DNA of 64,000 nt from Deferribacterales bacterium (GTDB lineage Bacteria > Chrysiogenota > Deferribacteres > Deferribacterales > Geovibrionaceae), in the NCBI GenBank assembly GCA_050253075.1, contig JBFWJS010000006.1, positions 128,001 to 192,000 on the forward strand. The letters are read 5' to 3'. Position 1 is the first letter of the stretch. Each line of letters opens with the position of its first letter. Under the pieces are notes generated by a model. That model did not search any database and had not been told where the DNA came from. It worked only from the letters and a program-made list of their open reading frames with translations. Of this stretch, positions 1 through 64,000 are shown in pieces. The position numbers were made by a program, and so were the translations under genes.

Positions 1-984
1 TATCTTTTCATGGTGTTGTGAGGCGTATTCGGCTATGTCCTTCATTTGGCGCACCTGAGAGAGTATCATGTTTGTGTAATAAGAATGACTGCGGATGTAT
101 GCCAGCTCTTTATCGTCCAGCTTCCCGTTCTTTTCCAGTATTTCGTTCGGCACTATCAGCTTGCCTATGTCGTGCAGGTTGCCCGCTATGGACAGCTCAG
201 AGCACTTATGCTCGCCGTAATTCATCATGTATCCCAACAGCTTTGCCACATCGGAAACGCCTCGGGAGTGGGAAGCCGTGAATCTGCTTTTAAAATCTAT
301 CACCAGCGACACCAGCTTTGTAAAATCCTCTATCTCCTTTATGCTCATAGAGCGCTTATCGGTATTGATGTATTCATGTTCGCTGAAAAGCTGATTGAAT
401 GATGTGCTGAGCCAGAAGGATTCTTTATCCTGCAGAGACCTGAAAGCCTCCACAGCGGCAGGTGCAAATACAGAACCTATCTTTTCGGCTATGTGGTCTA
501 TTATATTGCCCCTCTGGAGCAGGATGTGCTGGTTCTGCTTTACGAGAACGTCCACCCTGTCTGCCAGATGTATTATATAGCTGGCTATCGGTATCGGCTC
601 GCCTATGTAGCCCATATTTGTGCCGTGCTGCCAGTATTCATGATGATAAAGGATGATCTTTGCTATTTTGCGGAAAGGCTTGTAATTGCGCAGGAGCAGA
701 TACCCCACAAGGCAATGCTTATACGGATTTTCCACGTCAAATTGGATGAGCTGTTCCTTTTCCTGAATGGTGAGCGGTGCCGCACCTATATCATGCAGAA
801 GCCCCGCCAGATATATCTCCTGAAGGACATCCTCAGACAGCCCCATTGCTCTGCCTATTTCTCTCGACAATACTGCTACACGTTTGTTATGCCCTGCGAC
901 CACAGGGTTGACCAGCTCGATGGCTGTTGAAAGGCACTCGACCAGCTGTCCTATTGATATACGGTAAATGTATGCATCTTTCAT
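1..984 (-). CDS. Tandem HD / HD-GYP domain phosphodiesterase (runs off the window start)
   Basis: Not in the ORF track. Read by hand from ATG at 984: MKDAYIYRISIGQLVECLS..GHNKRVA..AGLLHDIG..HHE..HLADRVD..TASHSRGVS..AGNLHDIGKLIVPNEILEKTGKL..QHHEKI, open to base 1. Confidence 0.85.
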   Translation of the reverse strand, partial: MKDAYIYRISIGQLVECLSTAIELVNPVVAGHNKRVAVLSREIGRAMGLSEDVLQEIYLAGLLHDIGAAPLTIQEKEQLIQFDVENPYKHCLVGYLLLRNYKPFRKIAKIILYHHEYWQHGTNMGYIGEPIPIASYIIHLADRVDVLVKQNQHILLQRGNIIDHIAEKIGSVFAPAAVEAFRSLQDKESFWLSTSFNQLFSEHEYINTDKRSMSIKEIEDFTKLVSLVIDFKSRFTASHSRGVSDVAKLLGYMMNYGEHKCSELSIAGNLHDIGKLIVPNEILEKNGKLDDKELAYIRSHSYYTNMILSQVRQMKDIAEYASQHHEKI

Positions 985-1146
985 AGTGGCATCCCGCAAA
1001 TAATGCTATTTGACTTAGTTTGTATATACTTTAACTATGCCACTAATTAACATAAAATCAATGAAAAGACGCCACATACGACACATCTGTTTAATTAGTT
1101 ATTAATAGATCAGAAATAATTTCAGGGGATAAATGATATTCTCACG

Positions 1147-2697
1147 TTACTTAACGGTGACCATATTACGCCCGTTCTCTTTAGACTCATAAAGTGCGGA
1201 GTCGGCACGCTCCAGAAGCGATTTTTCGTCTTCGCCTGCTATGTTCATTGTAACGCCGAGGCTAGCCGTGATCTTTGTCCCTGTGCAGAATTTGAAGTTT
1301 TCGATGACCCTTCTGAGCTTCTCCGCTATTCCAGGGAGTATCTCTTTGGAAACGTTCGGCAGGATAAGGCAGAATTCCTCACCGCCCCATCTGACGAGAA
1401 AATCAGTGTTTCGTATATTTGCCTGTATGACCTCACACATCTCCTGCAGGACCTGATCACCTACTGAGTGACCGAAGCGGTCATTAACATCTTTGAAATG
1501 GTCGATGTCAATGAATATAAAGCCGAATTTAATCCCCGTACCGATTATGTGCTTCAGCCTTTCGTCATGGTAACGTCTGTTAAAGGCGCCTGTCAGAGGG
1601 TCTATGTATACCCTGTCTTCCAGTTCGCCCACCTGATGCATCAGCTTGCTAGCCGAGGCCTTCACCTGTGTCACTTCATGAACTTTTTTGTCGTATTCCT
1701 CTGCGGATATCTTTGATATATAAGCCGTGAGGAAAAATGCAAAAACAACCGAAAGGGAATATATGGCTATACTCAGCAGAAACTGCTCTTTGTGTATTGC
1801 CGAAAGATAGCGCTTATTCATTGTGAATAGAGCGTAGAGATAGTTGTCGTCGGACAGATATATCTTCCTAGCCATTGCGCCGTCGCTCAGCTTCATCTGC
1901 TTCCTGTTCGGCATGTTCTTCATGAATGGAAAATCTTCGAACATATTGGCATTTGTATCTTGGTATTTTGTGAATGTCTTATCCTTTTCAGGATGAACGA
2001 TATAGTTCCCTTCCCTGTTCGCAAGATATACGTTTACGTTCTTATAAGAATTGAAATAGGTCAGTATGCTCTCCGCAAAGTGGTTTATTATAACCAGCCC
2101 TGTCTTCTTCGAGCCCATGCCTATAGGTATGGCAAATCTGATCGTAGGGCGGTACGGATATTCCAGCTTTCCGTTCTCAAAGTTAAGGTCAACATCTGAA
2201 ATCCATATGGAATTTATATCTTCATTGATGGCCTGAGTGAAATAATACCTGTTATGCTTATCCTGAAGGTAGTCATCACCTGTGAAAACAACAGGCGAGC
2301 CAATGGCCTCTCTTTCCGCACGTATAAGCTCTTTACCGTTTATATCCAGTATGCGGAGCTGCATTATACCGCTGTAGCTGTTTGCTATGGTGTATATATA
2401 GTCGTTGAGCAGCTGCATAGCCCCCGGGTGGTCTTTAAAATTAAGGTCTGCCAGATCGTGGTCATAAATATAGCCGGATATCATGCTCAGCATATTTGAA
2501 ATGTCTGACACACGCTGATAAAGGGTTGATTCTGCTATGTAGAGCTTATCTTCGATTATCTCGCTGATGCTCTCGTTGGTCTGCTGAATACGCATGATGT
2601 ATGAGCTGAATGCCGTGATGAATATCACAAACATGCAGAGCATGAATATCACCATAAACACCTTGACCCGTGTGGAAAACTTAAAAAGTAATCCCAT
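1147..2697 (-). CDS. Membrane-bound diguanylate cyclase with periplasmic Cache-type sensor
   Basis: Two TM segments flank a periplasmic domain; DPLTG, DIDHFKDVND, RNTD I-site, GGEEF. Confidence 0.9.
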   Translation of the reverse strand: MGLLFKFSTRVKVFMVIFMLCMFVIFITAFSSYIMRIQQTNESISEIIEDKLYIAESTLYQRVSDISNMLSMISGYIYDHDLADLNFKDHPGAMQLLNDYIYTIANSYSGIMQLRILDINGKELIRAEREAIGSPVVFTGDDYLQDKHNRYYFTQAINEDINSIWISDVDLNFENGKLEYPYRPTIRFAIPIGMGSKKTGLVIINHFAESILTYFNSYKNVNVYLANREGNYIVHPEKDKTFTKYQDTNANMFEDFPFMKNMPNRKQMKLSDGAMARKIYLSDDNYLYALFTMNKRYLSAIHKEQFLLSIAIYSLSVVFAFFLTAYISKISAEEYDKKVHEVTQVKASASKLMHQVGELEDRVYIDPLTGAFNRRYHDERLKHIIGTGIKFGFIFIDIDHFKDVNDRFGHSVGDQVLQEMCEVIQANIRNTDFLVRWGGEEFCLILPNVSKEILPGIAEKLRRVIENFKFCTGTKITASLGVTMNIAGEDEKSLLERADSALYESKENGRNMVTVK

Positions 2698-2807
2698 GAC
2701 ACAGCCTCCCCTTTCCTCAGAAAAGTATGCTCAAGTAATATAATATTACACTAAAAATAAACAGGCCGCATTTAAATTTGGGAGCAAATCAGTCTTTATA
2801 TATCTAA

Positions 2808-3326
2808 TTAGTTTTTTCTTATTTCAGAGGTAATTTGCGCTGCCCATTCTTTTATCCTCGCCTCCGAATGCAGCGGCTGTACATCATAGTCAAGAGCCAG
2901 CCCGACAAACCTGTCGTTAACTACGCCTCTCGATTCACGAAACTTATATCCGTCTGTGGACCATCTGCCGACGATGCGTGAGTCGTATGATGTAACAGTG
3001 TCATACAGCACGCCCATGCCGTCTACGAATGTGTCGGGATATGTCTCCTGATCGCCTGTGCCGAAGAATGCGACATTCTTACCCGAGAAGTCTATCTCGC
3101 GCAGTTTCTGGAGCACGCTGTCCCAGTCGTCCTGTATTACGCCGACACCCCATGTGGATGCGCCGAGGATAACATTATCATAATTAGCAAAGGTGCTTAG
3201 GTGTACATCTGCTATGTTCATAACATCTACTTCAAAGCCTCTGTCTGAAAGCTCTCTTGATATCATATCAGCGGCGTCTTCTGTTGCCCCGCCCGTTGAT
3301 CCGTAAAAAATACCTATCTTATCCAT
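2808..3326 (-). CDS. fldA: Long-chain flavodoxin
   Basis: GIFYGSTGGAT FMN loop, GASTWG, FGTGDQ, FVGLALD; start moved to ATG 3326 after an AAGGAG SD. Confidence 0.9.
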   Translation of the reverse strand: MDKIGIFYGSTGGATEDAADMISRELSDRGFEVDVMNIADVHLSTFANYDNVILGASTWGVGVIQDDWDSVLQKLREIDFSGKNVAFFGTGDQETYPDTFVDGMGVLYDTVTSYDSRIVGRWSTDGYKFRESRGVVNDRFVGLALDYDVQPLHSEARIKEWAAQITSEIRKN

Positions 3327-3355
3327 TTTTAACTCCTTATCATTCAAGACACTAT

Positions 3356-3381
3356 TAACGATATTGATTTTGCGTATCATT
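3356..3381. promoter_or_regulatory. Candidate Fur box upstream of flavodoxin
   Basis: Minus strand AATGATACGCAAAATCAAT-ATCGTTA resembles the box upstream of feoA. Confidence 0.6.
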
Positions 3382-3464
3382 TCAATACTTTTTTAGTCTG
3401 AATAGTAATAACCTTTATGCTGTTAAGTTCTGCATTTTATGATATATTCTCTTCGGAGGCTCAT

Positions 3465-4112
3465 ATGTCATTTGAATTGTGGCTGGTCTATTTTACAACT
3501 GTTTTTATCGCGTCAATAATCCCCGGCCCCAGTATGATATTGGCTCTCACCCACGGCATGCAGTTCGGCGTCAGAAAGGCCGCAATCTCATCCTTTGGGG
3601 TTATCATCTCCACAATGATACAGGCGGGAATCTCTATAGCAGGGCTGGGAGCAATACTGCTGGCATCAGAATTTCTCTTTATTGTTATAAAGATAACAGG
3701 TGCAGTTTACCTTACGTATCTGGGTATTGTTATGTTGGTGAGCAACAGTTCGTTTTATACGGATTTCAGAACTGACACATTCAGCCCTACTTCTAAGAAA
3801 CTGCTCGGGCAGGGATTTATAGTGAGTATATTTAACCCTAAAGCAGTAATATTTTTTACAGCGTTTTTTCCGCAGTTCATCGGTGCATCTGGTTCCAGCG
3901 CAGTGGGATACTTTGAGCTGATGGCAACTCTGGCGGCAGTACACTTTTCATGCAGTATGATATACGCATACGCCGGAAAGAAAGTAATCTCTTTCTTCAC
4001 CCACAGTAGTAAGGTTATAACAAAACTCATCGGCGTCTTCTTTGTGGTGACTGGTCTTTCCATAATGTTCAACTCAGTATATTCACAGTACCTTTCCACC
4101 GAAAACAACTAA
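3465..4112 (+). CDS. LysE/RhtB family amino-acid exporter
   Basis: IIPGPS, GAVYLTYLG, NPKAVIFF motifs; hydrophobic; GGAGG SD before ATG 3465. Confidence 0.9.
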   Translation: MSFELWLVYFTTVFIASIIPGPSMILALTHGMQFGVRKAAISSFGVIISTMIQAGISIAGLGAILLASEFLFIVIKITGAVYLTYLGIVMLVSNSSFYTDFRTDTFSPTSKKLLGQGFIVSIFNPKAVIFFTAFFPQFIGASGSSAVGYFELMATLAAVHFSCSMIYAYAGKKVISFFTHSSKVITKLIGVFFVVTGLSIMFNSVYSQYLSTENN

Positions 4113-4121
4113 TATGAGAAT

Positions 4122-4153
4122 AAAAAAAGGGGAACCGTAATGGTTCCCCTTTT
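4122..4153. terminator. Bidirectional intrinsic terminator
   Basis: A-run GGGGAACC-gtaat-GGTTCCCC T-run between convergent genes. Confidence 0.8.
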
Positions 4154-4178
4154 GGATTTATCTGGTAAGTGCTAGCAC

Positions 4179-5759
4179 TTAAACGATCTCTGGAACATCC
4201 CAGTTATCGATTTTCATTGTGCCGTTTTTAGCAAGGTTCATCTGCATTTTGAAGCATCTGTCGAAGAGCTGTGGCTCATGACCGACACCTTTAGCAAGAC
4301 AGATTTTGCTAGCCATATCGAAGTACTCCTGAATGATATCTTTGTAATCAGGGTGTACACATTTATCGATGATGACCTGTGCTCTCTGCTTAGGAGCAAG
4401 ACCGCGAAGGTCAGCAAGTCCCTGATCTGTAACAAGTACGTCAAGGTCGTGCTCTGTGTGGTCAATGTGTGGAGCCTTTGGAACTACACATGTGATACCT
4501 GTTGGGTCTGTCTTTGTAGGACGAGCAGACGGACAATGCATGATCTTCAGGAAACCGTTTCTAAGGAAGTCACCGGAACCGCCGAGACCGTTGATCATTC
4601 TTGTACCGCCAACGAGTGTTGAGTTAGCGTGTGCATAGATATCGAACTCAACAGGTGTGTTCATTGCGATACATCCGAGACGACGGATAGGCTCCGGAGC
4701 GTTGGAAACGGAAAGCGGACGAAGAACGATCTTGTCTGCGTATTTATCCCAGTTTGCGAAGAAACGCGGGAAGCCCTCTTTCTCGGAAAGAGAAAGTGAA
4801 CATGAAGAAGCTGCATCAAGTTTACCTGAGTCGAAGAGGTCAAGCATTGTATCCTGAAGAACTTCAGTGAAAACTGTAAGGTTCTTGAAAGGACCTTTTG
4901 CAAGTCCGCCCACAACAGCGTTAGCGATAGAACCAACACCGGACTGAAGTGGAAGAAGGTTCTCAGGGAGACGGCCTGCTTTAACTTCGTGAGCGAAGAA
5001 TTCCATGATGTGACCGGCGATAGCTTCGGATGTTTCATCGATCTCTGTAAAAGCTCTACCTTTATCAAGTCTCTTAGACTCAACAACAGCGATAACTTTG
5101 TTAGGGTCACATGCGATAGATGTAGAACCGATACGGCTGTCAGCCTTAACGATGTTGAAAGGCTCTCTGTTAGGAGGTGTGCCTGGTGTGAAAAGGTCGT
5201 GCATACCTTCGAAAGATGGCTGGCCTGTGTTTACTTCGAGGATGATTTTATCACAGATCATAAGGATCTCAGGGATAACACCACAAGAAGATGTAGGAAC
5301 AAGGCTTCCGTCTTCTTTAACACAAGAAACTTCTATGATAGCGAGGTCAAGCTTGCCTGACTCTGTATCTTTTGTATAGAAACCATAACCAAGGTCCTGA
5401 GCGAAGAGAGAGAGGTGTTTGTCACCCATTCTGATTCTGCCTTCGTTGATACCTTTAGCGATGTTTTTACCGGTCTGGTAAGGCCATCTTCTGTCGATCA
5501 TATCGAGAGTAGCCCATCTGTCTTCAGTCTCAGCACCAACAGATGCACCGATGAAGAGGTTGAACTTCATTTTGCCCTGAAGACCGTTAGCCTCTACGTA
5601 ATCAGCGAGAGCGATAGGTACTTCTTTTGGGTAACCGGCAGGTGTGAAACCTGACCAGCCAAGGTTCATTCCATTCTTAAAGAACTGGATTGTTTCTTCA
5701 GCCTTCATTACTTTCTTGAGAAGGCTTTTACATTCCACTCGGGTCTCAAGTTCAGACAT
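4179..5759 (-). CDS. Acetyl-CoA hydrolase family / succinyl-CoA:acetate CoA-transferase
   Basis: SGFTPAGYPK, LQSGVGSIANA, TEVLQD, GLGGSGDF motifs; strongly biased codon usage. Confidence 0.9.
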   Translation of the reverse strand: MSELETRVECKSLLKKVMKAEETIQFFKNGMNLGWSGFTPAGYPKEVPIALADYVEANGLQGKMKFNLFIGASVGAETEDRWATLDMIDRRWPYQTGKNIAKGINEGRIRMGDKHLSLFAQDLGYGFYTKDTESGKLDLAIIEVSCVKEDGSLVPTSSCGVIPEILMICDKIILEVNTGQPSFEGMHDLFTPGTPPNREPFNIVKADSRIGSTSIACDPNKVIAVVESKRLDKGRAFTEIDETSEAIAGHIMEFFAHEVKAGRLPENLLPLQSGVGSIANAVVGGLAKGPFKNLTVFTEVLQDTMLDLFDSGKLDAASSCSLSLSEKEGFPRFFANWDKYADKIVLRPLSVSNAPEPIRRLGCIAMNTPVEFDIYAHANSTLVGGTRMINGLGGSGDFLRNGFLKIMHCPSARPTKTDPTGITCVVPKAPHIDHTEHDLDVLVTDQGLADLRGLAPKQRAQVIIDKCVHPDYKDIIQEYFDMASKICLAKGVGHEPQLFDRCFKMQMNLAKNGTMKIDNWDVPEIV

Positions 5760-5849
5760 ATACTCCTCCATATAGGGTTATTAAGTTTATTTAGGTTCTA
5801 TCGGTTCCGACTAGCCTGAAACACATCGGCTCCGACATTCAATTCCATA

Positions 5850-6026
5850 TTAACTGTGTAAAAAACCTTCATCCTGAAGTTTTTTACTATCGCTCTGCCG
5901 AACAAGTACGGCTTCGCTCTCTCTGCGCTGTTTAACAGCTCCGAGAAGCACATCGTGTGCTTTTAACTGTGTAAAAAACTTTCGTCGGAAAGTCTTTACT
6001 ATCGCTCTGCCGAACAAGTACGGCTT
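5850..6026. repeat. Composite hairpin element with a 64-65-bp direct duplication (5850-5914, 5963-6026)
   Basis: TTAACTGTGTAAAAAAC..TTTACTATCGCTCTGCCGAACAAGTACGGCTT occurs twice, with the AAGCAC-atc-GTGTGCTT hairpin between. Confidence 0.8.
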
Positions 6027-6809
6027 TTATCTTCTCTCTATCTTAAAGGTCTTCAGGGCATCCTGCATAGAAGGTATCTTTTCTCTGATATCTTCCACAT
6101 CAGCCCTGTCTGCCGTACAGCTTAAGACAGCCTCGCCGTCCGCCGGTTCAAAGAGCGCCTCGCCCCATGGGTTCCAGGCTACGCTGTATCCGCAGTCCAT
6201 AGTCTTCTTTCTGGTGTGCAGAACGCTGCAGTTCCCGCCGACGACATAGAGCTGGTTTTCAATGGCTCTCGCTCTGGTAAGCGTCTGCCAGTGCTCCTTC
6301 TTCATCGCAGGCCACATAGCAGGAACAGTTATAACATCTGCTCCGGCTGCTGCCGTCATCCTGAAAAGCTCAGGAAAACGTATCTCGTAACAAACCAGAA
6401 GACCGACCTTCATCCCTTTGAAATCAACAACACATACCTCGCTGCCGACATCAAAGTATTTATCCTCTCCTGTTGGAGAGAAGAGAAGATTTTTTCTATA
6501 TTTACCTATCACGCCGTCTTTTGTAACGGCATAAACAGTATTGAAAACCTTGTTCTGATTTTCTTCAGGGTGGGTTGTGACGACCAGTGTATCGGAATTT
6601 ATGATAGACTGTATTTCGGAAATAACTTCATCCGTTTTCAATGCAAACTGCTGAAGATTTTCGTAGTCGAAGCCACAGCTCCACATCTCAGGAAGTACGA
6701 TAATAACATCTTTCTCATCAGACAGTTGTGCGATAGCATCGAGAAAGGTTTTCTTGTTCCTTTCTAAATCCGCAAGCGCTACAGGAAGCTGAAGTGAAAT
6801 GATTTTCAT
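6027..6809 (-). CDS. Carbon-nitrogen hydrolase (nitrilase superfamily, omega-amidase-like)
   Basis: Glu-Lys-Cys triad motifs LPEMW, YRK, VCYEIRFPE; RARAIENQ. Confidence 0.9.
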   Translation of the reverse strand: MKIISLQLPVALADLERNKKTFLDAIAQLSDEKDVIIVLPEMWSCGFDYENLQQFALKTDEVISEIQSIINSDTLVVTTHPEENQNKVFNTVYAVTKDGVIGKYRKNLLFSPTGEDKYFDVGSEVCVVDFKGMKVGLLVCYEIRFPELFRMTAAAGADVITVPAMWPAMKKEHWQTLTRARAIENQLYVVGGNCSVLHTRKKTMDCGYSVAWNPWGEALFEPADGEAVLSCTADRADVEDIREKIPSMQDALKTFKIERR

Positions 6810-6889
6810 ACTACTCCTCTAAACGATTGGAATTTTAAAACATAATTTGTACCATGTCAAGATGCTAAATAACAGATAATGAACAAACA

Positions 6890-6947
6890 AAAAAAAAGGC
6901 ACCGCTTAAACCCTTAGCTATAAAGGGTTTCAGAGATGCCTTTGTTT
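6890..6947 (-). terminator. Long hairpin / terminator downstream of the radical SAM gene
   Basis: AAAGGCA..AAACCCTT-agctata-AAGGGTTT..TGCCTTT next to an A-run. Confidence 0.55.
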
Positions 6948-6975
6948 ATAAAACAGTGTAAAAAGTTAAATAAAT

Positions 6976-8043
6976 TTAACCCTTATAATTGGCAGGAATA
7001 TAGTCACAGAATGGCTCTTCCGCCATGTAGTCTCCGGTGACGGCGTATGACCTCGCACGGCATCCTCCGCAGACACCGAGGTGTTTGCAGACTCCGCATT
7101 TACCGTCGTACTCTTTAAAGTTTCTCATGTCTTTAAACAGCTTGGATTCTTCCCATATCTCTTTCAGAGGTGTTTCGAACACGTTTCCGCCGTTTACGGG
7201 GAAGTAAGAGCATGGGAGCATATCTCCGTTCGAGTTTACAAGTGCGATGGTCTGACCTGCTATACAGCCCTTTCCTCCGCCTGTGGAGAATGTGAGGCTT
7301 CTGCGGTCTTTATCTTTACCCTCTTCCTTGCTTCTGTCGTGCCATATGCGATAGTACTGAGGTGCACATGTAGGACGCACGAGGATTTCTTCCTCCTCAC
7401 GCTCCATGTCATAGTGCCAGTTCAGTATCTCTTCATAGTCTTCTTTGCTGATGAGCTCTTTCATGAGCTCTTCGCCTCTGCCTGTCGGTACGATGAGGAA
7501 CATGTACCATGCTGTGGGCTGAAGGCTTTTAGCGAGTTTATATGTATTCATGATATCGTGTTGGTTACGCTTTGCGAATGAGGAGTTGATGATGAACTTT
7601 ATGCCGTGCTTTCTGAAAAGCGCAGCCGCGTCCATAACAGCCTGAAATGAGCCCTCCTGCTGACGGAAGTCGTCGTGTACAGCAGGTGTGGAGCCGTCGA
7701 GGCTGAGTGAGCATATTCTTATGCCTGATGCTATCATCTTTTCGCATATCTCGTCTGTCACGAGTGATCCGTTTGTCGCCATAGCCATGCGCAGGCCTTT
7801 GGATGTGCCGTAGCTGGCGATGTCGAAAATGTCTTCTCTCATGAGAGGCTCGCCCCCGGTGAGGACGACAACAGGGTTAGCGAAGTCTACCAGATCGTCT
7901 ATGAACTTCTTTGATTTTTCCAGAGTGAATTTGCCAACGGCAGAATGAATACCTGAAGATGAACGGCAGTGAACACATTTAAGGTTGCATTTTGATGTGA
8001 TTTCCCAAGCCATCCATTTCAGTTCCCAGTTTTTTTCAGACAT
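6976..8043 (-). CDS. ahbD: Radical SAM/SPASM protein, AhbD (heme b synthase)-like
   Basis: [36 protein letters not shown], and SPASM cysteines CGVC..CGGCRAR. Confidence 0.7.
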
Positions 8044-8196
8044 GTATATCTCCAATAAATTATCTATGAGTAATACATTATCAATAAAGCCGAAATTTTC
8101 AATAATAAATAACGCTCTGCGACAGTAAATTATGTTAACATTGATTGTAATATCGAAATTAGATGTTATGCTTAACTATATTTATTTACATTGAGG

Positions 8197-10182
8197 ATGC
8201 GTGTGAAAGAGCTGATTTCAAACATCGCCGATGAATTTTACGAGCTGATAACCAAAAGCCAATACTTCGCTTCTTTCTTTCTTGGCAAAGATTTAGACAA
8301 GATAAAACCAAGACTGAGACAATTTTTAGTGGACCAGCTGACATCACAGGATCAGGAGAAGCAGTACAAGCAGGCCTATAATATCGGCGTGATGCATGCG
8401 TCTCAGGGTATACCTCTTAACAACGTTTTTAATTTCATAGATTTCTTTCAGTCCAAAATTTATAAATACTGCGATGAAAATCGTGACCGCTGCTCTGCTC
8501 TGAACCTGAGCAACCTAGACAACATGAAGAACTGGTTTGCGAAAGGATACCTGCATAAGACAATAGAGGACACAGACATGATGTCTATCCCACTATTCTC
8601 TGTACTTTCCACCACAAGGGTCGCCACTTCCATCATCTCATGGATGCTCGATCTTAACAAAATGATCCTCAACGAAGGCGTATTCGAAGGCGAACATCAC
8701 CATAACAACTCCTGTGACCTTATGAATTATCTGAACAAACCTTTCTTTAACATGATATTCGAGAGCGAAGACAACTTCATGGACTTCAACAGGATGCATG
8801 TGGAGCTGCATAACACGGCAAACAGCCTCCTCTACTTTATGGATGAAAAGAGCTATGCACAGGCATACTTTGTCTATAACGACTTCGTAGAGCAGTGTAA
8901 ATCGTTCCTTAACTTTTACTTCGAGCGTGTTGTTCTCTTCGAGCAGAACAACCGTAACTACTTTTATAAATTCATAAAAAAGAAGGTCGAATACGGACGC
9001 CAAGTCACTGTCTTCACCTTTAACATAAGAAACATGCAGATGATAAATAAGATATGGGGGCTGGAGGTCGGCGACCATATCGTGAACCAGATAGAGCGCC
9101 TGATAGATAAACAGCACGGGATGAACAGCGAAAACTCTGTCTATATCAAGACAAAGAACGCCGAATTCATCATAGTAATGATAAACCACCCTATCTCCAA
9201 AGCTCTCGAAGATTTTAATAATATGAATGCCATCATCGAAAGATTCCTGCTCAAACAGGAAGACTATATATCAGACGTAAGGATATCCAGCGCCTTCATA
9301 CCTTTCGGCGATCAGTCCTTCCACCACATAGAGCACTTGAAGCAGATAGTTCATCAGGCAGTATCACTTTCCAAAAACAATGACAACAAGCCTCTGATAT
9401 GTAACTTCAACATCATATCCCAGCTTAATAAAAACGTCCTCTATGATGAAAAGATAAGGCACTTTATTAAGAAATCCTTCGACAGTAACAACTTCCGACC
9501 GTTCTACCACACCATTGTGGACTCCAGAACAGGTGAGCTTTCCCACGTTGAGGCTCTCGCCAGAGTATGCGACAAGGATTCATGCATCAGTGCAGGTTCT
9601 TTCATCGACTACCTTGTTAAAACAGGGCGTGTGGTCGAGCTGGACAAAGTGATGCTGACAAAGATACTAGACGATTTCCCTAAGATGCAGCATAAGGTAT
9701 CAAAAATATTCATAAACATCAGCCCGAGGTCCCTCCGTGCGTCAGGTTATGTTCAAGCTCTCAAGGAATTCATCGTAAAAGCTGACGCCATCGGTCTTGA
9801 GCATGTCTTCGAGATAACGGAGCAGTCACTCTTTGACAACCTGGAGCTCGTCCGCTCCATACACAAATCCTACGGGTCCGTATTCGCCATAGACGACTTT
9901 GGCTCAGGGTATTCAAACTTCAGCATTGTGTCTGATCTGGGGCAGGAAGGGCTTATAGAATACCTAAAGATAGACGGCTCACTTATAAAGGACATTCACG
10001 AAAATATCTATAAAGAGAATATAGTTGCGGGGATCATACGCATAGCCACCAGCCTGAATATGAAAACCGTTGCCGAATTTGTCTCCGACGAGGCCGTAGC
10101 CGCAAAAGTGAAAAAACTGAAAGCGACATACATGCAGGGTTTCCACTTCTCCATACCTGAACCTATAGAAAACTTAATTTAA
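8197..10182 (+). CDS. Globin + CZB-like + degenerate GGDEF + EAL phosphodiesterase
   Basis: N-terminal FY..IGVMHASQGIP globin-like segment; W..C..H..LH CZB-like segment; GGDEF site replaced by KNAEF; EAL, FEITE, DDFGSGYS, LKIDG, VAEFV and QGF intact. Confidence 0.8.
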   Translation: MRVKELISNIADEFYELITKSQYFASFFLGKDLDKIKPRLRQFLVDQLTSQDQEKQYKQAYNIGVMHASQGIPLNNVFNFIDFFQSKIYKYCDENRDRCSALNLSNLDNMKNWFAKGYLHKTIEDTDMMSIPLFSVLSTTRVATSIISWMLDLNKMILNEGVFEGEHHHNNSCDLMNYLNKPFFNMIFESEDNFMDFNRMHVELHNTANSLLYFMDEKSYAQAYFVYNDFVEQCKSFLNFYFERVVLFEQNNRNYFYKFIKKKVEYGRQVTVFTFNIRNMQMINKIWGLEVGDHIVNQIERLIDKQHGMNSENSVYIKTKNAEFIIVMINHPISKALEDFNNMNAIIERFLLKQEDYISDVRISSAFIPFGDQSFHHIEHLKQIVHQAVSLSKNNDNKPLICNFNIISQLNKNVLYDEKIRHFIKKSFDSNNFRPFYHTIVDSRTGELSHVEALARVCDKDSCISAGSFIDYLVKTGRVVELDKVMLTKILDDFPKMQHKVSKIFINISPRSLRASGYVQALKEFIVKADAIGLEHVFEITEQSLFDNLELVRSIHKSYGSVFAIDDFGSGYSNFSIVSDLGQEGLIEYLKIDGSLIKDIHENIYKENIVAGIIRIATSLNMKTVAEFVSDEAVAAKVKKLKATYMQGFHFSIPEPIENLI

Positions 10183-10214
10183 TAAAATATTCGGAATAAA
10201 AAGAAAAATTTTTC

Positions 10215-10242
10215 TTGCTTTATTCTGTATTATTAATATAGT
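10215..10242 (+). promoter_or_regulatory. Candidate sigma70 promoter for the RRM gene (implies a ~230-nt leader)
   Basis: TTGCTT-16 bp-TATAGT. Confidence 0.45.
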
Positions 10243-10478
10243 GTTTATAGTCAATCACGTATTCAGAATGTTTCTGATAGTTGTTAGCAAATTTGAATTG
10301 GATTTTGAATCAGAACAGATCAGTTTACCAAGCTCCACGTTGAATGTTCTTCAATTAAATGCCCACATAAATTTGTTCCTAGTTCCTGTTTCCGGATCAT
10401 ACCGCATCCAGCATTTGTAATACACAGATTCACCAGGATATCTGGAATTGACAAAAAAAAATTTATGAGGATCATATT

Positions 10479-10748
10479 ATGAACATTTACGTAGGAAACC
10501 TTAGCTACTCTACTAGCGAAGAAGATCTCAGCGCACTTTTCGAAAACATCGGTCAGGTTGACTCTGCAAGAATCATCTCTGACAGAGAAACAGGACGTTC
10601 TAAAGGCTTCGGCTTTGTAGAAATGTCTGACAACGATGCAGCTAAAGCTGCTATCGAGCAACTTAACGGCACAGAGTTCGGCGGCAGAAACCTCACAGTT
10701 AACGAGGCTAAGCCTAGAAACAACGACCGTGGACCTAGAAGATACTAA
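10479..10748 (+). CDS. RRM-domain RNA-binding protein
   Basis: RNP2 IYVGNL and RNP1 KGFGFVEM. Confidence 0.95.
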   Translation: MNIYVGNLSYSTSEEDLSALFENIGQVDSARIISDRETGRSKGFGFVEMSDNDAAKAAIEQLNGTEFGGRNLTVNEAKPRNNDRGPRRY

Positions 10749-10880
10749 TTAGATCTTACCGTAAACAACATCCGTGTTGTTTACCCGCCTGAACTGCCCA
10801 AAGGCTAGCCTTTGCCAGTTCTCGCTACAGAGAACTTCCGCGATGCACATCAGTGTGCATTTAAGATCTTCTCCTAAACA
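10749..10880. repeat. Composite hairpin element related to the 5850 element
   Basis: GTAAACAA-catccgtg-TTGTTTAC, AAAGGC-ta-GCCTTT and ATGCAC-atcagt-GTGCAT hairpins. Confidence 0.6.
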
Positions 10881-10896
10881 AGATAATTAAAATAAC

Positions 10897-10924
10897 AAAG
10901 CCGGACTTTTGTCCGGCTTTTTTT
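10897..10924. terminator. Intrinsic terminator
   Basis: AAAGCCGGAC-tttt-GTCCGGCTTT followed by a T-run. Confidence 0.85.
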
Positions 10925-10953
10925 ATGTCTTATTTTAAAGTGCATGACGCTTA

Positions 10954-11652
10954 TTATTCGATTATATTCTTAGCCAGAGCGATGGCAACTGCGTGCTGTC
11001 TGTTCGTAGCGTGCAGTTTATACTTTATATTCTTGATGTGGAAGTTGATGGTGTTTTCGGTGATGCCGAGTATCTTTGCTATCTCCCATGATGTTTTCCC
11101 GTATTTCAGCCATGTGAGAACGCTTATCTCCCTGTCGCTGAGTCTGCCTGTGTCCTGCTGTCCTGCGGAAACGCTCATTATACGTACATAAGCACCGAGC
11201 AAATGGGCATGCAGATAGCATGATATCTCATTAAATACCCTGTAGCTCTCCTCATCGTTAATGATGAAGAAAAGGATATTTGCGATCTTTGTCTCTTTAT
11301 TCAGCTTATTCAGTATGCAGATATAAGAACCGTATGAAGCCGAGGCATTATTTTCTTTCACTTTTGAGAAAACATCATCGGCAAACAGCGGCATTTCAGA
11401 AGTGACGATGACTTCCTCACCTGCCAGTATTCTGTGTAATACATTGTCCTGATTATAGTTTTCGAGAGATACGGTATAGTTGTTTATGGTGTTCGCATCA
11501 GGAAGGTCTGTAAAAATGAGTTTATGCGTACATGTCTTATGGAACTGAACCTCTGTTAGAGATACAGATGTGAATCCGAGCATTTCTTTTGAGCTGATCA
11601 GCATTTCGGAAAATGCAGACAGTGACTTTACATTTACGATAGAAGTCACCAA
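10954..11652 (-). CDS. LuxR-family regulator (solo) with a divergent N-terminal ligand domain
   Basis: C-terminal LSDREISVLTWLKYGKTSWEIAKILGITENTINFHIKNI HTH; start codon uncertain. Confidence 0.85.
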   Translation of the reverse strand: MVTSIVNVKSLSAFSEMLISSKEMLGFTSVSLTEVQFHKTCTHKLIFTDLPDANTINNYTVSLENYNQDNVLHRILAGEEVIVTSEMPLFADDVFSKVKENNASASYGSYICILNKLNKETKIANILFFIINDEESYRVFNEISCYLHAHLLGAYVRIMSVSAGQQDTGRLSDREISVLTWLKYGKTSWEIAKILGITENTINFHIKNIKYKLHATNRQHAVAIALAKNIIE

Positions 11653-11736
11653 GTCTAATACAGCTTTATATACGACGCTTTTAAATCATTCATAAGAACC
11701 ACTTTGACTTATTTGTTATATGATTAATCATAACAC

Positions 11737-11789
11737 AAAAAAAAAATGCCGCCAGATGCAAAGCCCGGAAAATGTTGCGATCTGACGGC
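11737..11789 (-). terminator. Intrinsic terminator upstream of the luxR gene
   Basis: Minus strand GCCGTCAGAT..ATCTGGCGGC followed by a long T-run. Confidence 0.7.
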
Positions 11790-11895
11790 CAATGCGGGAT
11801 ACGGTAGTTTTAGGTCTACCGTATTCTTTGTATTGTTAGTATCCTTTTTATTTATTAAAGATATTATTAATTACATACATTTATAAAATAATTAA

Positions 11896-11913
11896 ACTAC
11901 TAAAAGTGGTAGT
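11896..11913. promoter_or_regulatory. Candidate lux/las-type box
   Basis: ACTAC-TAAAAGTG-GTAGT; fits CT-N12-AG with palindromic arms. Confidence 0.45.
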
Positions 11914-12086
11914 GTTCGAGCAGTTAAAATTATTTACCTTTCATGTACGGACAAGAGCTGCATGAGCACTTGAAATTATCGTCACCCGATGTTGTCTTTA
12001 TAAAATTTACCAGCTTAAAAGTGCTGTAAACTGCGGCCCACAAAACGAGGGCCGCCACAATGATATTACTTAACAATTTATCCTCC

Positions 12087-14276
12087 TCAAGAAATGATCT
12101 GATAGACCACTATTGAAGCAAGAAAAGCTATACCGGTATACCCCAAAACGGTAAACCCTGCCCATCTCCATGAGCCTGTCTCTTTCGCAATAGCGACAAC
12201 AGTCACGAAACATGGTGAGTATAATAATATAAATGTAAGCAATGCGAACGCATTTGCAAGTGTCCAGCCGGATTTAGTGACCAGACTCTCAGCCAGAGGA
12301 GCAGAATCCTCTATGTCGACCTCGCCCATTGAGTATGCTGTACCCAGTGCGGAGACAACAACCTCTTTGGCTGCGATACCGCCAACAAGGGCGATGTTAG
12401 TCTTCCAGTCGAAACCTGCGTATTTACTTACACTTTCTATTGATCTGCCTATGCGCCCTGCGAAAGAATCTTTAAGGGCAGTGGCAGCGATTTCACTGTC
12501 GATCTCTGTAAGTTTGTCACGAAGCTCCTGCGCCTCAACAGATACGGCTTCTTCGTCACTCTTAGCTTCAAAAACTACTTCTTTGGTGTACTGAGACTCC
12601 ACATTTGTTATCTGTGTGTCAAATACCGCCATCTCTTCTTCATTCATAGTAGGGAATGTCATAAGAACCCAGAGAAGGATAGAGATAGCAAGTATCACTG
12701 TACCCGCTTTTCTAACGTACATCCAGCATCTCTCCCAAGCATGTATGGTGAGACCCTTCAGCGTAGGCATTCTATAAGGAGGGAGCTCCATAACGAATGC
12801 AGACGACTTTTCCTTCAGTACGAAGAAACCGAGGATACGTGCAACGCTCAGTGCGATAAGCCAGCTGAGGAGCGTGATACCGAGCATGATAGTACTTTCG
12901 TGTTTGTCAAAGAATGCAGCGATTATAAGCGCATATATGGGCAGCTTCGCACCACAAGGCATGAAAGGAGCCGTAAGGATTGTTATCAGCCTCTCCTTCT
13001 CGCCTTTGATAGTACGTGCAGCCATAACGCCGGGAACAGCACAACCGCCTGCGATACCGCCTGAAACGATATAAGCAACAACGGAGTTACCCTGAAGCCC
13101 GAACATTCTGAAAACTCTGTCCAGCATATAAGCTGTTCTAGCCATGTAGCCCGAATCCTCCATAAGGGCGATAGCGAAGAACATGAAAAGGATCAGCGGA
13201 GCAAAACCAAGAACCCCACCGACACCGTCGATAATACCTGATATTAAAAGAGACTTTAAAAGACCATCGCGAAGTCCTGAGTCTATGATGCCTGAAAGCC
13301 AGCCGAAGCCTGTCTCAAGCCAACCCACAGGGTATTCACTCGCCCAGAAAGTAAATTCGTAGATACCGTAAAGAAAAGCAAGCATAAGTAGAGGTCCGAG
13401 GAGCCTGTGTGTGAGGACCATGTCGATCTTATCACTCCAGTAGAGCCTGTCGAGACCTGATTCTTCGCAAAACATAACACCTTTGAGGATAGAGTTGATG
13501 TATCCGTATCTGTAGTCTGCTATGAGGTTTTCCGCTGTGATCTTGAGAGTGGATTTCAGGTGGCTGTTAAGAGCGTCTGACATCTCGAGGAGCTTCTTAT
13601 GGATGTCCATATGCAGAGCACCCTGAGCGTGTACCTGTTCGTCATTTTCAAGATATTTAAGGGCTACCCATCTGGCAGGGTATTTATCTGTCAGAAAGCC
13701 TGATTCTTCGATGATAGGTGTCATCTCGTCGAGACAAGTATCTATATCCTGACCGTATGATATTTTAAATTTCGGCTGAGGTTTGCCGTCTGCGATGTAT
13801 TTTGAAACAGCATCGAGAAGACCCTCGGTACCTTTGTTTTCTCTGGCGACAGTCTCGATAACCGGTACGCCGAGCTTCTCAGCGAGAAGTTTAACATCTA
13901 TGGTGATGTTACGTTTTTTAGCAACGTCCATCATGTTCAGAGCCATCACGGCAGGAACCTGAAGCTCCATGAACTGAACAAACATATAAAGGTTTCTTTC
14001 AAGGTTTGATGCGTCGATAACGTCTATGACAACGTCGGGCTTTTCGCCTACGACATAGTCTCTCGCAACGACTTCCTCAAGGGAATAAGGGCTAAGGCTG
14101 TATGTACCGGGAAGGTCGACAACATTGAACTGCTCGTTCTTATGTGTGACACGCGCTTCCTTCTTTTCAACAGTAACACCGGGGTAATTCGCCACGTGGT
14201 AATTAGCACCTGTGATATTATTGAAAAGGGATGTTTTACCGCAATTGGGGTTTCCTGCTATTGCTATAGTCTTCAT
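12087..14276 (-). CDS. feoB: Ferrous iron transporter B
   Basis: GNPNCGKT, NYPGVTVE, DLPGTYSL G-motifs followed by a membrane domain. Confidence 0.97.
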   Translation of the reverse strand: MKTIAIAGNPNCGKTSLFNNITGANYHVANYPGVTVEKKEARVTHKNEQFNVVDLPGTYSLSPYSLEEVVARDYVVGEKPDVVIDVIDASNLERNLYMFVQFMELQVPAVMALNMMDVAKKRNITIDVKLLAEKLGVPVIETVARENKGTEGLLDAVSKYIADGKPQPKFKISYGQDIDTCLDEMTPIIEESGFLTDKYPARWVALKYLENDEQVHAQGALHMDIHKKLLEMSDALNSHLKSTLKITAENLIADYRYGYINSILKGVMFCEESGLDRLYWSDKIDMVLTHRLLGPLLMLAFLYGIYEFTFWASEYPVGWLETGFGWLSGIIDSGLRDGLLKSLLISGIIDGVGGVLGFAPLILFMFFAIALMEDSGYMARTAYMLDRVFRMFGLQGNSVVAYIVSGGIAGGCAVPGVMAARTIKGEKERLITILTAPFMPCGAKLPIYALIIAAFFDKHESTIMLGITLLSWLIALSVARILGFFVLKEKSSAFVMELPPYRMPTLKGLTIHAWERCWMYVRKAGTVILAISILLWVLMTFPTMNEEEMAVFDTQITNVESQYTKEVVFEAKSDEEAVSVEAQELRDKLTEIDSEIAATALKDSFAGRIGRSIESVSKYAGFDWKTNIALVGGIAAKEVVVSALGTAYSMGEVDIEDSAPLAESLVTKSGWTLANAFALLTFILLYSPCFVTVVAIAKETGSWRWAGFTVLGYTGIAFLASIVVYQIIS

Positions 14277-14277
14277 A

Positions 14278-14511
14278 TCAGTCCTCCACTTCAACAGTTA
14301 TAAAGTCGGCTTCGTTGTTACGAAGGCTGATAGTAAAACCCCTTATTTTCAAAGCAACCGGGTCTTTCAGAGGGGCACGTCCGACGACCTTTACCTCTGC
14401 ACCAGGAGTAAGCCCCATGTCATTGATGCGCTGGCGCAGTTCACCCTCGCATTGGACACTTATTATGCGGCCCTTCTGGTTCTTTTTCATATTTCTCATG
14501 GATACTTCCAT
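14278..14511 (-). CDS. feoA: Ferrous iron transport protein A
   Basis: RINDMGLTPG..APLKDP..SLR; directly upstream of feoB. Confidence 0.93.
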   Translation of the reverse strand: MEVSMRNMKKNQKGRIISVQCEGELRQRINDMGLTPGAEVKVVGRAPLKDPVALKIRGFTISLRNNEADFITVEVED

Positions 14512-14621
14512 TGCACTCTCCAAAGATTAACATAATAGTAAAATTAAAATCTTCCAGTCAAATGAAATTGTTACAATTTCAAAATAAAATACTCATCATC
14601 ATTATATGTGCGCGCTTCATT

Positions 14622-14696
14622 AATGATAACGATTTTCAATATCGTTACTTTATTTAAGAAGTGATGTCAATAAGAAAAATGAGAATTAATCTCAAT
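14622..14696. promoter_or_regulatory. Two candidate Fur boxes upstream of feoAB
   Basis: AATGATAACGATTTTCAAT (14622-14640) and AATGAGAATTAATCTCAAT (14678-14696). Confidence 0.7.
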
Positions 14697-14864
14697 AATG
14701 TTCTATTTGCGGATTTATCCATGTTTTAAATGCTTTATTATTAGAATGTTATAGAATCCTGAATTTTCACAAACAAATACACATACATATATAATTATAC
14801 AGCACATTTTTTGTAATGGTTAAGAGGCATTCTCAATAAGAGCCGCTTATTGAGAAAATCAGAC

Positions 14865-14896
14865 AAAAAAAAGCGGACCTTAAAAAGATCCGCTTT
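14865..14896 (-). terminator. Intrinsic terminator after trxA-fmdB
   Basis: A-run GCGGA..TCCGC hairpin. Confidence 0.7.
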
Positions 14897-14938
14897 CGTA
14901 TTCTTATTGCACCAACCTGATACAAGAGCCTAAGGCGC

Positions 14939-15133
14939 TCAGCTGAAACCGCTGCCGCACCCTCCTCCGAAAGAACCTCCGGATGAGGCCCCCGAAGAAG
15001 AGCTGATGGTGGATATGAGCTTTTCGCAATCCTCGCTCTTACAGCTTGGGCATTCTATTTTTGTATCCTGACTGAAAACAAGCTTTGAGAACTGGTTATT
15101 ACACTTCTTACACTTGTATTCATAAATAGGCAT
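14939..15133 (-). CDS. FmdB-family zinc-ribbon protein
   Basis: MPIYEYKCKKC..CPSC with a Gly/Ser-rich tail. Confidence 0.9.
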   Translation of the reverse strand: MPIYEYKCKKCNNQFSKLVFSQDTKIECPSCKSEDCEKLISTISSSSGASSGGSFGGGCGSGFS

Positions 15134-15144
15134 AAAAGAGCCTC

Positions 15145-15462
15145 TTAGATGTGTTTTTTAAGAGCGTCTTCGTAAACACCTTTTGGCTGTACGCCGATGA
15201 ACTGCTCTACTACTTTACCTTCGTTGAAGATCATAACAGTAGGGATGCTCATGATGCCGTACTTAGCCGCAAGCTGCTGGTTTTCATCTACGTTAACCTT
15301 AGCTACTTTCACTTTGCCTTCGTATTCTGAAGCAAGGGACTCGATAGTAGGTGTAAGCATTCTGCAAGGTCCACACCAAACTGCCCAGAAGTCCACGAGA
15401 ACAGGTACGCCCGCCTCAATTACTTCAGTCTGAAAACTAGCTTCGTTAAGTTCTGCTGCCAT
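15145..15462 (-). CDS. trxA: Thioredoxin
   Basis: VDFWAVWCGPC; GAGGAGG SD before ATG 15462. Confidence 0.95.
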   Translation of the reverse strand: MAAELNEASFQTEVIEAGVPVLVDFWAVWCGPCRMLTPTIESLASEYEGKVKVAKVNVDENQQLAAKYGIMSIPTVMIFNEGKVVEQFIGVQPKGVYEDALKKHI

Positions 15463-15562
15463 GTGATTCCTCCTCATTTGTCAGTCATGTATATACTATA
15501 CAATTTTCATCGTTTGTCAATGTAATATGGTACATATATCGTAATATTCATATATATTTGTT

Positions 15563-16348
15563 TTATATAAAAATACAAGTCTTTTTATGAAAACAATTCG
15601 TGCATTCGTCGCATGCGCCGTACATACAGTCATTTACGATGCCTAACCGTGTAAGTGCAAAATCATATTTTGCAGGGTCTTCGGGGCATAGTTTTCTGAA
15701 AAAAGCGCTTACACTTTCCAGATTTTTCCTTGTGGCGCTGTCGGTATTTATTATCCCGTTATTTTTGGCAAAACGCAGGATATGCGTATCGATGGGCATC
15801 ATCAGCTCTGTCCGGCTGAAACTCTCCCACAGTCCGAAATCCACATCGTCCCTGCGTATCATCCAGCGGAGAAACATACGCAGACGCTTTGCGCCGGATG
15901 TCCTAGGATTAGGAAAAAGGAAGAAGAAGCCCTTCCCTGCGTCACTGCACATAGCGTTCATCACATCAAAGAAGTGGTCTATACCATCCTCCAGTGTGGG
16001 CTTCTCTCGGAAGATGTTCTCCACCGAACCGTACTCGGCATAAACACGCTTCATAAAGTGCGCATAGTAGTGCACATCGTCCACCGACTGAAAGCGGTAA
16101 TAGAGCCCGTTCGGCTCATCAGGCACCTTCAGAGGATCAGTCCCGTAATACTCGAAAAAGCTCAGCAGGAATGATTTTATAGCCTTAACATTGCCATAGG
16201 CAAAGCATGCCGCAGTCATAGCGACAAACTCTCTGTTTCCGCCGAGAGTATGGGGATAATGTATGGGGTCTGTATGGATAAAGTCTGAAATATTATATCT
16301 TTTATAAATATCTTCGAAAAAGGACTTAAAATCAGGCTGCTTAGCCAT
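15563..16348 (-). CDS. TIGR02757-type protein (HhH-GPD-like)
   Basis: FAYGNV, KRLRMFLRWMIR, DFGLW, PIDTH, DPAKYDFAL. Confidence 0.8.
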   Translation of the reverse strand: MAKQPDFKSFFEDIYKRYNISDFIHTDPIHYPHTLGGNREFVAMTAACFAYGNVKAIKSFLLSFFEYYGTDPLKVPDEPNGLYYRFQSVDDVHYYAHFMKRVYAEYGSVENIFREKPTLEDGIDHFFDVMNAMCSDAGKGFFFLFPNPRTSGAKRLRMFLRWMIRRDDVDFGLWESFSRTELMMPIDTHILRFAKNNGIINTDSATRKNLESVSAFFRKLCPEDPAKYDFALTRLGIVNDCMYGACDECTNCFHKKTCIFI

Positions 16349-18737
16349 CCACCTTCTCCAGAAGAAACGTGTTCAGTCTCTTCATCTCAGTTTCCGAACG
16401 GCTGTAACCGAGGCTTTCGAAGTATTCATAACAGTTAAAGTTACCTGTGGTCTCAGTTTTAAAAACCACATCCTTATCACCGAGACTCACTACAAAAGCG
16501 GCGGCATTAAGCATCTTTTCAGTGCCTTTCTTATTCAGTTTTGAATAGAATGCCTCACCTTTCAGATATTTTTCTCTGAACAGCTCGAAAAGCTCAGGTT
16601 TGAATGTCATTCTGACGTATATATCAAACTTTTTCGGATGTATGGTGAACCTGCTGATGGCGCTCACTTTCACCCCCGGAGGCATGATAGCATTCACCTT
16701 TTCCAGCAGTGCCTGAGTGTCTGCAACGGGGGCGGATTCAAAGAGTATCACCTCGTTGTATCCTGCGAGCCCTGATGAAGCTGCCTGAACATAGCTCAGC
16801 TTCGGCTGCGGGTTAAACCCTTCGGAGAATTTCAGCCCGATATCTGCCAGTGTCAGAACGTGTGTAAAGAGTCTCTGTGTCTCTATAGCTGAAAGGAGGC
16901 TCATGCGCTCCACCTTGCTGAAAACAAGTGAGTAGCGTTCGAATACCTCGCCCTCTTCTGCTGTGGCGGATGTGTCTATTGTCACTGGTTCGGAGAACTC
17001 GTTCTTTATCATGTCGAAGTCGCATATACCGCACGCTGAGCAGTTCCCGTTTGTACAGTCGGGTGTAGCCGTCAGAGCTTCAGACTTCTCATATTCGCTC
17101 CAGAGGAACGCTTTTGTAACGCCGACATTGATGTTCTCCCACGGGAGTTTTTCATCCTTGCCGTATATCCTTTCGGCAAAGTCAGAGTCTTTATATCCGA
17201 ACTTCGCCAGAGCATTGTCCCATATCTCATGGTTAAAATGTTCGCTCCATGCGTCGAATCTGGCTCCGTTATTAACAGCCTCTTCGATAACATCGGCAAG
17301 CTCCACAGGCCCTCTGGAGAAAACACCCTCCAGAACGGAAGCCCTGATGCCGTGGAAAGAACAAGGTATCTTATATTTCTTCATGAGCTCTTTGAGCTCT
17401 CTTTTCTTTTCAAAGAAGTCGTCACCGCTGTTCTGACCGAACCACTGATACGGTGTGTGCGGTTTCGGCACAAAGTTAGACACGGAGACCTTAATATTAA
17501 AACGTCCCTTACGAAGCATTTTCGCCTTTCTGGCTAGCTCTGCTATTTCGAGCACATCTTCCATCGTCTCACCGGGGAGCCCCATCATGAAATAGAGCTT
17601 CGCACCGTTCCAGCCTGCATCCGATGCCTTTTCAACTGCTGCGAGGATATCTTCCTCTGTCAGACCTTTATTGATGGCGTCACGCATACGCTGAGAGCCT
17701 GCCTCGGGAGCTATGGTGAATCCGCTTTTACGAACCTTTGACAGCTCACGGAACATATATTCTTTGATTCTGTCTGCACGTATGGACGGCAGAGAGAGCG
17801 ATACTTTCTTATTGCTGGTCAGCTTCACCATTGTGATGAGCAGGTCTTCCAGCCTGCTGTAGTCCGAGGCTGAAAGGGAAAGGAGAGATGTCTCCAGATA
17901 TCCTGTATTGGATAGCTGTGTCAGGGCATCCTTTGCTATGTCGTCGATGCTCCGCTCACGGTTCGGGCGGTATATAATCCCCGCCTGACAAAAACGGCAT
18001 CCTCTGGTGCAACCTCTGGATATCTCGACGGCCACCCTGTCCTGAACGGCGGGTATAGTAGGCACTATCAGCTTCTCAATAGTGTGATCCTTTGTGAAGC
18101 CTGTGTATATGCATCTGGTCACTGCTTTATCAGCGTCCAGTTCGGGAACGTATGTGTAAGGCAGAGAGTTCAGATACTCAAGCAGCTTCCTACGGTCTGC
18201 CCCGCCCTTTTTCATCTTATGGAATTCATCCACGGCATTGGGCAGAGATTCCTCTGATTCGCCGATGAAGAATACGTCTATGAACGGTGCGACAGGCATA
18301 GGGTTCACGACGCAAGGTCCCCCTGCGAAGACTATAGGGTCTTCCTCAGTCCTGTCCTTTGACCTCATAGGCACGTCAGACATCTTCAGCGTCAGCAGCA
18401 TGTTTGTATAAGACAGCTCATACTGGAGGCTGAAGCCGAGTATGTCGAAATCTTTCAGGTTTGTAGATGATTCGAGCCCTACGAACATCTCAGAGCCGAA
18501 CTGATCTATGGCATCCACCCACGGGGTGAAGAAACGCTCACAGACGATGTTCTCACGTCTGTTCAGTCTTTCGTACAGCATCTTAAAGCCTATATGGCTG
18601 ATGCCCACTTCATAGATATCGGGGAAGATGAGGCAGAAAGATGTCCTGCCTTCGTGGTCTTTGTGGAAAGAGTTTATCTCTCCGTTTATGTATCTGGCAG
18701 GTTTATTAACCTCCAGAAGTCTTTTATAATCTTTCAT
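16341..18737 (-). CDS. TIGR03960-type radical SAM protein fused to a C-terminal radical-SAM-linked (TIGR03936-like) domain
   Basis: KPARY, FPDIYEVG, RGCTRGCRFC, FVPKPHTPYQW; C-terminal FSEGFNPQPKLS. Confidence 0.85.
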   Translation of the reverse strand: MKDYKRLLEVNKPARYINGEINSFHKDHEGRTSFCLIFPDIYEVGISHIGFKMLYERLNRRENIVCERFFTPWVDAIDQFGSEMFVGLESSTNLKDFDILGFSLQYELSYTNMLLTLKMSDVPMRSKDRTEEDPIVFAGGPCVVNPMPVAPFIDVFFIGESEESLPNAVDEFHKMKKGGADRRKLLEYLNSLPYTYVPELDADKAVTRCIYTGFTKDHTIEKLIVPTIPAVQDRVAVEISRGCTRGCRFCQAGIIYRPNRERSIDDIAKDALTQLSNTGYLETSLLSLSASDYSRLEDLLITMVKLTSNKKVSLSLPSIRADRIKEYMFRELSKVRKSGFTIAPEAGSQRMRDAINKGLTEEDILAAVEKASDAGWNGAKLYFMMGLPGETMEDVLEIAELARKAKMLRKGRFNIKVSVSNFVPKPHTPYQWFGQNSGDDFFEKKRELKELMKKYKIPCSFHGIRASVLEGVFSRGPVELADVIEEAVNNGARFDAWSEHFNHEIWDNALAKFGYKDSDFAERIYGKDEKLPWENINVGVTKAFLWSEYEKSEALTATPDCTNGNCSACGICDFDMIKNEFSEPVTIDTSATAEEGEVFERYSLVFSKVERMSLLSAIETQRLFTHVLTLADIGLKFSEGFNPQPKLSYVQAASSGLAGYNEVILFESAPVADTQALLEKVNAIMPPGVKVSAISRFTIHPKKFDIYVRMTFKPELFELFREKYLKGEAFYSKLNKKGTEKMLNAAAFVVSLGDKDVVFKTETTGNFNCYEYFESLGYSRSETEMKRLNTFLLEKVDG

Positions 18738-19858
18738 TAAACATCACCGGGATCATCAAATCTCCTCATAGCAACACCGTTCACCAGCCCCAGCATAGAC
18801 ATGAATGTCAGCAGGGACGAACCGCCGTAACTAACAAGCGGCATAGGGATACCAACCACAGGCATCATGCCCGCTGTCATAGCCAGATTCACATAAAACT
18901 GGAAGAATATGAATCCGCTGACACCGAAACAGATAAGCTTTCCGGCGGGTTCCTTGGCGTTCAGCGAGATGAGCATTATACGCAATAACATGATCATGAA
19001 AAGAGAAATTATTACTAGCGACCCCACAAGACCGAATTCCTCAGCGATAACAGAGAAGATAAAGTCCGTGTGTCTCTCGGGGATAAACTTAAGGTGAGAC
19101 TGAGTACCTTTCAGAAAGCCCTTCCCCGTAAGCCCTCCCGAGCCTATGGCGATCTTCGACTGGATAACGTGATACCCCGATCCGAAAGGATCTTTCTCAG
19201 GGTTCATGAATGTTATAACACGCTTTTTCTGATAAGGTTTCATCTGTGACCAGAGAACGGGTGCAGCAAATATAAGGCTCGCTATGATCAGCATCAGCGT
19301 CATGCGCTTTATACCTATCACAAGGAGCAGCATCCCCCATATAACGAGGAATGTACCCGCCGTACCCAGGTCGGGCTGTAAAAAGACAAGGGCGAAAGGA
19401 GGCACGGCCCAGATGAATTTCTTCAAAATGCCGAGCAGTCCATACTTTTCACGTCCTATCTCTATGTATAAACGGGCGAGGAATATTACCCATATGAATT
19501 TGAATATCTCCGAAGGCTGTACACGGAATCCGCCTATGGCTATCCACCTTCTGGCTCCCATACCCACATGCCCCAGTATAAGCACCGCCAGCAAGATCAA
19601 TATCCCCACGATGTAAAATACGTAGGCATACTTCACCAGCTTCTTATGCCCTATGGAGCTGAAAGCAAAGAAGAGTATATAGCCTATGACCAGCCAGTAC
19701 ATCTGCTTCACATAGTATGTCTTCACAGAGTCGTTAACTGGGTCATAGCCCGCACTGTATATAGCGACAACGCCAATGACCGTTATTAACAGCATTGTGA
19801 TGAAAAGCGCAAAATCAAAGTTTTCTAAATGCTTCCTATCAAGGTTGACGCCAAACAT
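18737..19858 (-). CDS. rodA: Rod shape-determining SEDS protein RodA
   Basis: QPSE, QPDLGT, PERHTDFIF, SYGGSS. Confidence 0.95.
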   Translation of the reverse strand: MFGVNLDRKHLENFDFALFITMLLITVIGVVAIYSAGYDPVNDSVKTYYVKQMYWLVIGYILFFAFSSIGHKKLVKYAYVFYIVGILILLAVLILGHVGMGARRWIAIGGFRVQPSEIFKFIWVIFLARLYIEIGREKYGLLGILKKFIWAVPPFALVFLQPDLGTAGTFLVIWGMLLLVIGIKRMTLMLIIASLIFAAPVLWSQMKPYQKKRVITFMNPEKDPFGSGYHVIQSKIAIGSGGLTGKGFLKGTQSHLKFIPERHTDFIFSVIAEEFGLVGSLVIISLFMIMLLRIMLISLNAKEPAGKLICFGVSGFIFFQFYVNLAMTAGMMPVVGIPMPLVSYGGSSLLTFMSMLGLVNGVAMRRFDDPGDV

Positions 19859-21665
19859 ATCCTAAATCCGCCATTTTATTTATAACCGCACCTATAACAG
19901 GCGCAGCACCCTTACTTCCCGCACCGCCGTGTTCTATCATGGCGACTGCGACATATTTCGGGTTTGAAACAGGGAAGACGGCGCCGAACCAAGAGTGGTC
20001 TCTCATCTTTTCGGGTATTTCGTCATCTTCCATCTCTTCGGTATGCTTCAGGCTCACCACCTGCGCCGTACCTGTCTTTCCGCCTATGGTCACACCGTCT
20101 ACCTTCGCACGATAGCCTGTTGCATGTCTGCCGTGGACAACTTCTCTCATCCCTTCAAGCACGACATTCACGGCGTCTTTATCCAGAGGCACTTCACGCA
20201 GCAGTTTAGGCTCCTGCATTATCTTAACCCCCGATGCGGGGTCTTCTATATATTTTATAAGGTTCGGGGCGTATATATGCCCGCCGTTGAAAAGCCCGGA
20301 AAGCATGACTGCTATCTGGAGCGGTGTAGTAGCTATATATCCCTGTCCGATAGATGTGATAATAGTCTCACCGGGATACCAGGGCTCTTTTCTCGATTTT
20401 TTCTTCCACTCTCTGCTGGGGAAAAAGCCGAATTTCTCATTAGGCAGGTTTATCTCTGTCTTTCTGCCGAGGGAGAACAGATCGGCATATTTGCTGATAG
20501 GGTCTATGCCGAGCTGAAGTCCGACGTTATAAAAATAAACGTCGCATGACTGCTCTATGGCGTGGACGAGGTCCAGCTTTCCGTGTCCGCCTTTTTTCCA
20601 GCATCTGTATGTAAAGTTTCCGTATGAAAGCTCGCCGTTGCAGTTGAATGTGGTCTCAGGGGTTATCTTCCCCTCCATAAGGGCGACAACACCCATCAGC
20701 ACTTTAAAAACAGACCCCGGAGGATAGCTCCCCTCTATGGTTCTGTTCAGCAGCGGCTTGTCTTCGTGTTTTATGATATCCAGCCTGTCCTGCGATTTGG
20801 CAAAAGGAGTAAAGGCCATAAGGTCATATGACGGTGCGGAATACATGGTCAGCACGTCAAAGTTTTCTATATCCATGACAACGACAGAGCCTGTCTTGTC
20901 CTTCATCAGCTTATGAGTGAATGTCTGCAGGTCTGAATCCAGCGTCAGGGCTATGTTATGCCCCGGCTCTGCCTGCTTTTCCGAGAGGACTTCAAGCACA
21001 CGTCCATAGGAGTCCACCTCCACCTGTCTGGCTCCGTCCTCTCCGTGCAGAACATCTTCCTGCACTTTTTCTATACCTGTCTTACCGATCATGTCTCCGC
21101 TCAGATATATCTCGCTTGTCTGGATATCTTTTTCGTTCACTTCGGAAAGATAGCCGAGAACATGGCTGAAAGCCTTGCTGTCGCTATAGCTTCGCACGGA
21201 TTCAAGACCTATTTCCACACCGTAGAAATCTGCGGAATTCTCCATAACCTTTGCCACCTGCTCAAATGTCAGTCCTCTCTGGATGACGGCAGGCTCGTAA
21301 AGGTAGGATTTTTTTATCTGTTTTTTAGCGAAAGTTTTATCTATGGGGACGATCTCGTTCAGTTTATCGAGGAGTGTGTCTATGTCTTTGACGTCTTCTT
21401 TAACCACGTTCAGCTCATAGCTCGGCGTGTTCTTAACGATCAGCCTCCCCTTCGTATCTTTTATAAAGCCTCTGTCGGCCTTTATACGCATGAGTCGTAT
21501 ACGGTTGTTCTCAGACAGTCTTTTGTATTTATCAAAGCCGATGACCTGCATATAAGCCATCCTTGCTCCGAGGATGGTCATAAAGATGAATATGACGGTA
21601 AAGAACAGAAATGTCCGTTTTTTGATGTATTCCAGCACATCATCTTTAAGCGTTTTTAACAGCAA
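19839..21665 (-). CDS. mrdA: Penicillin-binding protein 2
   Basis: SVFK, SCD and KTGT motifs; position in the mre operon. Confidence 0.95.
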   Translation of the reverse strand: MLLKTLKDDVLEYIKKRTFLFFTVIFIFMTILGARMAYMQVIGFDKYKRLSENNRIRLMRIKADRGFIKDTKGRLIVKNTPSYELNVVKEDVKDIDTLLDKLNEIVPIDKTFAKKQIKKSYLYEPAVIQRGLTFEQVAKVMENSADFYGVEIGLESVRSYSDSKAFSHVLGYLSEVNEKDIQTSEIYLSGDMIGKTGIEKVQEDVLHGEDGARQVEVDSYGRVLEVLSEKQAEPGHNIALTLDSDLQTFTHKLMKDKTGSVVVMDIENFDVLTMYSAPSYDLMAFTPFAKSQDRLDIIKHEDKPLLNRTIEGSYPPGSVFKVLMGVVALMEGKITPETTFNCNGELSYGNFTYRCWKKGGHGKLDLVHAIEQSCDVYFYNVGLQLGIDPISKYADLFSLGRKTEINLPNEKFGFFPSREWKKKSRKEPWYPGETIITSIGQGYIATTPLQIAVMLSGLFNGGHIYAPNLIKYIEDPASGVKIMQEPKLLREVPLDKDAVNVVLEGMREVVHGRHATGYRAKVDGVTIGGKTGTAQVVSLKHTEEMEDDEIPEKMRDHSWFGAVFPVSNPKYVAVAMIEHGGAGSKGAAPVIGAVINKMADLGYVWRQP

Positions 21666-22122
21666 TGCAGTACCCCTTAAAAAATGAGTTTATCAGGAAT
21701 ATAATGCCGACGTTCACCAGTGTCCTGTAGAGAGCTATAGTCAGCGCAGGGGCAAACATGTAGTCTGTCAGATACAGGCTGAACATACAGTATATAAACG
21801 ACATGGATGAAAACATAAGGAGCCTGTAGTGCACCTTTGTCATATCCATCATAACGTCCGAACGGAACCTGAGCATATAAAAAACCATAAACAGAGCCAC
21901 ACCCGGGCCGTAAAAGCCGTCACGTGCGAAATCTGCGAAAAATCCGAAGATAAGAGCAAGCCAGATGAAGTTGTCCTCATCGGCACACTCGAGTGTAAGT
22001 ATGAAGAGTATTATAATGTAGTCGAATCTGGTCAGAACCCCATTAACAGCTACAGTTATTATATGCAGCAGTATCAGAGCGAAAAGAATGAAAGTATATT
22101 TGTTTATCAGTCTTTCTATCAT
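21646..22122 (-). CDS. mreD: MreD-like membrane protein
   Basis: Hydrophobic, lies between mreC and mrdA. Confidence 0.7.
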   Translation of the reverse strand: MIERLINKYTFILFALILLHIITVAVNGVLTRFDYIIILFILTLECADEDNFIWLALIFGFFADFARDGFYGPGVALFMVFYMLRFRSDVMMDMTKVHYRLLMFSSMSFIYCMFSLYLTDYMFAPALTIALYRTLVNVGIIFLINSFFKGYCIAVKNA

Positions 22123-22910
22123 TTACCGACAACCAGCACATTCTCCAGTTTATAAAAATCTACGTTCGACAGAAGTGAGAGGTTGCGGAAAAGACCGATA
22201 TCGACATTCTCCACATCATCCACCTGTCCAACGATAATGCCCTTAGGATAAACACCGCCAAGCCCAGATGTGATGAGTATATCGCCCTCTTTCACATCGT
22301 CCAGCCTGTCGTAGAAGTCCACAGCCATCTGACCTCGTCCGTCTCCTCTGACGATACCGACAGTTCTCGTCCTGCTGTTCATGACAGATACGTTGCTCCC
22401 CGGGTTCAGTACGACTTCGACCTTTGCCGTGTCGCTGTACACCTCGGTGACCATACCGACAAGTCCGCTGTAGCTGATGACGGGGTCTTTACGCTTCACA
22501 CCGTCTTCGGTGCCTCTGTCTATTATTATATATTTGAGATAACCTGTGATGTTTCGTCCGATGACGTTACAGGCGATGGAGTCGAGGTTTGAATATTCAC
22601 GGAATTTAAGCAGCTTTTTCAAACGCTCATATTCAGAGACACGCTCACGGAGCAGAGAGTTTTCAAGCTGCAGCTTTCCGTTCTCTTTTATGAGAGCTTC
22701 ATTCTCGTCATGAACATTAACAAGGTTGATGTATCCGCCCCAAACACTGCCAAAGAGCCCGATTGTCTTGTCGGTGTAGTATATGAAAGGATTCACAAGG
22801 TTTCCGAAGATACCTTTGAAAGGACCTTTTATATTAGGGTTTCTCGCCTGCACAATGATAAGCACGAGCAGTGCGATAAATACTATTAGAACTTTTTTCC
22901 AGGACTTCAT
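22119..22910 (-). CDS. mreC: Rod shape-determining protein MreC
   Basis: TM, coiled coil, IDRG..GV, TSGLGGVYPKGI. Confidence 0.95.
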   Translation of the reverse strand: MKSWKKVLIVFIALLVLIIVQARNPNIKGPFKGIFGNLVNPFIYYTDKTIGLFGSVWGGYINLVNVHDENEALIKENGKLQLENSLLRERVSEYERLKKLLKFREYSNLDSIACNVIGRNITGYLKYIIIDRGTEDGVKRKDPVISYSGLVGMVTEVYSDTAKVEVVLNPGSNVSVMNSRTRTVGIVRGDGRGQMAVDFYDRLDDVKEGDILITSGLGGVYPKGIIVGQVDDVENVDIGLFRNLSLLSNVDFYKLENVLVVGK

Positions 22911-22922
22911 TCTCTGGCTTTA

Positions 22923-24062
<1,140 letters not shown>

Positions 24063-24123
24063 TTAAAGTTTTTTGTATAACAAGTCAAACAAATATAATC
24101 ATAAATTGGAGTTAATGAGTTAA

Positions 24124-25593
24124 ATGGAACAACATCGTCTGGACAAACTGGAAAAGATAAAAGCACAGAACAAACAACCTTATGTAAATTTTCATAAAAA
24201 AGAGCACGATATCATTGATGTCGTTGAGAAATATAAAGACGTCGAAAAAGATGCCCTCCCCGAGCAGTCTGTTATTTTTGATGTGGCAGGACGTATCATG
24301 GCACTGCGCGAATTCGGTAAAGCCGCATTCATGACGATAAAAGACCGCACAGAGAGCATTCAGGTCTATGTGAAAAAAGGTGAGATATCCGACGAAGACC
24401 ACGAAATTTTTAAAACTTCCGACGTCGGCGACGTTGTCGGCATCAAAGGATTCCTCTTTAAAACTAAGACAGGCGAGCTCACACTCTGTGCCACAGAGTA
24501 TAAGATGCTCACAAAAGCTCTGCGTGACCTTCCCGAAAAATTTCACGGTCTCACAGACGTTGAAAAGAGATACCGTCAGAGATATGTAGACCTCATCGTG
24601 AACGAAGAGGTTAAAGATACTTTCCGCAAGAGAAGCCAGATAATCCAGCAGGTGCGCCAGTTCTTCATCAGCAAGGACTTCCTCGAGGTGGAAACACCTA
24701 TGATGCACCCTATCGTGGGCGGCGCTACGGCTAAACCTTTCGAAACACACCACAACGCCCTCGACATGCCCCTCTATCTGAGGATCGCACCGGAGCTCTA
24801 CCTTAAAAGGCTCGTTATCGGCGGTATGGAGCGTGTATTCGAAGTGAACAGAAACTTCCGTAACGAAGGTCTCTCCACACGCCACAACCCTGAGTTCACC
24901 ATGATAGAATGGTACAACGCATACAACGACTATCACGGTCTTATGGATCAGATAGAAGAGATGATATGCGGCATATCCGAAAAAGTGAACGGAAGCCTTA
25001 AGGTAAACTTCAGAGACAAAGAAGTAGACCTCACACGCCCGTGGAAACGTGTGACAATGAACGATGCTATTACTACAATGACAGATGTAACACCCGACCA
25101 GATAGCCGACAGAGATGCCGCAGCAGCTACTGCAAAAAAATACGGTATTCATGTTGATAAAAACTGGGGAAAGGGTAAGATTGTTATGGAAATCTTTGAA
25201 GAACTGTGCGAGCACAATTTATTCAACCCTACATTCATCATTGATTATCCTAAAGAGGTTTCTCCACTGGCGAAATCTAAGGCAGACGACCCTGAAACCA
25301 CGGAACGCTTTGAGCTGTTCGTCGGCGGTTTCGAGTTGGCGAACGGATTTAACGAGCTTAACGATCCGATGGATCAGAAAGAGCGTTTTGAAAAACAGGT
25401 CGCAGCGAAAGAGGCAGGAGACGAAGAAGCAGGCATGATGGACCTCGACTACATCAGAGCCCTTGAATACGGTCTTCCACCTACAGCAGGCGCAGGACTT
25501 GGCATAGACAGGCTTGTCATGCTGATGACAGACAGCCAGTCCATCAGAGACGTAATACTCTTTCCACATATGAGGCCGGAAGATATTGATTAA
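24124..25593 (+). CDS. lysS: Lysine--tRNA ligase (class II)
   Basis: RYRQRY, LRIAPELYLKRL, FRNEG, HNPEF, GIDRL. Confidence 0.98.
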   Translation: MEQHRLDKLEKIKAQNKQPYVNFHKKEHDIIDVVEKYKDVEKDALPEQSVIFDVAGRIMALREFGKAAFMTIKDRTESIQVYVKKGEISDEDHEIFKTSDVGDVVGIKGFLFKTKTGELTLCATEYKMLTKALRDLPEKFHGLTDVEKRYRQRYVDLIVNEEVKDTFRKRSQIIQQVRQFFISKDFLEVETPMMHPIVGGATAKPFETHHNALDMPLYLRIAPELYLKRLVIGGMERVFEVNRNFRNEGLSTRHNPEFTMIEWYNAYNDYHGLMDQIEEMICGISEKVNGSLKVNFRDKEVDLTRPWKRVTMNDAITTMTDVTPDQIADRDAAAATAKKYGIHVDKNWGKGKIVMEIFEELCEHNLFNPTFIIDYPKEVSPLAKSKADDPETTERFELFVGGFELANGFNELNDPMDQKERFEKQVAAKEAGDEEAGMMDLDYIRALEYGLPPTAGAGLGIDRLVMLMTDSQSIRDVILFPHMRPEDID

Positions 25594-26527
25594 CACAAAG
25601 GTATTTGCTAGGGCTAAAACAGAAGACACCAGACAGCACATATCTTCTCTTTTCTCCGATGTAGAGTTCGTCGGCACCGAAGAACTCCTCACCATGGAAA
25701 AAGAGCTGATCATCTACGAAGTTATGGGGGAATGTACCGCTGAGGAGCTGAGGGAGCTGCTCGGTACTGAGAATTTTTTCCTTTTTATTTCTGATGAGTG
25801 CCACGACAATCTTTTGCTGGAGATATCCAGAGACTATTACTTTGCCTTCTGTCTGAAGGCTGACCCTATCAATGAGATAAAGATAAGATTTAACTCTCTT
25901 ATCAAACATAAAGAGCTGACAATAGCACTGGAAGAAAAGAATGAAGAGATGGAATCCACCATCTTTGAGCTCGCTTTCGCATCCACAAACGTGCTCGAGC
26001 AGAATGAATTCCTCGAGCAGATGGCGAAGAAAGACGGGCTCACCATGCTTTTCAACCACTCCTATTTCAAAGATAAACTGAAAGACGAAATGGTACGCTC
26101 GAAGCGTTATAACAACTGCTTCACCGTTGCCATTTTCGACCTCGATTTCTTTAAAAAGGTGAATGACCAGTACGGACACGTCAAAGGCGACGAAGTGCTG
26201 AAAGCATTTGCCAACATCATCAAAGAAACAGTTAGAAACACAGACATAGCAGCCAGATACGGCGGAGAGGAATTCGCCGTTCTCTTCACAGAGACAGACC
26301 TCGAAGATACCATAAGCGTGGTAGACCGCATCAGAGACAGGCTGAGCAATACTATCTTCTCCAGCGAGACAGAGTGCTTCAAAGTCACATTCAGCGCAGG
26401 CGTCACTTCCTATGACAAATCATACAAAGACGCCGAATATATGGTTAACGTCGCCGACAAGGCTCTCTACGTCAGTAAGACCGAAGGGCGTAACCGCACC
26501 ACCATCCTCACCGCCGACGACCTATAG
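25586..26527 (+). CDS. Cytoplasmic diguanylate cyclase (degenerate REC-like N-terminus and coiled coil)
   Basis: DGLT, DLDFFKKVND, RNTD I-site, GGEEF; overlaps the lysS end. Confidence 0.9.
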   Translation: MINTKVFARAKTEDTRQHISSLFSDVEFVGTEELLTMEKELIIYEVMGECTAEELRELLGTENFFLFISDECHDNLLLEISRDYYFAFCLKADPINEIKIRFNSLIKHKELTIALEEKNEEMESTIFELAFASTNVLEQNEFLEQMAKKDGLTMLFNHSYFKDKLKDEMVRSKRYNNCFTVAIFDLDFFKKVNDQYGHVKGDEVLKAFANIIKETVRNTDIAARYGGEEFAVLFTETDLEDTISVVDRIRDRLSNTIFSSETECFKVTFSAGVTSYDKSYKDAEYMVNVADKALYVSKTEGRNRTTILTADDL

Positions 26528-26562
26528 TCGGTCAGCACCGACAGGCCAATCACAAACTCCAG

Positions 26563-27505
26563 CGTCATTGCGAGGAGCGTAGCGACGCGGCAATCCTAGC
26601 CCTAACACAAACTGTCATCCTGAATGAAATGAAGGATCTGTGCATGTCAGATTCTCCGCCTGTGGCTCAGAATGACTACCAAATATACGTCATTGCGAGG
26701 AGCGTAGCGACGTGGCAATCCTATCTCTAAATACAAACTGTCATCCTGAATGAAATGAAGGATCTGTATATTTCAGATTCTTCGCCCGTGGCTCAGAATG
26801 ACTACACATCATATGTCATTGCGAACGCAGTGAAGCAATCCTAGCCCTAAATATAAACTGTCATCCTGAATGGAATTAAAGATCTGTACATTTCAGATTC
26901 TTTGCCCGTGGCTCAGAATGACTACCAAATATACGTCATTGCGAGGAGCGTAGCGACGTGGCAATCCTAGCCCTATATATAAACCGTCATACTGAATGAA
27001 ATGAAGGATCTGTACATTTCAGATTCTTCGCCCTTGGCTCAGAATGACTACCAAATATACGTCATTGCAAACGCAGTGAAGCAATCCTATCTCTAAATAC
27101 AAACTGTCATCCTGAATGAAATGAAGGATCTGTACATTTCAGATTCTTCGCCCGTGGCTCAGAATGACTACACATCATATGTCATTGCGAACACAGTGAA
27201 GCAATCCTAGCCCTAAATATAAACTGTCATCCTGAATGAAATGAAGGATCTGTACATTTCAGATTCTTCGCCCTTGGCTCAGAATCACGAGTACGCACAT
27301 TAATAGGAATCCTAAGATTGCTTCGTCATTCCACTCCTCGCAATGACCTTGAATTTAGCGTCATTGCGAACGCAGTGAAGCAATCCTATCTCTAAATACA
27401 AACTGTCATCCTGAATGAAATGAAGGATCTGTGCAGTTCAGATTCTTCGCCCTTGGCTCAGAATGACTACCAAATATACGTCATTGCAAACGCTGTGACT
27501 GCAAT
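26563..27505. repeat. Tandem array of GTC-tagged palindromic (REP-like) repeats: 7 A-B-C units, 1 inverted A and a partial 8th A
   Basis: A copies start at 26564, 26689, 26815, 26935, 27061, 27181, 27360 and 27480. B = GTCATCCTGAATGAAATGAAGGATCT. C = AGATTCTTCGCCCKTGGCTCAGAATGAC (inverted). Inverted A at 27315-27347. Confidence 0.95.
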
Positions 27506-27900
27506 TATGATTTTATGAATTTAAGATGTACTTTGCGTGTGCGGGGGCCGTCGAATTCACAGAAATATATACCCTGCCAGGTGCCGAGCACCATATTTCC
27601 GTTTTCCACTATAATAGTTTCCGAACAGCCGATGAGAGATGATTTTATATGACTGTCAGAGTTCCCCTCAGCGTGGCGGAACTCTGACAGATTTGGTATT
27701 AACTTTGAAAGAAATGAGTTCATATCCCTTTGCACATCAGGGTCGGCGTTTTCATTTATCGTGACGGCGGATGTGGTATGCGGTGTGTAAACCACCAGAA
27801 TACCGTCCTGCCAGCCGTTTGCCCTGAGCACAGCCTGCACATCCCCCGTGATCTCCACAAAGGCGCACCGTGTGCCTGTCCTTACGGATATGGTCTCCAT
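27505..27900 (-). CDS. yjbQ: YjbQ/UPF0047 family protein
   Basis: PHTTS..INENADPDV, HAEGNSDSHIKS, LGTWQGIYFCEFDGPR. Confidence 0.92.
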   Translation of the reverse strand: METISVRTGTRCAFVEITGDVQAVLRANGWQDGILVVYTPHTTSAVTINENADPDVQRDMNSFLSKLIPNLSEFRHAEGNSDSHIKSSLIGCSETIIVENGNMVLGTWQGIYFCEFDGPRTRKVHLKFIKS

Positions 27901-27904
27901 ATTA

Positions 27905-29530
27905 TTAGAGAGTGATAACCTTCGCCTCTATCATTCCGTCGAGAGCGAGGATCTCTTCGAGAACACCCGCAGGAACTTTTCCGTCGATGCGTACGAAAGC
28001 AACTGCATCGTCGCCCTTCTGATCTCTGGAAAGGTCGAAATCTGCGATGTTCACATTGTTATTTCCGAGGATAGTACCCACTTTACCGATCATGCCCGGT
28101 TTGTCCTGGTTGTTGAAGTAAAGGAATGTACCGTCGGCGATAAGGTCTGTGTAGTACTTATCATAGATAAGGAGTCTGCCTGTGTTATCGGCGAAGACTG
28201 TACCTGCGTAGACCTTCTCTTCTTTATCTGTTTTAACTTTGATAACCACAAGGTCGTTGAATTTGCCGAAGTGAGCTGCTTTTGTCTCGACTATGTCGAT
28301 ATTGCGCTCTTTAGCCACGTATGGAGCATTGATGAAGGATACTGTCTCCTTCACTGCCACTTCCATAAAGCCTTTCAGACCTGCGATGGTAAACGGCTGA
28401 AAGTTAAAAGGAGTGTCGAATGTACGCTCGCCGAAGTCTTCCTCAAACTTCTGTCCGACCATAGCGACCTCGATGGATTCCGCCCTGCCTTTTGTGAGCT
28501 GTGCAGCCATGTGGCCCATGCTCTCGAGGAGCTCGAAGTATCTCTGCATCTCTTCAGGAAGCTGTGTCTTCATGAATGGGATGTTCACGGCGTTTTTGTA
28601 TGATCTGCCGTGGAGAGCGTTTTTAACCTGCTCTGCGATGAGAACGGCAACGCCGTACTGACCTTCGTGAGTGTTTGCGCCGATGTGCGGTGTAACATAA
28701 ATGTTGTCCACTTCGAAGAATGGATGGTTCACAGGGGGCTCGGCAACGAAAACATCGAGACCCGCAGCATGAACCTTACCAGATTTACATGCTTCCACAA
28801 GGTCGAGCTCGTTCACGATACCGCCGCGTGCGCAGTTGATGATGACAACACCGTCTTTCATCTTTGCTATTTCGTCTTTTGTTATCATATTTTTTGTCTC
28901 GTCTGTGAGAGGAGTGTGGAATGTGACAACGTCAGCCTGAGCCAGTGCTTCTTCGAGCGTTTCGCAAAGCTCAACGCCGAGTGCTTCTGCTCTGGATTTT
29001 TTGATGTATGGATCGTAAGCAACAACCCTCATGTCGAAGGCTCTGCATCTTTTCGCAACGTTTCCGCCGATACGGCCAAGACCGATAACGGCGAGTGTTT
29101 TCTGATAAAGCTGGATACCCATGAAGCGCTTTCTGTCCCATTCACCTGCCTTTGTAGACTGGTTTGCAGCGGGGAGCTTACGCACGACAGACAGCATCAT
29201 AGCCATTGTCAGCTCGCAGGCAGCGAGAGTGTTGCCCGTGGGAGCGTTCATAACGATGATACCTTTCATACTGGCAGCTTCGATATCGACATTGTCGAGA
29301 CCAACGCCCGCACGTCCGATTATCTTGAGTTTTCCAGGGTTTTCGATAAGGTCAGGAGTAACAGTTGTTCCGCTTCTGGTGATGATAGCGTCGTAGTTAC
29401 CGATGATCTTCTTCAGCTCAGGATTTTTGATCCCTGCCTGAATATCGACCTCTATATCCTTGTCGTCTTTGAGGATATTCACACCGTCCTGAGAGATGTG
29501 ATCAGTGATGAGAACTTTATACTTGGCCAT
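27905..29530 (-). CDS. serA: D-3-phosphoglycerate dehydrogenase (long form with ACT domain)
   Basis: GRAGVGLDN, GLGRIG, NCARGG, TPHIGA, C-terminal DKPGMIG ACT. Confidence 0.95.
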   Translation of the reverse strand: MAKYKVLITDHISQDGVNILKDDKDIEVDIQAGIKNPELKKIIGNYDAIITRSGTTVTPDLIENPGKLKIIGRAGVGLDNVDIEAASMKGIIVMNAPTGNTLAACELTMAMMLSVVRKLPAANQSTKAGEWDRKRFMGIQLYQKTLAVIGLGRIGGNVAKRCRAFDMRVVAYDPYIKKSRAEALGVELCETLEEALAQADVVTFHTPLTDETKNMITKDEIAKMKDGVVIINCARGGIVNELDLVEACKSGKVHAAGLDVFVAEPPVNHPFFEVDNIYVTPHIGANTHEGQYGVAVLIAEQVKNALHGRSYKNAVNIPFMKTQLPEEMQRYFELLESMGHMAAQLTKGRAESIEVAMVGQKFEEDFGERTFDTPFNFQPFTIAGLKGFMEVAVKETVSFINAPYVAKERNIDIVETKAAHFGKFNDLVVIKVKTDKEEKVYAGTVFADNTGRLLIYDKYYTDLIADGTFLYFNNQDKPGMIGKVGTILGNNNVNIADFDLSRDQKGDDAVAFVRIDGKVPAGVLEEILALDGMIEAKVITL

Positions 29531-29846
29531 TAAGTTAACCTCGATAAAATATACATATATGTGTTAGAAGAGAACAGATAATAGCAAAACAGATATTATT
29601 TGACAAGCCAAAACATACTAAAATAATGGGAATTGAACCTATTCTCTGCATTGGCTTATTCTGCCGCACAGACAACGCCCGGAGAGTCTGATAGATAACA
29701 TAAAATATTATTAAAAAAGATATTAATACCAACTTTAGCTCATATTAAAAACCATTTCAAAGTTAATTTTGTAAAACAACTTGACAGCAAACGGTTTTTA
29801 CTGCTTGAATACATGAATATATTATACATTTATTGAGGTGAAGCAG

Positions 29847-30860
29847 ATGGCTTTTAATGACCTTTTACTCAGAACTATGAACGGTGAAAAAACTGACAGA
29901 CCTCCGGTATGGTTTATGCGTCAGGCCGGAAGATACATGGAAGAATACAGAGAAGTACGCAGCAAGGTTTCCTTCCTTGAGCTTTGCAAATCCCCGGAGC
30001 TTTGCACAGAAGTTACACTGCAGCCGATCAGAGCTTTCGGCTTTGACAACGCTATCCTCTTCTCAGATATCCTCATCCCTATCGAGCCTATGGGTGTCGA
30101 TCTCGACTTTAACCCTGCTCCTGTCATATCAAATCCTATCCGCACACTTGCGGATGCAGATAAACTTCGCGAGATAGACCCTGCGAAGGACGTTCCTTTC
30201 GTGCTTGAGACAGTGAAAATGCTCGTAAAGGCTCTTGATGTGCCTCTTATCGGTTTCTCAGGCGCACCTTTCACACTCGCCTGTTACATGGTAGAGGGTA
30301 AAGGTTCTAAAAACTATGAATATATCAAAACTATGATGCACGCAGACCCTACAACATACAGAGTAATGATGGAGAAGCTCGCAAACTCTACCCTGAAGTA
30401 CCTTCAGGCACAGATAGACAGCGGTGCTCACGTCGTTCAGATGTTTGACACATGGGCTGGCGTCGTTTCTAAATATGACTATGAGAAATTCATATTCCCA
30501 TACGTTGAATACATCGCAAACAACCTTAAAGGTGCTCCGCTCATCTATTTCGCAAAAGACAGCTTCAGCTTCTATGACATCATAGGAAAGCTGAAATGTG
30601 CAGGAATGGGTGTAGACTGGAAAACAACTCTCGCAGACGCAGACGAAAGACTCGGCAAGGGCAAATTTGTCCTTCAGGGTAACTTCGACCCTGTTCAGCT
30701 CTTCGGTAGCAAAGAATCCATCAAGGAAACAGCCGAAAAGATCCTCGCAGAGGGTAAAGACCTTAAAGGTCATATCTTTAACCTCGGACACGGTATCCTC
30801 CCTCCTACTCCTAGAGAGAATGTGGACTACCTTGTTAAGGTCGTTAAAGGGGAAGCATGA
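29847..30860 (+). CDS. hemE: Uroporphyrinogen decarboxylase
   Basis: PVWFMRQAGR, FSDIL, GAPFTLA, NLGHGI. Confidence 0.97.
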   Translation: MAFNDLLLRTMNGEKTDRPPVWFMRQAGRYMEEYREVRSKVSFLELCKSPELCTEVTLQPIRAFGFDNAILFSDILIPIEPMGVDLDFNPAPVISNPIRTLADADKLREIDPAKDVPFVLETVKMLVKALDVPLIGFSGAPFTLACYMVEGKGSKNYEYIKTMMHADPTTYRVMMEKLANSTLKYLQAQIDSGAHVVQMFDTWAGVVSKYDYEKFIFPYVEYIANNLKGAPLIYFAKDSFSFYDIIGKLKCAGMGVDWKTTLADADERLGKGKFVLQGNFDPVQLFGSKESIKETAEKILAEGKDLKGHIFNLGHGILPPTPRENVDYLVKVVKGEA

Positions 30861-31804
30861 AAAAAGACCTGCTTTATGTGATGTATATGGGCGGTCCTGA
30901 TAGTATCGAAGGGATAGAGGAGTTCCTCTTTAATCTCTTTTCGGACCGCACCATCATCGACTTTCACATCGGCGGCACACTCCAGACATTCATAGCGAAA
31001 AAGATAGCTAAAAAACGCTCCGTTAAAGTTGCGCCCGAATATGAAAAGATAGGCGGACGCTCTCCGCAGCTCCCCTACCTTCAGGCTATTCTGGAAAAGA
31101 TAAAGCCGCTCTACCTCACTGAAACAGGGCGTGAGCTCGTCACCGATATCGGTATGTGCTATTACCATCCGTACATCGAGGACTCCATACAGAAGCATAA
31201 CGGTGCAGACTATGAAAATATCATAGTCACCAGCATGTATCCGCAGTATTCATATACCACCAGCGGTGTGTGCTTCGACAGATTTGCAAAGGTGCAGAAG
31301 CTCGTTAAAGAACCTAAGATCATCAAAGAATGGTACCGTAACGAAGCATATAATAAATGTATCTCAGACAGGATACTCAGAGCAGCGGAAAAGCTGGGCA
31401 AGGACATAACCGACTGCCACGTGGTATTCTCTGCGCATTCCCTCCCCGAATACACCGTTAAAAAAGGCGACGTTTACACCATGCAGATAAACGAGCAGGT
31501 GAAAAAGCTCGTCAGCATGACACACCCGAAAACATATAACCTCGCATACCAGAGCCGTACAGGCCCCGTGAAATGGGTCGGTCCATACACGGATAAAGAG
31601 CTCGAAAGGCTCACGGCAGAGCGTGTGGATAACATCATCGTCGTGCCTATATCGTTTGTATCCGACCACATCGAGACTCTGATAGAGCTGGACGAGCAGT
31701 ATATGCCGCAGGTGCGTGAGGCAGGGCTGAATATCGTCCGCATCGAAAGCCTGAACGACTCAGACGACTTTGCCGAGGCATTCTTAAATATAATATCCGC
31801 ATAA
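30857..31804 (+). CDS. hemH: Ferrochelatase
   Basis: MGGP, YPQYS, FSAHSLP, YQSR..W.GP, DHIETL.ELD. Confidence 0.93.
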   Translation: MKKDLLYVMYMGGPDSIEGIEEFLFNLFSDRTIIDFHIGGTLQTFIAKKIAKKRSVKVAPEYEKIGGRSPQLPYLQAILEKIKPLYLTETGRELVTDIGMCYYHPYIEDSIQKHNGADYENIIVTSMYPQYSYTTSGVCFDRFAKVQKLVKEPKIIKEWYRNEAYNKCISDRILRAAEKLGKDITDCHVVFSAHSLPEYTVKKGDVYTMQINEQVKKLVSMTHPKTYNLAYQSRTGPVKWVGPYTDKELERLTAERVDNIIVVPISFVSDHIETLIELDEQYMPQVREAGLNIVRIESLNDSDDFAEAFLNIISA

Positions 31805-31806
31805 CA

Positions 31807-31841
31807 GTCATCATGAGGAGTGATAACGACGTGATGATCTC
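31807..31841 (+). repeat. GTC-tagged REP-like hairpin, left end of the GIY-YIG cassette
   Basis: GTC-ATCAT-GAGGAGTGATAACGACGTG-ATGAT-CTC; same loop core as array type A. Confidence 0.85.
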
Positions 31842-31856
31842 AGACTAGGCACACTT

Positions 31857-32144
31857 ATGAGAAACGGTTATGTTTACATAATAACTAATTCAAACAACTC
31901 AACTCTTTACGTTGGTGTAACTTCTAATATCAAAAAGAGAATATACGAGCACAAACAGAAATTTATTGACGGTTTCTCTAAAAAATATAACCTTACAAAG
32001 CTTGTTTATTTTGAATGTTTTGATAATATTACAGATGCTTTGTGCCGAGAAAAACAACTCAAAGCATATAAACGAGCTAAAAAACAAGAGATAGTAAACT
32101 CTCTTAATCCTGAGTGGAAAGATTTATACGAAGGTATTCTATAA
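31857..32144 (+). CDS. Stand-alone GIY-YIG nuclease
   Basis: GYVY..LYVGVT..R..EH..REK..NPEW; 84 of 288 bases are G+C (29%) by hand count. Confidence 0.92.
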   Translation: MRNGYVYIITNSNNSTLYVGVTSNIKKRIYEHKQKFIDGFSKKYNLTKLVYFECFDNITDALCREKQLKAYKRAKKQEIVNSLNPEWKDLYEGIL

Positions 32145-32154
32145 TCTAAATGCT

Positions 32155-32189
32155 GAGACTCTCACGGTCGCCAGCTCCCTCAGAGTGAC
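32155..32189 (-). repeat. GTC-tagged REP-like hairpin, right end of the GIY-YIG cassette
   Basis: Reverse complement GTC-ACTCT-GAGGGAGCTGGCGACCGTG-AGAGT-CTC. Confidence 0.85.
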
Positions 32190-32214
32190 AAATTATATTA
32201 TACGGGTAACAACA

Positions 32215-33063
32215 TTGGAAAAATTCAAAACATTTTTAAGCATGATAAAAGTGGAGCACACCCTTTTCGCCCTCCCCTTTGCCTTCACAGGCATGTTTTT
32301 AGCGGCGAGAGGCATCCCTTCGCTCTCTACTATATTCTGGATAGTCATAGCCGTTCTGGGTGCCAGAAGCGGTGCTATGGGATTTAACCGTGTGGCGGAC
32401 GCTAAGATCGACGCACGAAACCCCAGAACAGAAAACCGTGACATCCCCGCAGGGCGCATATCCGTGAATGAAGCTACGCTGTATGTGGTGATATCCTTCG
32501 CCGTATACTTCTTCGCCGCTTATATGCTGAATCCGCTCTGTTTCTATCTCTCTCCCGTTCCATTTGCCGTATTCATACTATATTCATATACAAAGCGTTT
32601 CACGTTTCTCTGCCACATTGTGCTAGGCGTTGCTCTCGGCATAGCCCCCATCGGCGCATGGGCAGCCGTCACAGGCTCGCTGAACCTCGGCATAGTTTTA
32701 CTCGGCATAGCCGTTCTTTTCTGGGTTTCAGGCTTTGATATAGTATACGCATGTCAGGATATCGACTTCGACAGAGAAGAAGGCCTGTTCTCCATCCCCA
32801 GATACCTCGGGCTGAGAAATTCGCTGAACCTCGCAAGGGTATTTCACATCATATCCTTCCTGATATTCCTATACACATGGGTATATTTCGACCTTGGCAT
32901 TATATATCTGGCGGGAATACTGCTCACGGGCGGATTCATGGTTTATCAGCACTCCATAATAAAACCCGAGGATCTCAGCAGGCTCGACATGGCATTTTTC
33001 AATCTAAATGCATATATTAGTCTGAGCATTTGCGCTTTCACATTTTTAGACCTTGTAATATGA
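32215..33063 (+). CDS. mqnP: UbiA-family polyprenyltransferase (MqnP-like, futalosine menaquinone pathway)
   Basis: IKVEHTLFALPF, NRVADAKIDARNPRT, GFDIVYACQD; probable TTG start at 32215 (the track's GTG lies inside the repeat). Confidence 0.8.
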   Translation: MEKFKTFLSMIKVEHTLFALPFAFTGMFLAARGIPSLSTIFWIVIAVLGARSGAMGFNRVADAKIDARNPRTENRDIPAGRISVNEATLYVVISFAVYFFAAYMLNPLCFYLSPVPFAVFILYSYTKRFTFLCHIVLGVALGIAPIGAWAAVTGSLNLGIVLLGIAVLFWVSGFDIVYACQDIDFDREEGLFSIPRYLGLRNSLNLARVFHIISFLIFLYTWVYFDLGIIYLAGILLTGGFMVYQHSIIKPEDLSRLDMAFFNLNAYISLSICAFTFLDLVI

Positions 33064-33070
33064 GGAGTTT

Positions 33071-33643
33071 ATGAAACGTATCTTTCTGGGGATAACAGGT
33101 GCCAGCGGAGCACTGTACGGTAAAAAGCTGATAGAGGAGCTCGCAGATATATGTGAACTGCACCTCTGCATCACCCCTGACGGACTGACAAACATAAACA
33201 TCGAACTGGGGAAGGAATACTCTTCCGACGAAGACTTCCTCGCAGACCTGAATAAAAAGGCTATCCTGCACGATCATAAAAACTTTGCAGCACCAGTTTC
33301 CAGCGGGTCGTTCATGGTGGATTCATACATAATAGCACCCGCATCTATGGGCTTTGTAGGCAGAGCCGCAGGCGGTATAAGCTCAAACCTTATCGAACGC
33401 TGTGCGGACGTCGCCATGAAAGAACGCAGAAACCTTGTAATACTCTTCCGAGAGACGCCCCTCAGCCTGATACATATGGAAAACCTGACAAAGCTGACCC
33501 GTGCGGGCGCAGTATGCATGCCGGCGGCACCGGGCTTTTACCACTCTCCTAAAGATATAGACGATCTTATCTCCTTTGTTGCGGGTAAAATCTTTGATAT
33601 AATAGGAGTACAGCACGACCTCTATGCCAGATGGAAAGGCTGA
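33071..33643 (+). CDS. ubiX: Flavin prenyltransferase UbiX
   Basis: GITGASG, SSGS, RCADVAMKERR, RETP, PGFY. Confidence 0.93.
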   Translation: MKRIFLGITGASGALYGKKLIEELADICELHLCITPDGLTNINIELGKEYSSDEDFLADLNKKAILHDHKNFAAPVSSGSFMVDSYIIAPASMGFVGRAAGGISSNLIERCADVAMKERRNLVILFRETPLSLIHMENLTKLTRAGAVCMPAAPGFYHSPKDIDDLISFVAGKIFDIIGVQHDLYARWKG

Positions 33644-33663
33644 AACACTATATCAGGTGAAAA

Positions 33664-33954
33664 TTGAACGGCAGTAAAACCTATGACATCAAAATGCTTA
33701 ACGGGCTCGTTATAAGAGACATATCCATATCTCAGATAAAAGACGGGCTGAAATCGGGCAAATACCTGCCGTCGGACTTTGTCTCTTCATCGGGCGGAGA
33801 CTGGGTAATGCTGAAAGAATCAAAACTATATAAAAATAACGCAAAAATCTTTAACGGATGGATGGCGTTATTTGCAGTATCATTTATATTTAACATAATA
33901 ATGCTCTTGATGCTTTTCTGGCAGAACTCCAGAATAAACCAACTATTAGACTAA
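33664..33954 (+). CDS. Hypothetical membrane-anchored protein (possibly GYF_2-like N-terminus)
   Basis: ORF in operon context with a C-terminal TM helix. Confidence 0.6.
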   Translation: MNGSKTYDIKMLNGLVIRDISISQIKDGLKSGKYLPSDFVSSSGGDWVMLKESKLYKNNAKIFNGWMALFAVSFIFNIIMLLMLFWQNSRINQLLD

Positions 33955-33972
33955 GCGGAGGTTTTTAAGGTT

Positions 33973-34374
33973 ATGGACACTAAATGGGTTAAAGACAGCT
34001 TTGACAAAGGTAAACTTGAGATCCTCAAATTCGCCAAGGTCAGCAAGATAAAGATAGAGATAACATCCCTTAATAAAAAGAAGGATGAACGTGTCAAACT
34101 GCTCGGGAATAAAGTGCTGGAGCTCATCGAAAACGGCGAGCTCGACGCAGAGCTTTTTGAGCCGGACTACACATACATCAGAAACATAGACAAAGATATA
34201 AAGACAAAGCAGGAAGAGCTGACAGCCTCTGAGGAAGAGGAAGCACAGCCTGCAGAAGAGACAACCTCCGAAGAAATAGAGATAGTCACCATCGAATCAC
34301 AGAAAGTGTTAACAGCAAAATCCATCCCCGTAGAACCAGAACCTGAAACAGCAGAAGAAAAGAAAGGTGAATAA
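33973..34374 (+). CDS. Hypothetical coiled-coil protein with acidic tail
   Basis: GGAGG SD; heptad-like N-terminal half. Confidence 0.7.
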   Translation: MDTKWVKDSFDKGKLEILKFAKVSKIKIEITSLNKKKDERVKLLGNKVLELIENGELDAELFEPDYTYIRNIDKDIKTKQEELTASEEEEAQPAEETTSEEIEIVTIESQKVLTAKSIPVEPEPETAEEKKGE

Positions 34375-34375
34375 C

Positions 34376-34855
34376 ATGAAAAAGATATACATATTACCAA
34401 TGCTGATCCTCATCCTCGCCGCCTGTACCCAGTTCGATATGAAATTTCAGCCTACACAGGATCTGAAAGCGAACTATCCCCATTCTGTAAAAGATCAGAA
34501 CCTTGCCATATACTATAAGACAGTAAAAGGCTCTGATGAAAAGACTGTCGTACAGATGGCAGTGCAGAACATCGGTAATATATATATGAGCAACCTTACC
34601 ATAAACTATGACGACTGCTGTCAGGCACTCCACCAGGGCCCCGGATCATATCTGTATAAAAATCTGGGCAATCTGAAAAACAGAGCGCACAAAACAATGA
34701 GCATATCCATCCCTTCATCCGATGTTAAAATTGTCACACTGGACTACACATTCATACCTGTGACAGAGGACGCATTTTTGAAGCAGAATAACGAATACAC
34801 ACCTTCTGTTTCAGAGGTCATTAAAAGCAGGATAATTCTCTACACTGGTAAGTAA
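34376..34855 (+). CDS. Hypothetical lipoprotein
   Basis: MKK, hydrophobic stretch, LAAC lipobox. Confidence 0.75.
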   Translation: MKKIYILPMLILILAACTQFDMKFQPTQDLKANYPHSVKDQNLAIYYKTVKGSDEKTVVQMAVQNIGNIYMSNLTINYDDCCQALHQGPGSYLYKNLGNLKNRAHKTMSISIPSSDVKIVTLDYTFIPVTEDAFLKQNNEYTPSVSEVIKSRIILYTGK

Positions 34856-35187
34856 CAGAGCGTACTAAAACCTGAGTTTTATTTTTTCGTTCTGTATGAA
34901 TTACTATTTTGAATTATTATTTTCATTTTTTATACCCGCAGTAAATTTGTTTTAAATTTTACTAAAATATCTTTTCGCCCTTAAGAAACATTAAAAATTA
35001 ACATCTTTAAACGTCTCATTTACAAACCTGTCAAATTAAAATTATTAGTAAATTTTTGTCTATTTTGTTTATTATTTATAAATTGATTTTGTTAATTTTA
35101 TATAACATTGTTATGCATATATAAGATTGTATACAGTATACGCTAAAAAATCTTCGCTAGTACCTGATTTTATTGTGTTTTTTACTG

Positions 35188-35216
35188 TTGACTTTCATAA
35201 AACGATGTACTATTAT
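35188..35216 (+). promoter_or_regulatory. Candidate sigma70 promoter for the acetate permease operon
   Basis: TTGACT-17 bp-TATTAT. Confidence 0.5.
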
Positions 35217-35382
35217 TTAATCAGATTAGATTTACATTTACCAAAAAAATTCTCTTATTAGTAAACAGAGAAGCAGCGGTAAAACCAGAACAGGTTAACT
35301 TAGAACGCATAATTAAAAAGGAGGTGTATAATTAAACGTTCCGAGAAGTTCCTGTTCGATATCTTAAGTGAGGTGTAATCTT

Positions 35383-35634
35383 ATGGAAAAGACACATGAA
35401 ATGTATTGGAAAAAGGTTCTAGGCTTAGTTCGAAACGTTCTCATCGTTTGGTTCGTTGTCTCTTACGGAGCAGGTATTATTTTTGCCAGCGCACTTGACT
35501 CAATCAAGCTCGGCGGATATCCGCTTGGGTTCTGGTTTGCACAGCAAGGCTCGATCTACATATTTGTCGTTCTCATCTTTACCTATGCAAAATTGATGGG
35601 GAAGATCGACAAAGAATTCAATGTTGAAGAATAG
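35383..35634 (+). CDS. DUF4212 small subunit of the solute symporter
   Basis: YW..WFVVSYG..GYPLGFWFAQQGSI; precedes the SSS gene. Confidence 0.9.
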   Translation: MEKTHEMYWKKVLGLVRNVLIVWFVVSYGAGIIFASALDSIKLGGYPLGFWFAQQGSIYIFVVLIFTYAKLMGKIDKEFNVEE

Positions 35635-35646
35635 GGAGGTACGTAT

Positions 35647-37449
35647 ATGAGCTTACAAATAACAACCTACATCGTAGTTGGTCTATCATTCGCTCTTTAT
35701 ATCGGTATTGCGATATGGTCGCGCGCAGGCAGCACAAAGGAATTCTATGTTGCAGGCGGCGGTATCCACCCTATTACTAACGGTATTGCTATCGGTGCAG
35801 ACTGGATGTCTGCTGCATCATTCATATCCATGGCCGGTCTTATCGGTTTCATGGGTTATGGCGGCGCACTCTTCCTTATGGGCTGGACAGGTGGCTTCGT
35901 TCTCCTTGCGATGCTCATAGCACCATACCTCAGAAAGTTCGGTAAGTTCACTGTGCCGGATTTCTTTAAAACACGTTATTATTCAGATACAGCGACAATA
36001 GTTGCAGTTATGTGCCTTCTCGCTGCGTCTACAACATACATCATCGGCCAGATGACCGGTGTTGGTGTTGCTTTCTCACGTTTCCTCGGTGTTTCCAACT
36101 CAATGGGAATCTTTATCGGAATGGCGATAGTATTTATGTATGCAGTTTTCGGCGGTATGAAAGGTATCACCTACACACAGGTTGCTCAGTACTGCGTTTT
36201 GATCCTTGCTTACACCATTCCTGCAATATTCATCTCCTTGAACCTTACAGGAAACCCGATCCCTCAGCTTGGTCTCGGTTCTGACTTCGTAGGCAGCAAC
36301 ATGTCTCTGCTTGCAAAGCTCGACCACATCGTGACAGACCTCGGATTTGCGAAATACACGACTCAGGTACCCGGCAGTAAGCTGAATATGTTCGCATATA
36401 CTCTTTCTCTGATGCTCGGTACAGCAGGTCTTCCGCACGTTATCATCCGTTTCTTCACAGTGCCGGATGTTAAGGGTGCACGTTCATCTGCAGGATGGGC
36501 ACTTGTGTTCATCGCTATCCTCTATACAACAGCTCCTACAGTTGCAGCTATGGCAAGACTTAACCTTCATGCCACAATCAACACAGCTGTTGAAATGGGC
36601 GGAGATGTATTCGCTCCTGAAGCAAGCATCAAAGCTGAGGATCGTCCTAACTGGATGAAGAGATGGGAAGTTACCGGTCTTCTTAAGTTTGAAGATAAAA
36701 ACGGCGACGGACGCATCCAATACTACAACGATAAGTCCAAAGACCCTGCTTTCCTTGCAAAAGTTGAAGCAGCAGGCTGGCAAGGAAACGAACTTTCAGT
36801 AAACAACGATATCATGGTTCTCGCTAACCCTGAGATCGCTAGGCTCCCCAACTGGGTAATCGCACTCGTTGCTGCCGGTGGTCTGGCTGCTGCTCTTTCG
36901 ACAGCTGCCGGTCTCCTCCTTGCAATATCAGCGGCAGTTTCACACGACCTTCTTAAAAACATGTTTATGAAGGACATGAGCGAGAAAGGCGAGCTTATGG
37001 CAGGACGTATTGCCATGGCTATGGCTATCCTCGGTGCAGGTTATCTCGGTCTCAACCCGCCTGACTTTGCGGCAGGTACGGTTGCCATAGCCTTCGGTCT
37101 TGCGGCGTCGTCCATTTTCCCTGCCCTTCTTATGGGTATATTCAGCAAAACAATGAACAAACAAGGTGCCATAGCAGGTATGCTTGCCGGTATCGGTATC
37201 ACAATGTTCTACGTTTTTGCTCACACGGGTATATTCTATATCAAAGGCACAGAGTATTATCAGCTCTTCGGTGGACAAAACTTCTTCTTCGGAATCCACC
37301 CGAATGCTTTCGGAGCAGTAGGTGCTTTCATTAACTTTATAGTTGCATTCGCAGTTAAAGGTTTCTTCGCACCGGTTCCGGATGATATCGCTCAGATGGT
37401 AGAAGATGTACGTGTACCTAAGGGTGCAGGCGCAGCCGTCGATCATTAA
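35647..37449 (+). CDS. actP: Sodium:solute symporter, ActP-like (cation/acetate)
   Basis: DWMSAASF, KFTVPDF, GTAGLPHV, LSTAAGLLL. Confidence 0.85.
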   Translation: MSLQITTYIVVGLSFALYIGIAIWSRAGSTKEFYVAGGGIHPITNGIAIGADWMSAASFISMAGLIGFMGYGGALFLMGWTGGFVLLAMLIAPYLRKFGKFTVPDFFKTRYYSDTATIVAVMCLLAASTTYIIGQMTGVGVAFSRFLGVSNSMGIFIGMAIVFMYAVFGGMKGITYTQVAQYCVLILAYTIPAIFISLNLTGNPIPQLGLGSDFVGSNMSLLAKLDHIVTDLGFAKYTTQVPGSKLNMFAYTLSLMLGTAGLPHVIIRFFTVPDVKGARSSAGWALVFIAILYTTAPTVAAMARLNLHATINTAVEMGGDVFAPEASIKAEDRPNWMKRWEVTGLLKFEDKNGDGRIQYYNDKSKDPAFLAKVEAAGWQGNELSVNNDIMVLANPEIARLPNWVIALVAAGGLAAALSTAAGLLLAISAAVSHDLLKNMFMKDMSEKGELMAGRIAMAMAILGAGYLGLNPPDFAAGTVAIAFGLAASSIFPALLMGIFSKTMNKQGAIAGMLAGIGITMFYVFAHTGIFYIKGTEYYQLFGGQNFFFGIHPNAFGAVGAFINFIVAFAVKGFFAPVPDDIAQMVEDVRVPKGAGAAVDH

Positions 37450-37479
37450 GATAATAGATACGAAAGTATCATAACCCTC

Positions 37480-37515
37480 GGCTCCGCCGTAATGCTCATG
37501 CGGCGGAGCCTTTTT
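37480..37515 (+). terminator. Intrinsic terminator
   Basis: GGCTCCGCCG..CGGCGGAGCC followed by TTTTT. Confidence 0.85.
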
Positions 37516-37551
37516 AACAAACGCATTTAAAGGCATACGAAGGAGTTATAA

Positions 37552-37926
37552 ATGTATTTTTACGTTAGTTTAGCATTAACATGGCTTTTATTCCTTGCCC
37601 TCTTCCCCGTTTCATTCTTTTGGGGTAAAAGAGCATATAAGATATTCATAAAGAGAGACTATTCCGAAGTTGCCTTAAAACGTGGGGTGGCTCCTGCCAA
37701 ACCTGCTAAATTTGCACCCTATGTCGGACTTCTTAACCTGATAGGTGCACTGATCGCAGCATATACGATATTTGGAGTACTGGTTTTCCACTTCCCATAC
37801 GATAAGTGGTCTGCCATGGCAGGCTCGACGATATGGGGCAAGATACTGCTGGACTGGATGATCAGACAACATGCTCACCCAATAAAGCTCGGCAGAAAAA
37901 AAAGAGACGTAACCACAACAGCTTAA
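37552..37926 (+). CDS. Hypothetical membrane protein
   Basis: AAGGAG SD; about three hydrophobic segments. Confidence 0.75.
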   Translation: MYFYVSLALTWLLFLALFPVSFFWGKRAYKIFIKRDYSEVALKRGVAPAKPAKFAPYVGLLNLIGALIAAYTIFGVLVFHFPYDKWSAMAGSTIWGKILLDWMIRQHAHPIKLGRKKRDVTTTA

Positions 37927-37964
37927 ACTATTAATAAAATCAATTAACTTACAAAGTTTTTATA

Positions 37965-37993
37965 GAAAAAGTCTCCTGCGGGAGACTTTTTTG
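37965..37993. terminator. Intrinsic terminator
   Basis: AAAAAGTCTCC-tgcg-GGAGACTTTTT. Confidence 0.8.
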
Positions 37994-38028
37994 TTATAAT
38001 TAATTAAATATTACCTTTGGATTATTTT

Positions 38029-39948
38029 ATGGCAAACATAGAAAGAATATTTGATTACGAACCATTCAATCAGATACCGAAAGATGCTGTAACAAGGCTG
38101 GAAAGCGCCGCAGGGCACATAGTATATCCTGCTGAAACAGTCATCTTCAAGCAGTCCGACATGCCCACAGGCTTCCTCTATTACATCCAGAACGGAGAGG
38201 TGGAGATAATAGCCGAGACAAACGAAGGGGTGGAGATGATAGTGGACTACCGTCAGTCCGGAGGGTTCTTCGGATGGACACCTATCTTCACTCAGGAAGG
38301 ATATACCGCAGGCGCCAGAACAGCCACAGAGACCTCATGCCTGCTGATACCTCAGCGTCTCCTGCAGGATATATCCAAAGAATACCCCATAATATCCAAA
38401 TACTTTAACAAGGCGATATTCTCTCAGATACGTAAACTCTATAAGAACATGGTCAGCAAGCACTCCACAGACCCGCTGGCACAGATGGAGGCCTACCCTT
38501 TCCAAAAGCGTCTTTACGAGATAATGTCTAAGCCCGTCCTGACATGCTCCCCTGACACCACCATAAGGGAAGTAGCGTTCAAAATGACCGAAACGGACGT
38601 TTCCGCACTCGTCGTATGCGACGAGAATGGAAAGATGCAGGGGATTATCACCGAAAAAGACCTCGTCAGGAAAGTTCTGGCGAAGGATATAGACGTGTGC
38701 CAGAAGCATAGCACGGCAGCCCATGTGATGACGACAGAGCCCCACAGTATGCCTTCGGATACATACATGTATCAGGCGGCGACATTCATGCTCAGGCATA
38801 ACATACGCCATCTGCCCGTTGTGGACGGCGACTCCATTGAGGGGATCGTCACACAGAAAGACCTGATGAAGTTCCGCAGCCAGAAGTCTATGCTGCTGGT
38901 AGGGAGCGCACACGAGGCGAAAAGTATAGCAGAGCTCAAAGAGATCCGCAGTGAAATAGTCACCGTGGCAAAGGTGCTCCTGATAGAGAACAGATCCCAC
39001 GTGGAGACCATGGAGATACTCTCGTATATCCACCACAGCATCATAGCCAGATGTTATGAGCTGATAGATACAAACATGCAGAAAAAGGGTTTTAAAAAGC
39101 CTGATGTCAAATTCTGCTTTATGATAATGGGCAGCGGAGGACGTAAAGAGATGCTCCTCGGCCCGGATCAGGACAACGGATTCCTATTCGAAAACTTTGA
39201 CGAATCAATGCGGGCAGATGTCGAAGGCTACTTTTACCCGCTGGCGGATGAGCTGGTCGATGCGCTGGCAGATATAGGCTATCCGCTATGCCACGGAAAG
39301 GTAATGGTGAATAACCCGCTGTGGAGAGGCACTCTGAATGAATGGGATGCCCGAGTGTGTAAATGGATAGAAGTGCCCGAACCCCAAAAGGTAAGGTATT
39401 CATCCATCTTCTTCGACTTCATGCCTATCGTCGGCGATCCTTCACTGTGCGACGGTCTGCGTGATATAGTTAATAAGTATATAAAGTCAAACCCGCTCTT
39501 CCTATATCAGATGATGGAGCTGGATTTCAAACATAAGGTTCCGATAGGTCTGCTGGGCAGGTTTGTCACCCACAGCGGTAAAGAGCACAAAGGCGAACTC
39601 TCGCTGAAAGAGAACGGAAGCATATTCATAGTGGACTGTGTGCGTATGTTCATGCTGGAGCAGAGCATACACGCCATCACCACCATAGACCGTCTGGACA
39701 AACTAGAGGAGCTTAGCGTCTTTAACAAAGCGACAGTGGAGCATGTGAAAGCGGCGTTCGAATCCTTCACATACCTGCGCCTCCAGAACGAGATAAAACT
39801 CATCGAGGACGGCGAAAAACCGAGCCACTTCCTTAACCCCGACGAACTGACGGACGAGGAAGCTCAGCTTTTGAAAGAAGCATTCAAGGTAGCGAGCAAA
39901 CTGCAGGATTCCACAAGGAAACATTTCTCAAAAATAATAGGGAGATAA
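38029..39948 (+). CDS. cNMP-binding + CBS pair + DUF294 nucleotidyltransferase-like protein
   Basis: cNMP-binding N-terminus, GIITEKD/RHLPVV CBS pair, MGSGGRKE..PDQDNG. Confidence 0.9.
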   Translation: MANIERIFDYEPFNQIPKDAVTRLESAAGHIVYPAETVIFKQSDMPTGFLYYIQNGEVEIIAETNEGVEMIVDYRQSGGFFGWTPIFTQEGYTAGARTATETSCLLIPQRLLQDISKEYPIISKYFNKAIFSQIRKLYKNMVSKHSTDPLAQMEAYPFQKRLYEIMSKPVLTCSPDTTIREVAFKMTETDVSALVVCDENGKMQGIITEKDLVRKVLAKDIDVCQKHSTAAHVMTTEPHSMPSDTYMYQAATFMLRHNIRHLPVVDGDSIEGIVTQKDLMKFRSQKSMLLVGSAHEAKSIAELKEIRSEIVTVAKVLLIENRSHVETMEILSYIHHSIIARCYELIDTNMQKKGFKKPDVKFCFMIMGSGGRKEMLLGPDQDNGFLFENFDESMRADVEGYFYPLADELVDALADIGYPLCHGKVMVNNPLWRGTLNEWDARVCKWIEVPEPQKVRYSSIFFDFMPIVGDPSLCDGLRDIVNKYIKSNPLFLYQMMELDFKHKVPIGLLGRFVTHSGKEHKGELSLKENGSIFIVDCVRMFMLEQSIHAITTIDRLDKLEELSVFNKATVEHVKAAFESFTYLRLQNEIKLIEDGEKPSHFLNPDELTDEEAQLLKEAFKVASKLQDSTRKHFSKIIGR

Positions 39949-40070
39949 TTATAAACATTAGCTCATAACATAAAGCATACCGATTGATTTATGAGCGTAA
40001 ATTATTTATTATATATAGCGAGTTAAAGCAATGTTACATAAGATAATCACGAGTTAACACGAGGTCAGAT

Positions 40071-41960
40071 ATGGATCATTTTATAGCCGGAAAACTACAA
40101 TCGAATTTCCATGAATTTGAAAGACATTTCATGCCGAAAGAAGATATAGAGAAAATCGCAGAATTTGGCGAAGACTACGAACAGATATATAAATATCTAG
40201 CCGAAAAATATCTTTTATGGGAAAAGCCGTTCAGCAGTGTCGTAAAAGGCGATGCAAAGAGCGGATACAGATTTTTCAGCGGCGGAGAGATATGCCCGCT
40301 GAAGAACATCCTTAGAAAGCATCTGGAAACGCCGAAAAAGAATAAGGCAGCCATCATATGGACAGGCGCAGACCGCACACAGAGAGTATTTACATACCAG
40401 TCCCTATTCTCTGACGTGATAAAGACAACATCAGCGATGAAAAAGCTCGGACTGAAACGAGGTGATAGGGTTCTCCTCCATATGCCGAACATACCCGAGC
40501 TGGTGATTTTCATGCTAGCCTGTACAAAGCTGGGCGCAGTGCACGTGCTTTACCACGCCAGCTACTCTTCCGAATCCCTAGCAGACCGTATGAACGACTG
40601 CGAACCGACCATGGTGGTGACAACGGACGAGTCCATCACAGGCGGATACACACAGATGAAGGACAAGCTGGACAACGCACTGCAAAAGGTGCATAAAGAG
40701 CCGAAATACTGCATAGTCGTCGAACGCACGAGAAAGCGTGTACACATGAAGCCTCTGAGAGACATCTGGTATCACGACCTTATCTCCGACGAAAAGCACT
40801 CCACGGCGACAACACTTCAGGACGAGCCTAACAAAGCCGAAGACACCATGTTCATGCTTTATACATCTACGAATATGAAAGAGCCTAAGGCGCTGACATA
40901 TTCCTACGGGGGATACCTCCTGTGGGCTTATGTCTCGTATCTTATGCTTTTCGATATGAAGGAGACGGACACCTTCTGGTGTACTGCAGACATATCATGG
41001 ATAACCGGTCATTCATACCTCGTATACGGTCCGCTGATGGCCGGACAGACAGTTATTTTACACGAAGATTCGATAGACACGGATAATGCTTCCAAATTCT
41101 ATGATACTTGTGATAAATTCAGCGTGAACAAATTATATACCACACCGTCCATGCTCCGCTCTCTCATGAATGCGGCGCAGAAAAAGAAGATATTCCGAGA
41201 CATCAAAACCCTCGAACTCATCGCCACAGGCGGCGAAAAGATGAAAGAGGAAGTCCTGCTGTGGGCATCGTCTAAGCTGTGTAAGAACAATGCAGCCTTC
41301 ATAGACATCTACTCACAGACAGAGGCAGGCGGTGCTATATATGCAGCCATCCCGGGATACGGCGATCTGGAGTACGGGACAGTCTCCAAAGCCATGCCCG
41401 CCGTCCCTGCGGCCCTACTGGACAAAACGCTGAAAAGCTATGTCAGTGACGCAGAGAAACAGGGTGAGATAGTTTTCAAAGCCCCCTTCCCTTCGCTCAG
41501 TACAGGGATACACAAACAGCCCGGTATGTTTGAAAAACTCTACTGGAAAGATGCCGGAGGCTCACACTACTTCAGCACCGGTGACGGCGGAAAGTATAAC
41601 GACAAGGGGCACATGGTGCTCACAGGGCGTCTCGACGACGTACTCCACATCGGAGGAAAGCGTCTTAGCCTTGTAGAGATAGAAGAAGCTATCAAAAAGT
41701 ATGAAAAAGTGAAAGAATGCGCCGTAATAAACATAAACGATGAGAAACGAGGAGAAAAGTTAATCGCGTTTTGTGTGCTTGAAAAACAGGTCGATGAGAG
41801 CTATCATGACCAAATGGTGCGTGAAATACGCGAGACTATCCTGGACGAGATCGGAGAAGTGGCACTGCCCGGGGAAATACGCTTTTCCAGAACTATACCG
41901 AAATCGCCGGATGGAGCAATACTGCGTGATCTGCTGAAAGAGATCGCAATGCAGATGTAA
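40071..41960 (+). CDS. Acetyl-CoA synthetase-like protein with degenerate active site
   Basis: Acs-type WCTADISWITGHSY, QTEAGG, TGDG, GRLDD present; A3 loop reads YTSTNMKEPKA and A10 reads PKSPDGA. Confidence 0.85.
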   Translation: MDHFIAGKLQSNFHEFERHFMPKEDIEKIAEFGEDYEQIYKYLAEKYLLWEKPFSSVVKGDAKSGYRFFSGGEICPLKNILRKHLETPKKNKAAIIWTGADRTQRVFTYQSLFSDVIKTTSAMKKLGLKRGDRVLLHMPNIPELVIFMLACTKLGAVHVLYHASYSSESLADRMNDCEPTMVVTTDESITGGYTQMKDKLDNALQKVHKEPKYCIVVERTRKRVHMKPLRDIWYHDLISDEKHSTATTLQDEPNKAEDTMFMLYTSTNMKEPKALTYSYGGYLLWAYVSYLMLFDMKETDTFWCTADISWITGHSYLVYGPLMAGQTVILHEDSIDTDNASKFYDTCDKFSVNKLYTTPSMLRSLMNAAQKKKIFRDIKTLELIATGGEKMKEEVLLWASSKLCKNNAAFIDIYSQTEAGGAIYAAIPGYGDLEYGTVSKAMPAVPAALLDKTLKSYVSDAEKQGEIVFKAPFPSLSTGIHKQPGMFEKLYWKDAGGSHYFSTGDGGKYNDKGHMVLTGRLDDVLHIGGKRLSLVEIEEAIKKYEKVKECAVININDEKRGEKLIAFCVLEKQVDESYHDQMVREIRETILDEIGEVALPGEIRFSRTIPKSPDGAILRDLLKEIAMQM

Positions 41961-41971
41961 AAGGAGATTCA

Positions 41972-42385
41972 ATGAAAGTATCTGAGATCATGACAACGAA
42001 TTTGATTACTGCCGGACCTGATGAAACCATCAAGGACGTCATTCTTAAAATGAGACGTAAGAACGTTTCAGGACTTCCCGTTGTCGACAAAAACAACAAA
42101 GTGCTCGGCACATTCAGCGAGACTGACGTTGCCAAGGCACTCCCTGACATCCTTAACGAGGCGCAATACATACCCCTCGTGGATGTACGTGAGCTCACCA
42201 GTGAGCCTATCAAACGAGTTATGGACATCCCTGCCATCTCTATCAAAGCAGACACCGAGGTTGAAGAAGCTGCTAGGATAGTGCTCGAGCAGTACAGACA
42301 CAGACTCCCTGTGGTGGATGAGGTCGGTCACCTCATCGGTATGGTAACACTAGGAGACATCCTTAAGGCTCTTCTGGGTCAGTAA
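41972..42385 (+). CDS. CBS-pair protein
   Basis: VSEIMT, GLPVVD, RLPVVD..GMVT..D. Confidence 0.92.
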   Translation: MKVSEIMTTNLITAGPDETIKDVILKMRRKNVSGLPVVDKNNKVLGTFSETDVAKALPDILNEAQYIPLVDVRELTSEPIKRVMDIPAISIKADTEVEEAARIVLEQYRHRLPVVDEVGHLIGMVTLGDILKALLGQ

Positions 42386-42420
42386 TCAGTCGAATTCAAA
42401 TCAGGTATTAGCTAAATAGA

Positions 42421-42448
42421 TAAAGGGAGCTTCGGGGCTCCCTTTTTT
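42421..42448. terminator. Bidirectional terminator
   Basis: AAAGGGAGC-ttcggg-GCTCCCTTTTTT. Confidence 0.85.
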
Positions 42449-42449
42449 A

Positions 42450-43211
42450 TTATATAAACTCTCTGATCTCGCCCTTTTCCACTATGAACAGCCTGTCCGA
42501 CAGCCCGAATGCGGCGAATGCCTGCGTTATGTCGTCTATCCCCTGAGTAAAGTGCTCCCAGCCTTCGAAATGCACAGGCATTATCTGCGCCCCTGCGAAT
42601 GTCTGGGCAGACTCTAAGAGGTCGCTCACTGTCATGGTCAGTTCGAACGGTCCCCTTGTCCTCGCTGCACCCGCAAAGGCAAGCATGAGGTCGATTTCAA
42701 ACCTGTCCGCCACATCGGATACACCCTTATAATAAACCGTATCCCCGGTGATATAGACAGTCGGCTCGCCATCTGACTGAAGCACGAATCCTATAACATC
42801 CCCTGCGATCTTTTCTATCAGCGGAGGTCCATGCCTGCAAGGGGTCGCTGTTATCTTTATCTTCTTCCCCGTTTCAGAGATCATATCAAACGACTGCCAC
42901 GGCTCCAGCCCCTCGGCATTACCGCCCAGCCTGCCCGCACCGGAGACTGTTGTGTACACCTTAGCCGCCGACGGCAGCAATTCCCTGCCTGCGTTATCGA
43001 GGTTGTCCGAGTGCTGATCGTGACTGAGTAAGACAGCGTCTATCTGCCCTATCGCCTCGGCTTTCAGAGCGGGCGGAGTGTTCTTTGTCAGCTTTACGGA
43101 GCCGAGGTTATATTCATTCTCGGCATCGTCAAATGTCGGGTCTGTGAGAAACTTTGCTCCTGCGTATTCTATTAACGTTGTGGGGCCTCCCACCAATGTC
43201 AGTTTTGTCAT
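42450..43211 (-). CDS. MBL-fold metallo-hydrolase
   Basis: LTDP, SHDQHSDN, GDT, PVHFEGWEH. Confidence 0.88.
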   Translation of the reverse strand: MTKLTLVGGPTTLIEYAGAKFLTDPTFDDAENEYNLGSVKLTKNTPPALKAEAIGQIDAVLLSHDQHSDNLDNAGRELLPSAAKVYTTVSGAGRLGGNAEGLEPWQSFDMISETGKKIKITATPCRHGPPLIEKIAGDVIGFVLQSDGEPTVYITGDTVYYKGVSDVADRFEIDLMLAFAGAARTRGPFELTMTVSDLLESAQTFAGAQIMPVHFEGWEHFTQGIDDITQAFAAFGLSDRLFIVEKGEIREFI

Positions 43212-43287
43212 ATCTGCCTCCTGAGCTAAAGATTAGCATTGACGGCGCAAACCACAAGAGGCATATTTGACAATAAAAGAGGTGTTT

Positions 43288-44226
43288 ATGCCAATCAATA
43301 TTAATATATTCCTTCATGAGAGAGTGTCGCTGGAGCTTGCTCTTTTGTTTGACTATATATTCCGTTTTCCAGACAAATTTACTGATGAACCACTCTTTAA
43401 GCCTGTCTTTGTTCAGGCGGGTAAAGGGCGCAGGTTCGGCAAGGGTGCAGTAAGCGTTGAAACTTCGAAATTTAAGGCTGGGGGATACCTCATAATACCG
43501 CCGATGGAAGCACCAAAAGGCACATTCATAGAAAACACTGCCGAATCGGCCATGATAAAACACGCCATGGATAAAAACACAACGGTGGCGACAGCCTGTC
43601 TTGGTGCATTTCTCCCCGCTGCTGCAGGGATGCTGGACGGCTTCGAGGCGACGACCCACTGGCACTGGCTGGACTATGCAAAGGAGAATTTCCCAAATGT
43701 TAGCTGGAACACGAACTCGATGCTCTGTCACAAGGACGGGATGATAACATCAGGCGGGCTCTTGTCTCTGATAGACCTCGCCCTATACATCATCAGCCTC
43801 CACAGCTCTAAGGAGTTCACCGCCATGACGGGGCGTTTCCTCCTCGCCGATACGGTAAGGCAGAAGCAGTCCGTCTATGCACAGTCCCTCGTCGGCTCAC
43901 CTGCCGGGGACAGCCGTTTCGCATTGCTGACTGAGCAGATAAACACACATCCCGAGAAACATTTAGAAGTATCAGAGATGGCTGACATGTGCGGAATGAG
44001 CCTGCGTAATTTCCACAGGGCATTTGTGAAAAACTTTGGTACTACGCCAAATAAATACATTCAGCTGAAACGTCTGGAACGTGCAAAGGAACTGCTGGCA
44101 GAGACAGATATGAGCATAGAAGAGACAGCGGGCAGGGTCGGCTTTACCGATACGTCTTTCTTCCGCTCTGTTTTCAGCAGAGAGACAGGGATGACCCCGA
44201 CGCAGTTCCGCAAACGTATAACATAA
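43288..44226 (+). CDS. GlxA-type AraC regulator (DJ-1/PfpI domain plus HTH)
   Basis: ACLGAF, ATTHW, TSGG, C-terminal AraC HTH; divergent from the MBL gene. Confidence 0.9.
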   Translation: MPININIFLHERVSLELALLFDYIFRFPDKFTDEPLFKPVFVQAGKGRRFGKGAVSVETSKFKAGGYLIIPPMEAPKGTFIENTAESAMIKHAMDKNTTVATACLGAFLPAAAGMLDGFEATTHWHWLDYAKENFPNVSWNTNSMLCHKDGMITSGGLLSLIDLALYIISLHSSKEFTAMTGRFLLADTVRQKQSVYAQSLVGSPAGDSRFALLTEQINTHPEKHLEVSEMADMCGMSLRNFHRAFVKNFGTTPNKYIQLKRLERAKELLAETDMSIEETAGRVGFTDTSFFRSVFSRETGMTPTQFRKRIT

Positions 44227-44262
44227 AAAATCCCCGACCATTTTCATGACCGGGGATCTTAA
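44225..44262. terminator. Bidirectional terminator
   Basis: ATCCCCG..CGGGGAT hairpin between convergent genes. Confidence 0.65.
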
Positions 44263-44290
44263 TTTAAGTTAAATTCTTTTAAGTCAGTTC

Positions 44291-44518
44291 TTAGATGGAG
44301 AGAACTTCTTTAACTTCAGGAATCATATCCTTAAGTCTAGCCTCTACACCGTGCTTAAGTGTCATAGTGCTGAATGGGCAAGAACCACAAGCGCCTGTAA
44401 GCTGTACTTTAACGATGCCGTCTTCGGAAACGTCAAGAAGCTCGATATCGCCTCCGTCCGCCTGAAGTGTTGGTCTAACTTGATCAAGAACTTCTTCTAC
44501 TCTTTCTCTAAGGCTCAT
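44291..44518 (-). CDS. Nfu-type (NifU C-terminal) Fe-S carrier
   Basis: [18 protein letters not shown]. Confidence 0.93.
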
Positions 44519-44539
44519 TGTATCCTCCGATATTTATTA

Positions 44540-44974
44540 TTAGTTTTCTCTTACTATTTTAGCTTTCATCTCTTCTACGATAGCAGGGTCTTCACCTTTG
44601 CTTTTGTAGAAGTCTTTGAGAGCTTCTTCAATGGCTTCTTCCGCCATAACGGAACAGTGTATCTTCGCAGGTGGAAGACCGCCGAGAGCCTCAACGATAG
44701 CGTTGTTTGTGAGCTGAAGGAGCTCTTCAACACTCTTGCCTATCATAAGCTCAGTAGCCATAGAGCTGGATGCGATAGCAGCGCCGCAGCCGAATGTTTT
44801 AAATTTAACATCTTCTACGATATTGTCATCGTTTATTTTCAGGAATATTTTCATAACGTCGCCGCAAGCAGGGTTTCCGACTTCGCCTACGCCGTTAGCA
44901 TCTTCAATCTCGCCCATGTTTCTAGGGTTCATGAAGTGATCCATTACTTTTTCGCTGTATGGTCCTTTAGCCAT
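44540..44974 (-). CDS. iscU: Fe-S scaffold IscU/NifU
   Basis: YSEKVMDHFMNPRNMG, ACGD, FGCG, KIHCS; real start ATG 44974 after an AGGAGG SD. Confidence 0.95.
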   Translation of the reverse strand: MAKGPYSEKVMDHFMNPRNMGEIEDANGVGEVGNPACGDVMKIFLKINDDNIVEDVKFKTFGCGAAIASSSMATELMIGKSVEELLQLTNNAIVEALGGLPPAKIHCSVMAEEAIEEALKDFYKSKGEDPAIVEEMKAKIVREN

Positions 44975-44993
44975 TATATCCTCCTGATATCCT

Positions 44994-46178
44994 TTATTTA
45001 TCTCTGTTATACATTGGTGACATCTCGCACAGTTTCTGTACTGTCTCTGGCATAACCTCGAGAACCTTATCGATGTCTTCCTCAGTATTGTACTTGGACA
45101 TTGACATGCCGAGTGAGCCCGCACAAATATCTGTCGGAACACCAACCGCAGTAAGTACGGATGATGCCACGAGGTCTTCCTCATCCTCTGCGAGGATGTT
45201 TGAAGAACATGCAGAACCGCTGGCACACGCAATGCCTTTCAGAGAGAGCCACATAAGGAGCGACTCACCCTCTATATATTCTATCCAGAAGCTGACATGG
45301 CCGGGTCTTCTGCGTGTCTCGTGTCCTGTGAAATGCAGGAAATCGAACTGACCGCCGAGGCCTTCCCATAATTTCTTCTGGAGCTTTTCCAGTCTAGGCA
45401 GATACTCAGGCATCTCAGCCTTTGCAATAGCGCACGCTTCGCCCATGCCCACGATGGCAGGCACGTTCTCTGTACCGCTTCTGTATCCGCGCTCCTGAAA
45501 TCCGCCGTCCATAAGACCGATGAGCTTTGTGCCCTCTTTGATGTAAAGAGCGGCCGCACCTTTCGGTCCGTAAAAGTTCTGTGATGCTATGGAGAGCATA
45601 TTACAGTTGAGCTTTTTCACGTCTATCTCGACAAATCCGGCAGCGGCTATTGCATCCACATGGAAGGCAACGCCTTTTGCCTGGCATATCTCGCCGAGTT
45701 TCTCTGTATACTGAATAGTTCCTATCTCCGGGTTTACGTACTGGATGGAGACGAGAACTGTTTCATCCTTAATAGCTTTTTCAAGGTCAGCCGGGTTTAC
45801 GAGCCCGCCGTCGTCGACCTTCAGCTTTGTCACTTCGTATCCGCGGCTTATGAGCTTTGTAACCACAGTATCAACGGAGAAATGCTCTATTTCACTGATG
45901 ATGATATGTTTACCTTTATTAGCGGTGTTTCCGAGGAAACCTTTGATGGCGAGGTTGTTCGCCTCTGTACCGCTGGCAGTGAAGACTATCTCATCAGGTG
46001 CAGCCCCGATAAAGTCAGCCACCTGTGCTCTGGCAGCTTCCATAGCCTCAAAAGCCTCACGACCGATAGGATAGAAATGTGCGCTTGGGTTCCCGTAGTG
46101 TTCTGTAAAATAAGGCATCATCTTTTCGATAACGCGCTGGTCTGGCTTTGTTCCTGCCACATTGTCAAGATAGATCAT
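44994..46178 (-). CDS. iscS: IscS/NifS-family protein lacking the canonical PLP lysine
   Basis: YLDN, GTEANN, EH, YGPKG, RSGTEN and SGSAC present; SxHK reads ASQN. Confidence 0.85.
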   Translation of the reverse strand: MIYLDNVAGTKPDQRVIEKMMPYFTEHYGNPSAHFYPIGREAFEAMEAARAQVADFIGAAPDEIVFTASGTEANNLAIKGFLGNTANKGKHIIISEIEHFSVDTVVTKLISRGYEVTKLKVDDGGLVNPADLEKAIKDETVLVSIQYVNPEIGTIQYTEKLGEICQAKGVAFHVDAIAAAGFVEIDVKKLNCNMLSIASQNFYGPKGAAALYIKEGTKLIGLMDGGFQERGYRSGTENVPAIVGMGEACAIAKAEMPEYLPRLEKLQKKLWEGLGGQFDFLHFTGHETRRRPGHVSFWIEYIEGESLLMWLSLKGIACASGSACSSNILAEDEEDLVASSVLTAVGVPTDICAGSLGMSMSKYNTEEDIDKVLEVMPETVQKLCEMSPMYNRDK

Positions 46179-46984
46179 TAATCCTCTCCGGTTATGTCTT
46201 TTAATGCGTCGGTGATCTGCTTTACTATCGTGTGTATATAGTCACCTGCAAACCCTGCCCTGCAGCCCTGTGAAGGGAGCTGGATAATGTTCTCTGAAGA
46301 CACTGCATCTGCGAGTGTCGCCAGAGGCTTGTCCGGTGAAACAGCAAATGTAAAATTACTATTTACATCTTTTTTAAAATACACGTCAAGGACAAATCCC
46401 GTCGACACAGGAACCATGCGGATGTCAACGTCCACACCTGTGTCCTGCTTTAACTTTTGCCTATATCCTGACAAAATTCCTTGATCTATGTCAGAAAAGA
46501 ACATATTAAACGCTAATCTGTCCTCAAAAACCTTTGTCTCTGTATTTGTAAAAGCAAAAAGTTCTCTTGTCTGAGCGAGCAGATCGTCTATACCGCTTTT
46601 GCCAAAGAGCGCCGCAGGCACTGTCGCAACTGCGTTTACCACTCCGTTCAGCTTTTTCAGTATGTACGATATAGGATCTTCAACAGTGTAAACCTCGTCT
46701 AAGAGCCCTTCGAAAGAGCCTGTGAGGTCTATTATGCTTCCGTCAAACTTCTTTATATGCTCCAGATCAGACTGTGGGTCTGAGAGTACGATGAGTATCT
46801 CTTCCTCAAACTCAGCTACGGGATGCACATCATATTCATCAATGGATGTCATGATGCTTGTCCCCGCAAGAGAGCTTCCGTATAGTCTGAATCCTATAGT
46901 CGGCAGATCGTTCTCTATTCTCTCAAGTACTTCTGTCAGAAGCAGATTATCATTGGCATATATGGCCGCAGTGTATTGACGCAT
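46178..46984 (-). CDS. Degenerate aspartate-semialdehyde dehydrogenase-like (USG-like) protein
   Basis: IIDL, GKSGIDDLLAQT, LAFN and VPV resemble Asd; nucleotide-binding and catalytic motifs not seen. Confidence 0.55.
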   Translation of the reverse strand: MRQYTAAIYANDNLLLTEVLERIENDLPTIGFRLYGSSLAGTSIMTSIDEYDVHPVAEFEEEILIVLSDPQSDLEHIKKFDGSIIDLTGSFEGLLDEVYTVEDPISYILKKLNGVVNAVATVPAALFGKSGIDDLLAQTRELFAFTNTETKVFEDRLAFNMFFSDIDQGILSGYRQKLKQDTGVDVDIRMVPVSTGFVLDVYFKKDVNSNFTFAVSPDKPLATLADAVSSENIIQLPSQGCRAGFAGDYIHTIVKQITDALKDITGED

Positions 46985-47039
46985 AAAAACACCTGTTTAG
47001 TCTTATTATATTAGTGATTGAGCAGAAATTATGCAAGTC

Positions 47040-47984
47040 TTATTTTTTTGAAGTATATGTAAGCCTGTCGTTGTCGTTGACAGTGAATTTAAGTCCTTTC
47101 AGAGGCTGTTTGTAAGCGCCCAGCCCGGCTATTGTTCTGCTGTTGTAAGATATGGAGACAACTGCAGCGTTTCCTATATCCATTACGAAATTATCGTGGA
47201 AAACAACATCACGCTGATTACCTTTCTCAGCGATGAAGTCCATCTCTTCTTTATCGTCTATCTTTATGTGTACCCAGCAGACATCGGCAAAGTTCACAAT
47301 GGCTGTCTTCGCTGCTGTCATGGGCTCTTCTTTCACATCAGGGAGAAATGCGGAAAGTGCCGCAGAGTCTTCTTTCTTTACTTCCTGTTTTGCGGGCTCG
47401 GCAGGTTTCTCAGTTTTTGCTGCGGGTTTATGCTCTGCCTTTTTCTCTTCGGCGGGCTTCTCTGCCGGATGTTCAGCGTCTTTATTTATGCTTTCGATCA
47501 CCTCTTTCACCTCTTCGGTGCTTACAGGGGTGTCTACGGTGACGTCTACATCCTTCTTCACTTCTTCTTTAACTGTTTCGTTAGCTTTCAGCTCGGAGCC
47601 CTTTTCCATAGCCATGAAGACCTTGAAACCGAGGAACGCTATAACAACCACAAGCACGACAGGTATGATAAACTTTGCGCCTGAAGGTGCAGAGCCCTGC
47701 TCTTTTGTGACTGGAGCTGCCACATACTTCACCTCACGGTTGAAGTCTTCTTTAGTACATTCTTCGTCGAAGAGCTCCTGAACCTTATCCATCTCCAGTT
47801 TAAGGTATGAAGCATAGTTCTTCACAAAGTTCTTTGCGTGGTTGTACGAAGGCATGGATTTGAACTCTCCTGCCTCCAGCACGGCTATGATATCCGCACT
47901 GATCCTTGTCTCTTCGGTAGCTTTATCTATGTCAAAACCGAGGGTTTCTCTCTTATTCTTAAGTGTTGCGCCAAGTTTACTCAT
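47040..47984 (-). CDS. rodZ: RodZ-like protein (HTH, TM, C-terminal periplasmic domain)
   Basis: LGATLKNKRE..LE.G..YASYL, TM, CWVHI..DIGNA. Confidence 0.85.
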   Translation of the reverse strand: MSKLGATLKNKRETLGFDIDKATEETRISADIIAVLEAGEFKSMPSYNHAKNFVKNYASYLKLEMDKVQELFDEECTKEDFNREVKYVAAPVTKEQGSAPSGAKFIIPVVLVVVIAFLGFKVFMAMEKGSELKANETVKEEVKKDVDVTVDTPVSTEEVKEVIESINKDAEHPAEKPAEEKKAEHKPAAKTEKPAEPAKQEVKKEDSAALSAFLPDVKEEPMTAAKTAIVNFADVCWVHIKIDDKEEMDFIAEKGNQRDVVFHDNFVMDIGNAAVVSISYNSRTIAGLGAYKQPLKGLKFTVNDNDRLTYTSKK

Positions 47985-47995
47985 CTCATTGTCCC

Positions 47996-48769
47996 TTATG
48001 ACTGATTTTTTTCGTATATGAGTTTAAGACCGTTCAGGGTAAGGTTTGGTTCGTATCTTTCAATATATGCGCTGTCGGGGGTGAAAATGCTCCCCAGACC
48101 GCCTGTAGATATAACGTGTACCCTCTCGTCTCCAAACTCTTCGTCTATAATACGTTTCAATATCCCGTCCAGCATGGCGAGATATCCGTAATATATGCCT
48201 GACTGTATGGAATGTATAGTGTTTTTACCTATTACACTGTCTACTTTTTCTATTTCGACCTCAGGCAGTTTCGCCGTATTGGAGTGCAGTATCTGTGACG
48301 ACAGCTTCACCCCCGGACATATAACACCGCCGATGTAGTCGCCGTTCTTATTTATAACGTCGAATGTGGTGGCAGTGCCGAAGTCCACGACTATAGCAGG
48401 AAACCCCACGCTGTCCTTTGCAGCGACAGCATTGACTATCCTGTCTGCTCCGACCTCTTTCGGGTTTTCCATCTTTATGCTGATGCCCGTCTTTATCCCC
48501 GGAGCGATAACGATAGGCTCGTGATCCAGATACTTTCTGGAGAGCTTTGTAAATGTGTATATAAGTCTGGGCACGACAGATGCAATGATAACGCCCGATA
48601 TGTCGGATATCTTTATCCCCTCGGACTCCATGAGACGCATAAGCGTCGATGCATATTCGTCTGTTGTGCGCATTGTGTTTGACTGAACTCGGAAGTTGCT
48701 TCGGATCTCTCCGTTTTCAAAGATACCTATCACAACGTTTGTATTGCCTATATCAACGGCAAAGATCAT
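47996..48769 (-). CDS. coaX: Type III pantothenate kinase
   Basis: DIGNT, VGADR, VDFGTATT, STGG. Confidence 0.95.
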   Translation of the reverse strand: MIFAVDIGNTNVVIGIFENGEIRSNFRVQSNTMRTTDEYASTLMRLMESEGIKISDISGVIIASVVPRLIYTFTKLSRKYLDHEPIVIAPGIKTGISIKMENPKEVGADRIVNAVAAKDSVGFPAIVVDFGTATTFDVINKNGDYIGGVICPGVKLSSQILHSNTAKLPEVEIEKVDSVIGKNTIHSIQSGIYYGYLAMLDGILKRIIDEEFGDERVHVISTGGLGSIFTPDSAYIERYEPNLTLNGLKLIYEKNQS

Positions 48770-49514
48770 ACCCTATATCCCCGGTGATGATGGTCTTCAG
48801 ACTGCCATGTTCGTCGAGAGCACGTAAACAGCCCGTCGCATCTATACCTTTCTCAGTATAAATAGTTTTAACACCATCTTTATGTATTGCAATCTTTTTG
48901 TCAAGATATGCGGAATAAACTGACCAAAGTTTTACGATATCTATACGTCCGCTTCTGAAAAGATCGAAGGAATTCTCGAATGCAGACATGAAGGATGCAA
49001 GTATCTTTTCACGGTTCTGCTTCTCCCCTGTTTCTTTATAGATGGATGTGGCGATGTCTTTTATCTCTTCGGGGAAGCTCTCTGCATTAACATTCAGCCC
49101 TATCCCCAGCACAGTCTTCTCAAGCACTCCGCCTGAGAATGATGTCTCCATAAGGATGCCCGCCAGCTTTCTGCCGTTTACCACCATGTCGTTAGGCCAT
49201 TTGACCTTTGCATCTACGAAGCCTCTTAGGGTGTCTGCGAGGATGTATCCCGCATAGATATTCAGCGGAAGGAGCATAGATGAGTCTATGCCGTCTATCA
49301 CGACTGAAAAATACAGATTTGCGTCGGTATCCGAGTGCCAGACACGTCCGCTGCGCCCCCGCCCGGCTGTCTGCCTGTCGGCTATGACACAGGTAAAAGG
49401 CGCAAGGTCACTTTTAACGGCGTATGCGTTGGTAGAATCAACTTCTTCAAGATGTACGATCTTCCCTTCTTTGCCGTAAAAATTCAGATAAGCCGAAACA
49501 TCAAACCCCTGCAA
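48753..49514 (-). CDS. birA: Biotin--protein ligase (no N-terminal HTH)
   Basis: DSTN, QTAGRGR, KWPND, KLAGIL; probable TTG start at 49514. Confidence 0.92.
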   Translation of the reverse strand: MQGFDVSAYLNFYGKEGKIVHLEEVDSTNAYAVKSDLAPFTCVIADRQTAGRGRSGRVWHSDTDANLYFSVVIDGIDSSMLLPLNIYAGYILADTLRGFVDAKVKWPNDMVVNGRKLAGILMETSFSGGVLEKTVLGIGLNVNAESFPEEIKDIATSIYKETGEKQNREKILASFMSAFENSFDLFRSGRIDIVKLWSVYSAYLDKKIAIHKDGVKTIYTEKGIDATGCLRALDEHGSLKTIITGDIGYDLCR

Positions 49515-49854
49515 GTTTAGACACCTTCGCAACAAGCTCTTCGAGGTCGCTTGATTTATAAACCAGCGAGTCGTAATGGATGTCAGTATGCTTTTCGAGT
49601 CTTTCAGGGTTTGCTGTATATATCACGACAGGTACATCAGGAGCCTGACTTTTCAGCTTTTTCGCTACCTGTTCACCTGTGAGTTTAGGCATATTAAGGT
49701 CAAGAACAACAACGTCTACGTGCTGTTCGGAGAAGGCAACTACCCCTTCCTCTCCGTCCACGGCAGTGACGACATTATATCCGTTATCACAAAATTCATC
49801 TCTCAACAGCAGTCTTATGCTTTCATCATCGTCTACAACGAGCAAAGTCTTCAA
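49501..49854 (-). CDS. Single-domain response regulator
   Basis: VVDDD, LDLNMP, YTA, K. Confidence 0.9.
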   Translation of the reverse strand: MKTLLVVDDDESIRLLLRDEFCDNGYNVVTAVDGEEGVVAFSEQHVDVVVLDLNMPKLTGEQVAKKLKSQAPDVPVVIYTANPERLEKHTDIHYDSLVYKSSDLEELVAKVSKLAGV

Positions 49855-51311
49855 CTTTCCCTCCTCATTACAGATTCGTACAGAGCATTATCGACAAAGT
49901 AATCAACGACTCTATTATCGAGCGCCCTTCTATCTGCTTCCTCTTTCAGTATAGCACATGCTTTTTCCACAGGCATTGCCTTTTTATAAGGTCTGTCGGC
50001 AGCGGTCAGAGCATCAAAGATGTCCGCCACGGCCATGATGCGACCCTGCATATGTATCTGCTCTCCTGCCAGTCCGAAGGGATACCCCTTCCCGTCTATT
50101 CGCTCATGGTGGAGTGCAGCGACCACGGGGATGAGCTTAAGCTCGTTTGTCCACGGGATCTTTATAAGGAAATCGAACGTATGGTTCGCATGGCTTTGTA
50201 TAATCTCACGCTCCTCACCTGTAAGAGAGCCTCTCTTTATAGAAAGGTAGTAATACTCTATATCGGTGAGCAGTGTGTGCTTAACTCCGTCAAAGTCTTC
50301 AAATTCATAATGAAGACATTTATCAAGCCCGCCGCTGGTATCATCGTCCAGTACGGTGGGAATATTAGCTTTTCTTATCATGCCGAGCAAAGTGCCCAGC
50401 TCGTCTATCTCTTCCTGAGACTTTCCGTTCAGCTTTGCCATCGCCTTTGCAGTGCCGAAGCGGTATTCGATAACCTCGAGCATCCCGGGGTACAGCTTGT
50501 TCGCTTTCTGCAGTACATTCTCGCTGATGACCAGCTTGCCAAAGTCGTGAAGCATGCAAGAGTATTTAAGGCATCTGAGCTCCGCAGGGCTCAGCTTGAA
50601 ATCAGGCCACGCCTCGTCGTCTTCGCTCATTGCCTCTGCCGTGACCATTGTATAGTCTGTCACACGCTGAGAGTGACCGCCTGTCACAGGGTCCCGTGAG
50701 TCGATCGCCGTCATACATGCAGAGATGAAACCCTCCCACATCTCCTCTATACTGTTGTAAAGGAGTGCGTTCTCAAGAGCCATGCCTACGATACCGCTGA
50801 GTGAGTGAGCAGTACGCTCGTCATCAGCGGTGAAAGGTATCACGACCTCATGGGCATTCTCAGGGGAGATCTTCTCATCCTTCACCTTTTTATTAATAAG
50901 CTGAAGAACGCCTATGATCCTGTTGTTTATATCGTTTATGGGAAATACCAGCATGGATACCGTCTTGTATCCGGACATCTTGTCAAAGCTGGGGTTGAAA
51001 TCGAACGGAAACTTAGGGTCGAGGTTGTAAACATCCTCAAGCCTGATGACATTATTACGTACTGCGCAGAAGCCCGCTATGCTGTGTTCGTTTGCAGGCA
51101 TACGGAAAGAGTTGAACGGCAGATCAAGGGAGTCGTTCTGAGTGTATTTAAATATAAGCTCGTCCGATTCATCGTTGTAAATGAAGATGCTTCCGGCATC
51201 GGCATCGAGCATGTCACGTATCCGTGTAAGCATTGTATCCAGCAGTTCATCCAGGTCTCTTATGCGCACCAGAGAGTAAGCCAGATCAATGAAAGAGTTT
51301 TCTTTAAGCAT
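49851..51311 (-). CDS. GAF + HD-GYP phosphodiesterase
   Basis: GAF (DKMSGY, QLINK), GHSQRV, LHDFGK, HHERIDGKGYP, DIFDAL. Confidence 0.92.
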   Translation of the reverse strand: MLKENSFIDLAYSLVRIRDLDELLDTMLTRIRDMLDADAGSIFIYNDESDELIFKYTQNDSLDLPFNSFRMPANEHSIAGFCAVRNNVIRLEDVYNLDPKFPFDFNPSFDKMSGYKTVSMLVFPINDINNRIIGVLQLINKKVKDEKISPENAHEVVIPFTADDERTAHSLSGIVGMALENALLYNSIEEMWEGFISACMTAIDSRDPVTGGHSQRVTDYTMVTAEAMSEDDEAWPDFKLSPAELRCLKYSCMLHDFGKLVISENVLQKANKLYPGMLEVIEYRFGTAKAMAKLNGKSQEEIDELGTLLGMIRKANIPTVLDDDTSGGLDKCLHYEFEDFDGVKHTLLTDIEYYYLSIKRGSLTGEEREIIQSHANHTFDFLIKIPWTNELKLIPVVAALHHERIDGKGYPFGLAGEQIHMQGRIMAVADIFDALTAADRPYKKAMPVEKACAILKEEADRRALDNRVVDYFVDNALYESVMRRES

Positions 51312-51534
51312 TAAGCCACTCGTTAAATCATAATTGTTAAAGTATATCAGTAATAATCAGCGCATGCATGTTTTTATAATACATCAATCATAAAACACTA
51401 ACAAACGACTTTCATCTTTTCAATATAAATATGCGGAAAAGTCATGATTCAATACTTTATTATGCTCAGTTTACTACTTGATAATGTAAAGCCAGTTGTG
51501 CTAGTTTACGAGTTCGATAATCAGGAGGATTCAG

Positions 51535-54090
51535 ATGAAATACAGCCCCGCAGACATAGAGACCAAATGGCAGAAGATATGGGAGGATAAAAAGCTCTTT
51601 AAAGTAGAAAAAGACAGCTCGAAAGAGAAGTTCTACTGCCTCGAGATGTTCCCATACCCTTCGGGTAAAATCCATATGGGTCACGTTAGAAACTATGCCA
51701 TCGGGGACGTCATCTCCAGATATAAATTCATGAAAGGTCTGAACGTTCTGCACCCTATGGGCTGGGATGCTTTCGGACTGCCCGCAGAGAACGCAGCGAT
51801 TGAAAACTCCACCCACCCCGCAGTATGGACAAAGCAGAACATCAGCTATATGAAAGAACAGCTGAAAAAGCTCGGTCTCTCATACGACTGGGACAGAGAG
51901 ATAGCCACATGCGACCCTGAGTATTACAAATGGGAGCAGAAGGTCTTCATCGAAATGTGGGAAAAGGGACTCATCTATAAAAAGAAATCCCACCTGAACT
52001 GGTGCGACGACTGCAACACCGTACTCGCAAACGAGCAGGTAGAAGAAGGCGCCTGCTGGAGATGCGGACACGAAGTACAGATAAAAGAGCTCGACGGATG
52101 GTATCTCAAGATAACAGACTATGCCGATGAGCTACTCGAATATACAGAGAGCAAGATGCCCGGATGGCCTGCGAAGGTTCTCACCATGCAGCAGAACTGG
52201 ATAGGCAAATCTTACGGAGCTGAGATCAACTTTAAAGTTAAAGACCTCGATGAAAAGATAAAAGTATTCACCACGAGACCGGACACGCTCTTCGGCGCGA
52301 CATTCATGTCCATCGCCCCTGAGCACCCTATCGCTAAAACCCTCCTCGCAGGTACCGAGCAGGAGAAAGACGGTCTCGCATTCATAGACTCCATCCTTAA
52401 AGAAGATAAAGTGAACAGGATGGACGACGACAAAGAGAAACGCGGACACTTCACAGGCAGATACGTGACAAACCCTGTCACAGGTATCGACATGCCTGTC
52501 TATATAGCAAACTTTGTCCTTATGGATTACGGTACGGGGGCTGTTATGGCTGTCCCCGCACACGACCAGAGAGACTTTGAATTTGCAAAGAAATACGGCT
52601 GTGACCTTAAGATAGTCATCATGCCTGAGGAAGGACTCGAGCTCGACAGCATGACAGAGGCATACTCAGGCGCAGGAAAGCTCGTACAGTCAGGCAAGTT
52701 CGACGGCATGTCTAACGAAGATGCGAAAAAGGCTATCGTGGAATGGCTCGACGAGCAGGGCATAGGCAAAACAACCATAAACTATCGTCTCCGTGACTGG
52801 CAGATATCACGCCAGAGATACTGGGGCGCACCTATTCCGTTTATCCAGTGTGACAAATGCGGAACAGTCCCCGTGCCGAAGGATCAGCTCCCCGTTGAGC
52901 TCCCTGACGTGGACTTCAACCCTTCCATGAGAGGTAACCCTCTCGATAAGGTAGAGAGCTTTGTAAAAACCAAATGCCCTAAATGCGGCGGCGACGCCCG
53001 CAGAGAGACAGACACCATGGACACATTCATGGAGTCTTCATGGTATTTCCTCAGATATACATCTCCGAAGTGCGACACGGCGCCTTTTAACAAAGAGGAA
53101 GCCGACTATTGGATGAACGTTGACCAGTACATCGGCGGTATAGAGCACGCTATTCTCCACCTGCTCTATTCACGCTTTTACACAAAGGTTCTGCGTGACC
53201 TCGGATACGTCACCATAGACGAGCCTTTCAACAGACTGCTCACACAGGGTATGGTTTGTAAAGAAACATATAAATGCCCTGAGCACGGATGGCTCTTCCC
53301 CGAAGAGGCCGAAGGCGGCAAGTGCGCTAAATGCGGCAAGGACGTTGTGATCGGACGTGTGGAGAAGATGTCTAAATCCAAAAAGAATGTTGTAGACCCT
53401 AATAAACTTATAAAAGAATACGGCGCCGACACGGCAAGGCTGTTCATCCTCTTTGCTTCACCTCCTGAAAGAGAGCTGGAGTGGAGCGACAGCGGTGTAG
53501 AGGGTTCATTCAGATTCCTCGGACGTGTATGGCGACTGATACAGAACAACATAGAGCTTTTCAAAGCTGAGCTCCCTGCTGCCGTGGAGGACGACATCAC
53601 CAAAGAGATCCTCTTCCACCAGAACGTAACGGTTAAGAAGATAACCGAAGACATCGAGAGATATCAGCTTAACACCTGTGTGGCTGCGCTTATGGAGTTC
53701 GTAAACAACCTTTACGCTCTCGAACCTAAGCTCGGCGAAGGTAATAAGGCAGTTTTCAGAGATGCAGTGTATACTCTGATGAAGCTGATAGCACCTTTCA
53801 CACCTCACGCTGCGGAGGAACTTTTCGAGCTGGCTGGCTTCGAAGGACTCATATCCAGAAGCGAATGGCCTTCATTCGACGAGAAGCTCACTCAGAAAGA
53901 CGACATAACCGTTGCAGTACAGGTTAACGGAAAGCTGAGAGGACAGATAGATATCCCGAGAAGCATGGGTAAAGACGATGTGCTCGCCACTGCAAAGCAG
54001 AATGAGAACGTCTCCAAGTATCTCGAAGGTATGAACATAGTTAAAGAAATATACGTGCCTAACAAGCTCGTAAACTTTGTGGTGAAGTAA
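51535..54090 (+). CDS. leuS: Leucine--tRNA ligase
   Basis: MFPYPSG, HMGH, KMSKS, CP1 editing domain. Confidence 0.98.
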
Positions 54091-54091
54091 A

Positions 54092-54562
54092 ATGAAAATA
54101 AGAGCCGCATTAACAGCAATCGCTTTAGTACTATTTGTCTCAGGATGCGGATACCGTATTGTTATGACAGGTATGGATGCGGCTTTTAAGTTATATCCTG
54201 CAACGATAGAAAACAGATCAAACCGTGTGGAGGGGACATCCGTCTTCAACGATGCGGTTAAGCTGTTCCTCGCTACTAACAACGCTATGGCTGACCGTGA
54301 GGAAGCCGACTACATCGGCAGATTCTCTCTTTTGGAGCTCGACTATAACGCATCGGGTACCAGCACCATATCCGCAAGGATAAAGATGGAGATAGAGATC
54401 ACAGACAAAGAGGGTAAACAGGTCTATACCAAGGTCTTAAGCAGCTTTGCCAACAGCTCATCCGAAACATCAAGCAATCAAAACGACGAGAATAAGGCAG
54501 AAGCCATCAGAAGCGCCGTAGAGAAAGCTATGCAGGTATTCAGAAATGAGTTCGATAAATAG
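54092..54562 (+). CDS. lptE: LptE-like lipoprotein
   Basis: SGCGY lipobox; conserved leuS-lptE-holA order. Confidence 0.7.
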   Translation: MKIRAALTAIALVLFVSGCGYRIVMTGMDAAFKLYPATIENRSNRVEGTSVFNDAVKLFLATNNAMADREEADYIGRFSLLELDYNASGTSTISARIKMEIEITDKEGKQVYTKVLSSFANSSSETSSNQNDENKAEAIRSAVEKAMQVFRNEFDK

Positions 54563-55445
54563 CAAAAACTATATAACAGGCAGCGACTTCTTTCAGGAAG
54601 AAGAGCTGAAGAAGATACTCGGCCGGCTCGAAGACTGCGAGGTTGAGTCCTTCTCTCCTGAGGATTTCAGTCAGGAGTTCTTCTTTAACTTCATAAACAC
54701 CCCTTCCCTCTTTCAGGAGACGAAGGCGGCCGTTGTCAAATCGGCACATAAGGTAAAAGGCATAGGTGATGTGATATCCAAATGCAAAGACTGCATGGAA
54801 TCCACGCTCATCTTCGCTTCTTCGGAAACAAAGCTGACCAAAGAAATAAGCTCTGCTCTGAAAGAAGCAGGCTTTCAGACACTTGCCGAGAAAAAAGCGA
54901 ATAAATACGACATGACATCCCGCATACTGCAGATGTTCTCTGATGCGGATTTCAAGATAGACTCCGCCAGTGCGCAGGAGCTCAATGAGATATTCGAAGG
55001 CGATCTGAAACAGGTTTCCAACGAGATAGAAAAGCTCTCCCTGTACTTCGCATATAAAAAGCCTCAGTCCGCAGCAGACATCATGAAGGCTGTAACAGCG
55101 AGGAAGCAGGACAACATCTTCACATTCATAGATGCATTCACCGTCCGCCGTAAGGACACATGCACTGTAATGTTCCACAGCTTTCTTTCATCGGGTGAGA
55201 ACCTTAGCATACTGATAAACCTGCTCTTCCGCAGGATGAAAGAGCTGTATCTTTACATAAATCTGAAAGATCAGGTGAAGGAAAACCGCCCGTGGATGCT
55301 GGAAAAGATAAAGGCAGGAGCACGCTCATGGAACAGAGAAGACCTGCTGATGCTTTACGGATTATTCGCAGATCTGGATTATAAGAGTAAGACAGGTCAG
55401 ATCTCCCTCGAAAACTATATGACAAGGCTCATCGCCGCTTTATAA
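54546..55445 (+). CDS. holA: DNA polymerase III subunit delta
   Basis: TPSLF, NEIEKL..Y, D..SKTG; synteny. Confidence 0.8.
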   Translation: MSSINSKNYITGSDFFQEEELKKILGRLEDCEVESFSPEDFSQEFFFNFINTPSLFQETKAAVVKSAHKVKGIGDVISKCKDCMESTLIFASSETKLTKEISSALKEAGFQTLAEKKANKYDMTSRILQMFSDADFKIDSASAQELNEIFEGDLKQVSNEIEKLSLYFAYKKPQSAADIMKAVTARKQDNIFTFIDAFTVRRKDTCTVMFHSFLSSGENLSILINLLFRRMKELYLYINLKDQVKENRPWMLEKIKAGARSWNREDLLMLYGLFADLDYKSKTGQISLENYMTRLIAAL

Positions 55446-56127
55446 ATTCTCCGCCCTTTTCAAGCCTTACAGTGCCATTTTCATCATCAAATACAGTGTG
55501 CGCCGTCAGCACAGTTACGCCTGCATCATATGCCTCGTATAGAGCGTCTGCATATGCAGGGTCTATCTCGTGTGCGGGTCTGAAATACTTTTTATCTATC
55601 TGACAGAGGTAGAGCATCACGGGGATATAGCCGTCCTCCATAGACTCTGTGAGTATACGCAGGTGCTTACGCCCTCTTTCCGTCACCGCATCGGGAAACA
55701 TGCAGGTATCCTCGTCGAAGAGCGTTACGTTCTTCACCTCGATAAGGCACTTGCCCATTGAGCATTCTACATAGAAGTCTATGCGGCCGTCCTTATACTT
55801 ATACTCAGGCTTTACGCTGTATATCTCGCCCAGTTCAGCTATCTCGCCGTCCTCTATGGCGTGCTTCACCACACGGTTCATCAGGATGGTGTTCGTCAGC
55901 ATCCATTCACCGTCCACGTAGAAAGCCTCTAATGTGTGCTTCAGCTTGCGCTTAGGGTTGTCGGATTCGCTGATAAGGACATCACGCCCCTCTTTTACCA
56001 CGCACTTCATCGAGCCGGTGTTCGGGTTATGGACAGTGAGCAAACTATCCTCTGTTTCGACATCGGTGAAGAATCTTTTATATCTTTTTATAAACTTTGC
56101 TTTCAGTAGTTTGTGGTATGTGTACAA
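55429..56127 (-). CDS. sfsA: SfsA-family nuclease
   Basis: RYKRF, HNPNTGSM, IEVKNV, FPDAVTERGRKHL. Confidence 0.93.
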   Translation of the reverse strand: MYTYHKLLKAKFIKRYKRFFTDVETEDSLLTVHNPNTGSMKCVVKEGRDVLISESDNPKRKLKHTLEAFYVDGEWMLTNTILMNRVVKHAIEDGEIAELGEIYSVKPEYKYKDGRIDFYVECSMGKCLIEVKNVTLFDEDTCMFPDAVTERGRKHLRILTESMEDGYIPVMLYLCQIDKKYFRPAHEIDPAYADALYEAYDAGVTVLTAHTVFDDENGTVRLEKGGEFIKRR

Positions 56128-56216
56128 GCTGATTAGCCCCCTTTGGGTATTTTTTCACTTTACAAACAGGCCGTAACTGACTATTTTTACTCCTGCTTAC
56201 AACAACTATATAAACT

Positions 56217-56915
56217 ATGAACATGAAAAACTATATAAACAATATCAAAACTACAGTAATTCTACTTATGGTAATACTGATAGCCTTTGCAACTCTCAAC
56301 TCTATCTATCTCTTTAAGCTGAGCGGCAACATCGAAGATATCAGTGAAGAAACAACTAAAACAACAGACGACTTCTACGAGCTTTCAGAAAAGCTGAAAG
56401 ACGAAAAGGAAAAGATGTCATTCATGGCGCATGTCATGGATATCAAAAATGTCCTCGATACATTCGACAGGAATACAAGCTCATACAATACTATGGACTT
56501 CGCATACCTCATAGCTAAGGAATCCTTCGAGAACAACCTCGACCCTTTCCTTGTGCTCGCTGTTGTTAAAACTGAAAGTTCTTTCCGACAAAGTGTCGTG
56601 TCGCATAAAGGTGCGATAGGGCTCATGCAGATACTGCCGAACACGGCTAACTATGTCTCGGGCATGGTTGAGCACATAGACATCAGCAGTTCAAACGAGC
56701 TCTTCGAACCTCAGACAAATGTCACAATCGGCATCAATTATCTCTCCTATCTGATAAACAAGTTTGAAAACCGCAAATACGCCATCATAGCCTATAATAT
56801 GGGACCGACAAACCTTGTTAAAAAGATACGTTCAGGCGAACGTCTCCCCGAGAGATACTACCGCAGCGTTATGAGAAACTATAAACAGCTTCTTTCACTC
56901 TCCGGCAGGGCTTAA
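56217..56915 (+). CDS. Lytic transglycosylase (SLT domain)
   Basis: TESSF, GAIGLMQI, AYNMG. Confidence 0.9.
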   Translation: MNMKNYINNIKTTVILLMVILIAFATLNSIYLFKLSGNIEDISEETTKTTDDFYELSEKLKDEKEKMSFMAHVMDIKNVLDTFDRNTSSYNTMDFAYLIAKESFENNLDPFLVLAVVKTESSFRQSVVSHKGAIGLMQILPNTANYVSGMVEHIDISSSNELFEPQTNVTIGINYLSYLINKFENRKYAIIAYNMGPTNLVKKIRSGERLPERYYRSVMRNYKQLLSLSGRA

Positions 56916-56921
56916 TATAAG

Positions 56922-57638
56922 TTGAAAGGTATAAATGTTCTCCTTTCAAGGACAGAGGGTCCGATAAACCTCGGCTTTATAGCCAGAGCAATGGCAAACA
57001 CAGGCTTCTCCTCCCTCTCTTATACCGGAGAGATACCGAAACACCATCCAAAAGCGCTCAAATACGCTCTGCACGCCGAAAACATCTTATCTTCCGCCGT
57101 GCATGCATCCTCTTTTGAAGAGCTCATATCTAAAAGCGACATACTGATAGGCTTCACCCCCAGAGCACCGTTTGAGAATTCGCTCCAATTCGAGGAGCTC
57201 CGTACATACACAGGGGAAAAGCTGTCCGAGGGATTGACAGTCGGGCTGCTCTTCGGCAATGAAGCATCGGGGCTGAATAATAACGAGGCCGCTGCATGCA
57301 CGAGAACCGTAGCACTCCCCACCAGCGAGGAATATGCCAGCATGAATCTGGCGCAGGCTGTCATGGTTACACTGTGGGAGCTGAGAGACACACCCTCCAT
57401 ATCCGCCGAACCATCCGAAAAAGCCGATAGAAAGACAAAGGACACATTAATAAATGTTGTGTCGAACCATCTGGAGCTGATAGAATACTTCAACGGACAA
57501 AATCCTGACCCGATAAAACAGGAGATAAACCAGATATTCGAAACAAAAGATCTGTCAAAAAGGGAAGCGGAAATACTCATCTCCGTCTTCGGCAAAAGCA
57601 TAAGCCGATACAGGCATTTACTGAAAAATTCCAAATAA
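56922..57638 (+). CDS. SPOUT RNA methyltransferase, TrmJ/LasT family
   Basis: NLGFIARAMAN.G, FGNEASGL, SMNLAQAV. Confidence 0.88.
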   Translation: MKGINVLLSRTEGPINLGFIARAMANTGFSSLSYTGEIPKHHPKALKYALHAENILSSAVHASSFEELISKSDILIGFTPRAPFENSLQFEELRTYTGEKLSEGLTVGLLFGNEASGLNNNEAAACTRTVALPTSEEYASMNLAQAVMVTLWELRDTPSISAEPSEKADRKTKDTLINVVSNHLELIEYFNGQNPDPIKQEINQIFETKDLSKREAEILISVFGKSISRYRHLLKNSK

Positions 57639-57656
57639 TTTCACAAAATCTCACTA

Positions 57657-57697
57657 TTTTACATTTAATTGACATTATTTTCACAGAGTCTTTACAG
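57657..57697 (+). promoter_or_regulatory. Candidate Pho box (four 11-bp-spaced ACA units) upstream of phoU
   Basis: tttACA, ttgACA, ttcACA, tttACA with ACA at 57661, 57672, 57683 and 57694. Confidence 0.7.
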
Positions 57698-57800
57698 CAA
57701 ACGAGTATTTTTATCTCGTATCATTGAATACTAAGTTGCTGTATAATACATTTACACATGCAAAGAATAGATACTACACAATCCAAGAGGTGTTTATCAG

Positions 57801-58481
57801 ATGACAACTTTCAGACATGAAAAAGAATACGTCCAACTCAAAGGAATGCTGGCTGAGATGGCCACACTGGCATCTTCGATGGTCTCCGACTCTCTCAAAG
57901 CCCTAGTGGAAAGAGACTCCGACCTCGCCAGAAAAGTTATTGAAAAGGACGAACACCTCGATCAGCTCGATGTTGATATCGACGAACACTGTGTTAAGAT
58001 GCTCGCCCTTTTCGAGCCGAAAGCAGTAGACCTCAGATACATCATCACCGCCACACGCATCATCATCGACATAGAGCGTATCGGCGACCATTGCGTCAGC
58101 ATGTGCAGAGACATCCTGAAGATAAACGACCATCCTCAGCTGAAACCATACATTGACCTGCCTAACATGGCAGAAAGCGCAGTAGTGATGCTGAACGATG
58201 CCCTTCAGGCGTTCTTCAACGGAGATACAAAGATAGCTTTCGATGTTATCAAAAGAGACAGCGGTGTGGACCAGCTGAACGATCAGGTGATCAGAGAGCT
58301 GCTCACATACACCATGGAAGACATCAAGACGCTTCAGATAGTGCTCTGGCTGATGAACCTCTCCAGAAGGATAGAACGTGTCGCAGACCACGCCACAAAC
58401 ATCGCAGAGATGGTCTACTACATGGTCGAAGGCAAGATAATAAGACACACATATATAGAAGAAGTCGAAGAGGAAGATTAA
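57801..58481 (+). CDS. phoU: Phosphate signalling protein PhoU
   Basis: P.AVDLR, ERIGDH, ERVADHATNIAE. Confidence 0.95.
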   Translation: MTTFRHEKEYVQLKGMLAEMATLASSMVSDSLKALVERDSDLARKVIEKDEHLDQLDVDIDEHCVKMLALFEPKAVDLRYIITATRIIIDIERIGDHCVSMCRDILKINDHPQLKPYIDLPNMAESAVVMLNDALQAFFNGDTKIAFDVIKRDSGVDQLNDQVIRELLTYTMEDIKTLQIVLWLMNLSRRIERVADHATNIAEMVYYMVEGKIIRHTYIEEVEEED

Positions 58482-58482
58482 T

Positions 58483-59154
58483 ATGATAAAAGTCCTGGTA
58501 ATTGAAGACCACGAAGAGATAAGAGACCTCATCTCTTATAACCTCGGCAAGGAAAGCTTTGAGACCATTTGTTTCGATAACGCAAACGAAGGGCTTATCC
58601 ACCTTGAGAACAACGATGTGGATATCATCCTTCTCGACCTTATGCTCCCCGGACTGAAAGGGATGCAGTTCCTTCAGATAGTCAGAAACAACAAAAAATA
58701 CTCCGGCGTGCCTATCATCATCATCTCAGCGAAAAACACTGAGCAGGACATCATAAACGGACTGGAGATGGGCGCAGACGACTACCTCACAAAGCCGTTC
58801 TCCATAAAGATACTGATAGCGAAGATAAACGCTATCCTCCGCAGAAACCCTGCGATAAAGTCTAAGGTGATATCCATCAACGGCATCAACATAGACACAA
58901 ACAACTATGTAGTAACCGTAGACGGTGAAGAGGTCAGCCTCACTAATAAAGAATATGAACTGCTTCAGCTGCTCCTTAAGCATCCGAAGAGAGTATTCAC
59001 CAGAAACCAGATACTGAACGCCGTATGGGGTTATGAATCTGATGTTTATACCAGAACGGTAGACACGCACGTCTCTTCCCTCCGCAAAAAGCTGGGAACC
59101 AGAGGCGCATTTATAAAATCAGTGCCTAAAATAGGATACAGAGCAGACATATGA
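58483..59154 (+). CDS. phoB: PhoB/OmpR-family response regulator
   Basis: LDLMLP, GADDYLTKPF, RTVDTHVSSLRKKL; context. Confidence 0.85.
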   Translation: MIKVLVIEDHEEIRDLISYNLGKESFETICFDNANEGLIHLENNDVDIILLDLMLPGLKGMQFLQIVRNNKKYSGVPIIIISAKNTEQDIINGLEMGADDYLTKPFSIKILIAKINAILRRNPAIKSKVISINGINIDTNNYVVTVDGEEVSLTNKEYELLQLLLKHPKRVFTRNQILNAVWGYESDVYTRTVDTHVSSLRKKLGTRGAFIKSVPKIGYRADI

Positions 59155-60869
59155 GATCTTTTATCAAAGTTTTTCTTATCATTTACATACCCATAGCAAT
59201 ACTGCTGGGCATCACATGGAACATAACAGACAAGCTCACTCTGGAAAACGCAGAGAAAGAGCTTCAGCATGAAATGGTCACAAAGGCCGAGATACTCAAA
59301 GGGTATGACCTGCAGAATATCTTTGATGAAGAGCTCCATAACAAATTTACGCTTATATCCAAAAACTCTAAGCTGAGAATAACAGTCATCAGAAAAGACG
59401 GCTTTGTCGTCGATGACTCATACTATACCCCTGATCAGGTTTCCCAGATGGAAAACCACGCACACAGACCCGAGGTAAAAGAAGCATTTGAGACAGGCTC
59501 AGGCAGCATTATAAGACGAAGCACAACGACAGAAGAGCGCATGTATTACTACGCCAGTAAATACAGCGACAGCCTAGTCGTGCGTATCTCATACCCTATG
59601 GCATACATAGAGTCCCTCCGTGCAGACATGCTGAAGCAGAACCTTACTGTATACTTCATCATGATATTCATGGTCGGTCTGCTGACAATATACCTCGCAA
59701 GGCGCATCAACAGCCCTATACAGCAGCTTTCTATCATCGCAGATAAGATCGAAGCGGGCGAGACAAAGATCTACTTCCCGTCTTTCAGAGACAAGACGAT
59801 CACAAAGCTCGTCAGTGTTATATACCGAATATATAACTCTATGAACCAAAAGACAAAACAGCTCGAGCAGGAAAAGAAGAAGCTCAACCACATATTCTCC
59901 ATCCTCGATGAAGGTATCGTGCTGCTCGATGCAAAAAACAATGTAAAACACTATAACAACACAGCAATAGAAAACCTCGGCATAAACCTCCAGCAGGATA
60001 AAAATGTGCTGACACAGACAAACAATGTGGACGCCCTCTCCTTCTTCTCCGAAGTGCTCTCACACGAAGAGGACTCACGTCTGCAGAAAGAGCATAAAGG
60101 CAGAATATACGAAGTTTATGTGAGAATATTCGAATCTGAAAAGCTGATAGTATTCTTCGACATTACAGAGCGTGCCGAATACGAACAGTTCAAAGCGGAG
60201 CTGATAGGCAACATCACCCACGAGCTCAAAACACCGCTCGCAATGATTATGGGCTATTCCGAAACTATCATGAACGACCCTGAGATGGATCCGAAGTTCC
60301 ATGATAAATTCATCAATATAATATACAACAGCTCAAACAGGCTGAATGTACTGATAAACGACATCCTCCATCTGCATAAGCTCGAAATGCTGCAGGACAG
60401 CATAAAGGTCGAAGAGCCCACAGTGATCAGCGACATGAACGAAGAGATAACCACATACTATGCAGACAGACCTAAGGATGTGCAGATAGAAGCCGTCACA
60501 GGCGAGATATTCGTAAACAGAGAACACATAATGAGCGTTATCACAAACCTTATAGACAACGCTATGAAATATTCCAAAGGCGACCACATTCACCTCAGCA
60601 TTGAGAAAGACTCCGAATATGTCGTTGTAAAAGTTGCTGACCACGGACCTGTCATCCCCGCGGGCGAGCAGGAACGCATTTTCGAGCGTTTCTACACACT
60701 GGAAAAGTCCAAGAACCAAAACCAGACAGGAACAGGACTCGGTCTTTCTATCGTGAAACATATAGCGACACTTTACAAAGGCTCTGCAAGGGTCGAGTCA
60801 AATGAGAGAGGCGGGAACACATTTGTAGTGAAAATGAAGGAAAAACCTCCTGTCGAAGAGGAATTTTGA
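59151..60869 (+). CDS. phoR: PhoR-like sensor histidine kinase
   Basis: MENHAHRPEV periplasmic motif, HAMP/PAS, THELKTPL, NAMKY, GTGLGL. Confidence 0.88.
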   Translation: MRSFIKVFLIIYIPIAILLGITWNITDKLTLENAEKELQHEMVTKAEILKGYDLQNIFDEELHNKFTLISKNSKLRITVIRKDGFVVDDSYYTPDQVSQMENHAHRPEVKEAFETGSGSIIRRSTTTEERMYYYASKYSDSLVVRISYPMAYIESLRADMLKQNLTVYFIMIFMVGLLTIYLARRINSPIQQLSIIADKIEAGETKIYFPSFRDKTITKLVSVIYRIYNSMNQKTKQLEQEKKKLNHIFSILDEGIVLLDAKNNVKHYNNTAIENLGINLQQDKNVLTQTNNVDALSFFSEVLSHEEDSRLQKEHKGRIYEVYVRIFESEKLIVFFDITERAEYEQFKAELIGNITHELKTPLAMIMGYSETIMNDPEMDPKFHDKFINIIYNSSNRLNVLINDILHLHKLEMLQDSIKVEEPTVISDMNEEITTYYADRPKDVQIEAVTGEIFVNREHIMSVITNLIDNAMKYSKGDHIHLSIEKDSEYVVVKVADHGPVIPAGEQERIFERFYTLEKSKNQNQTGTGLGLSIVKHIATLYKGSARVESNERGGNTFVVKMKEKPPVEEEF

Positions 60870-60870
60870 T

Positions 60871-60925
60871 TCTGACAAATATTTGACATACAAGTTTTTT
60901 ACTTTTTTCTTGCAATTTTCTAACA
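60871..60925 (+). promoter_or_regulatory. Candidate Pho box upstream of the Na/Pi cotransporter
   Basis: TGACA repeats 11 bp apart (ACA at 60875, 60886) and a weaker 11-bp series at 60901, 60912, 60923. Confidence 0.5.
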
Positions 60926-60967
60926 CGTAGTTATCCTATCGCTGACTAAATTTTTGGCGGTGGTGTA

Positions 60968-62635
60968 ATGCACGAACTGAATTGGGGTGCCATACTATTT
61001 GGGTTTATCGGAGGTCTCGGTCTCTTCCTTTATGGTATGAAACTGATGTCCGAAGGTCTTCAGAAAACGGCGGGTTCCAGTCTTAAAAACATAATCGAAA
61101 AATTTACTTCCAACAGATTCATAGGTGTCATCGTAGGTACAGTTGTGACTGTTATCATACAGAGTTCATCTGCTACAACCGTCATGGTAGTCAGCTTTGT
61201 GAACGCCGGTCTGATGAACCTGTTTCAGGCTCTCAGCATCGTTCTCGGCGCAAACATAGGTACAACCATCACAGCGCAGCTTATTGCGTTTAAAATAACA
61301 AAATTTGCCCTCCCTGCCATCGGTATGGGTGTGGCTATGGCGCTCTTTTCAAAAGATGCAAAGAAGCGTTACTACGGAGAGATCATCTTAGGCTTCGGTC
61401 TCCTCTTCTTCGGTCTGGAGACAATGAAGCACGCCTTCATACCTCTGAAAGAGGCAAAGGAGTTTGCTGACCTTTTCGTATTCTTCTCTGTGAACCCTAT
61501 CGCTGCTGCTGCTGCGGGAGCCATACTCACAGTTATCGTACAGAGCTCATCAGCGACGATCGGTATCACCATAGCAATGGCTTCCACCGGTCTGCTGGAC
61601 TTCCACGCTGCCGCTGCACTTGTACTCGGTGAAAACATCGGTACGACAATAACAGCGAACCTCGCAGCCCTCGGCGGAAGCAGAACGGCGAAACAGGCGG
61701 CATTCGGTCACTTCCTTTTCAACTTCATAGGTGTGGCTTATATGCTGATGTTCCTGAGCGTACTGATACACTTCATCGATGCATACACACCGGGTGCGGT
61801 TGACTATGTCGCTGCCGACGGTACAAAGCCATACATAGCAAGGCACGTGGCGAACCTGCACACGGCGTTCAACATCATAAACATGGTGATATTCCTGCCG
61901 TTCATACACATTCTAGCGAGGCTGTGTGAAAAGATCATCAAGAGCGAATCTCCGAAAAAGAATCAGCTCCTCCGACTGGACCCTAACATGGTGAAAACAC
62001 CGTCCATCGCTATCGCTCAGGCAAAGAGCGAAGTGGAGCTTATGTCTAAGATGCCTGTGGAGATGATAAAGATCGTTCAGGAATCATTCAAAGAGAACAA
62101 ATCAAAGCTGAAGCAGGTGAAAGAGATAGAGGGAAGGCTCGACATTATGAACCACGAATTCTCATCTTTCCTTACACTGCTCACTCAGCAAAACATCTCT
62201 GAGCGCACATCCCACATCATAAACGACCTTACACACGTGATACACAACCTTGAAAAGATAGGCGACCACTCAGAAAACATCGCAAGATTCAAGGATAAGA
62301 TGCTTAAGAAAGGGCTCGATTTCAGCCCTGAGGCAAATAAAGAAATAGACAATATGATAGACGTCGTTGTTAAGTTCACCGAAGACGTCATCAAGTTCTA
62401 TAACCGTCCCGAGAGTATACACACCCTCGACACAGACGCAGAGGATCAGATAGACAGCATGAGAAAGAAGTTTAAGAACAACCACATGAAGCGTCTTTCC
62501 GAAGGAAGCTGTAACATAAACTCAGGTATTATATTCGTAGACATCATCAACAACCTCGAAAAGATAGGCGACCACGTCTATAACATCGCACAGGTCATGA
62601 TGTATTCAAAGGACGAGAGCTTACACAAGGCGTAG
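60968..62635 (+). CDS. Na+/Pi cotransporter with C-terminal PhoU-like domain
   Basis: Two QSSSAT repeats, GANIGTT/GENIGTT, EKIGDH twice. Confidence 0.93.
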   Translation: MHELNWGAILFGFIGGLGLFLYGMKLMSEGLQKTAGSSLKNIIEKFTSNRFIGVIVGTVVTVIIQSSSATTVMVVSFVNAGLMNLFQALSIVLGANIGTTITAQLIAFKITKFALPAIGMGVAMALFSKDAKKRYYGEIILGFGLLFFGLETMKHAFIPLKEAKEFADLFVFFSVNPIAAAAAGAILTVIVQSSSATIGITIAMASTGLLDFHAAAALVLGENIGTTITANLAALGGSRTAKQAAFGHFLFNFIGVAYMLMFLSVLIHFIDAYTPGAVDYVAADGTKPYIARHVANLHTAFNIINMVIFLPFIHILARLCEKIIKSESPKKNQLLRLDPNMVKTPSIAIAQAKSEVELMSKMPVEMIKIVQESFKENKSKLKQVKEIEGRLDIMNHEFSSFLTLLTQQNISERTSHIINDLTHVIHNLEKIGDHSENIARFKDKMLKKGLDFSPEANKEIDNMIDVVVKFTEDVIKFYNRPESIHTLDTDAEDQIDSMRKKFKNNHMKRLSEGSCNINSGIIFVDIINNLEKIGDHVYNIAQVMMYSKDESLHKA

Positions 62636-64000
62636 TGAGTTCCACTCCACAGGGATGCGTATCACCGCTCCCTCTTTTAAAAGAGCATTTACAAAGCCTC
62701 TTTCTGCTCCGTGCAGGAAGAGGTTTTTTGTTACCTCAACATCCTTTTTGCAGTATTCGATGATCTTGTCCATCTGCCCTTCTTTATACCATTGCAGAGC
62801 CTGAAGCCCGTCGGCAGTCTTCGCTGCGCCTATTGTCGCACCTGCCATGTTGTCCAGAGAGAATCTGCGCCCTGTCTTATTCCGCACGTCTGACAGCATG
62901 TCAAAGACGAGTGTTTTACCCAAATCTGGTATCCTGTACCCTGTGATAACCTTATTGTCGAATCCGATGTTGTTAAAGCCTATGATGCACTTCGCACCTT
63001 CCAGCCTGCTGATGAATGCCTCAGACTTCTCCTCGGTATAAACCTCGTACGCATCCTTTTCAAAGGAATATATGACCGCTGCGGATATGCCCATCTTATC
63101 GGCATTATTCCACCCGCCCACATCGTCTGCGGAGTGCTTTGTCTCTATGTCGTATACTAATATGTCTGTCCTAGGCTTTTCCACTATCTCCACGCTCTCC
63201 TTCGGCAGATGCTCACCTGAAAGGAGTGCCTCCATGAGCATCACGGCCCCCGCCTTGTCCAGAGGATAGTTCCCGCTGCCGCATTTCGGGCTGTAGATAC
63301 ACGCGGGGCATCCTGTCTCACAGTCGCAGTTTTTCACAAGGTCAAGCGTGCGCTCGATCACCTCTGTGATGCGCTGATACACCCGTTCGTTTATCCCTAT
63401 ACCGCCGGGATATCCGTCATACATGAACACCGCCGAGCTGCCAAGCTGCGGGTGATAAGGGTATGATATACCGCCTATGTCGTCACGGCTGGCGAGGTAA
63501 AATGTCGGCACGACAGATATCATAGCGTGTTCGAATGCGTGTATAGAGCCCATGAAGTCGAGCTCCGCATCGGATATCTTCGCCTTTATGCTGTCCGGAA
63601 CGAGGACGTACATCCCCTTAGTGGAGAACTGTATGGGCATCTCCTCCAGAGCTACGTCGGCTATCTTTTCCCCTGTGCGGGTGGATATCTGCGAAAACCC
63701 CGTGAGCTGCTCCGTTACACGCATACCGCAGAAGCAGGACGATATGCCGTCCTTCTCCTTTTTTGCGATGGACTGCTCCACCATAGTGTTCTTATCCGTC
63801 GTGGGCATGGTGTAATAGTTCCCTGTGAAGGGCTCTGCCTTTATGTCTTTCTTCGCCCTGTCCACGGAGCGTATTATGAAGCTGTTCCCACGGTGCAGAT
63901 AGACCGCACCTTTGAAATTCTCCATATATGCCCGTCTGCCTGACGAAGTGGCGATCAGGGTATCACCGCAATAGATATTATAATTATCGCCTGCCATGCG
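62621..64000 (-). CDS. DUF1998-containing DEAD/DEAH helicase (Hrq1/YprA-type) fused to a C-terminal RNase H-fold exonuclease; 5' part lies outside the window
   Basis: GAVYLHRG, HAFEHA, YDGYPGG.G, CDCETGCPAC; then YDIET, GFNN..FD, YCKKDV. Confidence 0.85.
   Translation of the reverse strand, partial: RMAGDNYNIYCGDTLIATSSGRRAYMENFKGAVYLHRGNSFIIRSVDRAKKDIKAEPFTGNYYTMPTTDKNTMVEQSIAKKEKDGISSCFCGMRVTEQLTGFSQISTRTGEKIADVALEEMPIQFSTKGMYVLVPDSIKAKISDAELDFMGSIHAFEHAMISVVPTFYLASRDDIGGISYPYHPQLGSSAVFMYDGYPGGIGINERVYQRITEVIERTLDLVKNCDCETGCPACIYSPKCGSGNYPLDKAGAVMLMEALLSGEHLPKESVEIVEKPRTDILVYDIETKHSADDVGGWNNADKMGISAAVIYSFEKDAYEVYTEEKSEAFISRLEGAKCIIGFNNIGFDNKVITGYRIPDLGKTLVFDMLSDVRNKTGRRFSLDNMAGATIGAAKTADGLQALQWYKEGQMDKIIEYCKKDVEVTKNLFLHGAERGFVNALLKEGAVIRIPVEWNSLRLV

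Follow-up and report, generated by a model that had tools for sequence, protein, structure and literature searches.

The 940-base tandem array between a GGDEF diguanylate cyclase gene and a UPF0047/yjbQ gene in a Deferribacterales bacterium (contig JBFWJS010000006.1) is a recent BIME/NIME-like cluster of Ssn-associated CGTC-class hairpins, that is, a variant within a known repeat system. With a probability of about two in three, it is interpreted as a locally amplified mosaic of two tagged hairpin families, which flank Ssn-type GIY-YIG genes and are predicted to be the single-stranded targets of the encoded nucleases; unequal recombination between units is its likely mode of growth, with Ssn nicks as the probable trigger. 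The array mixes two hairpin families that elsewhere mostly pair within their own family. The window analysed was the whole stretch of 64,000 nucleotides (positions 128,001 to 192,000 of the contig), and positions below refer to it unless another contig is named.

Structure and neighbours of the array

Seven units of hairpins A, B and C were delimited (Table 1), with linkers of 17-18 bp (A-B), 9 bp (B-C) and 12 bp (C-A) and with periods, in order, of 125, 126, 120, 126, 120, 179 and 120 bp. The seven units of the preliminary description were thus recovered, and its period of 120-126 bp was found to have missed the sixth period of 179 bp, together with the inverted A and the truncated eighth A; the sixth period is longer because the inverted A is inserted there. 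Its placement of A and B on one strand and C on the other, with linkers of ~17 bp (A-B) and 9 bp (B-C), was confirmed by parsing, and its location of the array between convergent genes was borne out, the array lying between the two stops (26527 side and 27505 side). Hairpin A occurs in a long form of 33 nt and a short form of 27 nt, and B, 9 bp and C make up a heterodimer with its tags outward. The inverted A is able to pair with the first A, enclosing units 1-6. TRF returned a period of 120 with 5.7 copies (score 1007) and also a higher-order period of 246 bp. The tag motif was counted 21 times in the window against 4.2 expected, a count reached by none of 100 shuffles.

Table 1. Positions of the array, its hairpins, the neighbouring genes and the GIY-YIG cassette in the window.
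Feature	Position	Strand	Remarks
Whole array	26564..27504	.	seven A-B-C units, one inverted A and one truncated A
A-B-C units 1 to 7	start 26564, 26689, 26815, 26935, 27061, 27181, 27360		order per unit A(+)/B(+)/C(-)
Hairpin A of unit 1, long form	26564..26596	+	stem ATTGC/GCAAT; type flanking the C2 Ssn paralogue
Hairpin A, other long copies	start 26689, 26935	+	
Hairpin A, short copies	start 26815, 27061, 27181, 27360	+	
Hairpin B of unit 1	26614..26639	+	stem ATCCT/AGGAT
Hairpin B, other copies	start 26740, 26860, 26986, 27106, 27226, 27405	+	
Hairpin C of unit 1	26649..26676	-	stem ATTCT/AGAAT; every C 35 bp past the start of its B
C-to-next-A tag-to-tag junction	26677..26688	.	12 bp; recurs at every unit boundary
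Inverted A-type hairpin	27315..27347	-	between units 6 and 7; followed by a 12-bp tag-to-tag junction
Truncated eighth A	27480..27504	+	runs up to the yjbQ stop codon
Left neighbour, GGDEF diguanylate cyclase gene	25586..26527	+	PF00990, E 2.7e-43
Right neighbour, UPF0047/yjbQ gene	27505..27900	-	PF01894, E 1.2e-44
GIY-YIG gene, SsnA homologue	31857..32144	+	95 aa, single domain; PF01541, E 7e-16
Left hairpin of the GIY-YIG cassette	31807..31840	+	ATCAT stem
Right hairpin of the GIY-YIG cassette	32156..32189	-	ACTCT stem

The region, left unexplained by the open reading frames in the preliminary description, is non-coding, with no ORF of more than 33 aa inside the array. No terminator-like site was found in it, and an Rfam search of positions 25500-33000 gave no match at E <= 1. 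A CRISPR array was rejected, as entire units including their linkers are near-identical and hold no unique spacers. RNA folding of the array gave a z score of -7.05, with none of 20 shuffles folding as well; the ViennaRNA energies do not discriminate between a DNA and an RNA role and leave the bulge pairs unmodelled. Elsewhere in the window, two short AT-rich tandem repeats (24 and 19 bp, ~2 copies) at 35062-35140, upstream of the gene at 35368, are possibly regulator sites.

In contigs of run X1, which may be the source sample, four unit-specific junctions were covered with 0 mismatches at a depth of 378-483 against 466-482 in the flanks (about single copy); no read or contig spans the whole array, and the exact count of seven units is supported, not proven. 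Junction variants were seen in runs X3, X4 and X5. The comparison of unit number among strains proposed in the preliminary description is addressed by a reconstruction: for runs X4 and X5, the way the contigs overlap, together with the doubled depth of a shared B piece, was read as three units, and unit number therefore appears to differ among strains.

The hairpin family in the genome

The preliminary description had asked for a genome-wide count of the three hairpins, and this gave about 300 copies, so that the family is dispersed rather than local. In the 3.04-Mb genome, 292 copies with perfect stems were found by a structural scan, which gave 3, 7 and 11 in Markov controls. A stricter scan yielded at least 302 copies and found none in controls that were reversed and complemented; a degenerate pattern matched 345 times, and 9 times in its control. 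Above a stem of 5 bp lie a purine-rich bulge (GA opposite GA, GAA or GTG) and an inner hairpin that is variable; in the B/C hairpins the GA/GA bulge is confined to the tagged strand (115 vs 0). The covariation claimed for the hairpins held when head/tail pairs were collected without demanding complementarity: 90% of 266 pairs were fully cognate, whereas 500 shuffles gave 19% (maximum 27%), and 11 cognate stem variants occurred among the pairs, so that the stems covary. C or T preceded GTC in 75 of the 113 copies of A type and in 127 of the 189 of B/C type. Among the innermost loops, 76 GNA triloops were counted against 3 of the complementary TNC, besides 101 other triloops, which is only suggestive of a DNA mini-hairpin signature.

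Outside the array, 90 pairs have tags outward, against 11 with tags inward and 10 in tandem; the 90 comprise 60 of B/C with B/C, 26 of A with A and 4 mixed, within-family pairing thus accounting for 86. By inspection, the spacer lengths of tags-outward pairs across the genome cluster near 6-9, 16-22 and 25-31 bp, about one helical turn apart, and no target-site duplication flanking the dimers was evident by eye. According to crude gene calls, hairpin clusters are enriched in convergent gaps (49 of 172 clusters vs 155 of 1130 gaps), avoided in divergent gaps (8 of 172 vs 289 of 1130) and mostly intergenic, only 8 of 172 falling within gene calls.

A second hybrid array of A and B/C hairpins was found at G000:C3:84948-85666 (L153; G000 is the present genome), downstream of an ORF and ahead of a terminator-like hairpin. 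It has a period of 142-143 bp, with the unit C(+), 9 bp, B-variant(-), 40 bp, A(+), 11 bp, and holds a 100-N assembly gap. A mosaic family of ~200 bp, with roughly 15 copies in the genome (e.g., C1:32357, C2:261543, C6:123045), contains a terminator-like hairpin, a dimer of B, 26 bp and C, and a conserved right flank; these extra parts imply that the mobile unit exceeds the dimer.

Ssn-type GIY-YIG genes and their cassettes

The genome has three short GIY-YIG genes (~95-97 aa) and one long one, and all three short paralogues have tagged hairpins on both sides: the window gene lies in its own cassette (Table 1), the C1 paralogue (G000:C1:248292-248573) sits exactly between C and B, and the C2 paralogue sits between A-type hairpins. 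The comparator for homology was an NTS-flanked protein of N. gonorrhoeae, in place of the N. meningitidis protein; it showed 45% identity to the C1 paralogue (E 2e-19, database search) and 42% to the window protein (E 4e-23, small database). The gonococcal protein carries Y6, Y17 and E64, the positions mutated in PMC11893778, and the equivalent residues Y7, Y18 and E65 are shared by all 12 aligned proteins. An NCBIfam search with the three proteins gave just sub-threshold group I intron endonuclease matches for two of them, and a PDB search a single weak match to UPF0213 (E 0.003).

At 97 homologous loci (two of which are the same locus), a tagged hairpin lay within 200 bp of the gene in 84, and hairpin density fell from 5.8 per kb close to the gene to 0.21 per kb far from it. 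The likeness noted earlier between the B-C geometry and the pair around the GIY-YIG gene was upheld, a tags-outward pair being present at 46 of the 97 loci. Genomes with a detected Ssn had a median of 77 repeats (n=11, this genome included) and those without a median of 12.5 (n=30), the related genomes not being independent samples. Four of the 30 relatives without a detected Ssn still had more than 100 pattern matches (G002, G007, G009 and G038), which fits gene loss but is also compatible with another mobiliser. The Y1_Tnp profile (PF01797) had no match in the present genome, which is 99.9% complete, nor in G007 and G009; in the relatives it matched once in G002 and 17 times in G038. The 17 matches in G038 (contig C2; L038, L040-L052) were of equal score, to a 144-aa Y1 transposase, and all on one contig. 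The short GIY-YIG gene of G038 (L032), with no tagged hairpin within the 700 bases viewed, was left out of the Ssn counts. The ComEC and DprA genes of this genome were rejected as a sign of competence, since they are also present in 10 and 11 of 14 control genomes.

Some ssn loci are bracketed by direct repeats. At the C1 locus (L031, G000:C1:248224-248653) a two-hairpin B/C junction block is directly repeated on both sides, and the ssn genes of loci L029 and L067 likewise have a two-hairpin block directly repeated on each side, an arrangement suggestive of duplication of a gene-bearing unit or of its integration from a circle. One Ssn homologue (L017, G003) has an in-frame TAG and lies within a cluster of mixed hairpin types.

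Gene-less cassettes and orthologous sites in relatives

The B-C pair had been described as the empty form of the cassette around the window's GIY-YIG gene. It does correspond to a gene-less, dispersed dimer, with the 60 B/C dimers outside the array; judged from its stems, it is the gene-less form of the C1 cassette, on another contig, and not of the window gene, which has ATCAT/ACTCT hairpins. At the hemH-ubiA site of the window gene, the gene was absent in all five relatives examined. In the relative G003 the place of the gene is taken by a spacer of ~66 bp between hairpins of the same kind (ATCAT/ACTCT type); G010 carries an A-type pair that is unrelated, and the remaining three are free of hairpins. 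The element in G003 can be aligned with a family in the present genome, of which 16 copies were selected. Dimers of the family that occupies this site in G003 have a spacer of 63-66 bp with, at its centre, a small palindrome built from two tags (e.g., G000 C1:114873 and C6:2071; G003 in L147).

At the dgc-yjbQ site, no such hairpin was present in nine of ten same-family relatives having both flanking genes. The gap was shorter than 20 bp in seven of the ten, held a 254-aa gene and no hairpin in two, and held an A-A dimer in G002 whose spacer and flanks are unlike those of the window. The absence of the array from this site in relatives indicates that it is recent and local. The 254-aa gene, in G010 and G008 (L004:1840-2640, L005:1815-2605), encodes a putative DpnI-type restriction endonuclease, and the site seems to take up differing mobile DNA. 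A further array, of 93-94-bp dimers with junctions of 11-12 bp, was found in G025.

Junction length and residues 70-73

Tag-to-tag junctions were 12 bp at the five matched junctions of the array, and in four relatives 66 of the 75 junctions among the matches listed were 9-13 bp (search window 3-30). The other eight junctions in the genome were 6 to 25 bp, and the array on contig C3 has no such short junction (40 bp there). The narrow junctions could arise from the rejoining of two cut ends, or correspond to a single helical turn that suits a dimeric binder; 9-13 bp exceeds the 8 bp given by two joined Neisseria-type cut ends, by our arithmetic from the cut positions in PMC11893778.

In aligned Ssn proteins, the motif at residues 70-73 (window numbering) tracks the hairpin type: it is GGSR in the C2 paralogue and GWTR in the C1 paralogue, and Gly occupies residue 71 in 52 of the 58 proteins flanked by A and in none of the 18 flanked by B/C or NTS. 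In a second set of proteins, mostly picked via protein words from the C1 enzyme, 69 carry GWT; 59 of these have a called hairpin, which includes the B/C type in 58 and the A type in none. The four A-flanked proteins of that set have Gly (2), Ser (1) and Trp (1) at residue 71. The association could be explained by shared descent. In a tree of 96 Ssn proteins, built by a quick search and with 51 of 93 inner branches open, well-supported branches held one independent pair, and the independent-pairs test is unable to reach significance.

Comparison with known repeat systems

The Ssn nucleases (cd10448) and their NTS or Ssn-related motifs (SRM) were described by Chenal et al. (2025; PMC11893778). 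As reported there, SsnA binds the tagged strand of single-stranded DNA only, cuts just upstream of the tag, does not bind RNA and lowers transformation by repeat-bearing DNA; the parts of that paper on Ssn activity used here report binding and cutting, and no strand joining. Its authors remark on the likeness to REP/BIME systems and propose a domesticated mobile element; eight Deferribacterales genomes are given at 0-2-fold enrichment, three of them with a tblastn homologue. As in the Ssn/SRM system as set out there, the present genome has ~95-aa single-domain GIY-YIG genes with GTC-tagged flanking hairpins and a conserved C past the stem, hundreds of clustered intergenic copies, and retained catalytic residues (activity here being predicted). 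Unlike the Ssn systems in the published account, it has bulged stems and three coexisting paralogues with differing flanks. The published SRM pattern gave 12 unrelated matches over the genome and none among these hairpins, although it did match NTS-type flanks in L060 and L125, and matched at 5 of the 52 loci examined; by their predicted pairing, the hairpins form a bulged variant beyond the operational definition of the SRM.

With the CGTC REPs of Di Nocera et al. (2013; PMC3733652), as characterised in the sections used here, the hairpins share the unpaired tag, A-T first stem pairs and short tail (GTC-A...T-CY in the search definition), the prevalence of tags-outward heterodimers and the enrichment between tandem and convergent genes. 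They differ in that the base ahead of GTC is not conserved as C and that the loop and inner stem are highly variable. CGTC families 1-4 are given an 8-9-bp stem and a 4-5-nt loop in that paper; the short copies here, with a 5-bp stem, a bulge and an inner 2-3-bp stem, have a similar span, and the long copies differ. Deferribacterales names are absent from its main text.

The earlier comparison with REPIN/BIME elements applies to the form of the array and not to its partner, an Ssn-type nuclease, with no RAYT (Y1_Tnp not found in the genome). E. coli BIME-2 and atypical BIMEs, as portrayed by Ton-Hoang et al. (PMC3333891), likewise consist of tandem inverted heterodimers with linkers and chimeric units, with copies alike within a locus and strain-variable in number; BIMEs in that account have GTAG and a Y1 HUH transposase capable of strand joining, whereas none was found here and the tag is GTC. 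The NIME arrays of Bentley et al. (2007; PMC1797815) resemble the array, in the features outlined there, in their dRS3/NTS-class hairpins, AT-rich spacers and dynamic length at syntenic sites. According to the same source, NIME spacers are diverse RS elements of 19-214 bp, frequently close to genes for surface proteins. The present array has linkers of 9-18 bp and near-identical units, and is bordered by a GGDEF gene and yjbQ.

Origin of the array

In the favoured reading, both the cleavage of the hairpins and the mechanism of amplification are inferred. As with Neisseria SsnA, each paralogue would bind its own hairpin on the tagged strand when single-stranded and cut a few bases 5' of the tag. 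Tags-outward dimers would spread as non-autonomous units, and a B-C dimer may have inserted into or next to an A dimer, so producing an A-B-C unit that has tags at both ends; the ability of the first A and the inverted A to pair around units 1-6 suggests that the B-C dimer entered the A dimer before amplification. Host repair and crossing-over within shared hairpins would then have increased the number of units and reshuffled them. That units recombined is indicated by the A tail and by B, across each of which all four combinations of states are found. The array is most likely selfish or near-neutral DNA and, as a predicted side effect, would be cut on incoming single-stranded DNA.

An origin in which Ssn has no role, one A-B-C unit having been amplified purely by replication slippage and RecA-type unequal exchange, is unlikely but has to be taken seriously, as the recombinant units and the 246-bp higher-order repeat need homology alone, and four repeat-rich relatives lack a detected Ssn. 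Slippage, however, offers no reason for boundaries at narrow tag-to-tag junctions (mostly 9-13 bp among the matches listed), an argument weakened in turn by the 40-bp junction of the C3 array. That the array is kept as an RNA element, terminating or stabilising both convergent transcripts or giving ~120-nt RNAs, is improbable. REPs have been proposed to act at the RNA level (in the part of PMC3733652 used here), and the array folds well as RNA and belongs to a family enriched between convergent genes; but good folding is expected of any inverted repeat, nine of ten relatives are hairpin-free at the site (seven of these with a gap shorter than 20 bp), unit number is apparently strain-variable, the array holds no terminator-like site that could be found, and the account of SsnA in PMC11893778 reports no RNA binding.

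Movement by a RAYT or IS200-type Y1 transposase, as in a strict REPIN/BIME system, is very improbable: the tandem dimers, chimeric units and variable copy number do resemble BIME-2 and atypical BIMEs (as depicted in PMC3333891), but this explanation is largely refuted by the lack of a PF01797 match in the present genome, G007 and G009, the tag is GTC rather than GTAG, and CGTC repeats are reported in PMC3733652, within the text used here, as having no link with tyrosine transposases. A simple local minisatellite or an assembly artefact is hardly credible. Although no read or contig spans the array and the similar C3 array has a 100-N gap, about 300 copies of the modules, with compensatory changes, are found elsewhere, the units differ from one another, and unit-specific junctions were seen in run X1 and variants in X3, X4 and X5.

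Beyond amplification of a hairpin mosaic probably begun by Ssn nicks, a bolder proposal is offered as a tentative possibility: Ssn nucleases might be the missing mobilisers of CGTC REPs and have a readable specificity code, with Gly71 (GGSR) targeting ATTGC and Trp (GWTR) targeting ATTCT/ATCCT. Cuts 5-6 nt 5' of the tag, followed by host rejoining, would give the 9-13-bp junctions, and two paralogues would jointly build A-B-C units that amplify as a block, without a strand-transfer enzyme.

Significance

The array itself is an ordinary repeat cluster, and its value lies in its use as a test system, one genome offering three Ssn paralogues with different hairpins, filled and empty cassette forms across one orthologous site, and hybrid arrays. 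Two questions become testable with it: how CGTC repeats spread in the absence of a transposase (an issue from PMC3733652) and what determines Ssn specificity (an issue from PMC11893778, both as far as treated in the parts used here). To these subjects the present analysis adds, from comparison of sequences, putative bulged hairpins that escape the SRM pattern, a motif at residues 70-73 that appears to track hairpin type, and an apparent clustering of junctions at 9-13 bp. New Ssn/target pairs could widen the set of single-strand cutting tools. Since the bulged subtype is missed by the SRM pattern, repeat loads are probably undercounted in lineages that carry it.

Follow-up and report, generated by a model that had tools for sequence, protein, structure and literature searches.

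Between hemH, which encodes a ferrochelatase (30857..31804, + strand; PF00762), and a gene for a UbiA-type, mqnP-like prenyltransferase (32215..33063, + strand) lies a compact 383-bp cassette consisting of one short nuclease gene and two hairpin repeats. The window, by which is meant the whole 64,000-nucleotide stretch of Deferribacterales DNA that was analysed, had been the subject of a preliminary description made from the letters alone, and both repeats stand where that description placed them and with the letters it gave: a left repeat (31807..31841, + strand) with an ATCAT/ATGAT stem, and an inward-facing right repeat (32155..32189, − strand, hence read from 32189 to 32155) with an ACTCT/AGAGT stem. 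Each is GTC-tagged and assigned both from its own sequence and from membership in a genome-wide family, the left one being a variant of the SRM or CGTC-REP type. The gene between them (31857..32144, + strand) is, as had been claimed, a stand-alone and low-GC one: its 95-aa product is a lone GIY-YIG domain (PF01541, E 7e-16, residues 3-76, Pfam) with no other domain beyond a T5orf172 match overlapping PF01541, and its GC content is 29.2% versus 46-49% for hemE, hemH, mqnP and ubiX. The cassette was also said to interrupt an operon; it does lie between hemH and mqnP, but the position is intergenic and no gene is broken. Likewise, the label mqnP holds only in part, as the product passes a UbiA-like model, TIGR01475, and no other, but with 314 against 430 bits stays under the NCBIfam MqnP cut-offs. 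The start of this gene, judged from its relatives, is most likely the TTG at 32215, which they share. The reported absence of a visible target-site duplication was upheld on re-examination, and no direct duplication surrounds the cassette either. A scan of 31.7-32.3 kb for promoters and terminators remained at background, and between 24 and 35 kb of the window no Rfam match was found at E up to 5. Elsewhere in the window, at 5861-6026, two direct 54-nt copies, 83% identical, lie 112 bp apart.

Judged by homology, catalytic residues and clade, the encoded protein is an Ssn-family GIY-YIG nuclease. Chenal et al. (2025; PMC11893778) define Ssn proteins as GIY-YIG proteins of a single domain (cd10448), with CGTC-tagged hairpins, termed NTS or SRM, on the flanks of their genes. 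Homology to SsnA is placed there at E < 1e-10 over >75% of its length, and the window protein aligns with an NTS-flanked homologue from N. gonorrhoeae, used here as a stand-in for N. meningitidis SsnA, at 42% identity over 90 aa without gaps (E 3e-26, with the database size set to 1e6); in size, too, a single-domain protein of 95 aa agrees with the family (about 94 aa, under 150 aa, single domain). The N. gonorrhoeae homologue has 9 NTS copies within its 3.3-kb locus. In the record of that locus (L111) the frame has no ATG where the start is expected, and the record itself, although filed as a plasmid, has the size of a chromosome. Invariant in all nine aligned proteins are Y7, Y18, R28, H32, E65 and N84, among which Y7, Y18 and E65 correspond, with numbering by way of the N. 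gonorrhoeae stand-in, to Y6, Y17 and E64, the residues that N. meningitidis SsnA requires for cutting (PMC11893778). A quick tree (74 rows and 98 columns, 8 of 82 rows having been omitted as fragments or duplicates; midpoint root, many open forks) places the window protein together with NTS/SRM-flanked proteins on one side of a branch with support of 100, with five outgroup rows opposite; this outgroup consists of GIY-YIG proteins of about 84 aa, and a hairpin lies nearby at none of six such loci. No NCBIfam model exceeds its cut-off with the nuclease, the phage collection gave no match, and the PDB, searched by sequence, gave only a distant UPF0213 protein (1zg2, E 0.003) and no Ssn structure.

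The two cassette repeats belong to a large family with a common build, in which a 5-bp outer stem is followed by GA opposite GA, GAA or GTG and then by an inner mini-hairpin, with GNA loops in 36 of 63 short-type hairpins. All five stems listed in the preliminary description (ATTGC/GCAAT, ATCCT/AGGAT, ATTCT/AGAAT, ATCAT/ATGAT and ACTCT/AGAGT) are present. The GTC tag that it held to be common to the cassette and to a nearby repeat array is indeed shared; the GA..GA frame needs a small correction, both cassette repeats closing with GTG instead of GA on the 3' side. That gene-less array (26564..27467) repeats a unit of about 120-126 bp, holds 18 hairpins of the same family and separates a GGDEF gene from a convergent UPF0047 gene. 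Genome-wide, 272 hairpins were found versus 3-6 per dinucleotide shuffle (five shuffles), and 276 versus one for a reversed-pattern control, the family amounting to about 280 copies. Stem positions 3-5, when left free, pair in 301, 301 and 281 of 322 candidates (shuffled means 170, 155 and 165), counts that come from related copies and hence do not amount to a p-value. Under standard DNA energy parameters the single cassette hairpins are no better than shuffles (z 0.20 and 0.27), and the case for a hairpin structure consequently rests on covariation. The DNA folding energy model omits sheared G-A pairs.

The base before the GTC tag is variable (C 90, T 103, A 69, G 24; n=286), and among these 286 hairpins 92 pairs face inward, 15 stand back to back and 16 are in tandem. 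Nearly all are intergenic, with only 13 of the 286 wholly inside ORFs of at least 150 aa, though such ORFs make up 86% of the genome. At the 92 inward doublets, the longest common flank is distributed as in shuffles, and the two longest examples belong to tandem clusters; flanking duplications are not in excess there. Gene-less doublets form clonal families at many loci, one of 81 bp (about 17 of the 20 doublets of that length) and one of 131-133 bp (11 copies), with examples at C1:32357, C2:261543 and C4:46725 of the source genome (G000). Given that these families keep conserved flanks, the mobile unit would exceed the GTC-to-GAC core. Each family has a further, AT-rich inverted repeat to one side, and its members are frequently followed directly by terminator-like T runs. 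The published SRM search pattern yields 12 matches in the genome versus 13-19 in shuffles, none of them at the cassette, and at homologue loci from other lineages it succeeds at 0 of 53 versus 33 of 53 for the hairpin model used here. It is for this failure of the published pattern that the repeats are termed an SRM-like variant. In the supplement of the published survey, an ssnA homologue is recorded by tblastn for 3 of the 8 Deferribacterales genomes listed, with SRM counts at or near background (PMC11893778). The bulged repeat type likely constitutes a new ssDNA target specificity that this survey undercounted.

The association of gene and repeat extends well beyond the window. All three short GIY-YIG genes of the source genome are repeat-flanked on both sides, and its fourth PF01541 match lies inside a 601-aa frame. 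Within the same order, a hairpin lies within 300 bp at 14 of 16 strong homologue loci, the source genome's own three counted. For other phyla, the peptide words of the query picked out 54 GTDB loci, hence no random sample, and 53 remained once a single locus at E > 1e-10 had been removed; a hairpin lies nearby at 33 of the 53 and on both sides at 19. The density of hairpins is about 47-fold higher near the gene (83 in 29.6 kb) than farther out (5 in 84.1 kb). Orientation is not fixed, with only 8 of the 19 doubly flanked loci inward, and under a strict model 2 of the 16 close and 20 of the 53 distant homologue loci are hairpin-free. Among 41 related genomes, whose kinship means that they are not independent, at least 10 repeat copies occur in 10 of 11 with the gene versus 13 of 30 without it. 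Despite their many repeats, G002 (117 copies), G007 (118), G009 (112) and G038 (143) show no strong gene match under the window query. The anticipated enrichment of repeats beside short GIY-YIG genes is thus found both in the genome itself and in other taxa, and the proposal of a GIY-YIG nuclease as partner of (C)GTC repeats is borne out across phyla; the pairing was, however, already published. Among homologues, the one nearest to the window protein (65%) lies at locus L036 of genome G003; it has an internal TAG stop and stands beside repeats of the rare ATCAT-stem subtype. Such ATCAT repeats beside both this homologue and the window gene give a weak hint that enzymes and repeat subtypes may be paired. 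A Y1 or RAYT transposase was not found in the source genome (99.89% complete). Y1_Tnp was considered as an alternative partner and rejected, its matches occurring in 18 of 41 genomes and in none of the repeat-rich G000, G006, G007, G009 and G011.

Comparison of the hemH-mqnP junction drew on 41 genomes, in 37 of which mqnP had a match, and on 30 fetched loci. In all 29 relatives hemH adjoins mqnP with no GIY-YIG gene at the junction, and the gene is accordingly not vertically conserved there (0/29); no outcome that the preliminary description had named as refuting came up. At this junction (L007) G003 carries an inward doublet with no gene, its first stem being of the same rare ATCAT type, and G001 and G002 carry none. 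In L007 the hemH stop codon is supplied by the left repeat of the doublet. Further, a strain present in public contigs (run X3), about 96% identical by 38 differences in 987 hemH bases, lacks the cassette: in its contig, 158 different letters connect 31786 and 32205, so that 418 bases, the last 18 of hemH among them, are replaced by 158 and no clean empty site is left. As to excision, contigs of the likely source run, X2, show no joint across the cassette, contigs being prone to drop rare forms; runs X4 and X11, in which most of the cassette is uncovered and no contig bridges it, were not counted. At the same junction, L012 (G014) and L013 (G006) hold an unrelated repeat with long C/G runs, which marks the junction as an insertion hotspot. 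The absence of the cassette from close relatives is compatible with nuclease-aided spread of the repeats rather than proof of it.

The source genome has two further Ssn genes, paralogues of the one in the cassette. The second Ssn gene lies between hisF and hisE, flanked by near-identical direct copies of a back-to-back doublet (L001:1376-1810; G000:C1 ~248220-248655), and the third follows hemL, where a doublet is directly duplicated together with about 20 bp of adjoining sequence, stop codon included (L003:1350-1850; G000:C2 ~445960-446450); the direct copies around the two genes are 85 bp at 91% and 90 bp at 81% identity. The two copies at hisF-hisE agree exactly in their hairpins and differ in their 6-bp spacers, the expected place of cutting. 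At the hisF-hisE junction the paralogue is absent in five of five relatives, three of which (G003, G006 and G010) have a single back-to-back doublet; at the hemL junction it is absent in all three synteny-keeping relatives (of five), one of which (G002) has such a single doublet. The last ~85 bp of hemL are themselves duplicated in G000 and G003 (L003:1843-2146 and L122), around a different, GC-rich hairpin repeat outside the GTC family. The three paralogues of the source genome are only 55% identical, and so the cassette has not recently been copied within it. More broadly, direct duplications of at least 45 bp at 80% identity or above flank 16 of 66 homologue loci, some being merely repeated hairpins. 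Ahead of an intact Ssn gene in G008 stand two inward doublets in tandem (L048:1166-1450), each with the 3' end of that gene as its spacer; the orthologous site of G013 (L128) has no gene but one such inward doublet, which retains the 3' end of the gene that is intact in G008. To judge from the gene end that they enclose, these doublets are internal-deletion derivatives of a cassette. Cassette-derived remnants dispersed through genomes were also considered and set aside, the remnant being confined to the G008/G013 orthologous site, with no gene-end remnants elsewhere in G000.

Four purified Ssn members cut ssDNA near their own repeats; N. meningitidis SsnA does so a few bases upstream of the repeat and leaves dsDNA, RNA and the reverse strand untouched, and the tested Neisseria enzyme requires stem sequence in addition to structure (PMC11893778). 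Given that the window gene belongs to the Ssn family, its repeats are probably cut as ssDNA as well. Cutting upstream of the hairpin by the window enzyme is likely by analogy with the four tested members (PMC11893778), the closest of which is only about 42% identical to the window protein and recognises an unbulged stem. The preferred reading, which has good odds of being correct, is that the enzyme binds the single-stranded repeat and cleaves it immediately 5' of the GTC tag, after which host repair or recombination moves or deletes the unit. In detail, the tag-first strand of the repeat, when single-stranded, would be bound and cut a few bases 5' of GTC, and the gene-plus-repeat unit would be gained or lost at intergenic positions as host recombination and repair act on the cuts, with no strand transfer of its own. 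With inward repeats, one cut per strand would fall immediately beyond either end of the cassette; a back-to-back doublet would place both cuts within its 6-14 bp spacer, which might then serve as the entry site. Gene-less doublets could arise from internal deletion and afterwards spread with the help of the enzyme. The movement step is likely, drawn as it is from comparison of filled and empty sites, and is weaker than the cutting step.

Of the other readings, the one that survives best is that the enzyme is a domesticated host factor cutting repeat-bearing ssDNA, whether incoming DNA or replication hairpins, while the repeats spread otherwise and the gene lands at recombination hotspots. N. 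meningitidis SsnA does lower the integration of NTS-bearing transforming DNA about 5-fold (PMC11893778), some repeat-rich genomes are without the gene, and the hemH-mqnP and hisF-hisE junctions gather unrelated repeats in several lineages. Yet a domesticated gene would be expected at a fixed locus, and there are three divergent copies at sites not common to relatives; nor do other genes attract repeats, which lie wholly within long ORFs in only those 13 of 286 cases and thin out some 47-fold away from Ssn genes. This explanation is consequently considered improbable. Slightly more doubtful is an autonomous transposon, in which the GIY-YIG enzyme would be the transposase, excising or copying the 383-bp unit as well as the gene-less doublets and inserting them elsewhere, as HUH transposases do for IS200/IS605. 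The compact gene between inward repeats, the existence of filled and empty sites, the clonal doublet families at many loci, the lack of a Y1 transposase in the source genome and the direct duplications around two paralogues would all suit such an element, but target-site duplications and near-identical cassette copies are absent, the ends vary between homologues, repeat orientation is variable, and the empty site is imprecise, as the X3 allele illustrates. GIY-YIG enzymes, moreover, hydrolyse DNA, which counts against this reading, and are not known to form a covalent intermediate such as HUH enzymes employ in joining. That the nuclease spreads these units autonomously is an inference at most, set beside no target-site duplication, no near-identical second cassette and some repeat-rich genomes that are gene-less. 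That an ordinary repair-type GIY-YIG gene fell by chance between two of the roughly 280 nearly all intergenic repeats is highly implausible, since all three short paralogues are flanked on both sides and the association recurs across phyla, the ~84-aa outgroup loci being hairpin-free.

Ssn-directed cutting followed by host-mediated movement stands as the preferred reading. A broader proposal, with somewhat less than even odds, is that Ssn nucleases are the missing mobilisers of CGTC-REPs, and that the cassette is a minimal selfish element which enters back-to-back doublets at its own paired cut sites, duplicates the doublet and sheds, by internal deletion, gene-less doublets that spread. If true, GA-bulged repeats would bring many more lineages into the system, with one ssDNA specificity per enzyme. 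The pairing of gene and repeat and its biochemistry are already published as Ssn/SRM (Chenal 2025, PMC11893778), and the present finding accordingly contributes a member and no new system. The additions made here are modest, namely a GA-bulged repeat variant and comparative signs of movement. A search of openly accessible literature found no work testing Ssn-driven mobility. The multiplication of CGTC REPs was left without an explanation in 2013 and became the subject of a hypothesis, no more, in 2025; the filled, empty and remnant sites make the question testable.

The nearest known system is Ssn/SRM itself, with which the window genome shares a single-domain GIY-YIG protein of 94-95 aa with conserved Y/Y/E, oriented GTCA-tagged hairpins at the gene, a C directly after the stem, hundreds of intergenic copies (PMC11893778) and the repeat-gene-repeat layout. 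It differs in that its repeats are GA-bulged with an inner mini-hairpin and are missed by the published SRM pattern, and in that one genome combines many stem variants with three divergent enzymes; in the accessible portion of PMC11893778, no comparison of filled and empty sites was found. The CGTC-tagged REPs, described as families CGTC-1 to -4 by Di Nocera et al. (2013; PMC3733652), resemble the present repeats in their terminal CGTC/TGTC tag, a stem opening with AT, a short unpaired tail, a predominance of inward (HH) heterodimers and the lack of a tyrosine transposase partner; that study found no partner enzyme. Judged by these described traits, the tag, the AT stem start, the tail and the HH excess (92 inward pairs, 286 hairpins) all place the window family in the class, unlike the first tag base, which is loose in the source genome. 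Finally, the RAYT/REPtron system with GTAG REPs is alike in having a small nuclease gene between its REPs and gene-less doublets and arrays elsewhere (PMC3733652, PMC11893778), and unlike in its HUH/Y1 fold and GTAG tag, against GIY-YIG, a GTC tag and no Y1_Tnp match here. The suggestion of a RAYT-like layout with GIY-YIG in place of HUH was partly supported and right in outline, but PMC11893778 had already drawn it: there NTS-ssnA-NTS is noted to resemble an insertion sequence and is likened, as a hypothesis, to IS200/IS605 transposases and to RAYTs with their REPs.
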